A stretch of DNA of 64,000 nt, taken from an uncultured Pelagibacteraceae bacterium. GTDB lineage: Bacteria > Pseudomonadota > Alphaproteobacteria > Pelagibacterales > AG-422-B15. Location of the stretch: the NCBI GenBank assembly GCA_902523535.1, contig CABYZQ010000005.1:5012-69011 (forward strand), read 5' to 3'. The notes under the pieces were generated by a model. The model did not search any database. It was not told the DNA's origin and worked only from the letters and a program-made list of their open reading frames with translations. Shown here in pieces: positions 1 through 64,000 of the stretch. The number at the start of each line of letters is the position of its first letter. The first letter of the stretch is position 1. The position numbers and the translations under genes were made by a program.

Positions 1-402
1 GCCCCCCATGAAATGAAAATTCTGAGCGGCAATTGTTACATTCAAATTATCTATTTTACCAAACCCGATCAAAAAGCAATCATCCATATCTGTTTTAGAG
101 CGAGCCTCATTAAACCTTTCTTTGTATGTTTTGAGAGCTTTGAAATTTAATGGGTCACTAAAACCTGAGGGATATTTAATTTCCTCAAAAACTCCACCAT
201 CAAAAAGACCTTTAAACCTAGTACGGGGATGAATTTGTAAATGCTCATCGCAATTGGGGCATACAAATAATGTTGACTCCAGATCACTTGAATAAAGCAT
301 AGTTTGGCACTGTGGACATTTAATCCAGGAATTCTCTGCGATATCTAGACTTTTCTTCTTACGTGGAAAAACTTTTGATATTGTTCTGGTAAGCCAATTC
401 AT
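1..402 (-). CDS. accD: Acetyl-CoA carboxylase carboxyltransferase beta subunit, 5' part (runs off the window start)
   Basis: Manual translation from ATG at 402: MNWLTRTISK...WIKCPQCQTMLY...VCPNCDEH...NFHFMGG (zinc finger and MGG motif); ATGA overlap with the trpA stop. Confidence 0.95.
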   Translation of the reverse strand, partial: MNWLTRTISKVFPRKKKSLDIAENSWIKCPQCQTMLYSSDLESTLFVCPNCDEHLQIHPRTRFKGLFDGGVFEEIKYPSGFSDPLNFKALKTYKERFNEARSKTDMDDCFLIGFGKIDNLNVTIAAQNFHFMGG

Positions 403-1193
403 GATTTCAATTTATTTGTAAGTTTTTTAACCATTGCACCAATATTGGTAGCTGGATTCTGTCCCTCATTCACTGACTTAGATATTTCCCTGCATAAAGC
501 AGATCCTACAACACAAGCGTCAGTGTCCTTAAAGTCTGCAATTGTTTCTTCAGTGATACCGAATCCGATAATGCATTTTTTCTCAGGTGCTATTGTCTTA
601 ATTAAATTAAACCTGTCCTTTATTTCATTTGGACTCACTTTTAATTTTTGCCCAGTGGTTGATAACATAGAAATATAATAAACAACATCATGAGCATCGT
701 TCAAAATTAATTTTAACCTTTCCTCATTTGTTGTAGGACAAAGTAGTTGAATGAAATCTATATTATTGTTTTTACATTTAGCTGCAAAATTAAGGTTAAG
801 AGGCCATGGCCAATCCACACAAATAATTCCAGCTACCTTGCTCTCTACACACTTGCTTAAAAAACTATCTTCACCGTATGACATTATTTTATTTTGATAA
901 GTCATTATGATTACATTTGTATCAAACTCATCTCTTAATGTTTTAATTATATCAAATACGTCATCTGTTTTTATGCCATTAGAAAGAGCTCTGTACGTAC
1001 CATCTTGAATTGCCCCTCCATCACCAATATTCGCACCGTGACCTAAACCACACTCAATAATATCAACACCTGATTGGGCTATTTCCCTGAAAATTTCAAG
1101 AGAAGTCTCTTTGTTTGGATCTCCACCTACTGTATAAGTTAATAAAGCTGCATTACTTTGATGAAAAGCATTTAATAGCGGCGATCCAGTCAT
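399..1193 (-). CDS. trpA: Tryptophan synthase alpha subunit (divergent)
   Basis: TYTVGGDP, DIIE..DG.AIQ, GFGI and VVGSA motifs; directly downstream of trpB. Confidence 0.93.
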   Translation of the reverse strand: MTGSPLLNAFHQSNAALLTYTVGGDPNKETSLEIFREIAQSGVDIIECGLGHGANIGDGGAIQDGTYRALSNGIKTDDVFDIIKTLRDEFDTNVIIMTYQNKIMSYGEDSFLSKCVESKVAGIICVDWPWPLNLNFAAKCKNNNIDFIQLLCPTTNEERLKLILNDAHDVVYYISMLSTTGQKLKVSPNEIKDRFNLIKTIAPEKKCIIGFGITEETIADFKDTDACVVGSALCREISKSVNEGQNPATNIGAMVKKLTNKLKS

Positions 1194-2422
1194 ATCTTAT
1201 ATCCTAAACGTTCAGCTATAATTCTTGAATCTTTCGCGGAGTCTCCGCAAGAGTCAACTACAATGATAGTATCTTTACTTGAAGATGGAGCAATTTTTAT
1301 TGCTTCAGCAAAGGCATGAGAAGGCTCTAATGAAGGACTTACAAAACCTTCCATTCTGCTAACCAATTGAAAAGCATCAATTGCTTCTTCATCAGATGCC
1401 GATGTATACCTAGCTCTTCCAGTTTCTTTAAGAAAACAGTGCAGTGGAGAAACACCTGGATAGTCTAATCCTGCGCTAATAGATGCTGTTTCTTCAATCT
1501 CTCCCTGATTATCTTGAATTACATATTGTGTTGCCCCGTGAAGAACTCCTAAAGGAGAATTGTTAGTAAGAGGGGCTGCATGCATTGAAGACCCTTCAGG
1601 TCCACCAGCTTCTACTCCAATTAATTCAACATTATCATGATCTATCCATTCATTCCAAAACCCAGCTGCAGAGGATCCTCCTCCAACACAGTTAATCAGT
1701 TTCATGTCTTTAGGGATCTCACCAAATTCATCAATCACTTGTTTTTTCATTTCCCGAGAAATTTGCGCAGTAGACCATGCACATATTTTTACAAATATTG
1801 TTGGTCCAACCGTACTGCCAACACACATGTGCGCCTGCTCGTTTTCACTAGTCCACCATCTCATACATTCTGAAACAGCATCCACAAGTGTTTGAGACCC
1901 TGAATCAACAGGAATAACCTCGGCACCATAACTTCTCATTGAAAATACATTGATCGATTGTCGCTCAATATCTTTAGAACCCATAAATATTTTACATTTC
2001 AAATTGAATTTTGCAGCAGCCATACTCAACATCTTTCCTGCATAACCTGCACCTGTATCTCCACCAATATAAGTTTTTCCTAATCTCTTACAGATGAGAC
2101 TATGAACTACGGCGTTATATGCTTTATGTGCTCCACCAGTAGCTTTTGAAACAAGCTTGCAATAAATTTGTGCTCCACCAAGGTGTTTAGTAAGGTTTTC
2201 TAGTTTTATGAAAGGAGTTGGAGCACCTATAAAGTTTTTAAAATAAAAATCTCTCTCAGCAATGAAGGTTTCGTCATTTCTCAGTTTTTCAAACTCTCTA
2301 GTTAATTCCTCAATTGGGTGATTCAAACTTTCTGCAATCTGATTTCCACCAAACTTTCCTCCCCAGTAACCGTTTTCATCATGCTGATCAATAAGTGGAG
2401 TGCCCTTTTGTAATTCGATCAT
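1190..2422 (-). CDS. trpB: Tryptophan synthase beta subunit (divergent active site)
   Basis: GAHK PLP lysine, CVGGGS, SISAGLDYPGV motifs; trpF-trpB-trpA-accD order. Confidence 0.92.
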   Translation of the reverse strand: MIELQKGTPLIDQHDENGYWGGKFGGNQIAESLNHPIEELTREFEKLRNDETFIAERDFYFKNFIGAPTPFIKLENLTKHLGGAQIYCKLVSKATGGAHKAYNAVVHSLICKRLGKTYIGGDTGAGYAGKMLSMAAAKFNLKCKIFMGSKDIERQSINVFSMRSYGAEVIPVDSGSQTLVDAVSECMRWWTSENEQAHMCVGSTVGPTIFVKICAWSTAQISREMKKQVIDEFGEIPKDMKLINCVGGGSSAAGFWNEWIDHDNVELIGVEAGGPEGSSMHAAPLTNNSPLGVLHGATQYVIQDNQGEIEETASISAGLDYPGVSPLHCFLKETGRARYTSASDEEAIDAFQLVSRMEGFVSPSLEPSHAFAEAIKIAPSSSKDTIIVVDSCGDSAKDSRIIAERLGYKI

Positions 2423-3057
2423 ATAATATTTTTTGTTTTATTAATAAATTCGGTAATTAATTGTTTATCTTTTATACCCTCTGAATCCTCAACACCAGAA
2501 CTAACATCAAAATAACTAGTCTTTTTAAGGTTTATAGCTGAGATTATATTGTCTTTATTAAGTCCTCCTGAAAGAAAAAAGTTCTTAGTTATTGATAAAT
2601 TCTCAATTATTTTCCAATCAAATCTATGGCCAGTCCCGCCTTGAACATTAGATTGAGGAGGTGAATCAAGTAAGAAATATTCTACAAATGGTTCATATTT
2701 AACTAATTCATCTAAGTCATTAGAGGAAGAAATTCCAAAGGCTTTAATAATCTTAAAACCAAACTTCAATTTTATTCTTTCGACCATTTCAAGAGTTTCG
2801 TGACCATGTAGTTGAATATATTGAAAACCAATTCTCAATAAATCATCTAATAAATTAACATCTGGATTAACTGTAACAGCAACAGGTATGGTTTGATCTT
2901 TTATTTTAGACAAAATTTCCTTGCAATTTTCAACAGTAATGTTTCTGTGGGATTTTTCATAAAAAATAAACCCTATAAAGCTTGCACCAGCATCAATTGC
3001 ATGCTGTGCAATTTCTTTATTTTTAACACCACAAATTTTAATTTTAAGATCACTCAC
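2419..3057 (-). CDS. trpF: Phosphoribosylanthranilate isomerase
   Basis: KIKICG, QLHG, GGTG..FDW, DVSSGVE motifs. Confidence 0.96.
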   Translation of the reverse strand: MSDLKIKICGVKNKEIAQHAIDAGASFIGFIFYEKSHRNITVENCKEILSKIKDQTIPVAVTVNPDVNLLDDLLRIGFQYIQLHGHETLEMVERIKLKFGFKIIKAFGISSSNDLDELVKYEPFVEYFLLDSPPQSNVQGGTGHRFDWKIIENLSITKNFFLSGGLNKDNIISAINLKKTSYFDVSSGVEDSEGIKDKQLITEFINKTKNII

Positions 3058-3746
3058 GTAATTTCTGAATAAATATTTTCAGCTGCTTTAGCAGGATCTT
3101 TAGCATCTGTTATTGGCCTGCCTACAACTAAAATATCAGCCCCTGCGTCAATCGCTTCCTTTGCTGAAAGTGTTCTTTTTTGATCATTTACTGCATTCTC
3201 TTTACCCCTAATTCCTGGAGAAATTATCTGTAGTTTGCTTTCATGAGTATTTTTTACTTCTGAAATTTCTAGGGGACTACAAACAATGCCATCCATACCA
3301 CAATTGACAGCAAGTTGAGTTAGCTGTTTTACATTCTCATTAACTGATTTCTCAATGCCAATCTCTGAAATTTTTGCATCATTAAAGCTGGTTAGCATAG
3401 TTACACCGATTAATTTAGTTCTACTTTGAAGTTCGTTTTTTGCTTTTACACACTCAGTAATCATTTCCGAGCCACCTGAAAGATGTAAAGTAGTATATTC
3501 TGGTTGAAACTGTAAAATATTGCTAAGCGCTTGTTTTACTGTATTGGGAATATCGTATAATTTTAGATCAATAAAAATCGGAATTTCAAATTTTTTTATT
3601 TTTTCCATTCCCAGAAGACCACATGACGTAAAAAATTCTAATCCTAATTTAATCCCCCCTATATGAGGGGAAATTTGATCAACTAATGCTACTGCCTTAT
3701 CAATATCGCTTGTATCGATAGCACAAAAAATAGGATTATTATTCAA
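3054..3746 (-). CDS. pyrF: Orotidine-5'-phosphate decarboxylase
   Basis: DLKLYDIPNT, VTMLTS, PGIR, DQKR, VVGRPI motifs; TTG start. Confidence 0.97.
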   Translation of the reverse strand: MNNNPIFCAIDTSDIDKAVALVDQISPHIGGIKLGLEFFTSCGLLGMEKIKKFEIPIFIDLKLYDIPNTVKQALSNILQFQPEYTTLHLSGGSEMITECVKAKNELQSRTKLIGVTMLTSFNDAKISEIGIEKSVNENVKQLTQLAVNCGMDGIVCSPLEISEVKNTHESKLQIISPGIRGKENAVNDQKRTLSAKEAIDAGADILVVGRPITDAKDPAKAAENIYSEIT

Positions 3747-3760
3747 AACAAAATTATAGT

Positions 3761-4081
3761 TTAATTTTCTTCTTCTTGTGAAATAGAGCTATTATTTTTT
3801 GAATTTAATTTAAGTCTTAATTCTTTGCCTGTTTTAAATCTTGGAATATACTTTTCATCAACTTGAACTGCTTCTCCAGTTCTTGGATTTCTACCTGTTC
3901 TTTCTCTTCTGTGTTGAACCGAAAATGCTCCAAAGCCCCTTAACTCTACTCGTTTACCTTCAGCTAAAGATTGGGTAATTTCATTGAATATTGTATTTAC
4001 TATTCTTTCTACATCCCGAACAAACAAGTGTGGATTAGCTTCAGTAATATTTTGTATTAGTTTAGATTTTATTAAGCTCAT
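3761..4081 (-). CDS. ihfB: Integration host factor beta subunit
   Basis: [25 protein letters not shown]; follows rpsA. Confidence 0.95.
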
Positions 4082-4135
4082 ACAATAATTATATGATATT
4101 AAGACTTAATGTAAATAATTGAATGTAAAGAATAT

Positions 4136-5833
4136 TTAGTCTTCTTTTTTGTCGCGTCCCAAGGCCTTGCCTAAAATAGCGCCTAAAGATGCACCAGAGT
4201 CTTTAGAGCCATATTTTTCCATTGCTTCACGTTCAGTCGTTTCTTCCATCGTTCGTACAGATAGACTAATTTTATAATTTGATTGATCTATGTTTGTTAT
4301 TGATGCATCAAGTTTATCGTTTTTTGCCCACCTCTCAGGCCTAGCATCAGATTTTCTAAGAGCTAATTCATTTCTTTTAATAATTGATAAAGGACCTTTA
4401 TCACCAACGCGTACTTTCAAACCAAAATCACCAGTTTCTATAACATTGCATGTAACGATATCACCCTTACTTTTATCTTTTAATTCATCAAATGGATTTC
4501 CATCAATTTCTCTTATGGAAAGAGATACTTTATCATTTTCATTTGTAATAATTTTAGCCTTAATATCGTCACCAACTTTATATTTTTTAATCTCTTCCTT
4601 TGGATCCGCATCCCATGAGAGATCTTTACTAAATATTGCTCCGTCTATGTCGCCTTCAAGATTACAGAAAATAATACCATCCTTTATATTAGTTATATTT
4701 ACATCCAATATACTTCCAATGGGATTTGCTTCATTAAATCTATGCCAAGGGTTTGGAGATAACTGCTTTATACCCAGACTTAGTCTTCTTTTTTCGTGAT
4801 CAATTTCTAATATTTGACAATCTACAGCCTGAGATCTTGCATAAAGATTGCCTGGCTTAGAATTTTGCTTTTGGCTCCATGTAAGCATATCTTTATGACA
4901 CAAACCTTCAACCCCGTTCTCAATTTCGATGAATATGCCATAGTCAGTGACATTAGTAACGACCCCTTTAACTTTATCATCTACATTGAATTTTTCTTTA
5001 ACTTGAAGCCAAGGATCATCTTCAAGTTGTTTCATTCCGACCGAAACACGATTTTTTTCTGGATCAACTTTAATTATCTTAACTTTTACTTGCTGATCTA
5101 TTTTTAAGACTTCTGAGGGGTGTCCTATTCTTTTATAAGTTATATCACTACTATGAAGTAGTGAGTCATATCCACCTAGGTCAACGAAAGCTCCATAATC
5201 AGTGATAGCTTTAATTTTGCCTTCTACCACATCTTCGAGTTTTAATTGCAAAAACCTCTCTTCTCTTACTTCTTTATGCATTTCTTCTAAAACAGCTCTG
5301 CGACTTACAACAATGTTATTTCTTTTCAGATCCATCTTTAATATTTTGAACTTTTGAGGAACATCAATTAAATGACTTACATCTCTTACAGGTCTTGTAT
5401 CAATTTGACTGCCAGGTAAGAATGCTGTGACGCCAATTTCACAAGATAATCCTCCCTTAACTTTTCCAGTAATTACTCCTTCAATTAATTCTCCAGCTTC
5501 AAAAGATTTTTCAATTTCAGCCCAAATTTCTTTAGACTTAGCTTTGGAGCGTGAAAGGATGCAGTCTCCATTATGATTTTCAATCTTATCTAAATAAACG
5601 TCAATTTCATCACCAACCTCGAGTTCTTTTTGATCTTTTCGAAATGCAAATTCTCGTTTTGATATTCTACCTTCAACTTTTGCGCCAATATCAACTATGA
5701 CAGCTTCATCTTCAATTTCAGCAATAGTACCTTTGATAATAGTTCCCTCTTTTAATTTTGAGTTACTAATTGATTCAGCTAGGATTGAGTCAAACTCTGT
5801 TAGTTGATTATTATTAATAGACTCTTGATTCAT
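4136..5833 (-). CDS. rpsA: 30S ribosomal protein S1
   Basis: Multiple S1 repeats (AFLPGSQID, DYGAFVDLGG); cmk-rpsA-ihfB order. Confidence 0.97.
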   Translation of the reverse strand: MNQESINNNQLTEFDSILAESISNSKLKEGTIIKGTIAEIEDEAVIVDIGAKVEGRISKREFAFRKDQKELEVGDEIDVYLDKIENHNGDCILSRSKAKSKEIWAEIEKSFEAGELIEGVITGKVKGGLSCEIGVTAFLPGSQIDTRPVRDVSHLIDVPQKFKILKMDLKRNNIVVSRRAVLEEMHKEVREERFLQLKLEDVVEGKIKAITDYGAFVDLGGYDSLLHSSDITYKRIGHPSEVLKIDQQVKVKIIKVDPEKNRVSVGMKQLEDDPWLQVKEKFNVDDKVKGVVTNVTDYGIFIEIENGVEGLCHKDMLTWSQKQNSKPGNLYARSQAVDCQILEIDHEKRRLSLGIKQLSPNPWHRFNEANPIGSILDVNITNIKDGIIFCNLEGDIDGAIFSKDLSWDADPKEEIKKYKVGDDIKAKIITNENDKVSLSIREIDGNPFDELKDKSKGDIVTCNVIETGDFGLKVRVGDKGPLSIIKRNELALRKSDARPERWAKNDKLDASITNIDQSNYKISLSVRTMEETTEREAMEKYGSKDSGASLGAILGKALGRDKKED

Positions 5834-5838
5834 AAAGT

Positions 5839-6474
5839 TTAATTTTTAAATATAATTTTCTTTAATGCATTAAAAGCCTGTTCTATATCAATATAACTGG
5901 TATCTAGCAACACTGAATTTGCAGCTGGCATCAAGGGGGCTATTTTTCTCGTCAAATCCTTTCTATCTCGTGCATTAATTTCGCTGAAAATTCTTTTAAA
6001 GCTTGCTATTTTCCCACTTTTTATAATTTGTTCATATCTTCTTCTTGCTCTGATTTCCGGATCAGCCCAAAGAAAAATTTTATAATCTGCATCAGGAAAG
6101 ATAACTGTCCCAATATCTCTACCCTCAACTATCGCAAATTCACTTCCCCTCCCATATTTTTTTGGAAAGTTTTTTTGGAACATGATTAGTTTACTCCTTA
6201 GTTTTTTCTTTGATGAAATAATGGAAGATAAATTGTCTACTTCACTTGAGTAAAGTTCCTTAGAATCTAACCTATTTAAATCAATGCAGTCTACACACCT
6301 AAGAATATTTTGAATATTATTAGGATCAGACTTTCTTTTTATCAATTCTAATGCTACTGCCCGATATAATCTGCCACTAAATAATATTGGTGATTTATAT
6401 TTTTTAGCTAACTTTTTTGCTAATGTCGATTTTCCAACTGAGGCAGGCCCATCAATTGTTATTATTTTATACAT
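5839..6474 (-). CDS. cmk: Cytidylate kinase
   Basis: ITIDGPASVGKST P-loop, EGRDIGTVIFPDA. Confidence 0.95.
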   Translation of the reverse strand: MYKIITIDGPASVGKSTLAKKLAKKYKSPILFSGRLYRAVALELIKRKSDPNNIQNILRCVDCIDLNRLDSKELYSSEVDNLSSIISSKKKLRSKLIMFQKNFPKKYGRGSEFAIVEGRDIGTVIFPDADYKIFLWADPEIRARRRYEQIIKSGKIASFKRIFSEINARDRKDLTRKIAPLMPAANSVLLDTSYIDIEQAFNALKKIIFKN

Positions 6475-7766
6475 TAATATAATATTGACAGTGTTTCTAA
6501 ATGACTTTTAAAATCTGGATAACTTATTGAAATGCACGACTCATCATCAATGATTAATTTATTTCCATAGAGCAAACTTAAGATCGAGAAAGACATTGCA
6601 ATTCTATGGTCACCGTATGTTTTTATTTTTACTCTATTTGTAATACTAATTTTTTTTGAACCTTTAATAATTATATCATCTTTCTTAGAAATTGCGTGAA
6701 ATCCTATTTTAGAGAGATTACTTATAATACTTTTAATTCGATCACTTTCTTTGTGTCTAAGTTCTGATAATCCTTTCATAGTTGTAAGGCCTTTAGCTTG
6801 AGACGCGGCTACTGAAAGTATTGGATATTCATCAATTAAATAAGGTGATGAAGTTGAACTAATTTTTATTCCTTTAAGCAAGCTATGTATCACATTAATC
6901 TCACCTACATCCTCACCAGATAATGTTTTAGTCTTTTTTATTTTTATTTTTCCGCCCATTTTTTTAAGTACATCAATAAAAGCAATTCTAGTCTTGTTAA
7001 GTGCTATATTTTTAAGTGTAATATTAGACTTTGGAATAATAAGAGCGCCCACTATAAAAAAAGCCGCACTAGATGGATCGCTTGCGACATTAATATTCCT
7101 CGGTTTTATTTCATACGGGCCATTAAGTTCAATTGATGTAGAATTTTTGTTCAGGACCTTTTTCTTAAACTTAACTTTCAAATAATCCATTAGTTTTTCT
7201 GTATGATCTCGTGTATTCCTCTTTTCAATTATTTTTGTTTTGCCCCTTAAATTTAACGCTGACAATATTAACGCAGACTTTACCTGTGCTGATGCTTTTT
7301 GCATAACGTGTTCCATTGGAAGTAAATTCATGTCTCCTTTAATGTGCAATGGCAAAAAGTCCTTTTTTGTGAGTTCAATTTTTGCTCCCATTTTCTCAAG
7401 ATACACTGACAACCTTGACATTGAGCGTTTGCTTAAAGAATTATCTCCAATAAAAGTACACTTTATTGGATTTGATGATACTGCCCCGATCATTAGCCGT
7501 GAAGTAGTTCCGCTATTACCACACTGAAGAGCCTGATTAGGCTGAATATAGCCTCCAGTTCCATTTCCAAACACAAGCCAATTTTTATCTTTTTTCTCAA
7601 TTTTTATCCCTAACTCCCTAAGAATTTTAAGTGTCCGCATCACATCATCTGACTCTAGTAAATTAGCAATTTTAACCTTCCCAGTGCAAAGTGAAGCAAA
7701 GATTAGCGCCCTATGCGAAATGGATTTGTCTCCAGAAATCTTAATTGAACCTTTTAATTTAAACAC
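6474..7766 (-). CDS. aroA: 3-phosphoshikimate 1-carboxyvinyltransferase
   Basis: GDKSISHR, GNSGT, SAQVKSA, KESDR, DHRIAM motifs. Confidence 0.97.
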   Translation of the reverse strand: MFKLKGSIKISGDKSISHRALIFASLCTGKVKIANLLESDDVMRTLKILRELGIKIEKKDKNWLVFGNGTGGYIQPNQALQCGNSGTTSRLMIGAVSSNPIKCTFIGDNSLSKRSMSRLSVYLEKMGAKIELTKKDFLPLHIKGDMNLLPMEHVMQKASAQVKSALILSALNLRGKTKIIEKRNTRDHTEKLMDYLKVKFKKKVLNKNSTSIELNGPYEIKPRNINVASDPSSAAFFIVGALIIPKSNITLKNIALNKTRIAFIDVLKKMGGKIKIKKTKTLSGEDVGEINVIHSLLKGIKISSTSSPYLIDEYPILSVAASQAKGLTTMKGLSELRHKESDRIKSIISNLSKIGFHAISKKDDIIIKGSKKISITNRVKIKTYGDHRIAMSFSILSLLYGNKLIIDDESCISISYPDFKSHLETLSILY

Positions 7767-7865
7767 TTTTTATATTGTCAATTTAATAAGTTAGGATATC
7801 TTATATTACTGTAAATTTTTTAAATTACCAAAATTTTAACCATTTAATTATTTAGAGATTAATAT

Positions 7866-8228
7866 ATGCCAAAACCCGAGTTTGGAAAAAAAGTAATTTG
7901 TAGCAATTGTGGTGTAAAATTTTATGACCTCAATCGTAAACCAGCAACCTGTCCTAGCTGTGGAACAGAATATATTGAACCTTCAAATGAAACTATGGCA
8001 ACGACAGCTAAGCAAGTATTCGTTGATGATGTTGATACAGTTACCGATGATAATTTAGTTGGAAGTGATGCAACGGAATCAGTTGCTGATGTGCCTGACT
8101 TAAGTCTAGATGATGATACGATTAGCCTTGAAGAGACAGAGGCAGACGATCAAGTCATATCTGATGATGTAGATGTAGATATTGATATTGATATTGATAA
8201 TGATCAATCGAATGTAGATGAAAATTAA
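7866..8228 (+). CDS. TIGR02300/FYDLN acid-domain zinc-ribbon protein
   Basis: CSNCGVKFYDLN..PATCPSCG followed by an acidic tail; typical position between aroA and tRNA-Ala. Confidence 0.92.
   Translation: MPKPEFGKKVICSNCGVKFYDLNRKPATCPSCGTEYIEPSNETMATTAKQVFVDDVDTVTDDNLVGSDATESVADVPDLSLDDDTISLEETEADDQVISDDVDVDIDIDIDNDQSNVDEN
8166..8201 (+). repeat. Hexamer tandem repeat (GATGTA x2, GATATT x3, GATAAT) encoding DVDVDIDIDIDN
   Basis: Directly visible in-frame low-complexity acidic tail. Confidence 0.7.
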
Positions 8229-8232
8229 GATT

Positions 8233-8308
8233 GGGGCTGTAGCTCAGCTGGGAGAGCATCAGCATGGCATGTTGAGGGTCACCGGTTCGATCCCGGTCAG
8301 CTCCACCA
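8233..8308 (+). tRNA. tRNA-Ala (GGC)
   Basis: Cloverleaf GGGGCTG...CAGCTCC-ACCA, anticodon loop ATGGCAT, G3:U70, GGTTCGATC T-arm. Confidence 0.98.
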
Positions 8309-9061
8309 TCAAAATTTGAAAGTGTCGCCTAAATAAAATTTTCTTGCTTCTTTGTTGCCAAGTATTTTATCACTTGTTCCATGGGCTATTATTTCACCAC
8401 TAAAAAGAAGATAGCTATAATCACTAATATCCAATACCTCTCTGACTTGGTGATCGGTTATAATAACTGATATACCCTTTTTCTTCAGCCTGTTGATTTC
8501 AGACTTGATATCGTTAATAGAAATAGGATCCAGTGCCGAGAAAGGTTCATCAAATAAAACATAAGATGGGTTGGTGCCAAGTAATCTTGCACATTCACAT
8601 TTACGTCTTTCACCACCTGATAATTGATGAGGCATAGCACTTCTTAAGTGTGTTAAGTTAAATTCAGCTAATAGTTCCTCAAGCCTATTTACTCTTTGAT
8701 CTAGATTTAATTTAGTAGTTTCTAGAATAGCCATTATATTATTTTCTATACTTAGTCCTCTAAAGATACTTGGTTGTTGAGGTAAATAGCCGAGTCCTGC
8801 TTGAGCTCTCTTCCACATTGGTAGTGTTGTAATATCGTTATTGTTTAATTTAATTTCTCCACTATCGCAGACTATGAGACCCATAATACAATACAAAGCT
8901 GTGCTCTTTCCTGCCCCGTTTGGTCCAAGCAGACCTATCACTTTACCCTTTTCGACCTTCATTGAAATATCTCTTACAATCTGTTTTCCTGATAGTGATT
9001 TCCTTAAGTTATTCACTTCTAAACCTGAATTTGTAGAAATTAATTTTGGTTTTATTGTCAT
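8309..9061 (-). CDS. lptB: LPS export ABC transporter ATPase
   Basis: GPNGAGKS, GYLPQ, LSGGERR, DEPF, ITDH, YLG..F C-terminus. Confidence 0.96.
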   Translation of the reverse strand: MTIKPKLISTNSGLEVNNLRKSLSGKQIVRDISMKVEKGKVIGLLGPNGAGKSTALYCIMGLIVCDSGEIKLNNNDITTLPMWKRAQAGLGYLPQQPSIFRGLSIENNIMAILETTKLNLDQRVNRLEELLAEFNLTHLRSAMPHQLSGGERRKCECARLLGTNPSYVLFDEPFSALDPISINDIKSEINRLKKKGISVIITDHQVREVLDISDYSYLLFSGEIIAHGTSDKILGNKEARKFYLGDTFKF

Positions 9062-9517
9062 CTAATTTTTATTTTCACTAATAATTAAAGCTTCAACTCT
9101 TGAATCAGAACCACTGCTTATAATACTTGATGAATTCTCTAGATCTACAACTATTTTATCACAAAAGATAATATTTTTATTTTGTAATACCTCAACTTCT
9201 CCAAAAACAACTAGCTCATTCTTATTTGGATGATACTTTGCTTTATTTCCATGAATGGATAATTCTTCCCTTAATATTTTTACATTTCCATGTGCACTGA
9301 TTTCCTTCACTTCCTTTTCATCTTCGCTAGAAGTTAATATTAACCTTTCTGACCATATTTCTAAATTATCCTCTAATGCATAAACGTTCCCAGAAAAAAT
9401 GGAGATATTTTCTGTTCTGACAATCTCTAGTTTATCAGATGTTATTTTTATTTGTTTAGCATTAGCAACGCTAATAAATAAAAAACACAGAAAACTAATT
9501 AAAATATTCTTAATCAT
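9062..9517 (-). CDS. lptA: LPS transport periplasmic protein LptA (OstA-like)
   Basis: Signal peptide, I.ITSD, FSGNV, A.GNV beta-jellyroll motifs; upstream of lptB. Confidence 0.88.
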   Translation of the reverse strand: MIKNILISFLCFLFISVANAKQIKITSDKLEIVRTENISIFSGNVYALEDNLEIWSERLILTSSEDEKEVKEISAHGNVKILREELSIHGNKAKYHPNKNELVVFGEVEVLQNKNIIFCDKIVVDLENSSSIISSGSDSRVEALIISENKN

Positions 9518-9520
9518 AAA

Positions 9521-10027
9521 TTAATCTAAATTATATAAAGTACTCACATTACCTTTATAGACAATGTGATTGAAATTATTTTTTATCTTTGTTTCATCGG
9601 CGATTATAATGCTACTTCCTCTCGCATGCTCAACGTTCTTTTTGAATTCAACTAAATCATCATTGATCGAAAAGAATGCCTTATCAGAACGAAATCTATC
9701 TTGTTCATCAGTATAGAAGTTTATTTCTCCACTGAGTTCTATTAAGTTTTCTATTTGGTTAAAGTTACCCTTTTTAGCATTTATATATATCCATGTGCCA
9801 GAGTCTGTTCTTAATTTTCCCTTAACAATAAATAATTCTAAATTATTCTCTCTCTGAATCCCTTTTTCAGCTTTTATTTCGTAGAGTCTATTATCAAGTC
9901 CTTTTTCAGAAAATCTCGGATTATCTATTTCTATTCCAAGACTTTCACTAGATAACAGCCTTGTCTGAAATAAAATCAATATAAGTAAAAATGAAATAGA
10001 TAATTTAGCAGTATGTTTAATTAACAT
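9521..10027 (-). CDS. lptC: LPS export protein LptC
   Basis: N-terminal hydrophobic segment, NPRF, YEIKAEKG; kdsD-lptC-lptA-lptB order; second ATG (10027) preferred. Confidence 0.8.
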   Translation of the reverse strand: MLIKHTAKLSISFLLILILFQTRLLSSESLGIEIDNPRFSEKGLDNRLYEIKAEKGIQRENNLELFIVKGKLRTDSGTWIYINAKKGNFNQIENLIELSGEINFYTDEQDRFRSDKAFFSINDDLVEFKKNVEHARGSSIIIADETKIKNNFNHIVYKGNVSTLYNLD

Positions 10028-10982
10028 ATCGAATGCAATCATGAATATGGATAATACCTATTGGTTTTCTTTCTTTTAAATTATTAATTACAAATAAACA
10101 TGTGATTTTATTTGCATTCATTTTTTCAAGTATGTTAATGACAAGTTCATCTTTGCATACAAGCATTGGTTTTGAGGACATAACTTCTTTTGCACTTACA
10201 TCTAATAGTGCTTTTCTAATATGTCTTCTTAAATCCCCGTCTGTTATTATTCCTATTAGTCTATTTTTCTTATTTTTTACTGCTACGTGACCAAATGATT
10301 TTTTTGTCATTTCGACAATAACAGATCTCATTGAGGAATTTTCAGAAACAATTGGCATTTTTCTTCCTGTATGCATTATATCCTCAACTTGAAGCAAGTT
10401 GGCACCTAATGCACCTCCGGGATGAATCTTTTTGTAATCTTTAAGCTTAAAATTTTTGACTCTCATTAAGGTTACACAAATTGCATCTCCTAAAATTAGT
10501 GACAAGGTAGTAGAAGTAGTAGGTGCTAGTCCAATAGAACATGCTTCTTTTGAATTTGGAATTAATAAGGGTATGTTACATAGCTTATAAAGACTACTTT
10601 TTGCATTTGATGTGATCCCTATAACAAAAACTTCATTTTTTTTTGCAAAATCTAATAAAGATTTAAATTCCGCACTTTTTCCAGAATTAGATATAATTAT
10701 TATAGCATCATTTTTAGTAATTATCCCTAAATCTCCATGACTCATATCTGTTGGAGAGCAATATTGAGATAGTGTACCGGTTGAACTCATCGTACTTGAA
10801 ATTTTACTGGCTATATGACCTGATTTTCCTACACCTGTGACTATCACTTTCCCCTTAATTTTTGATAGTTTGTTAATTATTTTAGCAAAATCTGAGTTGA
10901 TTGTTTTAAATAGTTTTTTAGCCCCAGATATTTCTGTTTCTATAACTGATTTTCCGTAACTTTTTATTCTATTTGTGTTCAT
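10017..10982 (-). CDS. kdsD: Arabinose-5-phosphate isomerase (KpsF/GutQ, SIS+CBS)
   Basis: GVGKSGHIA, HGDLG, APTTST, HPGG.LG, TDGDLRR. Confidence 0.96.
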   Translation of the reverse strand: MNTNRIKSYGKSVIETEISGAKKLFKTINSDFAKIINKLSKIKGKVIVTGVGKSGHIASKISSTMSSTGTLSQYCSPTDMSHGDLGIITKNDAIIIISNSGKSAEFKSLLDFAKKNEVFVIGITSNAKSSLYKLCNIPLLIPNSKEACSIGLAPTTSTTLSLILGDAICVTLMRVKNFKLKDYKKIHPGGALGANLLQVEDIMHTGRKMPIVSENSSMRSVIVEMTKKSFGHVAVKNKKNRLIGIITDGDLRRHIRKALLDVSAKEVMSSKPMLVCKDELVINILEKMNANKITCLFVINNLKERKPIGIIHIHDCIRYVN

Positions 10983-10990
10983 CTATAATA

Positions 10991-11602
10991 TTAACTGGAA
11001 TGAGAAAAAATATCGTTTTCCCATCCTCTTAAATCGAGTTCAACTCTAATCGGTAGAAATTTAATGCACGATTCAACAAGTAGTTCTCTATTTTGCCTTT
11101 TTAGAATTTCATCTAGTTTAATTTTTATGGCATGTAAGTGCATTACATCAGTTGCTGCATAATTAATTTGTTCTTTAGTTAAATCAGGATTTGACCAGTC
11201 ACTTGATTGCTGTTTTTTTGAAATATCAATGTTTAGAAGTTCCCTACATAAATCTTTATATCCATGACCTTGTGAATATGTTCGTGCAATTTTTGAACTT
11301 AGTTTTGTGCAGTAAACGCTTTTAATCATAATATCTAGGTCGTGCTTTATCGCAGCTAAATCATGTCTTGCATAATGAAAAATGAATGTCTTATTACTAC
11401 TCAGCAGTTTTTTAAGATTAGGAGCATCAAATTTTTTATCAATGAATTGAACTAAATGACAATCACCTTGACCATCATATAATTGTATGAGACATAAAGG
11501 ATCTCTATCAGGCTGCAAACCCATCATTTCACAATCGGCAGCTATAAGATCTGAAAATTTAACATCATCAGCCAAATCGTTTTTATGTAAAATTGTTTGC
11601 AT
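10991..11602 (-). CDS. rnd: Ribonuclease D, short alphaproteobacterial 3'-5' exonuclease
   Basis: DCE.MGL...RD.LCLIQL, HYAR.D, CTK.SSK.ARTY, QQSSDW, YAA.DV. Confidence 0.9.
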   Translation of the reverse strand: MQTILHKNDLADDVKFSDLIAADCEMMGLQPDRDPLCLIQLYDGQGDCHLVQFIDKKFDAPNLKKLLSSNKTFIFHYARHDLAAIKHDLDIMIKSVYCTKLSSKIARTYSQGHGYKDLCRELLNIDISKKQQSSDWSNPDLTKEQINYAATDVMHLHAIKIKLDEILKRQNRELLVESCIKFLPIRVELDLRGWENDIFSHSS

Positions 11603-11654
11603 TGTATGAAAATTAACTTATTTCAGAGAAGTACATAAGGTATATTTATCAAAT

Positions 11655-12560
11655 ATGAAGCAAAAAAAAATTACCATAATTGGAGGTTCCGGTTTTTTAG
11701 CCAAATATTGCATTTCAGAATTACTAAAACTCGGGCATAAATTAAAAATTATTTGCAGAAATACCCATCTTGCTGGAAATATTAGAATGATGGGTCCCAT
11801 TGATCAACTAGATATAATTAAGGGAAACATTAGATTTAAACATACAATTGCACCTCACATAATTGGATCAGACATTGTTATTAATTTTGTTGGCATACTT
11901 AATGAATCTTCAGGAGATCAGACTTTTAATAATTGCCATGCAGTTGGACCAAAAAATATTGCAGAAGTATGCTCTGAACACAAAATTGAACGTTTAATTC
12001 ACTTTTCATCTATAGGCGCTGATATTAATAGCGATGCAAAATATCAAGTATCAAAAGGTTTAGGGGAAAAAAATATTTTAGATATCTTTTCATCATCAAC
12101 AATTATTAGACCATCAATTGTTTTTGGACCTGGTGATGGGTTTTTTACTTTGCAGTCAAAATTGTTGAAACTTCTTCCAGTTGTCCCTCTATTTAGCAAT
12201 AACAAGTTTCAATGCGTATATGTTAAGGATATTGCTGAGGGGTTAATTAAAATTTTAGAAGATAAGGAGACAGCAGGAAAGATTTATGAATTTGGTGGAC
12301 CTGAGGTCATGACACTTAAAGAAATTTATCAATTAATTCTAAATACATTAAAAATTAAAAGAATTATCCTTCCTCTGCCCTTATCTTTTGCAAATGTAAC
12401 CGCATTATTAATGAAATTATCACCATCTCCTATGATTACATTTGATCAAGTTAAGATGTTAAAGAAAGACAACATAGTATCTAATACTCCACATAATCTT
12501 AGTTCTTTAGGAATAAATGCAAAATCATCAAGAGATATCATCAGTAATTATATATCTTAA
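11655..12560 (+). CDS. Complex I NDUFA9-family NAD(P)-binding SDR protein
   Basis: GGSGFL, VIN.VGIL.E, YxxSK, RPSIVFG, YEFGGPE. Confidence 0.9.
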   Translation: MKQKKITIIGGSGFLAKYCISELLKLGHKLKIICRNTHLAGNIRMMGPIDQLDIIKGNIRFKHTIAPHIIGSDIVINFVGILNESSGDQTFNNCHAVGPKNIAEVCSEHKIERLIHFSSIGADINSDAKYQVSKGLGEKNILDIFSSSTIIRPSIVFGPGDGFFTLQSKLLKLLPVVPLFSNNKFQCVYVKDIAEGLIKILEDKETAGKIYEFGGPEVMTLKEIYQLILNTLKIKRIILPLPLSFANVTALLMKLSPSPMITFDQVKMLKKDNIVSNTPHNLSSLGINAKSSRDIISNYIS

Positions 12561-12563
12561 TTT

Positions 12564-13358
12564 CTAAAGATAAATAAGGATAAGTGTTCCTATAACAATT
12601 CGGTAGATTACAAATGGTTTCATAGTATTTTTTTTCAACCATTTAAGTAAATAGTTGATTGAAATATAAGCTATAAAAAATGAGATCAGAAATCCAAACA
12701 AGCTAGATGAAATATTATCACTTGTTGGAGACTCTATGAGTTTAAGAATTGGTATTGCAGAAGAAATTAAAATTACTGGAATTGATAGTAAAATAGAAAG
12801 CTTTGCAGCTTCTATTCTATTTAAACCAATTATTCTTGAACCTGAATACACAACTCCCGCTCTACTTGCCCCAGGTATAATCGCTAGTATTTGAAAAAGA
12901 CCAATGATGAGCGCATTTTTTATTGATAATCTCTCAATGCCTTTAGTATTCGCATTAGTGTAACTATCAGAATAATAGAGAAGAAGTCCAAAAATTATTG
13001 TTGCTAGTCCAACAATTTTTATATTCCTTAAAATTTCAGCATAACCTGTAAGAAAAAGTAAGCCTCCAACAATCACAACAGGCAATGTTCCAACAATGAG
13101 ACAGAAAGCTAAATTTTTCTCATCCTTATTTAATTTGATGCTGAATGGTAAAAGTAGAAAAACTAATACTTTAATATCATTTCTGAAATAGATTATAACA
13201 GCCAAAAGAGAACCTAGATGCAGGCTTACATCCAACATCAGGCTTTCGGGAACACTCATTATTTCAGCTGCGACTAATAAATGTCCAGAACTTGAAATAG
13301 GCAAAAACTCGGTAATACCCTGTATAATTCCTAGTAGTAGTATTGGTAAAAAAGCCAT
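12564..13358 (-). CDS. uppP: Undecaprenyl-diphosphate phosphatase
   Basis: QGITEFLPISSSGH, PGASR motifs. Confidence 0.96.
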   Translation of the reverse strand: MAFLPILLLGIIQGITEFLPISSSGHLLVAAEIMSVPESLMLDVSLHLGSLLAVIIYFRNDIKVLVFLLLPFSIKLNKDEKNLAFCLIVGTLPVVIVGGLLFLTGYAEILRNIKIVGLATIIFGLLLYYSDSYTNANTKGIERLSIKNALIIGLFQILAIIPGASRAGVVYSGSRIIGLNRIEAAKLSILLSIPVILISSAIPILKLIESPTSDNISSSLFGFLISFFIAYISINYLLKWLKKNTMKPFVIYRIVIGTLILIYL

Positions 13359-13411
13359 AAGAGTTAAAAAAATACTGTTTTACGCCATTTAGGCAAGAAA
13401 AACTTAAACTG

Positions 13412-13428
13412 TGTCATACTATATGACT
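13412..13428. promoter_or_regulatory. Putative operator TGTCA-N7-TGACT (copy 1) in the uppP/gltD divergent spacer
   Basis: Inverted repeat GTCATA-CTA-TATGAC; same geometry as copy 2. Confidence 0.5.
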
Positions 13429-13482
13429 ATTATTATATATTTTAAATGTTATAAAAAGCTTAACTAAATGAGAGGAATCTAA

Positions 13483-13505
13483 ATATGTCATGCATTGTGA
13501 CATAT
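13483..13505. promoter_or_regulatory. Putative operator ATATGTCA-N7-TGACATAT (copy 2), 10 nt before the gltD ATG
   Basis: Perfect 8-bp inverted repeat. Confidence 0.6.
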
Positions 13506-13515
13506 AAGAGACGTT

Positions 13516-14955
13516 ATGCTTAAATTTACTAATTTAAATCAAGAATACCCTGAAAAAAGGTCCTCAGAAAATAGAAAAAAAGATTTTGGGGAGATTTACG
13601 AGAACTTTATAAAGAACAGCGCTAAAGAGCAGTCAAGTCGTTGTTCTCAGTGCGGGGTTCCTTACTGCACCGTCCATTGTCCCTTGCATAATCATATTCC
13701 TGATTGGCTTAAGCTTGCGGCGGAGGACCGACTTGAAGAGGCTTACCAAATATCTTCGAGTACAAATAATATGCCAGAGATATGCGGAAGAATTTGCCCG
13801 CAAGATCGATTATGTGAAGGAAACTGTGTTATTGAGCAATCAGGTCATGGTTCGGTCACTATTGGATCAGTAGAAAAATATTTAACTGACAATGCGTTTG
13901 AAAAGGGATGGATTAAACCGATCAAAGTTCCTGAGTACTTAGAAAAAGAAAATAGCATTGGTATCATTGGTGCGGGTCCTGCAGGTCTTGCTGCCGCTGA
14001 GGAATTAAGAAAAAGGGGTTACAAAATTGATGTATATGATCGTTATGACCGCGCTGGAGGGTTACTGATTTATGGAATCCCAAATTTTAAACTGGAAAAA
14101 GATATTGTTCAAAGAAGAATGAAATACCTTGAGGACTCAAATATTAAGATTCATCTAAATACTGAAATTGGAAAAGATATTCATTTTTTGGATCTTCAAA
14201 AAAAACATGACGCTGTATTAATTGCAACGGGAGTCTATAAAGCGAGAGAAATTTCCCTAGAAGGCGATGCATCCGAAGTAGTTCCTGCTTTGGATTTTCT
14301 AACTGCATCAAACCGAAAAGGCTTGGGAGATAGCGTAGAGGCTTTTGATAATGGATTGCTCAACGCCAAAGGTAAGAATGTAGTTGTAATTGGTGGAGGG
14401 GATACAGCTATGGACTGCGTAAGAACAGCTATTAGACAGGAGGCAAAATCCGTTAAGTGTCTTTACCGAAGAGATAAAGAGAACATGCCCGGCTCGGCAA
14501 GAGAAGTTAACAATGCTGAGGAAGAAGGAGTAGAATTTTTATGGCAATCTCTCCCAAAAAAAATTGAAAGAAATAATAATGGTAGCCTCTTAAACTGTAT
14601 AAAAATGAAGTTAAGTGAACCAGAGTCCGATGGCAGAAGAATCCCTCAAGAGATAGCAGGTTCTGATTTTGAATTAGAGACCGATTTAGTAATTGCTGCT
14701 CTGGGTTTTTCTCCAGAAAATTTGCCAAAAATGTTTGAAGTCGAAGAACTTCCAGTCACTAAATGGGGTACGGTTCGTATAGGATTTAATACCATGATGA
14801 CCAGTCTTGAGGGCGTATTTGCTGCAGGAGATATTGTCAGAGGAGCTTCCCTGGTAGTTTGGGGAATCAGAGATGGGCGAGATGTAGCAAATTCTATTCA
14901 TGATTATATTGAAGAAAAAAACATTGCAAAAAATATTAATACAAAAGCCTCATGA
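13516..14955 (+). CDS. gltD: Glutamate synthase (NADPH) small subunit
   Basis: RCSQCGVPYC..HCP, CGRICP...CEGNC, GAGPAG, GGGDTAMDC, GASLVVW. Confidence 0.97.
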   Translation: MLKFTNLNQEYPEKRSSENRKKDFGEIYENFIKNSAKEQSSRCSQCGVPYCTVHCPLHNHIPDWLKLAAEDRLEEAYQISSSTNNMPEICGRICPQDRLCEGNCVIEQSGHGSVTIGSVEKYLTDNAFEKGWIKPIKVPEYLEKENSIGIIGAGPAGLAAAEELRKRGYKIDVYDRYDRAGGLLIYGIPNFKLEKDIVQRRMKYLEDSNIKIHLNTEIGKDIHFLDLQKKHDAVLIATGVYKAREISLEGDASEVVPALDFLTASNRKGLGDSVEAFDNGLLNAKGKNVVVIGGGDTAMDCVRTAIRQEAKSVKCLYRRDKENMPGSAREVNNAEEEGVEFLWQSLPKKIERNNNGSLLNCIKMKLSEPESDGRRIPQEIAGSDFELETDLVIAALGFSPENLPKMFEVEELPVTKWGTVRIGFNTMMTSLEGVFAAGDIVRGASLVVWGIRDGRDVANSIHDYIEEKNIAKNINTKAS

Positions 14956-17900
14956 TAAATGAATTAAAAAGATATTTAAAAAATAAAAAAAATTTAGAGG
15001 ATGCCTTTTTATATAATCCGGGACATGAACATGACTCTTGCGGCGTAGGTTTTGTAGCATCTACAGATGGCAAACAAAGACGTGAAGTTGTCCAAGGTGG
15101 TATTGATGCCCTCAAGGCTGTATGGCATCGAGGTGCCGTTGATGCTGACGGAAAGACTGGTGACGGAGCAGGCATACTTACTCAGATTCCTTATAATTTT
15201 TTCGACGATGAGATAGCTAAGACAGGCCATGAAAAAAGAGATGAAACTCTCGGTATTGGCATGATGTTTCTTCCAAGGAATGATTATGCCGCACTAGAAA
15301 AATGTAGAACAATTATTGAGTCCGAACTGCTAGATCATGGTTATTACATCTATGGTTGGAGACAGGTTCCAATAAATAACAGTGTAATTGGGGAAAAAGC
15401 AAACTCGACTCGTCCTGAGATTGAACAGGTCATGTTCGTAAATAACATAGAAAGAGATAAAGACTTTGATTTTGCAAAAGAGTTGTATCTTGTGAGAAGA
15501 AGACTTGAAAAAAGAATAGCTAAGCAGCAAATTAATGATTTCTATGTTTGTTCATTAAGTTTCGAGTCAATTATCTACAAAGGACTTTTCTTAGCCGAAC
15601 AACTATCAATTTTTTATCCTGACTTAGCGAATGAAGAATTTATTTCATCTTTTGCCGTATTTCATCAAAGGTACTCAACAAATACTTTTCCGTCTTGGGG
15701 TTTAGCTCAGCCTTTTAGACTGTTAGCTCATAACGGTGAAATTAATACAATATCAGGAAATACTAACTGGATGAGGAATCACCAAACAAGAATTACCACT
15801 GAAATTTTTGGAGATGACAGTGAGCAAGTTAAACCAATTATTGAAAAAAACGTTTCAGACTCATCGGCCTTAGACGCAGCTTTTGAGCTGTATGTAAGGG
15901 CGGGAAGATCAGTTCCTCTTGTAAAAACTCTTTTAATACCGGAAGCCTGGTCAAAAAGAAGCGAGCTTATGCCAATTGAGCATAGAAATATGTATGAATT
16001 TTCAAACGCTATTGTTGAACCTTGGGATGGTCCTGCTGCAATAGCAGCAGTTGATGGAAATTGGATCATTGGAGGTATGGACAGAAATGGATTACGGCCT
16101 ATGAGATACTCAATTTCCCGAGATAATCTTATATATGTAGGTTCTGAAACAGGGATGGTGACAGTCGATGAATCTAAAATAATAGAAAAAGGTAAACTAG
16201 GACCAGGTGAAATTATCGGTATCAATCTTAAAGAAGGTAAAATATTTAGAGATCATGAAATGAAGGAACGATTGGCATCTGAAGCGCCATATGAAGAGTA
16301 TGTCAAAAAAATAATACGATTAGATAAACGAGTTAAAATTTCTAAAGAATCAACGGTTACTGATCAAGCCAAGTTAAGAAAGAAAATGATTGCTGCTGGG
16401 TATACCATGGAGGAACTTGAACTCATCCTGCACCCAATGGTTTCGGATGCGAAAGAATCTACGGGCAGCATGGGCGATGATACGCCAATAGCAGTATTGT
16501 CGGATAAGTACAGACCATTGTCACACTTTTTTAGACAAAAATTTAGCCAAGTGACAAATCCTCCCATCGACAGCCTAAGAGAGCAAAGTAGGATGAGTTT
16601 AAAAACGAGATTTGGAAATCTTCAGGATATTTTGAATCCAAATCCATATGAAGAAAATGTTTTTGTAATAGATAGTCCATTTATTACTAATGGCTTTTTT
16701 AAAAAAATTTCATCACGCGGTCAACAGACAACAACAAATATTGATTGTACTGTAGAAAAAAAGTCATTTGATTTAAAAAAAGAAATTAAGCGTATTCAGT
16801 TAGAAGCTGAAACTGCAGTACTAAGTGGAAAGTCTCACATAGTCTTATCAGATATTAATGCCGATGAAGAAAAAATTGCATTACCATTAATTCTCATTAC
16901 TGCTGCAGTTCATACAGATCTTACTCGAAAAGGAATAAGATCATTTGTTTCGTTACATGTCAGGTCTTCAGAATGCATTGATACTCATTACTTCGCTGTA
17001 TTAATTGGCGTTGGGGCAACAACTGTAAATCCTTATTTGGCGCAAGACTGTATCTATGAGAGGCACCAGAAAGGGTTATTTGGTGAGATGTCCTATGAAG
17101 AATGTGTTGATCGATATAAAAAAGCCATTGATCAAGGACTCCTAAAAGTAATGTCGAAGCTGGGTATATCCGTTATTAGTGCGTATAGAGGTGGTTTTAA
17201 TTTTGAAGCAGTTGGTCTTAGCCGTTCTACGGTAAATGAATATTTCCTTGGTGTGCAAAGCCGAATGTCGGGAATAGGCCTTACTGGAATTGAGAAAAAA
17301 CTTATTGAATTACATGATTACGCTTATTCAGATACCGTTCAAACACTTCCTATAGGTGGAATATATCGATATCGAAGTGGAGGAGAAACACATGCTTATG
17401 AAGGTAAATTAATACACCTTCTTCAAACATCAGTAGCCGAGGACTCTTATGATATGTATAAAAAGTACTCAAGCTCAATGGGGAATTTTGCGCCAATCAA
17501 TATAAGAGACCTTCTTGAGTTTAAAGAAGCAGAAAATGATTTAGATCTTTCAGAAGTTGAGTCCATAACATCAATTAGAAAAAGGTTTGGAACAGGAAGT
17601 ATGTCCCATGGCGCTTTGTCAAAAGAAGCCCATGAAACACTCGCGATTGCAATGAATAGAATTGGAGGAGCGTCTTGCTCTGGTGAAGGTGGCGAGTCAA
17701 TTGAACGATCATATCCACTTGAGAACGGGGATAGTGCAAATTCAAGAGTTAAACAAGTAGCCTCTGCAAGGTTTGGGGTGACTACAGAATATCTTAACAA
17801 TTGTGAAGAAATTGAAATTAAGATTGCACAAGGGGCAAAGCCTGGTGAGGGAGGTCAATTGCCAGGGTTTAAAGTCACAGCGGAAATTGCTAAATTAAGA

Positions 17901-19472
17901 CATTCAACTCAAGGAGTAACATTAATTAGTCCTCCTCCACACCACGATATCTACTCGATTGAAGATCTTGCACAACTTATTTATGACTTGAAACAAGTAA
18001 ACCCTAATGCAAGAGTATGTGTAAAATTAGTTGCTTCTTCTGGCATAGGAACAATTGCTGCGGGTGTTGCTAAGGCAAAAGCTGATGTAATTCTTATTTC
18101 TGGTCACAATGGGGGCACTGGAGCGAGCCCACAAACAAGCATTAAATATGCTGGCATTCCTTGGGAAATGGGCTTGACGGAAGTAAATCAGGTTCTGACA
18201 TTAAATGGCTTGCGTCAGAACGTAGTACTCCGAACAGATGGTGGAATTAAGACTGGTCGAGATGTAGTAATTGCTGCGATGATGGGAGCTGAAGAGTTTG
18301 GAGTTGGCACAACTTCTCTAGTGGCTATGGGATGTATTATGGTTAGGCAATGTCATTCAAACACATGCCCAGTAGGTGTTTGTACGCAAGATGATGATTT
18401 GAGAGCGAGATTTTCAGGTAGCCCAGAAAAAGTGGTTAATCTGTTTAGCTTTATAGCAGAAGAGGTCAGAGAAATTTTAGCTGACTTAGGTGTTAAAAGT
18501 TTAAATGATGTTATTGGAAGAACAGATTTATTGTATCAAATATCAAGGGGATCAACTCATTTAGATGATTTAGATTTGAATTCACTTTTAATTCAAGCTG
18601 AGAAGGATCCAGATGTTGAGTACTTCAATCACTCTACAATTAATGACGCAGGCTCTACTCTTGATGAAAAAATTATTCAAGATGCCTCGAAATTTTTACA
18701 GACTGGACAGAAAACTGAATTAAATTATCCGATTAAAAATACTGATAGAGCGGTAGGTACTAGATTATCATCAACTATTTACCGAACATTCAAAAATACT
18801 GAAGTTAATAAGGAACATTTGACTATCAATCTCACCGGATCAGCTGGACAATCACTTGGCGCTTTTGGGATTAAAGGATTAAAGATAAGCCTTTTTGGAG
18901 ATTCAAATGACTATGTTGGAAAAGGGTTATCAGGTGCTACAATTTCCATTAGGCCACACAAAAATAGTTCATTAATTAGTAATGAAAATACAATCATTGG
19001 AAACACTGTACTTTACGGTGCAACATCTGGCGAATTATATGCTGCTGGTGAAGCGGGTGAAAGGTTTGCTGTTAGAAACTCAGGTGCAACAACTGTAGTG
19101 GAAGGATGTGGTTCAAATGGATGCGAATACATGACTGGTGGTACTGTTGTAATTTTAGGAAAAACAGGAGACAATTTTGGGGCTGGAATGACTGGCGGCA
19201 TGGCATTTATATATGATGAGGATCAAAATTTTAATTTAAGAGTAAATCCAGAGACCTTAATCTTTGATACAATTTCCTCGGATTATTGGACAAATGAGCT
19301 TTACCAAATTATTCTTAGTCACCATCAAAATACATTAAGTTTGCACGCCAAAAATATATTAGATAACTGGGAAACAGAAAAATTAAAATTTATTCACGTA
19401 TGTCCAAAAGAGATAGCCAATATATTAGTTCAACCTCTGGGTTTCGAAAAAAAATTGAAGCAGGTCAATTAA
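14952..19472 (+). CDS. gltB: Glutamate synthase large subunit
   Basis: HDSCGVG (N-terminal Cys after processing), HQRYSTNTFP, AQGAKPGEGGQLPG, CIMVRQCHSNTCPVG. Confidence 0.98.
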   Translation: MINELKRYLKNKKNLEDAFLYNPGHEHDSCGVGFVASTDGKQRREVVQGGIDALKAVWHRGAVDADGKTGDGAGILTQIPYNFFDDEIAKTGHEKRDETLGIGMMFLPRNDYAALEKCRTIIESELLDHGYYIYGWRQVPINNSVIGEKANSTRPEIEQVMFVNNIERDKDFDFAKELYLVRRRLEKRIAKQQINDFYVCSLSFESIIYKGLFLAEQLSIFYPDLANEEFISSFAVFHQRYSTNTFPSWGLAQPFRLLAHNGEINTISGNTNWMRNHQTRITTEIFGDDSEQVKPIIEKNVSDSSALDAAFELYVRAGRSVPLVKTLLIPEAWSKRSELMPIEHRNMYEFSNAIVEPWDGPAAIAAVDGNWIIGGMDRNGLRPMRYSISRDNLIYVGSETGMVTVDESKIIEKGKLGPGEIIGINLKEGKIFRDHEMKERLASEAPYEEYVKKIIRLDKRVKISKESTVTDQAKLRKKMIAAGYTMEELELILHPMVSDAKESTGSMGDDTPIAVLSDKYRPLSHFFRQKFSQVTNPPIDSLREQSRMSLKTRFGNLQDILNPNPYEENVFVIDSPFITNGFFKKISSRGQQTTTNIDCTVEKKSFDLKKEIKRIQLEAETAVLSGKSHIVLSDINADEEKIALPLILITAAVHTDLTRKGIRSFVSLHVRSSECIDTHYFAVLIGVGATTVNPYLAQDCIYERHQKGLFGEMSYEECVDRYKKAIDQGLLKVMSKLGISVISAYRGGFNFEAVGLSRSTVNEYFLGVQSRMSGIGLTGIEKKLIELHDYAYSDTVQTLPIGGIYRYRSGGETHAYEGKLIHLLQTSVAEDSYDMYKKYSSSMGNFAPINIRDLLEFKEAENDLDLSEVESITSIRKRFGTGSMSHGALSKEAHETLAIAMNRIGGASCSGEGGESIERSYPLENGDSANSRVKQVASARFGVTTEYLNNCEEIEIKIAQGAKPGEGGQLPGFKVTAEIAKLRHSTQGVTLISPPPHHDIYSIEDLAQLIYDLKQVNPNARVCVKLVASSGIGTIAAGVAKAKADVILISGHNGGTGASPQTSIKYAGIPWEMGLTEVNQVLTLNGLRQNVVLRTDGGIKTGRDVVIAAMMGAEEFGVGTTSLVAMGCIMVRQCHSNTCPVGVCTQDDDLRARFSGSPEKVVNLFSFIAEEVREILADLGVKSLNDVIGRTDLLYQISRGSTHLDDLDLNSLLIQAEKDPDVEYFNHSTINDAGSTLDEKIIQDASKFLQTGQKTELNYPIKNTDRAVGTRLSSTIYRTFKNTEVNKEHLTINLTGSAGQSLGAFGIKGLKISLFGDSNDYVGKGLSGATISIRPHKNSSLISNENTIIGNTVLYGATSGELYAAGEAGERFAVRNSGATTVVEGCGSNGCEYMTGGTVVILGKTGDNFGAGMTGGMAFIYDEDQNFNLRVNPETLIFDTISSDYWTNELYQIILSHHQNTLSLHAKNILDNWETEKLKFIHVCPKEIANILVQPLGFEKKLKQVN

Positions 19473-20584
19473 TTAAAGGTAGTAATTATGAAAAACTTGA
19501 TCAACTAATCAAAGAAAATGGTTTTGATGTTTTTGGAGTTGTACCAGCAAGCTCTGAATTAGATTTTAAAAAACAGCTTAATGAATTTTTAGATAACAAT
19601 CATCATGGTGATATGAAATGGATGTATGAAAGATCACATCTGAGATCTAATCCAAAATCACTTTGGGACAAAACAAAATCAATAATAGTACTTGGAGTAA
19701 ATTATAATTTTAATTGTAATTCACTTGAGCTTTTATCAAATAAGGAAAAAGGAATTGTATCAGTATATTCAAGAAATAACGACTATCATAAAATTATCAA
19801 AAAAAACTTAAAACATTTGTCAGTACAAATTTCAGATTTGTATGATTGTGATTATAAATACTTCATTGATACAGCGCCAGTAATGGAAAAACCTATAGGT
19901 ATGTTAGGAGGAATTGGTTGGCAAGGAAAGCACACAAACCTAGTTTCAAAAGACTTTGGATCATGGCTGTTCCTCTCAACAATATTTGTCGATAAAAAAA
20001 TTGTATTTTCAGAACCTGAGGTAAATCATTGTGGCTCCTGTTCGGATTGTATAGACATATGTCCTACTGGCGCAATACTTGAACCTTATAAGCTAGATGC
20101 AAGAAAATGTATTTCCTATCTCACCATAGAACATAAAGGTAAAATAGATAAAAATTTGAGATCTCTAATAGGAAATAGAATTTATGGATGTGATGACTGT
20201 TTAGCTGTGTGCCCGTGGAATAAATTTGCCAAATTATCCAATGAAAAAAATTTTCATCCTAAAGCAGAACTAATAGAACCTGATCTCAAATCCTTTATCA
20301 AACTTGATGATGCGCAATTTAGAAAGAAATTTAGTGGATCAAGTATAAAAAGGATTGGAAGGGATCGATTTATTAGAAATGTATTGATTGCAGTGGGAAA
20401 TAGTAAAAATAAGGTTTTTATTGATGATGTAAAAGACCTTCTTCATGATGAGTCAAGCTTAGTTAGGTCAATGGCCGTGTGGGCTCTTAAACAAATATCA
20501 GATACTTATGATTTCAATAATTATAGAAAAGAGCATATATCTTTAGAGGTAGATAAAGATGTAAAAGCAGAATGGTTAGATTAG
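19400..20584 (+). CDS. queG: Epoxyqueuosine reductase (start uncertain: ATG 19400 or ATT 19472)
   Basis: DYH, DTAPVMEK, GKHTNL, CGSC..C...CPT, CISYLTIE, GCD.C..VCPWN. Confidence 0.95.
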   Translation: MSKRDSQYISSTSGFRKKIEAGQLIKGSNYEKLDQLIKENGFDVFGVVPASSELDFKKQLNEFLDNNHHGDMKWMYERSHLRSNPKSLWDKTKSIIVLGVNYNFNCNSLELLSNKEKGIVSVYSRNNDYHKIIKKNLKHLSVQISDLYDCDYKYFIDTAPVMEKPIGMLGGIGWQGKHTNLVSKDFGSWLFLSTIFVDKKIVFSEPEVNHCGSCSDCIDICPTGAILEPYKLDARKCISYLTIEHKGKIDKNLRSLIGNRIYGCDDCLAVCPWNKFAKLSNEKNFHPKAELIEPDLKSFIKLDDAQFRKKFSGSSIKRIGRDRFIRNVLIAVGNSKNKVFIDDVKDLLHDESSLVRSMAVWALKQISDTYDFNNYRKEHISLEVDKDVKAEWLD

Positions 20585-20588
20585 CATC

Positions 20589-21431
20589 ATGATTTTTATT
20601 TATGGATATGGTTATACTTCTCAACATTTGTGTAAGCTATTAATTAGTAACAAGATAATTGCAACTTCTCGAAGCTGTGAAGAGAAAAAATCAATCTATG
20701 ATAATGTTGAACTGATTGCGCCGAGTGAATCAAATTTAATAATAAAGGAATACAGTGATAAAATAACCCATCTATTGATTTCAGTCCCACCCAGTGATGA
20801 TGGGGATCTGTTTTTGAATAATTTCAATAAAGATTTACAATCTCTTAAAAATTTAAAGTGGGTTGGATATTTATCAGCTACAAGTGTGTATGGAGATCAT
20901 AAAGGTGAATTTGTAAATGAGAACTCTGAACTTCTTACAAGGTCCACTAGAGGTATCAATAGAAAACTTGCAGAAGATCAATGGATTGACATTTCAAATA
21001 AATATAATCTTCCTCTTCATATATTTAGGATTGCAGGCATATATGGACCGCAAAGAAGCATTATAGATAGAATGAGTTCAGGAAATTTTATTAATGTAAT
21101 TAAAGATAATCATTTTTTTTCGAGAATTTATATTGATGACTTGGTAAATGTAATTAATGCTTCAATGAATAAACCAAATCCCATAAGTATTTACAATGTT
21201 GCTGATGATTTACCATCATCTTTAAATGATGTTGTTAGATATATATCTGAGAAAACAGGAATAACAATTGATCGAGAAATGCAATACTCAGAATTAAGTG
21301 AAGATAAAAAAAGAGAAAGTTTCTTCACTGAAAATAAAAAGGTTAATAATAAACTAATAAAGGAGGAATTAGGCGTAATATTAAAGTACCCAACATATAT
21401 TGAGGGCTATAATAAAATTATTAAATGTTAA
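20589..21431 (+). CDS. NAD-dependent epimerase/atypical SDR protein
   Basis: GYGY, YLSATSVYGD, RIAGIYGP, FSRI..DD, YNVADD, YPTY.EG. Confidence 0.85.
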   Translation: MIFIYGYGYTSQHLCKLLISNKIIATSRSCEEKKSIYDNVELIAPSESNLIIKEYSDKITHLLISVPPSDDGDLFLNNFNKDLQSLKNLKWVGYLSATSVYGDHKGEFVNENSELLTRSTRGINRKLAEDQWIDISNKYNLPLHIFRIAGIYGPQRSIIDRMSSGNFINVIKDNHFFSRIYIDDLVNVINASMNKPNPISIYNVADDLPSSLNDVVRYISEKTGITIDREMQYSELSEDKKRESFFTENKKVNNKLIKEELGVILKYPTYIEGYNKIIKC

Positions 21432-21435
21432 TTTC

Positions 21436-22326
21436 TTAAATTCCAGAATTTGTTTCAACTTGTAAACGGCTTATTGCGATACCAATCACGACTAAAATAA
21501 CCCCAATTAATAGTGAAAATTTCAAAGGTTCGTTCATCAACGCCCACCCGTAAAATATCCCAAAAACAGGTATTAAATAAGCAACTTGCATCATGAATGT
21601 GGTGCCTGCAGAGCGGATTAAAACTTGCCTTAAGCTAAAAGCTAAACCTGTTGGTATAATTCCTAAATAAATAACAGCAGTTATTGCTGCTGTATTTAAC
21701 TCATAACTCATTGGTTGCGCATAAAAGAACATAAACGGAATAAGCCAAATGCTTCCCCATGCTAGCGTATTCATTGTTACCATGTCAGAAGGCAAGTCTG
21801 AAACTTTTCTGATAATTAAATTTGATACCACATATGAACAACCTGCCAGATATATAGCAAGGGCACCAATAAAACTCGACATGTCTGTAACAAAAACCTG
21901 CACACCTACAGCAAAAATGACTCCTGAAAAGCCTATAATTGTACCAATTGTTTTCCTTAAATTAAGTTTTTCATCTTCAGTAAAATAGTGGGCGAGTACA
22001 AGGGCTAGGAAAGGATTAGCAGACATAATAATAACTCCAATATTACTTGGCAGCGACATAAGCCCATACGGAATTAATGTAAATGGTATTGCTGCATTAA
22101 ATAATCCTATGATTGCATAAGTAAATGAATTTTTCTGAAAGAGTTCTAAATTTCCTGAACGAAAAAGGACAGCTAATAATAATATTAAAGCGCCAATAAA
22201 GGTTCTAAAAAAACCAACTTCAATTGGGTTAAACATTAAATTACAAAATTTTATTGCAACAAATGATGCGCCCCATACAGCACCTAAAAAGATTAGTAGA
22301 AAATAATTATTTAATGTGGAATTCAC
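21436..22326 (-). CDS. DMT/EamA family transporter
   Basis: About 10 TM helices, WG.SF, two EamA halves. Confidence 0.9.
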   Translation of the reverse strand: MNSTLNNYFLLIFLGAVWGASFVAIKFCNLMFNPIEVGFFRTFIGALILLLAVLFRSGNLELFQKNSFTYAIIGLFNAAIPFTLIPYGLMSLPSNIGVIIMSANPFLALVLAHYFTEDEKLNLRKTIGTIIGFSGVIFAVGVQVFVTDMSSFIGALAIYLAGCSYVVSNLIIRKVSDLPSDMVTMNTLAWGSIWLIPFMFFYAQPMSYELNTAAITAVIYLGIIPTGLAFSLRQVLIRSAGTTFMMQVAYLIPVFGIFYGWALMNEPLKFSLLIGVILVVIGIAISRLQVETNSGI

Positions 22327-23072
22327 AGAGCTAACTCAGTGATTGTTTGGAATAATATTTTTAGATCCTGATCTCTAGACAAACTATGATCACCATCTTC
22401 AATTATATTCAATTGTTTATTTTCACTTTCGATCTTATTAATAATTTTTTCTGATGTCTCAAAACTTACAACTTGGTCTAGTCGCCCATGAAGCAATCTT
22501 ATAGGACACTTTATTTTAATTGGCTCGTGTAATATCATATTCTTCTTGCCGTCTTCTAAGAAATTATAAGTTATCGTATAATCTTCTGAATATTTGTCCC
22601 AATTGATAATGATTTTTCCATCTTTTTTAATTTGAGTTTTTTGCTCTTTACTCAACCTATTCCACTCTCCAACTACAAAGTCAGGAGCCGATGCGATGCC
22701 TATTAATCCATTGATCGTTAAGGGATTTCTCTTAGCTACTATTAGAGAAATCCAACCCCCCATACTTGACCCAATAATTATATTAATCTTTGATTTACAT
22801 AAATTGAAAATCTCATGAGCTTCCTCTGACCACTTGCTAATACCTCCATCTTCAAACGCACCCGCTGATGATCCATGACCTGAATAATCGAATCTTATGA
22901 AATTTAAATTATTCGTTTTACACCATGCACTTAAAGCAGTTGCTTTTGTTCCAGTCATACTGGAGCTATAGCCTCCAAAAAAAAATATTGAGATCTCTGA
23001 ATTCTGATTCTCATGCAAATATGCAATTTGATCGTTTAGAGATGATTTATGATATTTTATATTATTGAGCAT
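22323..23072 (-). CDS. Alpha/beta hydrolase (ABHD10-like)
   Basis: S.M.GTKA, RFDYSGHG, GSSMGG nucleophile elbow, GDH.LSR. Confidence 0.88.
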   Translation of the reverse strand: MLNNIKYHKSSLNDQIAYLHENQNSEISIFFFGGYSSSMTGTKATALSAWCKTNNLNFIRFDYSGHGSSAGAFEDGGISKWSEEAHEIFNLCKSKINIIIGSSMGGWISLIVAKRNPLTINGLIGIASAPDFVVGEWNRLSKEQKTQIKKDGKIIINWDKYSEDYTITYNFLEDGKKNMILHEPIKIKCPIRLLHGRLDQVVSFETSEKIINKIESENKQLNIIEDGDHSLSRDQDLKILFQTITELAL

Positions 23073-23112
23073 AATGATTTACTATTAAGCATTTAACTAT
23101 TAGAAATAGTAT

Positions 23113-24252
23113 ATGCAATCAAAAATTTGTGTATTGCAAGTTATACCTAATCTTGACGTTAGTGGGGCTTCACAAGGTTGTGTAGATGTTGCAAATTATT
23201 TGACAGAAAAAAATTATAATTCCTACATTGCAACAAATTCAGGACAAAATATAATGAAAGTTAGTGAACATGAAACTAAAGTCATAAAAGTTCCCGTACA
23301 TTCAAAGAACCCTTTAATCATAATTTTGAATATCTTTAGGCTTGCAAGGATTATTAAATTATTTGGTATAAATATTCTTCATGTACGAAGTAGGGCGCCT
23401 GCATGGAGTTCGTATTTTGCTTGTTTAATGACGCGCACTAAATATGTTTCTACTTTTCATGGAACCTATAATTTTAATAATGTTTTGAAAAAATATTATA
23501 ATTCAGTCATGCTAATGACTGATGGCACAATCGCGATTTCCGAATTTATATATAACGAGATTAAGACCAAATATCAAAAAATGCCAAAAGTAATTAAAAT
23601 AATTCCAAGAGGCATTGACTTAGAATTTTTCAATGTAGCATCTATAGATCAACAAATCAAAAATGACATTTTAACAGAGTTTAAAATAAATAAAGATGCT
23701 ATCAAAATAATGTTACCTGGGAGAATGACAGAATGGAAAGGTCATTTACTATTACTAAAAGCGTTTGAGCAAGTAAGCCAACAAACTGAAAAAAAACTTG
23801 AATTATTAATGGTAGGGCCTGACGACAATACTTCACTTAAAGAAAGATTAACGACTTTTGTTCATGAAAAAGATATTGAAGGTAATGTGCATTTTATCAG
23901 TGCAAGAAATGATATTAATAACTTTTACAGCATTGCAGATATAGTTGTCTCACCATCTACAGATCCCGAGGCTTTTGGTAGAATTTCTGTTGAAGCGCAA
24001 GCAATGGGCAAATTTGTTATAGCCTCTAATCATGGGGGTTCAACTGAAACTATTATTAATAATGAAACAGGTTACTTATTTAATAACGCCGATGAGAATG
24101 ATTTATCTGCTAAAATATTAAAAGCAATTAATGAAGATAAACACTGCTCAGAAACAGTTAGACAGGCATGCATAACAAATGTTCAAAAAAATTATTCAGA
24201 TAAAAAAATGTGTGACTCAACTTTAAATTTTTATAATGAAATAATCGGATAA
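23113..24252 (+). CDS. Glycosyltransferase family 4
   Basis: H.RSRAPAWS, TFHG.Y, PGR..WKG, EAFGR..VEAQAMG. Confidence 0.92.
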   Translation: MQSKICVLQVIPNLDVSGASQGCVDVANYLTEKNYNSYIATNSGQNIMKVSEHETKVIKVPVHSKNPLIIILNIFRLARIIKLFGINILHVRSRAPAWSSYFACLMTRTKYVSTFHGTYNFNNVLKKYYNSVMLMTDGTIAISEFIYNEIKTKYQKMPKVIKIIPRGIDLEFFNVASIDQQIKNDILTEFKINKDAIKIMLPGRMTEWKGHLLLLKAFEQVSQQTEKKLELLMVGPDDNTSLKERLTTFVHEKDIEGNVHFISARNDINNFYSIADIVVSPSTDPEAFGRISVEAQAMGKFVIASNHGGSTETIINNETGYLFNNADENDLSAKILKAINEDKHCSETVRQACITNVQKNYSDKKMCDSTLNFYNEIIG

Positions 24253-25179
24253 ATGACCAACAAGATTTTAGTAATAAAACATGGATCGTTTGGTGATATT
24301 ATACAAATTAATGGATGCCTGAGAGATATACGAGAAAATTATATTGATAATGAAATTTATATTCTTACTACACCTGCGTTCAGATCTTATTTTGAAAGAT
24401 GTCCCTACATTGATAAAGTTATAGTTGATGAAAGAAAATCTAGGTGGAATATTTTTTATTTACTAAAGATTAAAGATATAATTATAAACTTAAAATTTCA
24501 AAAAATATTTGATTTACAAAATTCACGTAGAACAGAGTTCTATAGAAAATATTTATCGAATTCGATTGAATGGATTTCTTCAAGAACAATATTAAATCCA
24601 AATGAAAGAAAAGAAGAGTTTGATAAAAAAAGTATACTTGAGAGATTTAACATACAATTATCTAGAGCTAATGTGAATGTACAATTTACATATAAACCTC
24701 AAGTTACATGGATGATTGATCAAGAATTTGCTATACCCTCATCAATAAAGAAAAATTATATTACACTTTTTCCATTTTGTTCCATTAAGCATCGTCAGAA
24801 ATTATGGCCTCATTACCAGGATTTAATCACTAAATTAAAAATAAAATATCCAGACATCGATATCATTATTGTTCCAGGGCCAGGAGAATATGAAAAAGCA
24901 AGAAATTATGACGTCAAAATATTAATGAATAACAAAGATCATACAAATTTCTTTCAATTATCGAAGATATTGGCTGGCTCAAAATATGTAATCTCAAACG
25001 ACACTGGACCTGCACATCTTGCGGCCCATTTGGGCTGTAAAGGCTTAGCTATATTTGGAAGTCATACATCTCCTGAGAAAGTAAGTATTCAGACAGATAA
25101 TTTTCATAGTATTTCCAGTAAAAATTTACATGAACTCACTCCTGACATGGTCATTGAGAAAATAGATTCTCATTTGTAG
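24253..25179 (+). CDS. Glycosyltransferase family 9 (heptosyltransferase-like)
   Basis: KHGSFGD, DLQNS.R, NDTGPAHLAA. Confidence 0.92.
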   Translation: MTNKILVIKHGSFGDIIQINGCLRDIRENYIDNEIYILTTPAFRSYFERCPYIDKVIVDERKSRWNIFYLLKIKDIIINLKFQKIFDLQNSRRTEFYRKYLSNSIEWISSRTILNPNERKEEFDKKSILERFNIQLSRANVNVQFTYKPQVTWMIDQEFAIPSSIKKNYITLFPFCSIKHRQKLWPHYQDLITKLKIKYPDIDIIIVPGPGEYEKARNYDVKILMNNKDHTNFFQLSKILAGSKYVISNDTGPAHLAAHLGCKGLAIFGSHTSPEKVSIQTDNFHSISSKNLHELTPDMVIEKIDSHL

Positions 25180-25197
25180 ATAGATGATATAGTAGTT

Positions 25198-26946
25198 ATG
25201 TCCTTTATGGAAAATGAAGAAAAATTTATAGAAACATTACGTCACGATACGGCCCATGTTCTTGCCATGGCTGTTCAAGAGTTATTCCCTGAAACACAAG
25301 TCACTATTGGACCTGTTATTGAGAATGGGTTCTACTATGACTTTGATCGCAAAGACCCTTTTACTGATAAAGACCTTAGTGTCATCGAAAAAAAGATGAA
25401 AGAAATTGTGAATAGAGATGTGAAGACGTCATTTAAAGTAATGAAAAGAGAAGATGCAATTAAATTATTTTTAGATAAGGGTGAAAAATATAAAGTTGAA
25501 ATTATTAAAGATTTGCCTGAAAGTGAAGAGTTAAAAGTATACTACCATGGTGATTGGTTTGATTTATGTAAAGGTCCACACTTAGAATCAACTGGAAAGA
25601 TTGGTAAGGCTTTTAAGCTAACAAAAGTCGCAGGAGCATATTGGAGGGGTGACTCTAATAATCCAATGTTGCAAAGAATATATGGCACGGCATGGGAAAC
25701 TGAAGAAGAATTAAAAAACTACTTAATGCTTTTAGAGGAAGCTGAAAAAAGAGATCATAGAAAACTTGGTAAGCAACTTGATTTGTTTCATTTTCAAGAA
25801 GAAGCTCCAGGGTCTGTTTTCTGGCATGCAAAAGGATGGACCTTATTCAGAACTTTAATCGATTACATGAGGCATCGCCAAGAGGAAGCTGGTTATGAAG
25901 AGATTAATACTCCTGATATTATGGACAAATCTCTATGGGAACTTTCAGGACATTTAGAAAAATTTGGCGACAACATGTTCACCACTGAAGCAAGGGAAGA
26001 TAGAGTTTATGCATTAAAGCCAATGAATTGTCCAGGGTGTGTTCAAGTATATAAGCAGGGATTGAAAAGTTATCGAGATTTGCCATTAAGAGTTGCAGAA
26101 TTTGGTAAAGTGCACAGATATGAACCATCTGGAGCCCTGCATGGTTTGATGCGAGTTAGAGCATTTACCCAGGATGATGCTCATATATTTTGTACTGAGG
26201 ATCAAATTACTGAAGAAAGCAAAAAAGTTTGCGACCTTGTTCTCAGTATTTATAAAGATTTTGGATTTGATAAAGTTTCAATTAAATTTTCTGATAGACC
26301 TGAGAAAAGAGTTGGCAGTGATGCAATATGGGATAAGTCCGAAGAAGCTCTTCGACAAGCCATGGAAGCTACAGGATTAGAATATTCATTGAATCCAGGT
26401 GAAGGGGCATTTTACGGTCCAAAGCTTGAATTCATTCTTAAAGATGCAATAGGTCGTGAATGGCAATGTGGTACTTTGCAAGTTGATTTGAATATGCCTG
26501 AAAGATTAGGTGGACATTTTATTGCTGAGGATGGACAAAAATATAATCCAGTAATGCTGCACAGAGCACTCTTTGGATCATTAGAGCGTTTCACAGGAAT
26601 ATTAATAGAACATTATGCTGGTGCTCTCCCACTATGGCTTTCACCAGTACAAGCGGTCGTTACACCAATAACTACTGAAATAAATGAATACGGTGAAGAA
26701 GTTTATGAAAGTTTAAAAAACGCGGGAATAAGGGTTGAAAAAGATCTACGTAACGAAAAAATTAGTTATAAAATTAGAGAAAATTCACTTAAAAAAATTC
26801 CATTTCAATTAATTCTTGGAAAGAAGGAAATTGAAGAACGTTCTATAACAATGAGAGCGTTTGGAAGCGACAAACAAGAAAAAATAAAGTTTGAAAATTT
26901 AAATGATTTTTTTATAAAAAAATGTATGATGCCATCACAACAATAG
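25198..26946 (+). CDS. thrS: Threonine--tRNA ligase lacking the N-terminal TGS domain
   Basis: [31 protein letters not shown]. Confidence 0.98.
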
Positions 26947-26961
26947 ATATAGGAGATTAAA

Positions 26962-27510
26962 ATAGCACTTCAAAAGAAAAATAATAGATACAATCAATCT
27001 ACTAAAGGCCCAAAATTCCGAATTAACGAATTCATAACCACTTCCACAGTTAGACTAATTGATGAAAAAGGTAACAACCTTGGAGTTGTTGATACCGATG
27101 AAGCTGTTAAAAAAGCTTTAGAGGTAGGACTAGATCTTGTTGAAGTATCCCCACAAGTTGACCCGCCGGTATGTAAAATTCTAGACTTTGGAAAATTTAA
27201 ATATGAGGCTCAAAAAAAAGCTAGTACTTCGAAGAAAAAACAAAAGGAAGTTACAATAAAAGAAATAAAAATGCGGCCAGGGATAGATGTTCATGATTAT
27301 GATTTTAAAGTAAGAGCGGCACAAAAGTTTATTTCTGCTGGAGACAAAGTAAAATTTACCATTAGATTCAAAGGGCGTGAATTCGAGCATCACGATATCG
27401 CCGAGAACTTGATGGAAAGAATAAGGGAGACTATGGGATCAACCAGTAAAATTGAGCAAGAGCCCAAACTAGAAGGTAGGCAATTTACAATGATTTTTAC
27501 TCCTAACTAG
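26962..27510 (+). CDS. infC: Translation initiation factor IF-3, ATA start
   Basis: Frame open upstream of the tracked ATG; AGGAG at 26951-26955 then ATA at 26962; RINE.I...VRLID, LDLVEV, PPVCKILDFGKFKY. Confidence 0.93.
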   Translation: MALQKKNNRYNQSTKGPKFRINEFITTSTVRLIDEKGNNLGVVDTDEAVKKALEVGLDLVEVSPQVDPPVCKILDFGKFKYEAQKKASTSKKKQKEVTIKEIKMRPGIDVHDYDFKVRAAQKFISAGDKVKFTIRFKGREFEHHDIAENLMERIRETMGSTSKIEQEPKLEGRQFTMIFTPN

Positions 27511-27589
27511 CCTATTTTTTCATATTCTCTTCAATTATAAAAACCTTTGATTTTTTCCTATCCAGGGGATATAACCCTGCTCATTCATT

Positions 27590-27787
27590 ATGACAAAACT
27601 CAAAACAAAAAAGGGCGCTAATAAGAGGTTCAGAGTTACTGCATCTGGGAAAGTTAAATCTTACCAAAGTGGCAAAAAGCACGGCATGATTAAAAGGACT
27701 AATAAGCAGATAAGGAATCAGAGAGGGTCAACTATTCTGTCTGATCAAGATGCCCGCATTGTTAAAAAGTTTCTACCGTACGCATAG
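27590..27787 (+). CDS. rpmI: 50S ribosomal protein L35
   Basis: KLKTKKG..KRF..TASGKV; infC-rpmI-rplT order. Confidence 0.97.
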
Positions 27788-27800
27788 ATAGGTTTTTATT

Positions 27801-28157
27801 ATGGCAAGAGTTAAAAGAGGAGTTACTGCACACGCAAGACACAAGAAGGTGATCAAGCAAGCTAAAGGTTACCGAGGTCGACGAAAAAATACCTTCAAAG
27901 TAGCAAAGCAGGCAGTCGAAAAATCTCTACAATATGCATATCGTGATCGCCGAGCCAAAAAGAGAGACTTCAGGTCTCTATGGACTCAAAGAATAAATGC
28001 TGGGGCAAGAGAGTGCGGTATATCATACTCAGTTTTTATAAGCGGATTGAAAAAATTGAATATCTCACTCGATAGAAAGATCCTAGCTGATTTAGCAATG
28101 AATGAACCATCGTCGTTTAAGCATTTAGCCGAACAAGTTCAATCTGCCGCTAAATAA
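27801..28157 (+). CDS. rplT: 50S ribosomal protein L20
   Basis: MARVKRG, AYRDRR..KR.FR.LW..RINA. Confidence 0.98.
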
Positions 28158-28228
28158 CTAGCTTATTAGCCTTTACACAAATATATTCTTATTACAGAAA
28201 AAACTAAATCTGATATTGTTGTATTGTT

Positions 28229-29299
28229 ATGGTTGATTTTACAAAACTAGAGCAAGAAATTACAAATTCTTTATCTAAAGTTAAAGATTTAGAAAGCTTG
28301 AATGAATGTCGTATAAAATATCTTGGTAAAAAAGGAGAGATATCTCTTTTAATGAAGGAGCTTGCTAATCTCTCAGGCGAAGATAGAAAAAAACAAGCTG
28401 AAATACTAAATACTCTTAAAAATAAAACATTGAGTCTTATAGAAGACAAGACAGAAGAACTAAACGATAGGAATTTAAATGAAAAACTATCATCTGAGAC
28501 ACTCGATGTAACATTACCAGTATCAAGTTCTTTGGGATCAATTCACCCTATAACTCAAGTTATTGAGGAAGTAGTCACAATATTTGGCGACTTAGATTTT
28601 TATGTTGCAGAGGGGCCAGAAGTCGAAACGGACTATAATAATTTCACTGCGCTAAATACATCAGAACATCATCCGGCAAGGCAAATGCATGATACATTTT
28701 ATGTAGAAACGCAAACAGACAGTATGCAGAATGTGTTAAGAACGCATACATCACCTGTACAAATCAGGAGTATGCTTCAGCATAAACCTCCTATTAGACT
28801 GATTGCTCCTGGGAAAACATTTAGATGCGATAATGACCAAACACATTCTCCAATGTTTCATCAAGTTGAGGGATTAGTAATCGATCAAGAAAGCAATATG
28901 AGTCATCTCAAGGGATGTCTTGAAATATTTCTTAAAACTTTTTTTGAAACAGATAAACTTAAAATGAGATTTCGACCAAGTCATTTTCCGTTCACAGAGC
29001 CGTCAGCAGAGGTTGATATAGGTTATACTAAAAAAGGGAATCAATTAGTTATTGGTGAAGGCGATGACTGGCTAGAAATATTAGGCTGCGGGATGGTGCA
29101 CCCAAAAGTTCTACAAAATGTGAATATTGATCCGAATAGTTTTCAAGGGTATGCCTTTGGGATGGGCATAGAACGCCTTGCAATGCTTAAGTACGGTATA
29201 AGTGATTTAAGGACCTTTTTTGAGTGCGATTTAAGATGGAATAAGCATTATGGCTTTTCTCCACTGAACTTTCCTTCTCTCATCAGGGACTTAAGCTAA
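28229..29299 (+). CDS. pheS: Phenylalanine--tRNA ligase alpha subunit
   Basis: HPAR.MHDTF, LRTHTSPVQ, FPFTEPS, GMGIERLAML. Confidence 0.98.
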   Translation: MVDFTKLEQEITNSLSKVKDLESLNECRIKYLGKKGEISLLMKELANLSGEDRKKQAEILNTLKNKTLSLIEDKTEELNDRNLNEKLSSETLDVTLPVSSSLGSIHPITQVIEEVVTIFGDLDFYVAEGPEVETDYNNFTALNTSEHHPARQMHDTFYVETQTDSMQNVLRTHTSPVQIRSMLQHKPPIRLIAPGKTFRCDNDQTHSPMFHQVEGLVIDQESNMSHLKGCLEIFLKTFFETDKLKMRFRPSHFPFTEPSAEVDIGYTKKGNQLVIGEGDDWLEILGCGMVHPKVLQNVNIDPNSFQGYAFGMGIERLAMLKYGISDLRTFFECDLRWNKHYGFSPLNFPSLIRDLS

Positions 29300-31686
29300 T
29301 GAAGTTCACTTACTCATGGCTAAAAGAGCATCTAGAAACAGAGCATCAATATAATGAAGTAGTTGATAAATTAACGGCAATTGGATTGGAGGTAGAGAGT
29401 GTTCAAGATACAGGCCTAGCCTATAAAGACTTTATTGTTGGACAGGTTTTGGAAGAAGAAAAACACCCTAATGCAGATAAACTAAAATTATGCAAAGTAG
29501 ATATCGGTAGAGAAAAAGTTGATGTAGTATGCGGAGCTCCCAATGTTACAAAAGGGATGAAAGTTGTTTATGCACCTGTTGGATGTGTCATTCCTGTAAA
29601 CCAAATGAAAATAAAAGCAGCAAAGATTCGTGGCGTAGAGTCTTATGGAATGATGTGTTCTGAGTATGAACTCGGAATTTCAAATGAGCACGACGGTATT
29701 ATCAGTTTAGAGCAAGATACAGAGGTTGGCAGTTCATACGCAGACTTGTCGGGAATGAATGACATTTTAATTGAAATAGGTATTACTCCCAACCGTCAAG
29801 ACTGTTTGGGGGTTTTGGGAGTTGCACGGGATTTAGCTGCAGCAGGTGTTGGGAAGTTAAAGAATCGAGAGTTCAAGACAGAAAAAGGTTCGTTCGAGTC
29901 CCCAATTAAAATTGAAATACAAGATAATGATATATGCCCAGCATTCGCAGGAAGCTATATTAAAAATGTAAAAAATGTAGCAAGTCCTGACTGGCTACAA
30001 AAAAAATTAAAGTCAATTGGCTTAAGGCCCATTTCCGCTTTAGTCGATATTACAAATTATGTAATGTTTGACCAAAATAGACCATTGCATGTCTACGATG
30101 CTGATAAAGTTAAAGGAAAAATTATAGTGCGATCAGCTCAAGACGGTGAAAGCTTTAAAGCTTTAGATGAAAAGATCTATGATTTAAAAAAGGGTATGTG
30201 CACAATTTCAGATGAAGAAAAGGTTTTAGGTCTGGGAGGCATTATGGGCGGTGAAAGCACAGGGTGTAATTTTGATACCATTAATGTCCTTTTAGAATCT
30301 GCACTTTTTGACAAAGTAAATACAGCAAGAACAGGGAGAGATTTATCTATATTGAGCGATGCAAGATACAGATTTGAAAGAGGAATTGATCCAAGGTCAA
30401 CTTTAGAGGGGATTCACTTTGCAACTCAACTAATACTTGAAATATGCGGAGGTGAATGTAGTGAAATTGTATTAGCTGGAAAAATATCTGAAACTCCTAA
30501 TACAATTGATATTTTAGGTAAAAATATAGTTAAAAGATTGGGATTAGAGATCACAGATGATGAAATTATTTCAATTTTGAGCTCTTTAGGCTTTGGTGCA
30601 AAGAAAAGTGGTGAGAATATTCACTGTACAATTCCATCATGGCGGCAGGACATCCATGGAGAAGCAGATATAAGTGAAGAAATTATTCGCATTAAAGGGT
30701 ATGAAAATATTCCAACTTCAAATATTAGAGCTATCAGTAAGGTCAACAAAGATATACTAAATAGTACTCAAAAAATTATTTCAAAGGCAAAGCATTTCAT
30801 AGCGTCAGAGGGATATAATGAATTTATTACATTCTCTTTTTCAGATTCTAAGAAAAGTAGTTTTTTTGGCGAAATTGAAAAATTAAAAATAATCAATCCG
30901 ATATCAGAGGATTTAGATATATTAAGACCTAGCCTTATTCCCAACTTATTAGCATCAATTAAAAAAAATACAGCACGTGGAATTGATTCTTTATCTGTTT
31001 TTGAAGCTGGCGGTCAGTACAGTTCAACCACTCCTGAAGATCAAATAAATTCAATATGCGGCGTGAAATATGGCTTAAGCAATAGTAAGACTTGGAGAAG
31101 CGAAAAAAAAGAATTTGATATTTTTGATGTTAAAAATGATCTATTAAACGTTATAAATTATTTAGTACCAGGAAATAAGAAAATTTCAATCTCTGATGAA
31201 GCCCCTTCATGGTATCACCCAGGACGCTCAGGTAAGATTATCCTAAACAAGAAAATAGAGATTGGTTACTTTGGCGAATTACATCCAAGAATTGCAAATA
31301 AATTTAAAATAAAAACAAGAGTAAACTTATTTGAGTTATTGATAGATAGTGTTCCCTTGACCGAAAAGAAGACCACGAACAAACCACTACTAATTCTAAG
31401 TGATTTTCAAAGTGTAACGAGAGATTTTGCGTTTATACTTGATAAGGATGTTAAAAGTAGTGATTTAATCAAAGCTGCATTAAATGTTGATACAAAAATA
31501 ATAAAGAGTGCAGAAATATTTGACTTATTTGAGGACAAAAGTTTGGGAGATGATAAAAAATCAATGGCAATCAAAGTTGTTTTGCAGTCTGAAGAAAAGA
31601 CATTAGATGAAAATGATATTAATAGCTTGAGTTCAAAAATAGTTGAAGCTATTGAAAAATCTACTTCTGGAACTGTTCGATCCTAA
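29299..31686 (+). CDS. pheT: Phenylalanine--tRNA ligase beta subunit
   Basis: HPNADKL, TPNR.D, LVDITNY, RFERG, PSWR.D, HPGRS, FDX-ACB tail. Confidence 0.98.
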
Positions 31687-31699
31687 AAATTTATATTTT

Positions 31700-33499
31700 A
31701 TGACTGGAACCAAAAATATCAGAAACTTCTCAATTATTGCGCACATTGATCACGGTAAATCTACACTTGCAGATAGATTAATACAATTTTGTGGCGGTCT
31801 GTCAGAAAGAGAGATGAAGTCCCAAGTACTTGATTCAATGGATATTGAACGAGAAAGAGGGATTACTATTAAAGCACAGACAGTCCAATTAAAGTATAAG
31901 GCTAAGGATGGTGAAATCTATACATTAAATATCATAGATACCCCGGGCCATGTTGATTTCAGCTATGAAGTTAACCGCTCACTCTCAGCGTGTGAAGGCT
32001 CACTTCTTGTTGTTGATGCGAGTCAAGGCGTAGAAGCTCAAACACTTGCAAATTTATACCAAGCCGTTGAGAATGATCATGTTATTATTCCTGTCTTAAA
32101 TAAGATTGATTTACCTGCAGCAGATCCTGAGAGAGTAAAAGGACAAATTGACGATATTCTTGGAATCGATACAAGCAATGTTTTAGAAATTTCTGCAAAA
32201 TCTGGAATAGGCATAGAAGAGGTACTTGAAACTATTGTAAATGATCTCCCAGCTCCTGTTGGGAGTATAACGGAACCTTTAAAAGCATTACTCGTTGATA
32301 GTTGGTACGACGCTTACTTAGGTGTTGTTGTTTTGGTAAGAGTTATTAATGGCACATTGAAAAAAGGCATGGAAGTCAGGTTCCATCAAACTGATACCAA
32401 GCATTTAATTGAAAGAATTGGATGCTTTACCCCCAAAATGATTATCAATGAAGAGATCAAGACAGGTGAGCTCGGATTTATTACTGCTGCAATTAAAGAG
32501 GTTTCTCAAACAAAAGTCGGGGATACTATCATTTTATCAAATGATAAAAAAACACAGCCATTACCTGGCTTTAAACCCAGTCAACCTGTAGTATTTTGTG
32601 GTCTTTTTCCAACTAATGCAGCAGATTTTAAATTCTTAAAAGATGCTCTTGCAAAATTAAAGCTAAATGACTCAAGTTTTCATTATGAGCAAGAAACCTC
32701 AGCTGCATTAGGTATGGGCTTTAGGTGTGGTTTCTTGGGACTGCTTCATCTTGAGATTATTGTTGAACGATTAGACAGAGAATTTGATTTAGATTTAATC
32801 ACAACAGCCCCAAGTGTCATTTATGACATAGTACTTACTGATGAAAGCAAAATTGAGCTCCATAATCCTGCTGATATGCCTGAGATAATGAAAATCAAAA
32901 CAATTTCTGAGCCTTGGATTAAAGCAACGATAATATGTCCAGATGAATATTTAGGTAGTATCATTTCACTTTGTGAGGATAAACGGGGTATTCAGAATGA
33001 ACTTACGTATTCAGGGTCAAGAGTAATACTTGCTTATAAGCTACCCCTTAACGAAATTGTTTTTGATTTTTATGACAAACTAAAATCAATATCAAGCGGA
33101 TATGCAAGTTTTGATTATGAAATTGATCAGTATATGGAAAGTGATCTTGTTCGTTTAAGCATTCTAGTTAACGATGAGCCTGTTGACGCCTTGTCAATTA
33201 TTGTTCATCGAAATTTCTCAGAGAAAAAAGGTAGAGCAGTATGCGAAAAACTGAAGGAATTAATACCTAGACATCAGTTTCATATACCTATTCAAGCTGC
33301 AATAGGTGGAAAAATTATTGCTCGAGAAACTGTACGAGGATATAGAAAAAATGTTATTGATAGAATACATGGTGGTGGAGCTACAGATAGAAAAAGAAAA
33401 CTTCTTGACAAACAAAAGAAGGGCAAGCAAAGATTAAGAACTTATGGTAAAGTTGATATCCCACAAGAAGCATTTATAGCAGCATTAAAGGTTGAATAA
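31700..33499 (+). CDS. lepA: Translation elongation factor 4 (LepA)
   Basis: [38 protein letters not shown]; ATG at 31700 avoids overlap with pheT. Confidence 0.97.
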
Positions 33500-33505
33500 A
33501 GAAAA

Positions 33506-34288
33506 ATGATTTTTTATTTAATAATTCTCTCGCTCTTTATAAATTTATTACTTATTTTTTTAATAAATAGAAAAAAGATTAAAAAAATTATATATAGAAG
33601 CAAAATACAATCTGTAAATTTAGAGAAATTAGATAGTATTTTTATTAATAATCAAATTGATACAAATTTGTTTGGGCCAAAACAGGAAGTAATAGTAAAA
33701 AACTTCTGTATAGCATCTGGCAATAATATTGTTGGCATGACTTCAGATTATGAAGCTTGGATAATTTCATCATTAAGTAAAATTAGTAATAAGATTTTTG
33801 AATTTGGAACTTGTAGCGGTAAGACGACATATCTTATGGCACTTAATTCTCCGAAAAATGCTAAAATAACTACATTAACCCTTGGCCCTCAAAATCTTTC
33901 AGATCTTAAAAAAAATAAATTAGATAATAAAATATCATTTAGAAACATAATAAATGAGAGCATTTATGAAAAATTTCTATTTTCAGGAACTGAATATGAA
34001 AATAAAATTAATGTGATTTTTGAAAATTCAATTAACTTTAATGAAAATAATCATATAAATACTTTTGATCTAATTTTTATTGATGGAGGTCACACTTATT
34101 CAATAGTCAAAAATGACTCAGAAAAATCTTTTAAAATGCTAAATGCAAATGGAGTAATTCTTTGGCATGACTTTGTTCCTGCAAAAGAGTCTGCTAAAAA
34201 TATAGTAAAATATATTAATAGCATTTCAAAAGAAAAAAAAATATTTCATATTAAAAACACTTCACTTTGTTATTATAGAAATAATTAG
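33506..34288 (+). CDS. Membrane-anchored class I SAM-dependent methyltransferase (Methyltransf_24-like)
   Basis: N-terminal TM helix, FEFGT.SG motif I, FIDGGH.Y, G.ILWHD. Confidence 0.82.
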
Positions 34289-34292
34289 TTCA

Positions 34293-34382
34293 GGAGAGGT
34301 GGCCGAGTGGTTGAAGGCGCACGCTTGGAAAGCGTGTATGCGGGTGACCGTATCGTGGGTTCGAATCCCATCCTTTCCGCCA
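34293..34382 (+). tRNA. tRNA-Ser (GGA)
   Basis: GGAGAGG...CCTTTCC-GCCA, CACGC-TTGGAAA-GCGTG anticodon arm, long variable arm; followed by T8. Confidence 0.98.
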
Positions 34383-34395
34383 TTTTTTTTGAAAG

Positions 34396-34539
34396 CTATT
34401 TATCTAGCTTATTTTCAATGTAATCCAACTTTATATTCAATTCTTCAACTTTAGATTTAATCTTTATAGTATTTAAAAAGTTTAAATAAATAATCAATAT
34501 CAATAAAAATATCAGTATAATGATAAGTGTATTCAGCAT
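34396..34539 (-). CDS. Small membrane protein, 47 aa (TM plus coiled coil), not in the ORF track
   Basis: Manual translation [47 protein letters not shown]. Confidence 0.55.
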
Positions 34540-34595
34540 TTAATGAATTTATTTTAAATAAAATATTAAAAACTATTTAATATCGATAGTATCTT

Positions 34596-34760
34596 TTATA
34601 AACCACCAGTTATTAGTCCGACCATTCCAAGGATTAGCCATAATATAAGCATTGCTTTTTCATCAAATTTCTTTGTACTTTCTATACCTTTGATTTGCTT
34701 TCTAACAAATAAGCTAAGAAGGAGTGCAAGGACTATTAGATATACTATTGTAAACGCCAT
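34596..34760 (-). CDS. Small two-TM membrane protein, 54 aa, not in the ORF track
   Basis: Manual translation MAFTIVYLIVLALLLSLFVRKQIKGIESTKKFDEKAMLILWLILGMVGLITGGL*. Confidence 0.6.
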   Translation of the reverse strand: MAFTIVYLIVLALLLSLFVRKQIKGIESTKKFDEKAMLILWLILGMVGLITGGL

Positions 34761-34809
34761 TAGTGATTAGTGTAGCAAGTAAGTAATATTTGTATATAAA
34801 ATATATCTA

Positions 34810-36012
34810 ATGAAAATTTTTAGACATTCTTCTTCTTTATTAGTAATAGTTGGTGGCTGTGTTCTTTTATTAGTTTCTTTTGGTATAAGACACTCATCAG
34901 GTTTGTATTTAATACCTATTTCAGATCATATTCAGACTGGACGAGAAGTGTTTGGCTTCGCTATTGCAATTCAATTCCTTATGATTGGGATTGGATCTCC
35001 AATCTTCGGAGCTATTGCTGATAAATATGGTTCATCTATCGCTGGCCTTTATGGAGCAATATTTTTCTTAATTGGTCTCTATATGATGTCTCTTGTAGAA
35101 GGATCAGGTCTCCTGATAGTTTCACAAGTAGTTTTCGGTTTTGGTTGCGCCGGATGTGGAACAGCAGTAATTCTAGGAGCTGTAGGAAAAGCGGTTACAG
35201 GAAAATACCAAACGTTGTCGTTGGGTATTGTGATGGCTGCAGGTTCTTTGGGGCAATTCTTAATTGTCCCACTATCAGGATTTATGATCGAAGCAACTGA
35301 TTGGCAAAAATCAATCGTCTACCTTTGTTTTATATCCTTAATAATGATTTTATTTGCTCTAACTCTGACAAAATCTTCTTTTAATTCAGGAAAGGATGAT
35401 CAAGCTGCTCAATCATTAGCATCTGTACTCAATGAAGCTTTTGTAAATAAAAGCTATGTGTTGTTAACAGTTGGTTTTTTCGTATGTGGCTTTCATGTTT
35501 CATTTGTAGCAACACATTTACCAGCTTATTTAACTGACCTCTCATTACCTTTGTGGATTGGTTCTTGGTCGCTTGCTTTGATTGGTTTATTCAATGTTTT
35601 TGGGACATTATATTTTGGTCATTTAGGTGATCAAAATTCTAAAAAAAATCTTCTAGTTATTTTATACACACTTCGTGCACTTTTATTCTTAGTATTTATT
35701 TTTCTTCCTAAAACTGAGATAACAGTACTAATTTTCTCTGCATTACTCGGTATTCTTTGGCTTTCAACTGTCCCTCTTACCAGTGGTATTATTTCTGTAA
35801 TTTTTGGGACCAAATATATGTCTATGCTGTATGGCTTTACATTCCTTTCACATCAAGTTGGTTCATTTATGGGCTCTTGGTTTGGAGGTCGTTTTTATGA
35901 TTTTTATGGTTCATATGATATCATGTGGTGGGTATGTGTAGTTCTTGGTTTTGTGTCTGCATTAATGCATTTTCCAATTACTGAAAAACCAATCAAAAGA
36001 AAAATTGCTTAA
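34810..36012 (+). CDS. MFS transporter
   Basis: About 12 TM helices, G.IADKYG motif A, GFFVCGFHV.F...HLP. Confidence 0.92.
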   Translation: MKIFRHSSSLLVIVGGCVLLLVSFGIRHSSGLYLIPISDHIQTGREVFGFAIAIQFLMIGIGSPIFGAIADKYGSSIAGLYGAIFFLIGLYMMSLVEGSGLLIVSQVVFGFGCAGCGTAVILGAVGKAVTGKYQTLSLGIVMAAGSLGQFLIVPLSGFMIEATDWQKSIVYLCFISLIMILFALTLTKSSFNSGKDDQAAQSLASVLNEAFVNKSYVLLTVGFFVCGFHVSFVATHLPAYLTDLSLPLWIGSWSLALIGLFNVFGTLYFGHLGDQNSKKNLLVILYTLRALLFLVFIFLPKTEITVLIFSALLGILWLSTVPLTSGIISVIFGTKYMSMLYGFTFLSHQVGSFMGSWFGGRFYDFYGSYDIMWWVCVVLGFVSALMHFPITEKPIKRKIA

Positions 36013-36023
36013 GCAAATATTAA
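36009..36023. promoter_or_regulatory. CtrA-type box TTAA-N7-TTAA
   Basis: TTAA-GCAAATA-TTAA; exact match, but in very AT-rich DNA. Confidence 0.3.
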
Positions 36024-36069
36024 ATTTATTAATTATTTTATTGATTCTATTACTAAATAAGTTTTCCAC

Positions 36070-36078
36070 TTATCCACA
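36070..36078 (+). promoter_or_regulatory. DnaA box
   Basis: Perfect TTATCCACA, overlapped by a one-mismatch box TTTTCCACT (36062-36070). Confidence 0.55.
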
Positions 36079-36144
36079 AGTTAAGAAATACAAATAATTT
36101 TTTTTATTTAATAATTTTTTTTTAATAAATTATTATTTATTTAT

Positions 36145-36252
36145 CGGTACAACAAAGATCGAAAGCCTTTCGGGGAGTTTGTTCAGAGTTAGACCGGAAT
36201 TTCGGGGCGATATAGAGACCTTTCGGGGTATTCGTAGCGCCCCGTTTTTTTT
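36145..36252 (+). ncRNA. Putative structured small RNA or leader with two UUCG-capped hairpins ending in an intrinsic terminator
   Basis: GC-rich island; stems CGGT/ACCG, AACAAA/TTTGTT, CCT-TTCG-GGG twice, CGGGGCG/CGCCCCG plus T8; G.U pairs favour the + strand. Confidence 0.7.
36203..36252 (+). terminator. Rho-independent terminator closing the putative sRNA
   Basis: CGGGGCG...CGCCCCG stem followed by eight T. Confidence 0.7.
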
Positions 36253-36287
36253 GTGCTTTGTGTCTAAAAATCGGATACTAATTTCAT

Positions 36288-36914
36288 ATGTTTTTAGACT
36301 TTACCCTCCTTTATTTTTTTATTCCTTTGTTTTTTGTTATTTCTATAACTCCAGGTCTTTGCATGACTCTTGCTTTAACTATGGGTATTACCATTGGCCT
36401 TAAAAATACGATGAAGATGATGGTTGGGGAACTCATAGGCGTACTAATAGTTGCTGGAAGTGCAGTTATTGGTGGTGGGGCAATTATTTCATCATATCCA
36501 ATGACATTTCTCTTTTTTAAATATGGAGGAGGAGTTTATTTGATGTTTGTAGGCTATCAAATGTTCAATTCAAGAGGATCATTAGCATTAAACTTAGACG
36601 GAACACATTCTTTTGAGATTAATTTTTTAAAGCTAGCAAGCCAGGGATTTATTACCGCAGTTGCAAACCCTAAGGGATGGGCTTTTTTTATTGCTATGGT
36701 ACCCGCATTTATCAATTATGACTTAGCGCTCATGCCTCAGATGTCAGCATTGGTCGTCATCATTTTAATAATAGAATTCATATCTTTGATGATTTACGCA
36801 ACTGGCGGACAGATGCTTGGAATTATCTTGAAGAAACAAAAAAATATTCAATCTATAAATCGTTTAGCTGGTTTACTAATGGTAGGCGTTGGAATTTGGT
36901 TAGCTCTTAGTTAG
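36288..36914 (+). CDS. LysE/RhtB family amino acid exporter
   Basis: TPG, KY.GG.YL, GF.TA..NPK motifs, multiple TM helices. Confidence 0.9.
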   Translation: MFLDFTLLYFFIPLFFVISITPGLCMTLALTMGITIGLKNTMKMMVGELIGVLIVAGSAVIGGGAIISSYPMTFLFFKYGGGVYLMFVGYQMFNSRGSLALNLDGTHSFEINFLKLASQGFITAVANPKGWAFFIAMVPAFINYDLALMPQMSALVVIILIIEFISLMIYATGGQMLGIILKKQKNIQSINRLAGLLMVGVGIWLALS

Positions 36915-37646
36915 ACTCTGTTTAAAAAGCATCCCAGGTCCTTTTGTTGATTCATTTCCTGAACCACGAAACATATGCCATATCATTGCCTGGTTTGAAG
37001 ATACAACAGGTTTATTCAGTACGCGTTCTGCTTCATCTATTATTTTAAATGTTTTCAAATTTGTGCATGAAATAAATACTGCATCACAATCATTTTTTCC
37101 AATTTCTAATATTGCTTTCAAACTATCTCTTTCAGATATTCTTGCCACTACTGTGTCATCAGACTCATTAAATGATTTCTCGTTTGATATATTAAAATTA
37201 TCACTCTGAAGATTTTGTTTGAGTTTTTGAGTTACAGATTGCTCATAGGGTGAAACAAATGCAATATTCTTGCATCCAAAGCTATTAAGCGCTTCCTTAA
37301 CCGCTCTTATTGGATCTGTTATAAAAGCATTTTTATGTTGCTCTTTAATTAATTTATTTATTTTTTCAGAGCCAATTACCGTTGCGCCAGAGGTACATGC
37401 ATATCCAATACTGTTAAAGTCAATTTTTGGGAGTAGGTCCACTGCAATTGGCAAATCATTTTCCATTTTTGCAAGATTTTCATTATTGACAGATTGGTCA
37501 CAGGGAATCCTTGAGTGATAAATGGCAACACTCTCATCAAGTGTGCTTCTTATCTCTTGCTCAATTGTCTCATCACTTTGCAGTACGATTAATCCAAATC
37601 TCATACTGTAATAGTCTGGATCATCTAGCTTAAAATTCTTCTCCAT
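36900..37646 (-). CDS. Asp/Glu racemase-fold protein (maleate isomerase/EutA-like)
   Basis: GLIVLQSDETIE, YACTSG and ISCTNL catalytic cysteines, PVVSSNQA. Confidence 0.85.
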   Translation of the reverse strand: MEKNFKLDDPDYYSMRFGLIVLQSDETIEQEIRSTLDESVAIYHSRIPCDQSVNNENLAKMENDLPIAVDLLPKIDFNSIGYACTSGATVIGSEKINKLIKEQHKNAFITDPIRAVKEALNSFGCKNIAFVSPYEQSVTQKLKQNLQSDNFNISNEKSFNESDDTVVARISERDSLKAILEIGKNDCDAVFISCTNLKTFKIIDEAERVLNKPVVSSNQAMIWHMFRGSGNESTKGPGMLFKQSLTKS

Positions 37647-37651
37647 AAAAT

Positions 37652-39160
37652 TTATCTCGCTGCTTTTAATATTACACTTCTAGTTTCTGCAGGATCAATT
37701 ACTGCATCAATTTCAAGGTGAGCTGCAGCTTCAATTGCTTTTCCTTTTTCATACAATTGATCGACTAACTTATTAAAAAGTTCTTCTCTTTTTATTTCAT
37801 CTTTTATTTCATCAAGTTCTTTTTTGAACCCAAGCTTGATGGCACCTTCTAATCCCATTGCCCCAAATTCTCCAGTAGGCCATGCAGCCGAGTATACTGG
37901 TTGATGAAAGCTTCCTCCAGCTAATGCTTGTGCACCCAGTCCATAGCCTTTTCTTAAAAAAATTGTGATCAAAGGTATTTTTATTTGCGAACCTACTTTA
38001 AAAAGAGCAGACATTCTTCTAACTGCCCCTTCTTCTTCACTATCGGGTCCAACCATAAAACCAGGTGTATCGACTAGAGAAATGATAGGAAGATTTTGAA
38101 GATTGCAAAGCTCAATAAAATTTGCAGCTTTATCAGCTGATTCTGAATCGATTGCCCCACCTAAGTGTTGACTGTCACTTGCCATCAATCCAAATGATTT
38201 TCCTTCAATGCGTATAAATCCTGTTACGATACTCTTCCCATACATCTGTTTGAGTTCTATAAAGGTATCTTTATCAGAAATGATATTAATAATATTTCTG
38301 ATTGGATAAGACCATTTTCTATTTTTTGGCATGATATCTTTTAATTTAGCCTGATCTTCAACTTTCCAATCAACTAAATCACCTTGAAAGTAAGAAAGTA
38401 TTTTCTTTGCAAAATCTGTTGCTTCGGCTTCATCTTTAGCTACTAAATCAATAACACCATTTTTTTCATTTACTTCTGATGGACCTATTTCTTTTGGGCT
38501 ATAGGATCCAAGACCACCTCCCTCAATCATTGCAGGGCCTGCCATACCAATCCATGAATTTTTAGTAGCTATTCTAATATCTGCACAGCCAAATAGAGCA
38601 GCATTGCCTGCAAAACAGAATCCATTATTTATGGCAATTCGTAAGCACCTTCCAGTGAGACTTCCCCATAGAGCAAAAGTAGGGACATGCAATCCTGCTA
38701 TACTTGTATTGATGTCTGTATCGCCTGGTCTACCACCTCCACCCTCAGTAAATATAACAATAGGTAGTTTGTATTTTTTTGCTTTCTCGCAAATTCGATC
38801 AAGCTTCATATGATGGAAATAACCTTGTGTTCCTGCTAAGACAGAATAATCGTATACAATAGCAACAGCATCAGTTGACTCATTGTTTATTATATTACTA
38901 TTAATTTTACAGAAACCAGTGATAACGCCATCACCAGAAGTTTCCATCAAAAGTTCTTCTTTGTTTTTACGACTTTTTTGAGCCGCCACAGCAAATGCTC
39001 CATACTCAAGAAAGCTGTCTTTATCGATAAGATCAGAAAGATTTTCTCTTGCAGTTCTTAAATTTAGTTTATGTCGTTTATTTTTTGCATTCTCTCGAAA
39101 ATCATCAGTTGTCTTGTGTAGCCGTTCAATAAATTCAGCAAAGTTTTTTTTGTCTTCCAT
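37652..39160 (-). CDS. Stand-alone acyl-CoA carboxyltransferase (two CT domains)
   Basis: TARE, DYSVLAGTQG, EGGGGRPGD, MAGP, DTPGFMVG, MGLEGA, IDP.ETR. Confidence 0.88.
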   Translation of the reverse strand: MEDKKNFAEFIERLHKTTDDFRENAKNKRHKLNLRTARENLSDLIDKDSFLEYGAFAVAAQKSRKNKEELLMETSGDGVITGFCKINSNIINNESTDAVAIVYDYSVLAGTQGYFHHMKLDRICEKAKKYKLPIVIFTEGGGGRPGDTDINTSIAGLHVPTFALWGSLTGRCLRIAINNGFCFAGNAALFGCADIRIATKNSWIGMAGPAMIEGGGLGSYSPKEIGPSEVNEKNGVIDLVAKDEAEATDFAKKILSYFQGDLVDWKVEDQAKLKDIMPKNRKWSYPIRNIINIISDKDTFIELKQMYGKSIVTGFIRIEGKSFGLMASDSQHLGGAIDSESADKAANFIELCNLQNLPIISLVDTPGFMVGPDSEEEGAVRRMSALFKVGSQIKIPLITIFLRKGYGLGAQALAGGSFHQPVYSAAWPTGEFGAMGLEGAIKLGFKKELDEIKDEIKREELFNKLVDQLYEKGKAIEAAAHLEIDAVIDPAETRSVILKAAR

Positions 39161-39168
39161 AACTAACT

Positions 39169-39699
39169 CTATAGCATTTTTCTCAATATCTTATCCTTTT
39201 GAAAAACATGATGATATATGACGGCACTCAAATGAATAGAAAAAAGAATTAATAGAAAATAAGCTGACAACGCGTGGATTGCATAAAATCTGTCAGCAAG
39301 ATCAAAGTTGTAGTAATCTATTGATACTTTCATAATGATAAAATTGACTTCCTCACCAGATAATAAAAGTTTACCTATGCCACTTATAGTGATGACTAAT
39401 AAAGTCATATAAAAAAGACCATGCACAACTCGAGAGGCAATAATCTGAATTTTGCTAATCGATGCATTATCAATGGGTTTTGTATTAATTGATTTCCATA
39501 TCAATCTTAGAAGAGTTAGGTAAAAAATAGTCATGCCAATGATTATATGAATATTCTCAATGGAGAGTTTGAATTCTGAAAACTCAAGATTATCTAAATA
39601 TATTCCTAAAGGCAGTTGTAACAATAATATAACAAAAGTAATCCAGTGAAAAAAACGTGCAAGTAATCCATAAGAATTAGTGTCATTTGTAATTTTCAT
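39169..39699 (-). CDS. Cytochrome b561 (CybB/YceJ-like)
   Basis: R.FHW, H..IG, R.VH..FY, H..AV..H, IL.KM motifs; 4 TM helices. Confidence 0.88.
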   Translation of the reverse strand: MKITNDTNSYGLLARFFHWITFVILLLQLPLGIYLDNLEFSEFKLSIENIHIIIGMTIFYLTLLRLIWKSINTKPIDNASISKIQIIASRVVHGLFYMTLLVITISGIGKLLLSGEEVNFIIMKVSIDYYNFDLADRFYAIHALSAYFLLILFSIHLSAVIYHHVFQKDKILRKML

Positions 39700-39716
39700 A
39701 TTATATAATTAAGTGC

Positions 39717-40169
39717 ATGATTAATTTTTTCCAGTTTCTTGTCTCCACAATTCTATCGATATTACTCTTAATTGTAATTGCTTTTGCAGACGATCATGGA
39801 AATATTATTAAGGAGAGAAAGTCACTATTTAAGCAGAATTATAGTCATGCTAAGAGAATGAGCGCTGAAATTACGAAAGGGAATAATGAGAAAGTGATTG
39901 AGCTGTCACAAAAGATGAGTGCAAATTATGACAAGCTTTTAGATTTATTTCCGGATAACACCAAAACAGGCTACGATACAGAGGCTTTGCCAACGATATG
40001 GCTACAAAAAGAAGAGTTTAATGCTCTAATGATAGAGACTTCAAATAAAGTAAAAGAGTTTACAGTCCTTGCATCCGAACTTACTGGGGATGAGTTAAAA
40101 GATGCCCAAAAGAAACTAATCTGGTCAAGTTGTAAGACTTGTCACGATAAGTTTAGAATGCCTCATTAA
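39717..40169 (+). CDS. Class II cytochrome c (c'/c556)
   Basis: Signal peptide, T.ALP.IW, C-terminal CKTCH.KFR. Confidence 0.9.
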   Translation: MINFFQFLVSTILSILLLIVIAFADDHGNIIKERKSLFKQNYSHAKRMSAEITKGNNEKVIELSQKMSANYDKLLDLFPDNTKTGYDTEALPTIWLQKEEFNALMIETSNKVKEFTVLASELTGDELKDAQKKLIWSSCKTCHDKFRMPH

Positions 40170-40171
40170 AC

Positions 40172-40606
40172 TTAAGCTACAATTGTCATACTAATTATTC
40201 TTCTTATGCCAGGATCATTGTTTTTATAACGATGTTCAAAAATAAAAACTCCTTGCCATGTTCCCAAATCAAGCTTTTTTTCTTTGATAGGTATATTAAT
40301 GCTTGTATTTGTTAAAGCTGACTTTATGTGGGCTGGCATATCGTCAGGCCCTTCTTCCTTGTGTGCGTAATTTTCTGACTCAGGGACTACACGATCAAAA
40401 AAATCTATTATGTCCTTCAGAACATTTGGGTCAGCATTTTCTTGAATAATAAGTGATGCTGAAGTGTGCTTAATAAATAATGTACACAAACCTTTTGCTA
40501 TTCTGTGCTTTGCAATAGCCTGGTTTATTATTTCAGTGATATTATAAAGCCCTTTGCCATCAATAGTTATTTCGAGTTCTTTTTGGATTAACATTTTAGA
40601 TATCAA
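40172..40606 (-). CDS. yjbQ: UPF0047 / YjbQ family protein
   Basis: HTSASL.IQENADP.V..D, EGPDDMPAHIK, LGTWQG...EHR. Confidence 0.92.
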   Translation of the reverse strand: MISKMLIQKELEITIDGKGLYNITEIINQAIAKHRIAKGLCTLFIKHTSASLIIQENADPNVLKDIIDFFDRVVPESENYAHKEEGPDDMPAHIKSALTNTSINIPIKEKKLDLGTWQGVFIFEHRYKNNDPGIRRIISMTIVA

Positions 40607-40636
40607 TAATTAAGAATTTAAATTAAATTTAAAATA

Positions 40637-42100
40637 ATGATAAATCATAATGAGTCATTTTCAAATATTGGATTGAATCTTAAGGCAACTTATACCCAAT
40701 TGCCTGAGATACTTTTCTCTAAATTAATGCCCATAAGTGTTAAAGACCCCAAAACTGTGGTCCTTAATAACGAATTATCTTTTGAGCTAGGAATAAATTT
40801 TTCAGACTTATCCAGTAAAGACCTCTCTAATTTTTTATCTGGTAACACAATACCCAGTGGGATTGGTCCTTTCGCGCAAGCATACGCTGGTCATCAATTT
40901 GGAAATTTTACAATTCTTGGTGATGGAAGAGCTCTAACCATAGGAGAGCAAAGCACTCCTAAAGGCGAAATTTATGACATTCAGTTTAAAGGATCTGGGA
41001 GAACACCATACTCTAGGGGAGGTGATGGAAGAGCGGCTCTTGGTCCTATGCTTCGTGAATATTTAATTAGTGAAGCTATGTTTCATTTAAATATTCCCAC
41101 CACAAGAAGTCTTGCTGTTGTTGAGACGGGAGAAAAAGTTTTTAGAGAGACACCTTTAAAAGGAGCTATCCTAACAAGAGTTGCAGCTAGTCATGTTAGA
41201 TTTGGTACATTTCAATTCTTAGCAGCTCACAAAGACATTGATGCTATGTCAAAATTACTTGACTACTGCATTAAAAGACACTTCCCAGAAATTTTAGATA
41301 GTTCAAATAAAGTAATTAAATTTATAGAGTTAGTGATGTCAAAACAAATTGATCTAATAGTAAATTGGATGCGGGTTGGATTTGTACACGGTGTTATGAA
41401 TACAGACAATTCAACCATTTATGGAGAAACTATAGACTACGGTCCATGCGCCTTTATGGATCAGTATGATCATAAAGCGGTGTTCAGTTCTATCGATTTT
41501 AAAGGAAGGTACGCCTATGGCAATCAACCTGCGACTATTCATTGGAATTTAATTAGACTTGCTGAAAGCTTGCTTCCTTTAATTGATAAGGATGAGACAA
41601 AATCATTAGAAATTGCCCAGAAAACAATCGACTCTTTCAGTGAAATATTTAACGAAAAATGGCAAATGATGATGAGATCAAAACTTGGAATAACTGATAG
41701 AAGTAGAGAGGATGAAGTTTTAATTAAGGATTTGCTGACATGGATGCAATCAAAAAAACCAGACTTTACTAATACTTTTTGTAATTTGATGGATAGCAAT
41801 CATGCAAAAGATGAAGATTTTGAAGATAATGATTTTGTGATCTGGAAAAAAAATTGGAAAGAAAGGGTCAATAACAATGATTATCTAAATATTATGAAAA
41901 AAACTAATCCCATTCTAATTCCTAGAAATTATTTAGTTGAAGAAGCTTTAGCTGAAGCTGAAATAGAAGGCAAATTCTCTAAATTTAATGAACTACTTGT
42001 AGTTTTGTCAAAGCCATACGAGCAATTAGACATTGATGAAAAATATTCGAAAACTCCTCAAATTCAAGCTGAGCCTTATAAAACTTTCTGCGGAACATAG
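40637..42100 (+). CDS. selO: Protein adenylyltransferase SelO (YdiU)
   Basis: YAGHQFG..LGDGR, KGSG.TPYSR.GDGRA, HGVMNTDN, IDYGP, C-terminal TFCGT. Confidence 0.95.
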   Translation: MINHNESFSNIGLNLKATYTQLPEILFSKLMPISVKDPKTVVLNNELSFELGINFSDLSSKDLSNFLSGNTIPSGIGPFAQAYAGHQFGNFTILGDGRALTIGEQSTPKGEIYDIQFKGSGRTPYSRGGDGRAALGPMLREYLISEAMFHLNIPTTRSLAVVETGEKVFRETPLKGAILTRVAASHVRFGTFQFLAAHKDIDAMSKLLDYCIKRHFPEILDSSNKVIKFIELVMSKQIDLIVNWMRVGFVHGVMNTDNSTIYGETIDYGPCAFMDQYDHKAVFSSIDFKGRYAYGNQPATIHWNLIRLAESLLPLIDKDETKSLEIAQKTIDSFSEIFNEKWQMMMRSKLGITDRSREDEVLIKDLLTWMQSKKPDFTNTFCNLMDSNHAKDEDFEDNDFVIWKKNWKERVNNNDYLNIMKKTNPILIPRNYLVEEALAEAEIEGKFSKFNELLVVLSKPYEQLDIDEKYSKTPQIQAEPYKTFCGT

Positions 42101-42250
42101 ACAAAAATTGCTATAAATTGTTACAATATCGCAAGTAAATAAAATTTGCTTTTTTATTAGATATCACTATAAGATCGACTTAAAGATTGAGTGCTTGTTC
42201 CTGATTGGACTTGAACTAAGTCTAAATTTAAAAAAAGGAATAAGAATAAT

Positions 42251-42457
42251 ATGGCTACTGGTACTGTTAAATGGTTTAATCCAAAAAAAGGTTATGGTTT
42301 TGTTGCACCTGATGAAGGTGACAAAGACATTTTTGTTCATATCACTGCTGTTCAAGCAGCTGGTATCAACAGATTGGATGAAGGCCAAAAAATAAGCTAC
42401 GAAGCTGAAGAAAAAAATGGAAAAGTATCTGCAGTTAATTTGCAGATTTCTGAATAA
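42251..42457 (+). CDS. cspA: Cold-shock protein (CspA family)
   Basis: [20 protein letters not shown]. Confidence 0.95.
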
Positions 42458-42459
42458 AT

Positions 42460-42837
42460 CTAAGCAGCTTTATAAATCATATCTAGCCACATAGTGAATT
42501 CGTCTATTAATTCACTTGAGGGCTGGATGATTTTAACTCTTTTATCCTTTGTACTGACTTGAGTTGTAAGTGACCCCTTACTTATTTCATCATTAATGAA
42601 GTTTATTATGGTGGCTCTTGATGCTAAATCAGCCATGTTTTTTGTTAAATATTCTTTAGTGCATTCAATTTTATTTATATCTTCATCGAAATGGAATTTC
42701 ATAATCTCAAAACAAATCCTGATCCCATAAACAGAGCGTCTAAAATGGCTCAATCTTCCAAAGATTTTTTTATCTCCAGCAGAGTCAAAAACCTTAATTT
42801 GCTGATTAACGCCTTTAAAGATGTTTTCTGATTTCAT
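42460..42837 (-). CDS. Hypothetical protein, probable MarR-like winged-helix regulator
   Basis: SRATI..FIND...KG recognition helix and DKRVK wing motif. Confidence 0.55.
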   Translation of the reverse strand: MKSENIFKGVNQQIKVFDSAGDKKIFGRLSHFRRSVYGIRICFEIMKFHFDEDINKIECTKEYLTKNMADLASRATIINFINDEISKGSLTTQVSTKDKRVKIIQPSSELIDEFTMWLDMIYKAA

Positions 42838-42973
42838 TTTCTTTTTCCTTTATTAAACTTGATAATCATATTATTTTTTATAGATAATAATTAACTATAA
42901 TTGGTTGCCATATTGGCGCTTTTATTCGATCGAGACTAATTGGCTGAAAACATACTAATTATTTGTTTCATAT

Positions 42974-43201
42974 ATGAACAAAGATAACTCATCTATAATT
43001 TGGCAGCTTATTCAAGAAACTGGTGATAATCTAAAAGGTAAACTACCAGCACACCCTAACCATCCGAAAGGTCGAAACCCATACGCTCATGTGGCTCTGA
43101 TGGTCAAAAATCATTTTGGAATGTCATATAAAGATGTTTCTGATGATAAAATAGAGGAATTAAAAGAATACCTAAACTATCTGAGAGAGAATCCTGAATG
43201 A
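42974..43201 (+). CDS. Small hypothetical protein
   Basis: Clean 75-aa ORF filling the gap; HP.HP.GRNPYAH motif. Confidence 0.7.
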   Translation: MNKDNSSIIWQLIQETGDNLKGKLPAHPNHPKGRNPYAHVALMVKNHFGMSYKDVSDDKIEELKEYLNYLRENPE

Positions 43202-43205
43202 GTAA

Positions 43206-44063
43206 CTAACTTTTTGGTTTCCACTCTGGCGTACCAAAAAAAGACAAAAGTTTACTTTTAATTCCCTTGGATTTTTTGAAGTCCTTATACATTGAATGCC
43301 AGAACATAAAGGTAATTTTTAGAGGATTGAAGGTATTAACATTTTCTCGAATTCCATACCTAACTTCTTCTTGTTCCGCTGCATAGGTTCCAAATAGTTT
43401 GTCCCATATAATTAAAAGGTTTCCATAATTTTTATCAATATAAACTTCATTACTGCCATGGTGCACTCTGTGATGCGAGGGCGTGATGAATATATATTCA
43501 AGAATACCAAGTTTATTAACCCATTTAGTATGAGTTAGTAATCCGTAAAGGGTAGATACTGCGCCTGCTATAGCAGTTATAATTGGATCAAAACCTATAA
43601 GAGGCATTACTGCAAAAAAGGGAACTTTTGTCAAAGGACCAAACCATGCTTGTCTTAGAGCGACTGTGAAATTCATTTCTTCACTTGAGTGGTGGTTCAT
43701 ATGTACAGCCCATAAAAACCTAATTCTGTGCGAACATCTATGATACCAATAATATATTAGATCGATGACTATAAATGTCATCAACCATACTAACCAAGTG
43801 GGCAAGAGTTCGTTAATTGTAATAAATTTGTATTGATAGAGAAAAAGGGAGAAAAAGAAAATTGAACTCTTGGTCAAAAGTGAAACTGAAACATTGCCAA
43901 ATAATAGGCCAAATCCAGCAAGAGAGTCCTTTAGCTTATAATATCCAAGATTATTTATGGTTGAATATGTCACCTCAGCCGCAATAAGCGTTAGAACTAT
44001 AGGTACACCGTACAAATATATATCTAATTCATTCATATTTATTTCTATTGAAATATATATCAC
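43206..44063 (-). CDS. Sterol desaturase/fatty acid hydroxylase family di-iron enzyme (alkylglycerol monooxygenase-like); true start possibly 44036
   Basis: His boxes HRCSH, HMNHH, HHRVHH; DKNYG..LIIWD.LFGT. Confidence 0.88.
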   Translation of the reverse strand: MIYISIEINMNELDIYLYGVPIVLTLIAAEVTYSTINNLGYYKLKDSLAGFGLLFGNVSVSLLTKSSIFFFSLFLYQYKFITINELLPTWLVWLMTFIVIDLIYYWYHRCSHRIRFLWAVHMNHHSSEEMNFTVALRQAWFGPLTKVPFFAVMPLIGFDPIITAIAGAVSTLYGLLTHTKWVNKLGILEYIFITPSHHRVHHGSNEVYIDKNYGNLLIIWDKLFGTYAAEQEEVRYGIRENVNTFNPLKITFMFWHSMYKDFKKSKGIKSKLLSFFGTPEWKPKS

Positions 44064-44083
44064 TAGATTTAAATGATTAAAGT

Positions 44084-44647
44084 ATGAAAAATATATTTAT
44101 CCTATTATTTGTGACTTTATGCCTTAATTTTGCAGCATTTGCAAAACAGGATGGTGGTGGTAGCTCCGGTGGTCAAGGAAGTTCAGGAGGCAGCTCAGGA
44201 GGCAGTTCTGGAGGTAGCTCCGGTGGTAGTTCAGGCGGTGAGTCTGATGGAACAGGTTATCAAGGATCAACAGGCTATGATGGTGAGTTAAAGAGGATAT
44301 TATTCGAAATTGAAAAAAATGAAAACTATGAAGGAGCTCTTAGAGATCTAGAAGTTTATGTTTACGAAAACCCTCAAAATGCTAATGGGTGGAGCTTAAT
44401 AGGTTTCGCAAGCAGAAAGCTTGGTAAGTATGAAGATTCAGAACTTTATTATAGCACTGGATTAGAAATTGATCCAAATCACGATGATATTTTAGCATAT
44501 CAAGGAGAACTGTTTCTTGAAACGGGTAGATACGAAAAAGCACTTCTTAATCTTGAAAAATTAACTGAGATATGCGTTTTTAATTGTGATGAGAAAAAAG
44601 AATTAAGTGAAGCAATTGCAAAGTATGAAAGTGAAAATAATCTCTAA
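44084..44647 (+). CDS. Secreted TPR protein with Gly/Ser-rich N-terminal linker
   Basis: Signal peptide AFA|K, GGSS repeats, TPR motifs (P.NA..W...G, Y...L.IDP, Y.GEL.L). Confidence 0.82.
   Translation: MKNIFILLFVTLCLNFAAFAKQDGGGSSGGQGSSGGSSGGSSGGSSGGSSGGESDGTGYQGSTGYDGELKRILFEIEKNENYEGALRDLEVYVYENPQNANGWSLIGFASRKLGKYEDSELYYSTGLEIDPNHDDILAYQGELFLETGRYEKALLNLEKLTEICVFNCDEKKELSEAIAKYESENNL
44153..44239 (+). repeat. Degenerate 12-nt in-frame repeat encoding (GGSS)n
   Basis: GGGSSGGQGSSGGSSGGSSGGSSGGSSGG with varied codons. Confidence 0.85.
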
Positions 44648-44699
44648 TAAGTTGATTTCTTCAAAAACCTAATTAAGCTCAAATATTAGGTAAATTATA

Positions 44700-44918
44700 A
44701 TGATTAAGTTTTTAGTATTTTTTGTAATGGGTGCAGCTACTCTGTATTTCATAATACGCGCATTCGTAAACAGTGAACCAGGCAAAGTAGGAAGATTTTT
44801 AAAGGTAATTTTTGTAGCAGCAATTCTTTTTGGAATTATTTATTTTTTATTTAGAGGTAATTTAGGCTTCCTTGCCCCGTTAATAGGTCTCGCTAGAAGA
44901 CTGCTGGTTGGGTTTTAA
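44700..44918 (+). CDS. Small membrane protein
   Basis: 72 aa with 2-3 hydrophobic helices; AGGT upstream; 3 nt before the next gene. Confidence 0.72.
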   Translation: MIKFLVFFVMGAATLYFIIRAFVNSEPGKVGRFLKVIFVAAILFGIIYFLFRGNLGFLAPLIGLARRLLVGF

Positions 44919-44921
44919 AAG

Positions 44922-46583
44922 ATGGAACAATTGTTTAGGAAAATTTCAATAATCATCTTCTTTTTTATTTCATCGATTATTTTCTTTACTTCGTGTGATA
45001 ATGGTTCTGATCAGTCAGCTGCTTTTACAGGTGTTAGGGTTATAGATAATTCTTATTCTCCACCCGTTGTTCGAATAAATCCTGGTGGTAAAGTTCGGTT
45101 TAATAATTGGGGCAACAACCCTCACAATGTTATTGCTGTTGATGAAAGTTGGGGCTCCCTAGCAGAAATTCCTAAAGGGGATTATCTAGATATAAATTAT
45201 GAAAATGAGGGGTTATATAAATATTTATGCTCATTCCATGCTTCACCAGACGGAAAATGGGGCATGGTTGGTTCTGTTGTTGTAGGTGATATAAATTATG
45301 AAGATTATACTAACTTTTCAAAAAAAGATGTGGTTTCTAGATTTACAGGGAATGTTAGGCATGTACCTGATAAATACGAAACTATTCAAGATGCTGTAAA
45401 CGCTTCAAACCCAGGTGATCTTGTTTTAATCAAACCAGGTATTTATTACGAGGAAGTTGTTGTAAATGTTCCTTCAATCACGATAAGGGGTTGGGATAGA
45501 AATACAACAATCATCGATGGGGAGTTTGAAAGAGGTAATGGCATTTTAGTGGCTGGTGTCGATGGAGTAGTTATAGAAAATCTAACTGCAAGAAATGCAT
45601 TACTGAATGGTTTTTATTGGGCGACAGTAAAAGGTTATAGGGGCTCTTATTTAACAGCGTATAATAATGGTGATTATGGTGTATACGCATTTGACGCTGT
45701 CGACGGGGTTTTAGATCATTCTTATGCATCTGGCTCACCAGATGCAGGTTTTTATATTGGTCAATGTTATCCATGTGATGCAATCGTTCATGATGTTATT
45801 TCTGAAAATAATGGACTCGGCTATTCAGGAACAAACTCGGGTGGATCTCTATATATTATAAGTTCAGTATTTAAAAATAATAAAGGTGGATTAGCGCCCA
45901 ATACTTTAGACTCGGAACTTTTACCACCTGAAAGAGAAACTTTTATTATTGGTAATCTTATTGAAAACAATAACAACACAGATGCCCCTGCAACCCAAGC
46001 AACTAACTTATCTCTTGGAAATGGAGTAGTTATTGCAGGAGGTAATAACAATATTATTAAAAATAATGTTATAGCCAATCACGATCTTTATGGTGTTATT
46101 ATAACAGCCACTGCAGATGTGAATTACTGGCCTGCGCATGGCAATCGGGTTGAAAGTAATTTGATTATAAATTCTAAAAGGGCTGATATCGCATCTAGTG
46201 GCCTCTCTAATTTAGGTAACTGTTTTGAAAATAATTATTTCAACACTTCAATTCCACCCGGCTTACAAACACTCAACAAATGCGACTCTTCTTTCTATCC
46301 CTTAAGTGCAGATTTATCGGGTATGTGGTCATCTTTAGCGCGTGTAATTCAGACAAGTGATGGAAACTATGATCAAGGTGATTGGCGTACATTTGAAGCA
46401 CCCACTAACCAACCCAATATGCCCATTATGGATGAATTAATAAGTCTTGATTATAATAAAACATCATTGCCTGTTACAAAAATTTGGAGCTCAGTTAAGC
46501 CTGCAGTTGAGGTTTTTAGTCAATATGATTATGTTTTAGAAGAAATAGAGCTACCACAAGAAGCTAGAAACTATTTGAACTAA
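44922..46583 (+). CDS. Lipoprotein with N-terminal cupredoxin (plastocyanin-like) domain and right-handed parallel beta-helix
   Basis: Lipobox-like FTSC, PHNV and YLCSFH....GMVG copper ligands, TIQ.AV..A.PGD...I.PG.Y.E cap, Asn/Gly-rich PbH1 repeats. Confidence 0.85.
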   Translation: MEQLFRKISIIIFFFISSIIFFTSCDNGSDQSAAFTGVRVIDNSYSPPVVRINPGGKVRFNNWGNNPHNVIAVDESWGSLAEIPKGDYLDINYENEGLYKYLCSFHASPDGKWGMVGSVVVGDINYEDYTNFSKKDVVSRFTGNVRHVPDKYETIQDAVNASNPGDLVLIKPGIYYEEVVVNVPSITIRGWDRNTTIIDGEFERGNGILVAGVDGVVIENLTARNALLNGFYWATVKGYRGSYLTAYNNGDYGVYAFDAVDGVLDHSYASGSPDAGFYIGQCYPCDAIVHDVISENNGLGYSGTNSGGSLYIISSVFKNNKGGLAPNTLDSELLPPERETFIIGNLIENNNNTDAPATQATNLSLGNGVVIAGGNNNIIKNNVIANHDLYGVIITATADVNYWPAHGNRVESNLIINSKRADIASSGLSNLGNCFENNYFNTSIPPGLQTLNKCDSSFYPLSADLSGMWSSLARVIQTSDGNYDQGDWRTFEAPTNQPNMPIMDELISLDYNKTSLPVTKIWSSVKPAVEVFSQYDYVLEEIELPQEARNYLN

Positions 46584-46623
46584 TCCTCTAATTGTTTAAC
46601 CTATAATTAGGAGATAATAATAA

Positions 46624-46944
46624 ATGCCTGGAGTTACTTTTTTTCCGTTAGAGGATGTTCCTTTCTTATCGCTCTTCTTTAATTTTTATGGATATTACCT
46701 TCCAATCTTCTTGTATGCCACTTGGACGGCAACAGCCTTATTTGACTTACACATTGGAAAATATAGAAGTATTCCATCTAAAATAACTTGGACACTTATT
46801 TTAATGTTCATTCCTTTAGTTGGTCCACTTATTTATCATATGTTTGCAGCTAGGGAATTAGATGTTGTTATTAGAGCTACGATGATTTTTGGAGGTATTG
46901 CTGTTATGACAATCGTTTTTCTTTACCTTGGTTTCGCGCTTTAA
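46624..46944 (+). CDS. Small membrane protein with PLDc_N-like segment
   Basis: KI.W..IL.FIPLVGPLIY motif; AGGAG RBS upstream. Confidence 0.75.
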   Translation: MPGVTFFPLEDVPFLSLFFNFYGYYLPIFLYATWTATALFDLHIGKYRSIPSKITWTLILMFIPLVGPLIYHMFAARELDVVIRATMIFGGIAVMTIVFLYLGFAL

Positions 46945-46950
46945 ATAAAA

Positions 46951-47781
46951 GTGAAGTTCGACTCTCGTATAACGCCTATCAGAAGTAATTTAGCTGCTTC
47001 TTCATATAAATATATTGTTAAAAGAGCAAAATATTCTAAAGGTACAAAATATACAGTGGCCTGTTCATTTGCACCCTTATATTCAGACAAAAAATCTAAA
47101 TTAAGTACCCAACTTTTATTTGGAGAAGAGTGTATTGCTTATGAAGTATCCAAGGATTGGTCTTGGGTCCAATCATTAAGGGATCAATATGTTGGATATA
47201 CACCAACAGCTAATCTATCTAGAAAATTATTTAAGCCCACTCACAAAGTAACATCTCTTCGAACTTACATTTACAAAGAGCCTAATATCAAAAGTAAAGC
47301 CCTGTTTCACTTAAGCTTTAATTCAGTTTTAGAAGTAAAAAAGATTAAAGGAAAATTTTCACTCGTCAATGGAGTTGGCTGGTGTCCGACAAGTGATTTA
47401 TCTGCTATTGAACAGGAAGGTTTCAATAGGGTGGAACATGCAAAGCAGTATTTAAATACTCCTTACTTATGGGGAGGTCGAGACTCTTTGGGGGTAGACT
47501 GCTCGGGACTTATTCAAAATTTAGTACAAATTAATAATAAAATCTTTCCAAGAGATACTGATATGCAAGAAATTTTCATAACCAAAGAGATTATGCATGA
47601 AAAAAAACTTAAGGCAGGAGATCTAATTTTTTGGGATGGCCATGTAGCTATGATGATTGATAATAAGAATATCATCCATGCTAATGCTTATCACATGAAA
47701 ACAGCAACAGAGTTATTAAGCGCTGCTAAAAAAAGAATATTCAAAACAAATGGAAAAATAAAAAAAATGGGAAGACTTTAG
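46951..47781 (+). CDS. NlpC/P60 peptidase with SH3-like N-terminus (dipeptidyl-peptidase VI-like)
   Basis: TQLLFGE, PYLWGG, DCSGL, PRD.D.Q, GHV, IIHA; GTG start. Confidence 0.9.
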   Translation: MKFDSRITPIRSNLAASSYKYIVKRAKYSKGTKYTVACSFAPLYSDKKSKLSTQLLFGEECIAYEVSKDWSWVQSLRDQYVGYTPTANLSRKLFKPTHKVTSLRTYIYKEPNIKSKALFHLSFNSVLEVKKIKGKFSLVNGVGWCPTSDLSAIEQEGFNRVEHAKQYLNTPYLWGGRDSLGVDCSGLIQNLVQINNKIFPRDTDMQEIFITKEIMHEKKLKAGDLIFWDGHVAMMIDNKNIIHANAYHMKTATELLSAAKKRIFKTNGKIKKMGRL

Positions 47782-47782
47782 A

Positions 47783-49114
47783 CTAACTAAAGTTAAATTT
47801 ATTTCTTATAAACCAGAGAAGTATTAGTGAAGGTATTACCATTAAGGCAGTAATTATAAAGAATGTTCCCCAATCACCCTGCAGCCAATCTACAAGTGAA
47901 CCTGATGAGGATGCCATAAGGGTTCTGCCAGCAGTTCCAAGAGAGGCAAGAAGGGCATACTGTGTCGCAGTATAAGTACGGTCAACAAGTAAAGAAATAA
48001 ACGTAACAAAAGCAACGGTTGCAAACGCAGCAGCAAGGTCATCAAGAAGTACAGCAGCAGCAAATAATAATTCAGACTTATCTGACCATGCCATAAAGCT
48101 GAACATTATATTTGTGATAGCCATTGCTATGCCTGATATAAATAAGGCTTTTACAACTCCAGATTTAATGGCAAACCATCCTCCCAAAAGAGTAAATGTG
48201 ATAGTTGTAATCCATCCGAGACCTTTTGAATAAATTGCAATATCGGATTTTGAAAATCCCATCTCGTCATAAAATATAATGGACATTCTTCCAAGAAAAG
48301 CCTCACCAATTTTAAAAAGGAAAATGAATCCAATAATTAAGAAGCTAATGGTCACACCATTTTTTTTAAAGAAGCTAGTTAGTGGACTGATAATTGTGCT
48401 TAAAAACCAAGCTGATAATCCAGCTGCTTTAAATTTATCTTGATCTTGCTTTTGGGCATTTTGTCTATCATTAGATGTGTCTTCGGGAATAAAAAGTAAT
48501 CCAATATTAAATAAAAGAATTAATAGGCAAAGAAATATAAAAGTGAGCTGCCAGTAATTTGTAAATCCAACCACTTCTAAATAATCGGCAACAAATAAAG
48601 TTAACATTCCTCCAATTTTATAACCTGTCCACCATCCAACTACAGCAATCGATGCGCCTGCAGCCATTGATGCTTTTTCATTTGCAGATATTTGTTCAAT
48701 TCTAAGAGCGTCAATTGTAATATCTTGTGATGCTGACGAAATTGCAATTAATAACCCCAAGAAAATAATAACTTCAAGATTATTTATTGGACTGAGAAAA
48801 CTCCAACAAATAAGACTGCATAAGATTATTAGTTGAAGAGATATTATCCATGATTTTCTATGACCTATTTTATTTGTTAGAAATGGAATTTTTATTCTAT
48901 CAATTAAAGGAGCCCACAAAAAGTTAATTGCATAAACTCCAAAAATTAAACCTGCCCATCCAATAGTACTTCTTGAAAGTTCAAAGTCTTTTAACCAAAG
49001 TGACAGCGCACTGCCAATTATTACCCACGGAAAACCACTGATAGCACCCAAAAGTAAAATGCGAAGCATTCTGTTATCAAAATAAATTGATAAGCTAACA
49101 TTTTCTTTTGTCAT
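47783..49114 (-). CDS. ampG: AmpG family muropeptide MFS transporter
   Basis: LG..SG.P, FLWAPLID, G.RKSWI, SASQDI.IDA.RIE, TATQYALL.SL. Confidence 0.92.
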   Translation of the reverse strand: MTKENVSLSIYFDNRMLRILLLGAISGFPWVIIGSALSLWLKDFELSRSTIGWAGLIFGVYAINFLWAPLIDRIKIPFLTNKIGHRKSWIISLQLIILCSLICWSFLSPINNLEVIIFLGLLIAISSASQDITIDALRIEQISANEKASMAAGASIAVVGWWTGYKIGGMLTLFVADYLEVVGFTNYWQLTFIFLCLLILLFNIGLLFIPEDTSNDRQNAQKQDQDKFKAAGLSAWFLSTIISPLTSFFKKNGVTISFLIIGFIFLFKIGEAFLGRMSIIFYDEMGFSKSDIAIYSKGLGWITTITFTLLGGWFAIKSGVVKALFISGIAMAITNIMFSFMAWSDKSELLFAAAVLLDDLAAAFATVAFVTFISLLVDRTYTATQYALLASLGTAGRTLMASSSGSLVDWLQGDWGTFFIITALMVIPSLILLWFIRNKFNFS

Positions 49115-49176
49115 ACTAAATGAGAATAAGGTTTAGAGCCTACAGCAGTCAATTAATATATTAGGTAATTATTAAT

Positions 49177-49731
49177 TTATTCAATCGGAGCAGGATTATC
49201 GCTGAAACTTCTTAAATAAAGAATAACATTTGCTCGGTCTTTAGCTTTCTTCAGTCCAACAAATGACATTTTAGTCCCTTGAATATATTTTTTCGGATTG
49301 ATCAAATAACTATTTAATTGTTCGAATGTCCAATCACCCTCAAAAGCTGCCATCGCGCTGGAATATTTATAATCATCTTTTGAACCAATATCCTTATTAA
49401 CAATATTCCATAGTCCTGGACCAATTTTATTAGCGCCACCTTTTTCCATAACGTGACACTGTGAACATTTTTTAAAAACTTTTTTACCCTTATCTAGATC
49501 AGCGCTAGCAAGAAGAACTTGAATAGGGTCTTCTGTGGGAGCTTGGACAACTGCCTCGGTTGATGTTGCAGCTGCATCCATTAATATTTCATCGCCACCT
49601 TCTACTTGATAAGCCGCTACCTTCGGTTTTTCAACGTGATAGAGTATTTCACTAAAGTTAGCCAGGCCAATAAATACAAGCGCTACAACTAAAACGCAGG
49701 CAACAATTTTATTAATTTCAAATGAATCCAT
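49177..49731 (-). CDS. cycM: Membrane-anchored cytochrome c (CycM/c_y type)
   Basis: MDSFE.NK TM anchor, CSQCH, GP.L, GTKM.F.G; divergent from kdsB as in alphaproteobacteria. Confidence 0.9.
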   Translation of the reverse strand: MDSFEINKIVACVLVVALVFIGLANFSEILYHVEKPKVAAYQVEGGDEILMDAAATSTEAVVQAPTEDPIQVLLASADLDKGKKVFKKCSQCHVMEKGGANKIGPGLWNIVNKDIGSKDDYKYSSAMAAFEGDWTFEQLNSYLINPKKYIQGTKMSFVGLKKAKDRANVILYLRSFSDNPAPIE

Positions 49732-49791
49732 AATGTTTTTTTCGCAGAATATATGATATTAATTAAACATTATTCTAATTTATTCAAGTTA

Positions 49792-49814
49792 TTATGCGTC
49801 TTCTAGTCGCATAA
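49792..49814. promoter_or_regulatory. Putative RegA/PrrA/RegR binding site
   Basis: TTATGCG-N9-CGCATAA inverted repeat containing GCGTC-N5-GTCGC, in the cycM/kdsB spacer. Confidence 0.55.
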
Positions 49815-49821
49815 AATCATT

Positions 49822-50562
49822 ATGATTACACAAGAAAATACAGCAATTATTATACCTGCAAGACTTCAAGCAAGCAGACTTCCAAATAAACCTTTACTTG
49901 AAATCCATGGCAAACCAATGATTCAACATGTTTGGGAAAAAGCTGTTTTATCTCAGCTTGGTGAGGTTCTTGTCGCTACGGATAGTCAAGACATTAAAAA
50001 TTTAATTGAGGGTTTGGGGGGCAATGCATGTATGACATCAGCAAAACATACATCTGGTACCGATCGAATATATGAGGCCTTAAATAAATTTGATCTAGAT
50101 CAAAGGATAGAATTTATAATTAATTTACAAGGTGATCTTCCAACAATAAATTCAGAAGCCCTCAGTAATGTGCTCAGTTTAATTGAAGAAGAGGGATCTG
50201 AAATGGGTACATTAGCATCCGTTTTTAAGGATAAGTCAGAAATTAAAAAAAACCAGGTTGTTAAAGTATTTTGTGACTATAAAGAAAATGTAAATTCTAC
50301 TCTGGCTTTAAACTTCATCAGAAAGAATGATAATTATGATGAAAATAAATTATATCACCACATTGGAATTTATTCTTTTAGAAGAGAGACACTTAAAAAG
50401 TTTGTTACTTTATCTCAGACTGAAAGAGAGAATAATGAAAAGCTCGAACAATTAAGAGCTTTAGATAATAATATAAAAATAAAAGTTGGTTTCATTGACT
50501 TTTTTCCTTTGGGAGTTGATACTCCTGATGATTTAGAGGAAATTAAAAAGATTATAAAGTGA
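49822..50562 (+). CDS. kdsB: 3-deoxy-manno-octulosonate cytidylyltransferase
   Basis: IPAR..ASRLP.KPL, SGTDR, NLQGD.P, HIGIY, LEQLRAL, VDT..DL. Confidence 0.97.
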   Translation: MITQENTAIIIPARLQASRLPNKPLLEIHGKPMIQHVWEKAVLSQLGEVLVATDSQDIKNLIEGLGGNACMTSAKHTSGTDRIYEALNKFDLDQRIEFIINLQGDLPTINSEALSNVLSLIEEEGSEMGTLASVFKDKSEIKKNQVVKVFCDYKENVNSTLALNFIRKNDNYDENKLYHHIGIYSFRRETLKKFVTLSQTERENNEKLEQLRALDNNIKIKVGFIDFFPLGVDTPDDLEEIKKIIK

Positions 50563-51395
50563 TGAAAAAAATATCTTACCAAGGTGAATTAGGCGCTTAC
50601 TCGCATTTAGCATGCAATGAAGCTATGGCAGACTATGAGTCGGTACCCTGTCGAACTTTTGAGGCAGCATTAAATTGTGTTAGAGAAGAGGAAGCAGATT
50701 TAGCAATGATACCAGTTGAAAACTCAGTTGCTGGTCGTGTAGCTGATATTCATTACTTACTAGGAGATTACGATCTCAAAATTTATGCTGAACATTTTCA
50801 GGAAGTAAAGCATCAGTTGCTTGCTAAAAAAGGAACTTCCATTGATGAAATAAAATTTGTAAGAAGTCATTCAATGGCAATTGGCCAATGTCAGACAGCA
50901 ATACAAAGATTAGACCTTAAGCCCATTGTTATGGCTGATACCGCTGGGTCTGCCAAATATATAAGTGAGACGGGTACGAATGAGGACTCTGCGATCGCCT
51001 CCCATTTAGCTGCAGAAATTTATGGATTAGAGATTTTAGAGTCAGATATTCAAGACATGAAGCATAACACAACACGATTTCTCGTTATGTCAAAAGGCGC
51101 ACAGCAGAAAAGAGATGTAAAAAAATCATATTTAACTAGCTGTATTTTTGAAGTTAGAAGTGTTCCTTCAGCTTTATATAAAGCCCTTGGAGGCTTTGCA
51201 ACTAACGGAGTGAACTTAACAAAGCTCGAGAGCTTTATTGTTGATGGTGATTTCAACAAAGCACAGTTTTATATCGATCTTGATGGTCACGTTGATGACA
51301 GTTCTGTTAAAGGAGCTCTTGAAGAGTTGTCATTCTATACAGAAAAACTTCAGGTTCTTGGCGTTTACCCAAAACATTCTTACAGGAACCAGTAA
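50559..51395 (+). CDS. pheA: Prephenate dehydratase
   Basis: QGE.GAYS, P.ENS.AG, N.TRF, ACT domain with NLTKLES. Confidence 0.95.
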   Translation: MMKKISYQGELGAYSHLACNEAMADYESVPCRTFEAALNCVREEEADLAMIPVENSVAGRVADIHYLLGDYDLKIYAEHFQEVKHQLLAKKGTSIDEIKFVRSHSMAIGQCQTAIQRLDLKPIVMADTAGSAKYISETGTNEDSAIASHLAAEIYGLEILESDIQDMKHNTTRFLVMSKGAQQKRDVKKSYLTSCIFEVRSVPSALYKALGGFATNGVNLTKLESFIVDGDFNKAQFYIDLDGHVDDSSVKGALEELSFYTEKLQVLGVYPKHSYRNQ

Positions 51396-51396
51396 T

Positions 51397-52320
51397 TTAT
51401 TTACTGTGTAACCATTCAACAATAAGTTGATGTGCTACAGCCATAGCGGGAGGAATCCAGATTCTTTCAGGACTCTTGCCAACAAAAATTCGATTTATAT
51501 CTTCGCGAGATAACCAAACTGCATGTTCAATCTCATCTTCATCTAAATTAGTTTTGTCATCATCTACATTTGAAAAACATCCGATCATCAATTGTGAAGA
51601 AAAAGGCCATGGCTGCGTAAATTTGTACTCAACACTATTTACATTAAGGCCTACCTCTTCTTTCACTTCCCTTATAACTGCATCTTCAATAGTTTCTCCA
51701 GGTTCGAGAAAGCCAGCCAGAGCAGAGTACATTCTTGGGGGAAAAATCGACTGACGTCCTAAAAGACATTTTTCATTATAAATGGGTAGCATGATAACAA
51801 CAGGGTCCACGCGAGGGAATAATTCGGTCTTGCATTTAACACAAATTTTTTTAGAGCCAGCATCGACTGTTTTAAGTTTTGAATTTTCACACCGAGTACA
51901 AAAAATATTAACAGCATTCCACTCCACCATTGATTTGGCTTGAGCAAGAATTCCTGTATCTTCAGGTGATAGGCTTTGTGCAATAGATCTTAAATCGATA
52001 AATTTACATCCAATAAAAACTTCTATATCAAAATGACTACGCTCCCTAGTAATATCTATAGCATAATATTTTATATTTTTCATTTCACCGAGAAAGATAA
52101 TCTGACAGGCTTCAAAGTGTTTCTTAATCGAGTCGAACTTAGCTAAATATATTGTAGAATTACTTCCTGGTTCTTTGCTTACTTGAATGAGAGGCTTGCC
52201 AGAGTCAAAAATAATATATCTCGCATCAGAGCTGCTCATTGAGGTTTTTTGCCACTCTTTATCACTTCTAATACTAGACATTCTATCTAGAGGATTATTT
52301 GCAAATACAATTTTACTCAT
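51397..52320 (-). CDS. nudC: NAD(H) pyrophosphatase
   Basis: Zinc cysteines, FPR.DP, AGFLEPGE..E.AV.REV.EE.G Nudix box, QPWPF..QLM. Confidence 0.94.
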   Translation of the reverse strand: MSKIVFANNPLDRMSSIRSDKEWQKTSMSSSDARYIIFDSGKPLIQVSKEPGSNSTIYLAKFDSIKKHFEACQIIFLGEMKNIKYYAIDITRERSHFDIEVFIGCKFIDLRSIAQSLSPEDTGILAQAKSMVEWNAVNIFCTRCENSKLKTVDAGSKKICVKCKTELFPRVDPVVIMLPIYNEKCLLGRQSIFPPRMYSALAGFLEPGETIEDAVIREVKEEVGLNVNSVEYKFTQPWPFSSQLMIGCFSNVDDDKTNLDEDEIEHAVWLSREDINRIFVGKSPERIWIPPAMAVAHQLIVEWLHSK

Positions 52321-52371
52321 GATTTTATTTATTTAATAAACAACATTTAATGATCGTATGCTACAATATTT

Positions 52372-52463
52372 TGGGAGATTGAGTAGACAAGTTATTCGCC
52401 AATCCGGTCAGGTCTGAAAAGAAGCAGCCGCAACGATGATATTTGGGTTACTTTAATCTCCCA
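52372..52463 (+). ncRNA. ffs: Signal recognition particle 4.5S RNA
   Basis: Core GGTCAGG-TCT-GAAA-AGA-AGCAGCC; terminal stem TGGGAGATT/AATCTCCCA; directly upstream of dnaX. Confidence 0.93.
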
Positions 52464-52481
52464 CAGAATTAATATAAATAG

Positions 52482-53753
52482 ATGTCAGAACAAATAAACT
52501 TACCAATCCCTCTAAAATATCGGCCATTAAAGTTTAGTGAACTTATTGGTCAAAACCTCATGTCTCAAACTATTCAAAAAGCAATTGAGACAGACCGTAT
52601 TGCCAATGCGTATTTGCTTACAGGCGTGAGAGGTGTTGGAAAAACTACAACAGCAAGGATTATTGCTAAATCATTAAATTGTATGAAAATAGATTCAAAT
52701 GATGAAAAAGAACCATGCGGTGTTTGTGAAAATTGTATTGCTATAACAGAGTCCAGGAGCGTTGATGTATATGAAATGGACGCAGCATCTCGAACAGGTA
52801 TTGCTGACATTAGAGAGTTGATCGAAGGCGTCCAGTACTCACCTGTATCTTCGAAGTATAAGGTTTATATAATTGATGAAGTTCACATGTTATCTACAGC
52901 AGCTTTCAATGGCTTGCTTAAGACTTTAGAAGAGCCACCGCCACATGTTAAATTTATTTTTGCTACAACTGAAGTAAGAAAGATCCCAACAACAATTTTA
53001 TCTAGATGTCAAAGATATGATCTTAAACGAGTTGAACCTGAAGAATTGGTTGTATTCCTAAAAAAGATTTGTGATATGGAAAGTGTGCAATTTGACAATG
53101 GATCTTTAAAAATTATTGCACGAGCAGCTGATGGCTCAGTTCGAGATGGATTATCAATTTTAGATCAATCCATTACATTTTCTGATAAAGAGTTAACAGA
53201 AAGCAAAGTAAAAGAAATGATAGGGTTGAATGATCCTACAGAAATAATTGATTTTATAAAATTGCTGACTTCAGGTGAGACCATCAAGTGTATTGAAATG
53301 ATCAATTCTTTTTATGATAATGGAGCTGATCCATCTGTAATTGTTCGTGATCTAATTTCATCCGTTCATGATATCTCAATGGTAAAAATAAGTGCTGATC
53401 AAGGTGTTAAAAACTCGCTGACTGAAGCGGAGTATAAAGAAGTTAAGGAAATAGCAGATAATGTTGATTTACCGACACTTTCAATGTTTTGGCAAATGCT
53501 AAATAAAGGACTGGGTGAGGTATCAGAATCATTTTCTCCAATTTCTGCTCTCGAAATGCTGATAATTAGAATTATTTATTTAAATGATATTCCTAAACCC
53601 GATCAGCTGATTGGAAATTTAAACAATTTGGTTGAAAATGAGGCCAATAACATAGAGAGTATAAAAGTTAGAGAATCTAAAGAAATGGACCCAAAACTGA
53701 GGGAAATCGTTGATTTTTTTCCTGGCACGAAGGTGGAGAATTTAGAAGAATAG
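52482..53753 (+). CDS. dnaX: DNA polymerase III gamma/tau subunit (short, 423 aa)
   Basis: KYRP, G.RGVGKTT, DAAS.TG, IDEVHMLS, SRC. Confidence 0.96.
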   Translation: MSEQINLPIPLKYRPLKFSELIGQNLMSQTIQKAIETDRIANAYLLTGVRGVGKTTTARIIAKSLNCMKIDSNDEKEPCGVCENCIAITESRSVDVYEMDAASRTGIADIRELIEGVQYSPVSSKYKVYIIDEVHMLSTAAFNGLLKTLEEPPPHVKFIFATTEVRKIPTTILSRCQRYDLKRVEPEELVVFLKKICDMESVQFDNGSLKIIARAADGSVRDGLSILDQSITFSDKELTESKVKEMIGLNDPTEIIDFIKLLTSGETIKCIEMINSFYDNGADPSVIVRDLISSVHDISMVKISADQGVKNSLTEAEYKEVKEIADNVDLPTLSMFWQMLNKGLGEVSESFSPISALEMLIIRIIYLNDIPKPDQLIGNLNNLVENEANNIESIKVRESKEMDPKLREIVDFFPGTKVENLEE

Positions 53754-53757
53754 AAGC

Positions 53758-54081
53758 ATGAATAATTTTAACAACATGATCAAGCAAGCCCAAGAGCTTC
53801 AACAGAAAATGGCAGACGCACAACATAAAGTTGAGACACTTGAGGCAGAAGGCGTTGCTGGTGGAGGAATTGTAAAGGTTACAATTAATGGAAAGAACAA
53901 TGTAACCTCAATCAACATCGATGACAGTGTCATTGATAAGAATGAAAAAGAAATATTAGAAGATCTTATTATGGCAGCATTTAATGATGCTAAAGAAAAA
54001 ATACAAAAGAAGATAGCTGATGAAATGAGTTCAGTTACTGGAGGATTAAAGCTTCCCCCAGGAATGAAACTACCTTTTTAA
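53758..54081 (+). CDS. ybaB: YbaB/EbfC nucleoid-associated protein
   Basis: AQ.LQ, G.AGGG.V, LEDLI.AA.NDA, LPPG.KLPF; dnaX-ybaB-recR order. Confidence 0.95.
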   Translation: MNNFNNMIKQAQELQQKMADAQHKVETLEAEGVAGGGIVKVTINGKNNVTSINIDDSVIDKNEKEILEDLIMAAFNDAKEKIQKKIADEMSSVTGGLKLPPGMKLPF

Positions 54082-54082
54082 A

Positions 54083-54688
54083 ATGCGATCCCGATCATCG
54101 AATCCAGAAATTGATAAACTGATATTATTAATAAGTAAGTTGCCTGGCTTTGGCCCAAAGTCAGCAAGTAGGGCTGCTTTACACCTTTTGAAAAAAAAGG
54201 AACAGTTAATGATACCTCTGGCGGAGTCACTTCTATCATCCAGCGAAAAAATTATCACGTGTGAAGTATGTGGCAACATCGATCTGCATAGCCCATGTAG
54301 TATTTGTAATGATGAAAAACGTTCAAAAAAAGAAATTTGTGTAGTAGAGAATATTGCTGATCTATGGGCACTAGAAAAAGCGGAAGTGTTTAATGGGATG
54401 TACCATATTCTTGGAGGCAATCTATCTGCAATAAATAGTATAGGCCCTGAAGATCTTAATTTAAAAAAACTAATTGACAGGGTGAGTGGTGATGAAGTGG
54501 AAGAAATAATCTTAGCTCTAAGTGCAACCGTGGATGGCCAAACTACAGCGCATTATGTTGCAGATACTTTGTCTCAAAAAGATATAGTTGTAAGCCGTTT
54601 AGGACATGGTGTTCCAGTAGGTGGGGAACTGGATTATATGGACGAAGGCACTATCGCAGCTGCTTTAAGCGCTCGCCAGAAAATTTAG
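54083..54688 (+). CDS. recR: Recombination mediator RecR
   Basis: LPG.GPKSA, C4 zinc finger, CVVE, G.PVGGELDY.D.GT. Confidence 0.97.
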   Translation: MRSRSSNPEIDKLILLISKLPGFGPKSASRAALHLLKKKEQLMIPLAESLLSSSEKIITCEVCGNIDLHSPCSICNDEKRSKKEICVVENIADLWALEKAEVFNGMYHILGGNLSAINSIGPEDLNLKKLIDRVSGDEVEEIILALSATVDGQTTAHYVADTLSQKDIVVSRLGHGVPVGGELDYMDEGTIAAALSARQKI

Positions 54689-54722
54689 TTGTGTCAGTTT
54701 TCCAATCATTTTTCTATTCAAT

Positions 54723-54750
54723 CTTGACCTTGTAACTAAGTTAGCCTATC
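54723..54750 (+). promoter_or_regulatory. Candidate RpoH (sigma-32) promoter for def-fmt-truA
   Basis: CTTGAC-N16-CCTATC resembles the alphaproteobacterial RpoH consensus. Confidence 0.4.
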
Positions 54751-54758
54751 AAAGTTTT

Positions 54759-55295
54759 ATGGCTATAAAGAAAATCCTTACTGCTCCAGATCCTTTTTTA
54801 AAGCAGATATCTACTCCGGTGAAGGAAGTGACTAAAGATATCCAAGTATTAATGGATGACATGCTTGATACTATGTATGACGCTCCTGGTATTGGTTTAG
54901 CCGCTGTACAAATTGGATTTCCTTTGAGAGTAATAGTGATGGATATCAGCTGGAGAAATGAAGACGGAAAGAAAGAACCATATTTCTTTGTTAATCCTGA
55001 AATCAAAGTAAAGACGAAGATTACTTCAACTTATGAGGAGGGGTGCCTTTCAGTTCCTGATCAGTATGCTGAAATTGATAGACCAGAGGAATGTGAAGTA
55101 AACTACTTAGACTACAATGGGCAGAAATCAACATTACATGCTGAAGGACTTCTCGCTACCTGCATTCAACATGAAATGGATCATCTTGAAGGCATTTTAT
55201 TTATTGATTATTTATCAAATTTGAAAAAAAATATGATTGTAAAAAAATTAATCAAGTCAAAAAAACAATCAAGTAAAGAGCGTATCGTCGCTTAA
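54759..55295 (+). CDS. def: Peptide deformylase
   Basis: GIGLAA.Q, EGCLS, QHEMDH. Confidence 0.98.
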   Translation: MAIKKILTAPDPFLKQISTPVKEVTKDIQVLMDDMLDTMYDAPGIGLAAVQIGFPLRVIVMDISWRNEDGKKEPYFFVNPEIKVKTKITSTYEEGCLSVPDQYAEIDRPEECEVNYLDYNGQKSTLHAEGLLATCIQHEMDHLEGILFIDYLSNLKKNMIVKKLIKSKKQSSKERIVA

Positions 55296-55300
55296 TCAAA

Positions 55301-56221
55301 ATGACTAATTTTAGAATTCTTTTTATGGGGACAGCCCCTTTTGGTATACCTACCTTAAAAAAGATATCTACGAGCGGGCATGATCTTACAGGTGTCTACA
55401 CATCACCTCCCAAAAAAGCTAATCGTGGAATGAAAATTTCTAAGTCACCAGTAGCCCTTTATGCAGAGGACAATAATTTAAATGTATACTCACCAAAAGA
55501 GTTACGCTCAATTGAAGAAATGAAGTTCATAAAAGAAATGAATCTTGATTTTATAATTGTTATTGCCTATGGACTTATACTGCCTGAGGAAATTCTTAAT
55601 CTTCCAAAATATGGTTGTTACAATCTCCATGCCTCTATTTTACCAAGATGGAGAGGGGCGGCGCCTATTCAAAGGTCGATGATTGAGGGAGATGAAGCAA
55701 CTGGAGTGACTATTATGAAGATGAATAAGGGTCTTGATACAGGAGATATAGTTTTACAAGATAAGCTTAAAATTAATATTTCAGAGAATTATACAGAATT
55801 GGAAACAAGACTTTCAGTAGCTGGAGCCGAATTATTTCATGTATTTTTTAAAGAATCATCATTTCAAAAAAAGATGCAGAAGCAAGATAATAGTTTGTCA
55901 TGTTATGCAGACAAAATATCAAAACAAGAAACCAAAATAGATTGGAAAGAAGATGCAATAAAAATAGTAAGACGCATTAATGCTTACAATCCTAATCCGG
56001 GTGGCTGGTTTATATGGAATAATAAAAGAGTAAAAATATTAAAAGCAATCGAAGTTGATATTGATGCTGAACCAGGAAAAATTGTTAAAGAAGATCTCAG
56101 TATTGGTTGTGGGAATAAATCAATTAGACCATTAACTTTAAAAGTAGAAGGTAAACAAAGTTGTGGTATAGATGAATTTTTACTGGGTAACAAAATATCA
56201 GTAGGTTCAATACTTGAATGA
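55301..56221 (+). CDS. fmt: Methionyl-tRNA formyltransferase
   Basis: FMGT, AYG.ILP, N.HASILPRWRGAAPI, GLDTG. Confidence 0.97.
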   Translation: MTNFRILFMGTAPFGIPTLKKISTSGHDLTGVYTSPPKKANRGMKISKSPVALYAEDNNLNVYSPKELRSIEEMKFIKEMNLDFIIVIAYGLILPEEILNLPKYGCYNLHASILPRWRGAAPIQRSMIEGDEATGVTIMKMNKGLDTGDIVLQDKLKINISENYTELETRLSVAGAELFHVFFKESSFQKKMQKQDNSLSCYADKISKQETKIDWKEDAIKIVRRINAYNPNPGGWFIWNNKRVKILKAIEVDIDAEPGKIVKEDLSIGCGNKSIRPLTLKVEGKQSCGIDEFLLGNKISVGSILE

Positions 56222-56958
56222 AACGATACAAAATTAAAATTGAGTATGATGGCTCCCCATTTATTGGTTGGCAAAGACAAGAAAATGGTCAATCGATACA
56301 AGGGGCAATTGAAGATTCAATTAAAAATATATTCGGTGAAACTATAACCATATTTGGAGCTGGAAGAACTGATGCGGGTGTTCATGCTATGGGGCAAGTT
56401 GCCCATTTTGATATTAATAACAAAGAGCTTGAACCGTTTGTTATTAAAAATGCACTCAATGACCATCTTCGCCCTTTTCCAATAGCTATCTTGGATGTTG
56501 ATGAAGTGGATAATCAATTTCATGCTCGTTTTAATGCGATCCAAAGAAAATATTTATACCGAATAGTTAACCGTAAATCTCCCCTAACAATTGAAAAGGG
56601 GAGAGCATGGCATGTACATAAGGATATAGAAGTTGATCCGATGAAGGAGTGTATTTCATTAATTGAAGGAAAGCACGACTTTACAACTTTTCGATCTGCT
56701 CATTGTCAATCGGACAGTCCTATAAAAACAATTGATAGTCTTAAAATTACAAAATCAGATGAAAATATTTATTTTGGATTTACTGCAAAATCTTTTTTAC
56801 ATCATCAAGTCAGATCACTTGTTGGCAGTCTTAAGTTAGTTGGTGAGCAAAGCTGGTCAGTAAATGACTTTAGTGATGCCCTTAGCTCAAAAGAAAGATC
56901 TCGTTGTGGGGCTGTTGCTCCTCCAGATGGATTATATTTTATGGAAGTAAAATATTAA
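56218..56958 (+). CDS. truA: tRNA pseudouridine(38-40) synthase
   Basis: YDG..F.GWQ, GRTDAGVHA, FHARF, FL..QVR, APP.GL. Confidence 0.97.
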   Translation: MKRYKIKIEYDGSPFIGWQRQENGQSIQGAIEDSIKNIFGETITIFGAGRTDAGVHAMGQVAHFDINNKELEPFVIKNALNDHLRPFPIAILDVDEVDNQFHARFNAIQRKYLYRIVNRKSPLTIEKGRAWHVHKDIEVDPMKECISLIEGKHDFTTFRSAHCQSDSPIKTIDSLKITKSDENIYFGFTAKSFLHHQVRSLVGSLKLVGEQSWSVNDFSDALSSKERSRCGAVAPPDGLYFMEVKY

Positions 56959-56960
56959 GT

Positions 56961-56987
56961 TTTAGAGGCCTTTCTCAGACCTCTAAA
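56961..56987. terminator. Hairpin between convergent truA and transglutaminase genes, probable terminator
   Basis: TTTAGAGG...CCTCTAAA perfect 8-bp arms; U-tracts weak. Confidence 0.55.
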
Positions 56988-57809
56988 TTATTGGGGGGAA
57001 TTCTCAATTGTCTGAACACTTATTTCTAAGTTTTCATTGCTATTTCCATAATAAACACCTCTGATTGGAGCTGCAAAACTTGCATCAAGTCCACAAGAAA
57101 CTCTGATGTATCTCTCATCTGGGGAGCAGCGATTTGTAGGATCAAATCCAACCCAACCAAGATCATTTACATAAACTTCAGCCCAGGCATGAGTTGCTTG
57201 AAATTCAGAATCATTTTCGTTTTTGTGCATATAGCCGCTTACATATCTTGAGGGTAAACCAATTGATTTAGCAGCAGAGATCATGATATGAGCCTGGTCT
57301 TGACACACTCCTTTTTTTTGTTCCATGGCCATTGCAGCAGTAGTTTGTGTATTTGTAGTATATGGAACATAATCAATTTTTTCAGAAACAAGTCCAAGAA
57401 TGTTATGTGCCATTTTTAAAATTTCGTCATCGCTACAGGTCTTTCTTGCCTCTAAACCAAGCTCATAAATATCACTGTTAGGCTGAGTAAGTCTTGTATT
57501 TCTCATGTAAACCAAAGGATTAATTTTATCATTAGTACTTTTGTAAATACCATCAGTATTAAATGTCTCCACAATCCCTTTCACAAGAAAGTAAACATTA
57601 GTTTCTTTCTCTTCACTTTTAAAATTAACAACATTGTTTCCTTCTGCATCTCTAAAGATATCACCACCCTTCTTTTCATTTCTTGTAACCTCCCAATCAA
57701 TGATTTTTAAACCATTGTATGAAGAAGGTATAAGTTTAGTGGTTTGAATTAATCCTAAAAGATTATCATCATAGTGGTAATTTGTTGAATGATTAACAGT
57801 GAGGTGCAT
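56988..57809 (-). CDS. Bacterial transglutaminase-like protein
   Basis: H.T.Y.Y N-domain; GVCQD.AH (Cys), THAWAE (His), GFDPTN (Asp). Confidence 0.92.
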   Translation of the reverse strand: MHLTVNHSTNYHYDDNLLGLIQTTKLIPSSYNGLKIIDWEVTRNEKKGGDIFRDAEGNNVVNFKSEEKETNVYFLVKGIVETFNTDGIYKSTNDKINPLVYMRNTRLTQPNSDIYELGLEARKTCSDDEILKMAHNILGLVSEKIDYVPYTTNTQTTAAMAMEQKKGVCQDQAHIMISAAKSIGLPSRYVSGYMHKNENDSEFQATHAWAEVYVNDLGWVGFDPTNRCSPDERYIRVSCGLDASFAAPIRGVYYGNSNENLEISVQTIENSPQ

Positions 57810-57810
57810 A

Positions 57811-58746
57811 TTATCTAAAAAAATGTGATTGAATTTGATTATCTAAAAACGATATTTTGGAAACAAAATTAGTTACATACTCATGCAATCCAAAACTTAT
57901 TATCGTGTCAACAGTTTCTGTTTTGACTGAGTCATGAACGTCTTTCAGTCCCATATATATATCTGTGATTTTTTCTGGACTGCATTTTAGACTATTTAAA
58001 TGATAGACAATATTATTAATACAGAAACTAAGCGACCTTGAGCAGTCATTGTTGAGTATAAAAAAATGAGCAATTTTAGTTGATGTTACGTCTCCATCAT
58101 AAGCCCAACGAAATGCCCTAAAAGAGGATAATGACCTCAAAAGTATAATCCATTGTAAATTATCAAGATTACCTCCAATGTAATCAGCTGTTGGCAAAAG
58201 AACAAAATACTTTACATCAAGTAATCTTGCTGAATTATCTGCTCTTTCAATGAATGTTCCGAGAAATATAAAATGATAACCATCATTCCTAAGAAGTGAA
58301 TTTGCTGATCCTCGAAACATATTTACCTGTTGTATTGTCCACTCCGTAAAGTTTGGCAAGTCTGATCGAGAATATTTATTTTTCTTAAATCCAATCATTT
58401 CTTGATAGGACTTATTTATGGCCACCCAAGCCTCAGGTGTAAAAGCTGTTCGTACAACTAAAGCGTTGTTTCTTGCTTTTAAAATACAGCTGTAAACCGA
58501 AGATGGGTTATCCTCGTCAAAAAAAAGATAATCCTCTACATTCTCTTGATTAATTTCATTATATTTTTGAAAATATCCTTGAGAAGCCCCTGCAGCTGAT
58601 AAAACAGAGTCCCATTCATTATGATACCCTTTTGGGTTTGGAAATAGTGACATTCGATACCCCACGTCTAATAGACGCGCCATTGTTTCGGCCCTTTCCA
58701 TGTATCTACTTATCCAATATAAATTCTCTGCAGTTCTACTTAACAT
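57811..58746 (-). CDS. Alpha-E domain protein (DUF403)
   Basis: MLSRTA..LYW..RY.ERAE and second ERAD motif; RLLDVKY. Confidence 0.92.
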   Translation of the reverse strand: MLSRTAENLYWISRYMERAETMARLLDVGYRMSLFPNPKGYHNEWDSVLSAAGASQGYFQKYNEINQENVEDYLFFDEDNPSSVYSCILKARNNALVVRTAFTPEAWVAINKSYQEMIGFKKNKYSRSDLPNFTEWTIQQVNMFRGSANSLLRNDGYHFIFLGTFIERADNSARLLDVKYFVLLPTADYIGGNLDNLQWIILLRSLSSFRAFRWAYDGDVTSTKIAHFFILNNDCSRSLSFCINNIVYHLNSLKCSPEKITDIYMGLKDVHDSVKTETVDTIISFGLHEYVTNFVSKISFLDNQIQSHFFR

Positions 58747-58751
58747 CTTAA

Positions 58752-60158
58752 TTAATCAGCAAGAACCCAAGTGTCCTTGACGCCTCCCCCCTGTGATGAA
58801 TTTACAACGTATGATCCTTTATTAAGCGCAACTCTTGTGAGGCCACCTGGGCATAGTTGAGCTTGCTTACCTATTAAACAGTATGGTCTCAAGTCAACAC
58901 GTCTTCCGGTTATTTCATTATCAATGAGAGTAGGCGATGACGAAAGATCCAAAGTCGGTTGGGCAATATAGCCTTTTGGGTTATTTTTTAATTTAAGGGA
59001 GAATTGCTCAATGGTTTTTTCTGTCGATTTTGGACCGATTAACATCCCATAGCCACCAGAGCCATCAACCTCTTTAACAACAAGATTTTTAATATTTTCT
59101 AAAACATATTTTAATTCATCGTCTTTTTCGCATCTCCAGGTCTCAACATTTTCAAGAATAGGCATCTCACCTAAATAAAATTTTATCATTTCAGGAACAT
59201 AAATATAAATAGCTTTATCGTCTGCAACGCCACAGCCTGGTGCAGAACAAATATTAACTCCTCCAGTTCGATATGCGTGAATTATACCTGGTACACCAAT
59301 AACTGAATCAGCGTTATAAAATAGAGGATCTATATAATTGTCATCAATGCGTCGATATATAACATCAACTTTTTTTGGACCGTCAACAGTTTTCATGTAA
59401 ACAAGATCGTTTTCCACATAAAGGTCACTGGCCTCGACCATCTCTATTCCCATTTGATCAGATAGAAAAGTATGTTCATAATAAGCACTATTCAAATGTC
59501 CAGGTGTTAAGAGTACAACTGTGGGAATGGAGCTATCACATTTCTTAGGAGCTAAACTCATTAGGGTTTGCAGCAGTCTTGTGGGATAATCATCGACTCT
59601 TTGAACACGGTTTGAATGAAACAAATCAGGAAACATTTTCATCATAATTTCCCTGTTCTCCAACATGTATGATACACCTGAAGGTGTTCGACAATTATCT
59701 TCCAGAACGTAAAATTGATCTCTTCCAGTTCTTACTAAATCAACTCCTACAATGGGACTGTATATTTTACGCGGCGGGGAAAAACCTACCATTGATTGGT
59801 CAAACGATGCTTTCTTATAAACAATTTCTTCAGGAATTATCTTTGCTTTAAAAATTTCTCCACTGCTATAAATATCTGCTAAGAATGCATTGAGAGCTTT
59901 GGTTCTTTGGATGACACCTTTCTCAATTTTAGACCATTCATGGTTAGTTAATATTCTGGGTATTAAGTCAAAGGGAATGATTCTTTCTGACATTGAATCA
60001 TCTTGAACTGAAAATGTTATCCCTATTCTTTTAAAATGACTTTCAGCTTCTACATTTTTTTTACTTATAGCTGTAGAAGACATGGTTCTTAGCCATGAAT
60101 TAACATTTAGGTAGTGTTCTCTTATCTCAGCGTTATCGCTGTACATTTCATCAAACAT
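58752..60158 (-). CDS. Circularly permuted type 2 ATP-grasp protein (DUF404/DUF407)
   Basis: FDEM, IPFDLIPR, VLEDN.RTPSGVSY, VDVIYRR, GSGGYG, VNSSQGGG.KDTWV; start at MFDEM (60158) preferred. Confidence 0.93.
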   Translation of the reverse strand: MFDEMYSDNAEIREHYLNVNSWLRTMSSTAISKKNVEAESHFKRIGITFSVQDDSMSERIIPFDLIPRILTNHEWSKIEKGVIQRTKALNAFLADIYSSGEIFKAKIIPEEIVYKKASFDQSMVGFSPPRKIYSPIVGVDLVRTGRDQFYVLEDNCRTPSGVSYMLENREIMMKMFPDLFHSNRVQRVDDYPTRLLQTLMSLAPKKCDSSIPTVVLLTPGHLNSAYYEHTFLSDQMGIEMVEASDLYVENDLVYMKTVDGPKKVDVIYRRIDDNYIDPLFYNADSVIGVPGIIHAYRTGGVNICSAPGCGVADDKAIYIYVPEMIKFYLGEMPILENVETWRCEKDDELKYVLENIKNLVVKEVDGSGGYGMLIGPKSTEKTIEQFSLKLKNNPKGYIAQPTLDLSSSPTLIDNEITGRRVDLRPYCLIGKQAQLCPGGLTRVALNKGSYVVNSSQGGGVKDTWVLAD

Positions 60159-60262
60159 GCAGACAACATACATAAACAGTGCAATTATTTAATTTTATGC
60201 AATTGCCAAATTGACAGATTAATTTTCTATTTAAGGTTAAAAAATTTGAGTAAGAACATTTT

Positions 60263-60364
60263 ATGAAAAAAAAATTAGTAAAAAGCTTTAATTTTTCCCT
60301 TAAATATTTTCCTGGGTTCATCGTTGTATACTTCATTTTCCTTATTTTTGGGGCGATTCTGTAG
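60263..60364 (+). CDS. Putative 33-aa single-TM micro-protein
   Basis: Manual translation MKKKLVKSFNFSLKYFPGFIVVYFIFLIFGAIL*. Confidence 0.5.
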   Translation: MKKKLVKSFNFSLKYFPGFIVVYFIFLIFGAIL

Positions 60365-60370
60365 GTTTTT

Positions 60371-60457
60371 ATGTTTGGAACGAAATGGAACTTCAACCCC
60401 TCACCCGTCAAGTTAGATATTGCATTAACCATTATGTTGATGCTGCTTGTTGTATAA
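60371..60457 (+). CDS. Putative 28-aa single-TM micro-protein
   Basis: Manual translation MFGTKWNFNPSPVKLDIALTIMLMLLVV*; AGGT before the ATG, 6 nt after the previous stop. Confidence 0.45.
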   Translation: MFGTKWNFNPSPVKLDIALTIMLMLLVV

Positions 60458-60485
60458 CATTCTAAAAATAAGGTCTTTTGGTATA

Positions 60486-60902
60486 ATGAGATCAAAAAAA
60501 ATCATCGTCACTGATAAGTATATTGATCAAAATGGCCATGTTGGTGAAGCTGGATATCTATCCATGGCTATTGACGCATTGTGGGAGTTTAATAAAGAAA
60601 TTGGGCTTTCAAAAAAATACTTAGAAACTTCATGTGCACCAGTAACGTTTTCAACTCAAATCGATTATCAAAATGAAGTATTTCAGAAAGAAGAAATAGA
60701 ATTTAGATTAGAAAATATTGGACAGCCTGATGACGAAAGAAAATGGGTTAGGCAAATACGATTATTCAAAAAATCAGGTGATTTAGCTGTCAAAATAGTC
60801 GCACATGGAGCATGGTTTAATTTAAGTTCAAGAAAAGTTATTGCACCACCCAAAGAATTAAAAAATCTTTTTGAGGAATTTATTGGCGATCCAATTCAAT
60901 AA
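60486..60902 (+). CDS. Hotdog-fold acyl-CoA thioesterase (4HBT-like)
   Basis: ID.NGHV...Y, I.Y..EV, W.NL..RK...PP; ATG at 60486. Confidence 0.8.
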   Translation: MRSKKIIVTDKYIDQNGHVGEAGYLSMAIDALWEFNKEIGLSKKYLETSCAPVTFSTQIDYQNEVFQKEEIEFRLENIGQPDDERKWVRQIRLFKKSGDLAVKIVAHGAWFNLSSRKVIAPPKELKNLFEEFIGDPIQ

Positions 60903-60907
60903 AGTAT

Positions 60908-62053
60908 TTAAGCAAAATACTTCTTCAATATAAGTAGATAAACATCTTTTAGATTATGAATATCATGTGTATTCACATTTTCATCAATTTGATGAGCTGT
61001 TTCACCAATCAGACCAAACTCTGCTACTTCACAATAATCTTTAAAGAACCGAGCATCAGATGTTCCACCGGTAGTTGTTAAAGCAGAATTCATACCAGTA
61101 ATTTCATCAACTGAGCTTTTTACAATGTTCGTAAACTTTCCTTTTTGTGTAAGAAAGGGTTCTGCAGAGTTATTGAAACTAATATCAATTTTGTATTTAC
61201 CGTCCTCATTACTTTTCGAAATAATTTCCTGTATCATTGACTGAAGACTGTCTTTAGTATGATTAATATTATATCGAATATTAAATACACCAGTTGCAGT
61301 TTGCGGAACAACATTTGTTGCTCCTTGACTTGAAGAGATATTAACAATCTCCATGTTTGAAGGTGGAAAATCTTCTGTTCCTTGATCCAGTTCTAAATTG
61401 CACAGCGCATCCAGAATAGATGTCAAAGGGTTAATTGGATTTAGTGTCCATTCTGGATAGGCAACATGACCTTGTTTTCCAGATACTTTAATAGTTGTGG
61501 TTAGACTTCCTCGTCTCCCAATTTTTATCATTTCTCCTAATTTTCTAGGACATGTCGGTTCACCAACTAGACAACTATCAATTTTTTCACCATTTTTATA
61601 AATTTCCTCTAATACTTTCTTAGTACCATTTATAGCTGGCCCTTCTTCATCATTAGTAATTAGAAGACTTATAGTACCCTTGAGTTCATTATTCTTAATA
61701 TATTCTTTCACAGCACAAACAAATGCAGCAATGGCAGACTTCATGTCGCTTGCACCTCGTCCGTATACTTTTCCATCTTTTTCTGTCGCATTAAATGGGT
61801 CAAAGCTCCAAACGTCAATGTCACCGACTGGGACAACATCTGTATGTCCACCGAAACAGATATGAGGTGCGCCACTTCCAATTTTAGCAAAGAGATTATC
61901 TACATCAGGCGTATTACTTTCGCTAAATAGATATCGCCTGCAATCAAAACCAATGTTTGATAGCTCCTTTTCAAGCAAATCTAATACGCCGTCATTATTA
62001 GGGGTCACGCTCTGACATGATATCAGCGCCTTCGTTAATTCGATAACTTCCAT
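60908..62053 (-). CDS. dapE: Succinyl-diaminopimelate desuccinylase
   Basis: GHTDVVP, GRGA.DMK, DEEG, GEPT, GRRGS, QGHVAYP, TGGTSDARF. Confidence 0.97.
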   Translation of the reverse strand: MEVIELTKALISCQSVTPNNDGVLDLLEKELSNIGFDCRRYLFSESNTPDVDNLFAKIGSGAPHICFGGHTDVVPVGDIDVWSFDPFNATEKDGKVYGRGASDMKSAIAAFVCAVKEYIKNNELKGTISLLITNDEEGPAINGTKKVLEEIYKNGEKIDSCLVGEPTCPRKLGEMIKIGRRGSLTTTIKVSGKQGHVAYPEWTLNPINPLTSILDALCNLELDQGTEDFPPSNMEIVNISSSQGATNVVPQTATGVFNIRYNINHTKDSLQSMIQEIISKSNEDGKYKIDISFNNSAEPFLTQKGKFTNIVKSSVDEITGMNSALTTTGGTSDARFFKDYCEVAEFGLIGETAHQIDENVNTHDIHNLKDVYLLILKKYFA

Positions 62054-62059
62054 AATACT

Positions 62060-62884
62060 TTACTCTCTTAAAAGATCATTAATGGAGGTTTTTTTTCTTG
62101 TATTTTCATCAACTGTCTTAACAATGACTACACAATAAAGACTTGGTTTTGTTGGATCTTCATTTGGCATTGTCCCAGGAACAACGACAGAGTATGCAGG
62201 AACTTCACCATACAGTATTTCACCAGTTGCACGATTAACTATTTTTGTGGAGGCACCGAGATAAACACCCATAGACAAAACTGATCCTTCTCGAACAATA
62301 ACACCCTCTGCAACCTCGGCTCGAGCGCCTACAAAACAATTATCTTCAATTATTACTGGATTTGCTTGTAGAGGTTCAAGGACACCGCCGATGCCAACCC
62401 CCCCAGAAAGATGACAATTCTTGCCGATCTGTGCGCATGAACCTACTGTTGCCCATGTATCAACCATGGTTCCTTCGTCAATATAGGCACCAATGTTTAC
62501 AAATGAAGGCATCAAGACAACTCCCTTACCAATAAAAGAACCCTCTCTTACTGTACCATTGGGTACGTGTCGATAACCTGCCTCTTTCCATTGATTTTCA
62601 TCCCAATCGACAGTTTTACCTTTAACTTTATCAAACCATGTTGTGTAGGGTCCTCTAAGGATTGTATTTTCATTGATCCTGAATGAAATAAGTACAGCTT
62701 TTTTTAGCCATTGATTGACAGTCCATTGATTATCAACTTTTTCAGCTATTCGTAGTTCACCGCTATCAAGTTTTTTAATTACTTGATCTACTACTTGAGT
62801 AACGTCTGTATCACTTGGTGATAAGTTTGCTATATTCTCCCAAGCGTTTTCGATCCTTTCTTTTAATTTTTGATTTTCACTCAT
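62060..62884 (-). CDS. dapD: Tetrahydrodipicolinate N-succinyltransferase
   Basis: [38 protein letters not shown]. Confidence 0.98.
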
Positions 62885-62888
62885 AAGT

Positions 62889-63776
62889 TTACTTTTTTAT
62901 TAATGTTCCAGCTCCTTGTGTCGTTAGAAGTTCCATGGCAACAGCATTTTGTTTTCTTCCATCAATTAAGGCAACTCCTTTTGCGCCATTTTTCAAGGTA
63001 TTAAAGCATGCTTTTATTTTAGGTATCATACCGCTTTTTATAGTGCCTTTTTTTATGTATTGAAATGCTTTTTTACGGTCTAGCTCTGTTATCAATTTCT
63101 TATTGTTATCCAGCACTCCTGCTACATCCGTTAAAAGCAATAACCTCTCAGCTTTTAGTGACTCCGCAATATAAGCGGCTGCTGTATCTGCATTAATATT
63201 AAGAGTATTATTATTTGCATCGACTCCTAGAGGGGCGATTATAGGAATATGATTACTTTTAAGAGCTTTCATTATTATATTTTTATCAATACCTCTTGGC
63301 TCCCCCACGAAACCAATATTGCCATTCATAGCAATCTTTGCCTTAAGCACTTTAGTGCTTACTCCATTTAATCTTTTTGTCTTACCTCCATTTTTTTTGA
63401 TTTCATCAGATATTAGTTTATTCAAATCATGAGACAAAATTCTTTTTACAACTCCAAGCACACTTTTCGTAGTTACTCTTAATCCCTGATACTCTTCATT
63501 ATTAATTTTTCTTTTTTTCAATTCTTTTTCTATTTGAGGACCTCCACCGTGTACCACAATAACCTTAATACCCAACTGATTTAACAAGGATATGTTTTTT
63601 GCAAATGATTCTAAAAGTGCAGGTTTAGTTAAAGCGTATCCTCCATACTTAATAACGATAATTTTATTATTATACTTTTTTATAAAAGATAAAGTTTTGG
63701 CATGAAATTTTTTACCAGTTGCCCAATACTTTGCTAAAAGCTGTTTGCTTTCAGGCTGTTTATTTTGAAGAGACAT
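62889..63776 (-). CDS. argB: Acetylglutamate kinase
   Basis: [32 protein letters not shown]. Confidence 0.96.
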
Positions 63777-63780
63777 TTTA

Positions 63781-64000
63781 TTAATTTGTTTTTATCGTGG
63801 TTCTTTTAGTAATAATCCACTGCTGAATGATTGAAAGAACGTTATTCGTAGTCCAATAAATCACTAATCCTGCTGCAAATTGTGCCAATAAGACTGTTAT
63901 GAAAAATGGAAAAAACATAAATATTCTCGCTTGAATTGGATCAGGCGGTGCTGGATTCAATTTTTGTTGAATGTACATGGTTACTCCCATTAACACTGGC
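63781..64000 (-). CDS. yidC: Membrane protein insertase YidC, 3' end (runs off the window end)
   Basis: [28 protein letters not shown]. Confidence 0.95.

Follow-up and report, generated by a model that had tools for sequence, protein, structure and literature searches.

A distinct SAR11-type TrpB1 lineage: a tryptophan synthase beta subunit with a probably rebuilt active-site periphery and subunit signalling

The trpB gene analyzed here lies in a 64,000-nucleotide stretch of DNA (the window) from an uncultured Pelagibacteraceae bacterium. It very probably encodes the sole tryptophan synthase beta subunit of the cell, a form in which the active-site periphery and the signalling between subunits have been rebuilt and the kind of reaction is unchanged. 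All sequences of this lineage, which we call SAR11-type, replace 22 of 88 near-invariant TrpB1 positions (about a quarter). A distinct SAR11 trpB cluster was already known (PMC2395257, in the part of the text available); the residue-level remodelling is described here. Kagan et al. 2008 noted that cluster, trpB_1, as a distance cluster only, with the same operon order as the window, and it is probably the SAR11-type lineage. The available text of that paper contains no mention of Glu109 (or E109), Lys87, a catalytic residue or conserved residues, and 'active site' appears a single time, where the enzyme is introduced in general terms. We found no paper describing residue-level remodelling of SAR11 TrpB.

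The initial annotation had placed an intact trpB reading frame in a trpF-trpB-trpA-accD operon, and the reading frames agree with this (Table 1). By their coordinates, neighboring genes overlap by 4 nt at each junction (trpF/trpB, trpB/trpA and trpA/accD), and the trpB stop and trpA start codons share ATGA. The name accD comes from that annotation and from the operon order in the available text of PMC2395257, not from a family-library comparison. The trpE-G-D-C genes lie on contig C2 of the same genome, giving a full trp pathway. Scans of window positions 1-6500 returned 24 promoter-like sites where shuffles averaged 26.9, and 1 terminator-like site where they averaged 2.6, so neither count exceeds the shuffles. 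Rfam matches in the window were limited to two tRNAs and an SRP RNA; neither a leader nor a riboswitch was matched close to the operon.

Table 1. Positions of the genes and TrpB motifs in the window; residue changes in E. coli numbering.
Feature	Coordinates	Strand	Remarks
trpB CDS	1190..2422	-	410 aa, SAR11-type TrpB1; TIGR00263 score and PDB matches
trpA CDS	399..1193	-	264 aa; catalytic E49, D60, T183 kept
trpF CDS	2419..3057	-	212 aa
accD, 5' part	1..402	-	ORF continues beyond window edge
GGAHK, residues 96-100	2123..2137	-	PLP lysine (K100 here, K87 in E. coli) and H86 unchanged
KLVSK replacing KREDL (R77L, E78V, D79S, L80K)	2144..2158	-	
GDTGAGYAG replacing AETGAGQHG (A108G, E109D, Q114Y, H115A)	2036..2062	-	catalytic acid and carboxylate-binding loop
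TLVDA, K167V, helix facing TrpA	1877..1891	-	
GPTIFV replacing GPHPYP (H195T, P196I, Y197F, P198V)	1790..1807	-	
GGGSS phosphate loop, N236S	1670..1684	-	
GLDYPG, D305 kept	1454..1471	-	
SLEPSHA, E350 kept, S351P, A348S	1313..1333	-	
SCGDSAKD replacing LSGRGDKD (S377C, R379D, G380S, D381A; K382, D383 kept)	1229..1252	-	

The window protein was aligned to E. coli K-12 TrpB (NC_000913, locus L037), and residue numbers are those of the E. coli protein, which we take to be the same as Salmonella TrpB numbering. Every substitution listed in the initial annotation is present in this alignment. K87, R141, D305, E350 and K382 are kept, among them the PLP lysine (in GAHK), D305 and E350 that the annotation had named. 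Changes beyond its list are A108G, N89Y, Q94H, A118M, R148S, K167V, V201C, Q205T, A229N, G310S, A348S and S351P. K87 and H86 are invariant across 41 SAR11-type rows (31 distinct sequences), and T110, R141 and D305, with roles in serine binding and site closure, are invariant in SAR11-type rows too. Position 109 is Asp in all SAR11-type rows and Glu in 59/59 canonical domains, which were picked by a motif that includes this position. D109 is always paired with G108, and Y114 with loss of R148. In the GGGSS loop the glycines and S235 are kept, and N236, present in 100% of the canonical domains, is Ser. The residue roles given here follow the available parts of PMC9512447, PMC11027755, PMC6608616 and PMC8187860.

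The near-invariant set consists of 88 positions that are at least 90% conserved in the 59 canonical TrpB1 domains. The window protein differs at 25 of them, compared with a median of 4, and these include the catalytic Glu (now Asp), Q114, H115, N236 and R379. Among the 22 positions replaced throughout the SAR11-type, 16 are fixed at 100% to a single new residue, and the fixation extends over two families. In canonical domains a variable-site mismatch of 0.58-0.60 accompanies a conserved-site mismatch of 0.01-0.09; the latter is 0.28-0.31 in SAR11-type rows. GDTGAGYAG is confined to one SAR11-type cluster (P0122) among 81 near-full-length representatives at 50% identity, and ETGAGQHG is present in 56 of the 81. 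The motif replacement is not chance. K167, S377 and S351 differ as well, at lower conservation, and are not among the 88 positions.

Canonical TrpB1 enzymes (Salmonella/E. coli; P. furiosus 5dvz; reconstructed LBCA 5ey5) share the fold family, length and trpB-trpA linkage of the window protein, have the PLP lysine, H86, T110, R141, N145, D305, E350 and K382 in common, and are about 37-45% identical to it. Its best PDB match was LBCA TrpB (5ey5_B, 2.6e-107), with Salmonella TrpB at about 1e-83; the best PDB matches were canonical TrpB1 enzymes, not SAR11-type ones. The comparison with TrpB1 and TrpB2 models that the initial annotation had suggested gave 395.2 bits for the TrpB1 equivalog TIGR00263 (cut-off 392.45, a margin of less than 3 bits), and scores far below the TrpB2 cut-offs (TIGR01415, 105.6 vs 518.85 bits; PRK12391, 102.9 vs 366 bits). 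TrpB2 belongs to the same superfamily and is likewise a fold-type II PLP enzyme, but membership in it is ruled out by these scores, and TrpB2 PDB chains match only at about 1e-19. In a quick tree, 11 SAR11-type rows together with the G019 form make up a clade with SH-aLRT 100 on a stem of 0.76 changes per column. The earlier proposal of a distinct TrpB subfamily is supported. The window protein has all the marks of the lineage: GDTGAGYAG, GGGSS, SCGD, V167 and membership of the long-stem clade.

The initial annotation had also linked a similar GDTGAGYAG motif to Pelagibacter proteins and suggested that it may be lineage-wide. Among 301 genomes of the order, 241 have a single exact copy of the motif; a reversed control gave 0 matches. 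All 80 loci listed of the 575 confirmed in named genomes have titles of Pelagibacter, Pelagibacterales, Fonsibacter or SAR11 single-cell genomes. The annotation was correct on both counts, and in the data examined the SAR11-type TrpB1 lineage is found only in Pelagibacterales. A search for a second canonical trpB, also proposed earlier, found none: there is one trpB copy in the window's genome, which is 84% complete, and one TrpB in each of 16 sister-family genomes, all near-complete (99-100%) and most of them a single contig. Second matches in that family were weak (E about 1e-5 to 1e-7), fell in other ORFs and were taken as other PLP enzymes.

TrpA has changed with TrpB. It keeps E49, D60, T183, G211/G213 and G234/S235 in the alignment, and has lost D56 (in this genus P57 as well) and acquired G181S, changes that face TrpB K167V and S178T. 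In its loop L2 (window 1014-1043), GHGANIGDGG replaces PFSDPLADGP. The trpB and trpA genes swap as a pair. In three genomes of the same family (G042, G043 and G051) identity to the window proteins is 43-46% for TrpF and 37-41% for TrpB, with TrpA at 31-32%, while in the sister family it is 66-69% for TrpB, 48-52% for TrpA and 27-37% for TrpF. TrpB is predicted to form a complex with TrpA (ipSAE 0.89 compared with 0.00 for the best of 3 controls; partner pLDDT 88; at least 88% of contacts shared between runs), by a mark that 58 of 80 solved complexes and 2 of 110 mismatched pairs pass, and this pass may reflect likeness to the solved textbook pair. The modelled interface includes TrpB V180 (K167V) and TrpA residues 52-59, in loop L2. 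A single-chain AlphaFold model of TrpB from a 10-row alignment was mediocre, with a mean pLDDT of 69.5 and values below 50 over residues 12-29 and 271-327.

The replacements cluster at four places: the acid that activates indole, with its subsite; the network for closure; the contacts to PLP N1 and phosphate; and the alpha-beta interface. We suggest that these correspond to four modules that would have been rebuilt together on the long stem branch, after which the lineage would have been almost frozen. The first would combine E109D, always with A108G, with H115A and A118M; the second, in the closed-state network, would join Q114Y to R148S/A; the third would couple S377C with S351P, and include N236S; and the fourth would set TrpB K167V and S178T against the TrpA D56 loss and G181S. 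Indole from the adjacent TrpA would still react with the aminoacrylate that L-serine forms on PLP at K100 (E. coli K87). The changes would be mutually compensating, with tryptophan still the product; we expect them to affect kinetics and the communication between subunits and to leave the kind of reaction as it is. Brzovic et al. are said to have found in 1992 that E109D is damaging in the Salmonella enzyme, and normal activity here therefore rests on assumed compensation. A literature search for E109D with tryptophan synthase returned nothing.

We infer that the enzyme converts L-Ser and indole to L-Trp because trpB is present once, because of its pathway context and because SAR11 in culture grows without tryptophan. 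Artificial seawater supplemented with glycine, glycine betaine, pyruvate, DMSP and vitamins supports growth of P. ubique HTCC1062 (PMC5069961, available part). It has one trpB, in the distinct SAR11 cluster (PMC2395257, available part), which could be SAR11-type or a rarer second type, making the prototrophy argument indirect.

This second Pelagibacterales type (G027, G029, G039, G144 and G051; cluster P0178) shares the order, the trpF-trpB-trpA position, C377 and P351 with the SAR11-type, and has its own TrpA. It is 35-37% identical to the window TrpB. Unlike the SAR11-type it keeps E109, H115, N236, K167 and R379, as well as Q114 in 4 of the 5 genomes checked (Ala in G051), carries Q, T or N in place of D305, and is shortened by a 3-residue deletion around E. 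coli position 160. In the quick tree it is the sister clade of the SAR11-type (SH-aLRT 91, unstarred). The sister relation would rest on this one tree and C377/P351, and long-branch attraction is a possible cause.

Several other readings of the replacements deserve consideration. Decay or relaxed selection in a streamlined genome might explain many replacements at near-invariant sites and a borderline curated HMM score, but this is barely credible. In comparisons within the genus, trpB has a median dN/dS of 0.028 (54 of 153 pairs used, those with dS <1.5), against 0.093 for trpA and 0.27 for trpF, and TrpB amino-acid identity across the genus is 90-99%, while that of TrpF drops to 46%. Among the matches listed with open-frame data, in-frame stops occur only in G112 and G150 (one TAA each) and in G011, where three TAA lie in a short second fragment. 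We rule out decay on these conservation data; the initial annotation had also argued against it, and the low dN/dS and the 16 fully fixed positions bear it out. An enzyme functionally the same as canonical TrpB, having accumulated compensated, near-neutral changes with help from A+T pressure and from a bottleneck when the order arose, is less easily dismissed and yet unlikely. The genome is about 33% G+C, and many changes exchange residues with G+C-rich codons (R, P, A and G) for ones whose codons are A+T-rich (I, K, N, S, M and Y). C377 occurs in 3 and P351 in 6 of the 59 canonical domains, and other cluster representatives also miss many of the 88 positions (P0245 31, P0252 30, P0268 27). 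However, the second type, of the same order and base composition, keeps E109, Q114 (not in G051) and H115, canonical domains equally divergent at variable sites still keep their conserved sites, and mutation of the replaced residues alters closure, side reactions or alpha activity in Salmonella (PMC9512447 and PMC6608616, available parts). The Salmonella E109D, Q114A and Q114N mutants affect positions that are also replaced here, but each has one substitution in an otherwise canonical enzyme; the closed state is less stable in Q114A, and Q114N favours a side reaction that inactivates the enzyme (PMC9512447, available part).

Changed chemistry, with another donor (O-phosphoserine, cysteine, O-acetylserine or threonine) or non-indole nucleophiles, seems quite improbable. 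Such a change would fit the Asp in place of the indole-activating Glu, the Ala in place of the H115 subsite wall, the replacement of Q114 and the N1 hydrogen-bond chain (S377, S351), and the glycine-serine auxotrophy of SAR11 given in a title cited in PMC3870248 (available part). It is opposed by a sole trpB under purifying selection, coupled to an intact trpA with trpE-G-D-C upstream in the pathway, by invariant serine-holding T110, R141 and D305, and by scores far below the TrpB2 models. No result here supports the different donor or nucleophile that the initial annotation had proposed. Among 31 genomes, serB scores above cut-off in 7 (genus g2 4/4, g4 2/2, g5 1/1), with 0/3 in g1 (two near-complete genomes and the window's own) and 0/21 in g3. 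SAR11-type TrpB occurs in g1, g2, g3 and g4, with and without serB, and so does not track phosphoserine supply. This argues against O-phosphoserine as the donor, a candidate that we rejected on the serB distribution. TIGR01364 (serC_1) had no above-cut-off match in the 31 genomes, and with only 4 of 14 controls passing this model is unsuited to the group. Kinetics may nonetheless be altered, or specificity broadened. A bolder reading, possible but doubtful, is of a naturally rewired, dominant surface-ocean enzyme, with Asp for the indole-activating Glu, the usual closure and alpha-beta contacts missing (Q114-R148, K167 facing alpha D56, and S178-alpha G181), a different regulatory logic and perhaps a broadened range. 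If this is true, the beta subunit may, for example, be active without alpha-ligand signalling, and its donor and nucleophile range may be widened in a way that suits a serine-limited cell.

Tryptophan synthase is a textbook model of substrate channelling and allosteric cross-talk. SAR11-type TrpB is a strongly conserved natural version in which residues held to be essential in the model are replaced together, with the alpha subunit changed to match. It gives a ready means of testing which features of the Salmonella mechanism are indispensable, and a fresh scaffold for TrpB engineering. Passing the curated trpB model by less than 3 bits also serves as an annotation warning. SAR11-type TrpB is likely one of the most abundant TrpB types in seawater. 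In 4 RNA libraries from seawater, each from a different study, there are contigs with at least 95% identity, though contigs in such libraries can stem from DNA. The 90%-identity cluster around the window protein alone has 1,087 member sequences.

The trpB gene under study is an intact open reading frame of 410 aa in the trpF-trpB-trpA-accD operon, as the initial annotation described, with a 4-nt overlap (ATGA) at every junction. The genes pyrF, an IHF-beta-like gene, rpsA and cmk lie upstream, and trpE-G-D-C is on a different contig. The genome (1.17 Mb, 25 contigs, 84% complete) contains one trpB and no second, canonical copy. The protein belongs to Pfam family PALP. It barely passes the NCBIfam trpB equivalog TIGR00263 (395.2 bits where 392.45 are required), and falls far under the cut-offs of the models for TrpB2, a separate TrpB-like group (105.6 vs 518.85 bits; 102.9 vs 366 bits). 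The closest solved structures are canonical TrpB1 enzymes: the reconstructed LBCA TrpB (5ey5_B, 2.6e-107), P. furiosus TrpB (~1e-98) and Salmonella TrpB (~1e-83), with TrpB2 chains only at ~1e-19. Relative to E. coli, the protein is longer by about 13 residues at the N-terminus, and K6, I11, D12, Q13 and H14 are invariant in ten SAR11-type proteins from both families. Over the whole 64 kb of the window, Rfam at gathering score matched only two tRNA genes and the small SRP RNA, placed in the table with the other features.

Coordinates of features, in the window unless a locus of another genome is named
Feature	Position	Strand	Remark
accD, start of gene	1-402	-	after trpA
trpA	399-1193	-	flanks trpB
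trpB	1190-2422	-	TrpB under study
TrpB N-terminal extension, residues 9-15	2378-2398	-	N-terminal extension; fold model low-confidence there
trpF	2419-3057	-	flanks trpB
Two tRNA genes and small SRP RNA (three loci)	8233-8305, 34293-34379, 52370-52468	+	Rfam
G019 TrpB, locus L032	4159-5379	+	partial change set
G029 TrpB, locus L033	3935-5122	+	second type
G027 TrpB, locus L034			second type
G039 TrpB, locus L035	4324-5523	-	second type
G144 TrpB, locus L042			second type
G051 TrpB, locus L041			second type

We aligned this TrpB and its relatives with E. coli K-12 TrpB (from NC_000913), whose numbering we take to be the same as that of the Salmonella enzyme. Every substitution in the initial annotation was confirmed: KREDL becomes KLVSK, AETGAGQHG becomes GDTGAGYAG (A108G, E109D, Q114Y, H115A), GPHPYP becomes GPTIFV, GGGSN becomes GGGSS (N236S) and LSGRGDKD becomes SCGDSAKD (S377C, R379D, G380S, D381A). 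The alignment added N89Y, Q94H, A118M, R148S, K167V, V201C, Q205T, A229N, G310S, A348S and S351P. Residues K87, H86, T110, R141, N145, D305, E350, K382 and D383 are retained, and the PLP lysine, D305 and E350 are thus kept as claimed. We call the lineage with GDTGAGYAG, GGGSS, SCGD and V167 the SAR11 type.

These changes fall at sites that rarely vary. Our canonical set comprised 59 domains (56 representatives with ETGAGQHG, E. coli, and the Pelagibacterales genomes G042 and G043) and has 88 positions conserved in at least 90%; because it was chosen by ETGAGQHG, there is some circularity in the comparison at positions 109, 114 and 115. A further 24 representatives, neither canonical nor SAR11-type, stayed outside the set. 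The canonical residue is missing from all SAR11-type rows at 22 of the 88 positions, 16 of them fixed to one new residue (10 of the 41 rows are duplicates, which leaves 31 distinct sequences; two loci were excluded, L001 because it duplicates L002 and L020 because it is truncated). The window's TrpB departs at 25/88, against a median of 4 for the 100 rows. Equally divergent canonical domains do not show this pattern: they mismatch at 0.58-0.60 of variable sites and 0.01-0.09 of conserved sites, and SAR11-type rows at 0.28-0.31 of conserved sites. Individual changes do occur elsewhere, S377C in 3/59 and S351P in 6/59 canonical domains. Against uniqueness, the cluster representatives P0245, P0252 and P0268 miss 31, 30 and 27 of the 88. 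Together with P0270, P0250, P0258 and P0227 they make up seven TrpB1-like proteins missing 23-31 positions, and P0202 has AETGAGMAG, with Q114M and H115A like the TrpB of G019 described below. SAR11 is therefore not alone in having non-canonical TrpB1 lineages.

The suggestion in the initial annotation that GDTGAGYAG may be lineage-wide in Pelagibacter held up. The 40 relatives drawn first include 24 genomes of the same genus, of which 19 had a TrpB match: 18 at 90-99% identity and one, G019, at 53%. The other 16, near-complete genomes of the sister family, had TrpB at 66-70% with identical motifs in 13 cases. Across the order, a match (E <= 1e-30) was present in 287/301 genomes at least 80% complete and 208/214 high-quality genomes. 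The back-translated exact motif occurred once per genome in 241/301 (173/214 high-quality), and the reversed-motif control gave 0 matches. These tallies take in the unpublished G297 and G097, both positive; the counts are 285/299 and 239/299 without them. The exact motif was absent from genera g5 (0/2), g9 (0/4) and g10 (0/1), and some genomes with strong TrpB matches lack it, so motif variants exist. Two family peptide patterns gave 575 confirmed loci in named species-representative genomes; the best 80 of the 575 were all titled Pelagibacteraceae, Pelagibacterales, Pelagibacter, Fonsibacter or SAR11 single-cell, and included the cultured strains HTCC8051 and HIMB1517. Among 1.84 billion 50%-identity representatives there were 7,670 matches. 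The only SAR11-type full-length cluster was P0122 (70% identity), the next full-length representatives being canonical at 45% or less. From the best 150 of the 7,670 we retained 81 aligned over at least 340 residues, of which 56 had ETGAGQHG and P0122 alone GDTGAGYAG. The nearest 90%-identity cluster has 1,087 members.

The initial annotation proposed a distinct TrpB subfamily rather than decay, and both parts stand. A quick maximum-likelihood tree of 100 rows groups the SAR11-type rows with the G019 form at SH-aLRT 100. The stem below this clade is 0.76 changes per column and the inner branches are short: a burst of change, then stasis. Median dN/dS within the genus is 0.028 for trpB (54/153 pairs, dS < 1.5), 0.093 for trpA and 0.27 for trpF. 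Identity to the window's proteins in the genus is 90-99% for TrpB, 71-98% for TrpA and 46-94% for TrpF.

The TrpB of G019 is 52-53% identical to the window's and branches below all SAR11-type rows despite its genome being of the window's genus. It has G108, D109, A115, V167, S236, C377 and P351 in common with the SAR11 type, and retains E78, N89, R148 and Q205; its residue 114 is Met. This form has only three 90%-identity clusters (48, 3 and 3 members). P0342, 54% identical to it and presumably SAR11-type, is labelled at NCBI as a Candidatus Marinimicrobia MAG, a label that could come from binning error or transfer.

In the SAR11 type, both partners have changed in several residue pairs. Q114Y occurs with R148S or R148A, S377C is accompanied by S351P, and G108 always precedes D109. 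TrpB S178T or S178V occurs with alpha G181S, and K167V with a change of TrpA loop L2 from PFSDP to GHGAN (window's genus) or PHNTP (sister family); Lys167 presumably pairs with alpha Asp56. TrpA retains catalytic E49 and D60, T183, and phosphate-binding G211, G213, G234 and S235.

The replaced residues have known roles. In Salmonella, Glu109 makes a hydrogen bond with indole N1 and has a stabilising effect on C-C bond formation, and His115 and Phe306 wall the indole subsite. The closed state has Gln114 bonded to both Asn145 and Arg148 and is weakened by Q114A; Q114N favours an inactivating side reaction (PMC9512447). Ser377, held by Ser351, is the hydrogen-bond donor to PLP N1, and Asn236 lies in the phosphate pocket lining, packed on His86 (PMC11027755). 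The tunnel-gate residues Tyr279 and Phe280 are contacted by Lys167, Cys170 and Asn171 (PMC8187860). Alpha Gly181, in the conserved GVTG loop, bonds to beta Ser178, and changes at alpha Asp56/Pro57 reduce alpha activity only within the complex (PMC6608616).

A model of the window's TrpB with TrpA (separate alignment for each) gave ipSAE 0.89 in three runs against 0.00 for the best of 3 controls, a partner pLDDT of 88 and at least 88% of contacts common to runs; the mark it passed is reached by 58/80 solved complexes and 2/110 mismatched pairs. The interface takes in TrpB residue 180 (K167V) and TrpA 52-59 (loop L2). As tryptophan synthase complexes are already solved, the pass may reflect likeness to them and not be evidence on this pair.

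The best reading of SAR11-type TrpB is a working beta subunit of tryptophan synthase whose product would be the usual one, with an active-site periphery and subunit cross-talk built in an unusual way. It is single-copy in an intact pathway, it retains the serine-handling residues, and its TrpA is catalytically complete, selected and would make indole. Culture physiology points the same way: cultures of HTCC1062 grow to 3.5e7 cells per ml in an artificial seawater medium containing 10 uM glycine, 500 nM glycine betaine, 500 uM pyruvate, DMSP and vitamins (PMC5069961). Kagan et al. 2008 place its one trpB in a SAR11 cluster of its own and say that it "must be functional"; they characterise that cluster by distance only, and a term search of their text found no mention of catalytic residues (PMC2395257). 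Among the full texts searched, a collection with few subscription journals, this was the only relevant paper on SAR11 or Pelagibacter tryptophan synthase. The HTCC1062 gene is more likely of the common type than of a second Pelagibacterales type, given the motif's 241/301 genomes against about 20/301 for the second type by E-value alone (5 verified by sequence). Four seawater RNA libraries, each from a different study, contain contigs that match the window at 95% identity or more and span trpA and trpB; three bridge the trpF-trpB junction. Such contigs can derive from DNA and are only consistent with expression.

The initial annotation favoured a different donor or nucleophile, which the single trpB, the intact pathway and the retained serine-handling residues leave unsupported. 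Nor does the enzyme track phosphoserine supply. Among 31 genomes (the window's and 30 near-complete genomes of the order), the phosphoserine phosphatase model TIGR00338 was over cut-off in 7: genera g2 (4/4), g4 (2/2) and g5 (1/1). It was not over cut-off in g1 (0/3, two near-complete genomes and the window's) or g3 (0/21), and SAR11-type TrpB is present in g1, g2, g3 and g4, with and without serB. The phosphoserine pathway is thus patchy within the order. The seven genomes with serB are G025, G026, G033-G036 and G042; the gene has a weak serC-like match 2-3 kb away in G025, G026, G033, G035 and G036, and also, with a weaker hit, in G034.

The two subunit genes travel together. G042, G043 and G051, of the window's family, have TrpF at 43-46% identity to the window's, as kinship predicts, but TrpB at only 37-41% and TrpA at 31-32%. 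The more distant sister family has TrpB at 66-69%, TrpA at 48-52% and TrpF at 27-37%. Therefore trpB and trpA have been exchanged jointly, keeping their place in the operon. In G043 (L038) and G042 (L039) TrpB is fully canonical, differing at 1/88 conserved positions, with a different TrpA alongside and the kinship-following TrpF beside it at the same operon position; the trpBA pair looks replaced there.

The second non-canonical type occupies the same trpF-trpB-trpA position in the five genomes listed for it in the table. It retains E109 and H115, and Q114 in 4/5 (Ala in G051). It lacks D305 (Q, T or N instead), G051 also has Leu for R141, and three residues are deleted near E. coli position 160. 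It is accompanied by a TrpA of its own, at 25-31% identity to the window's.
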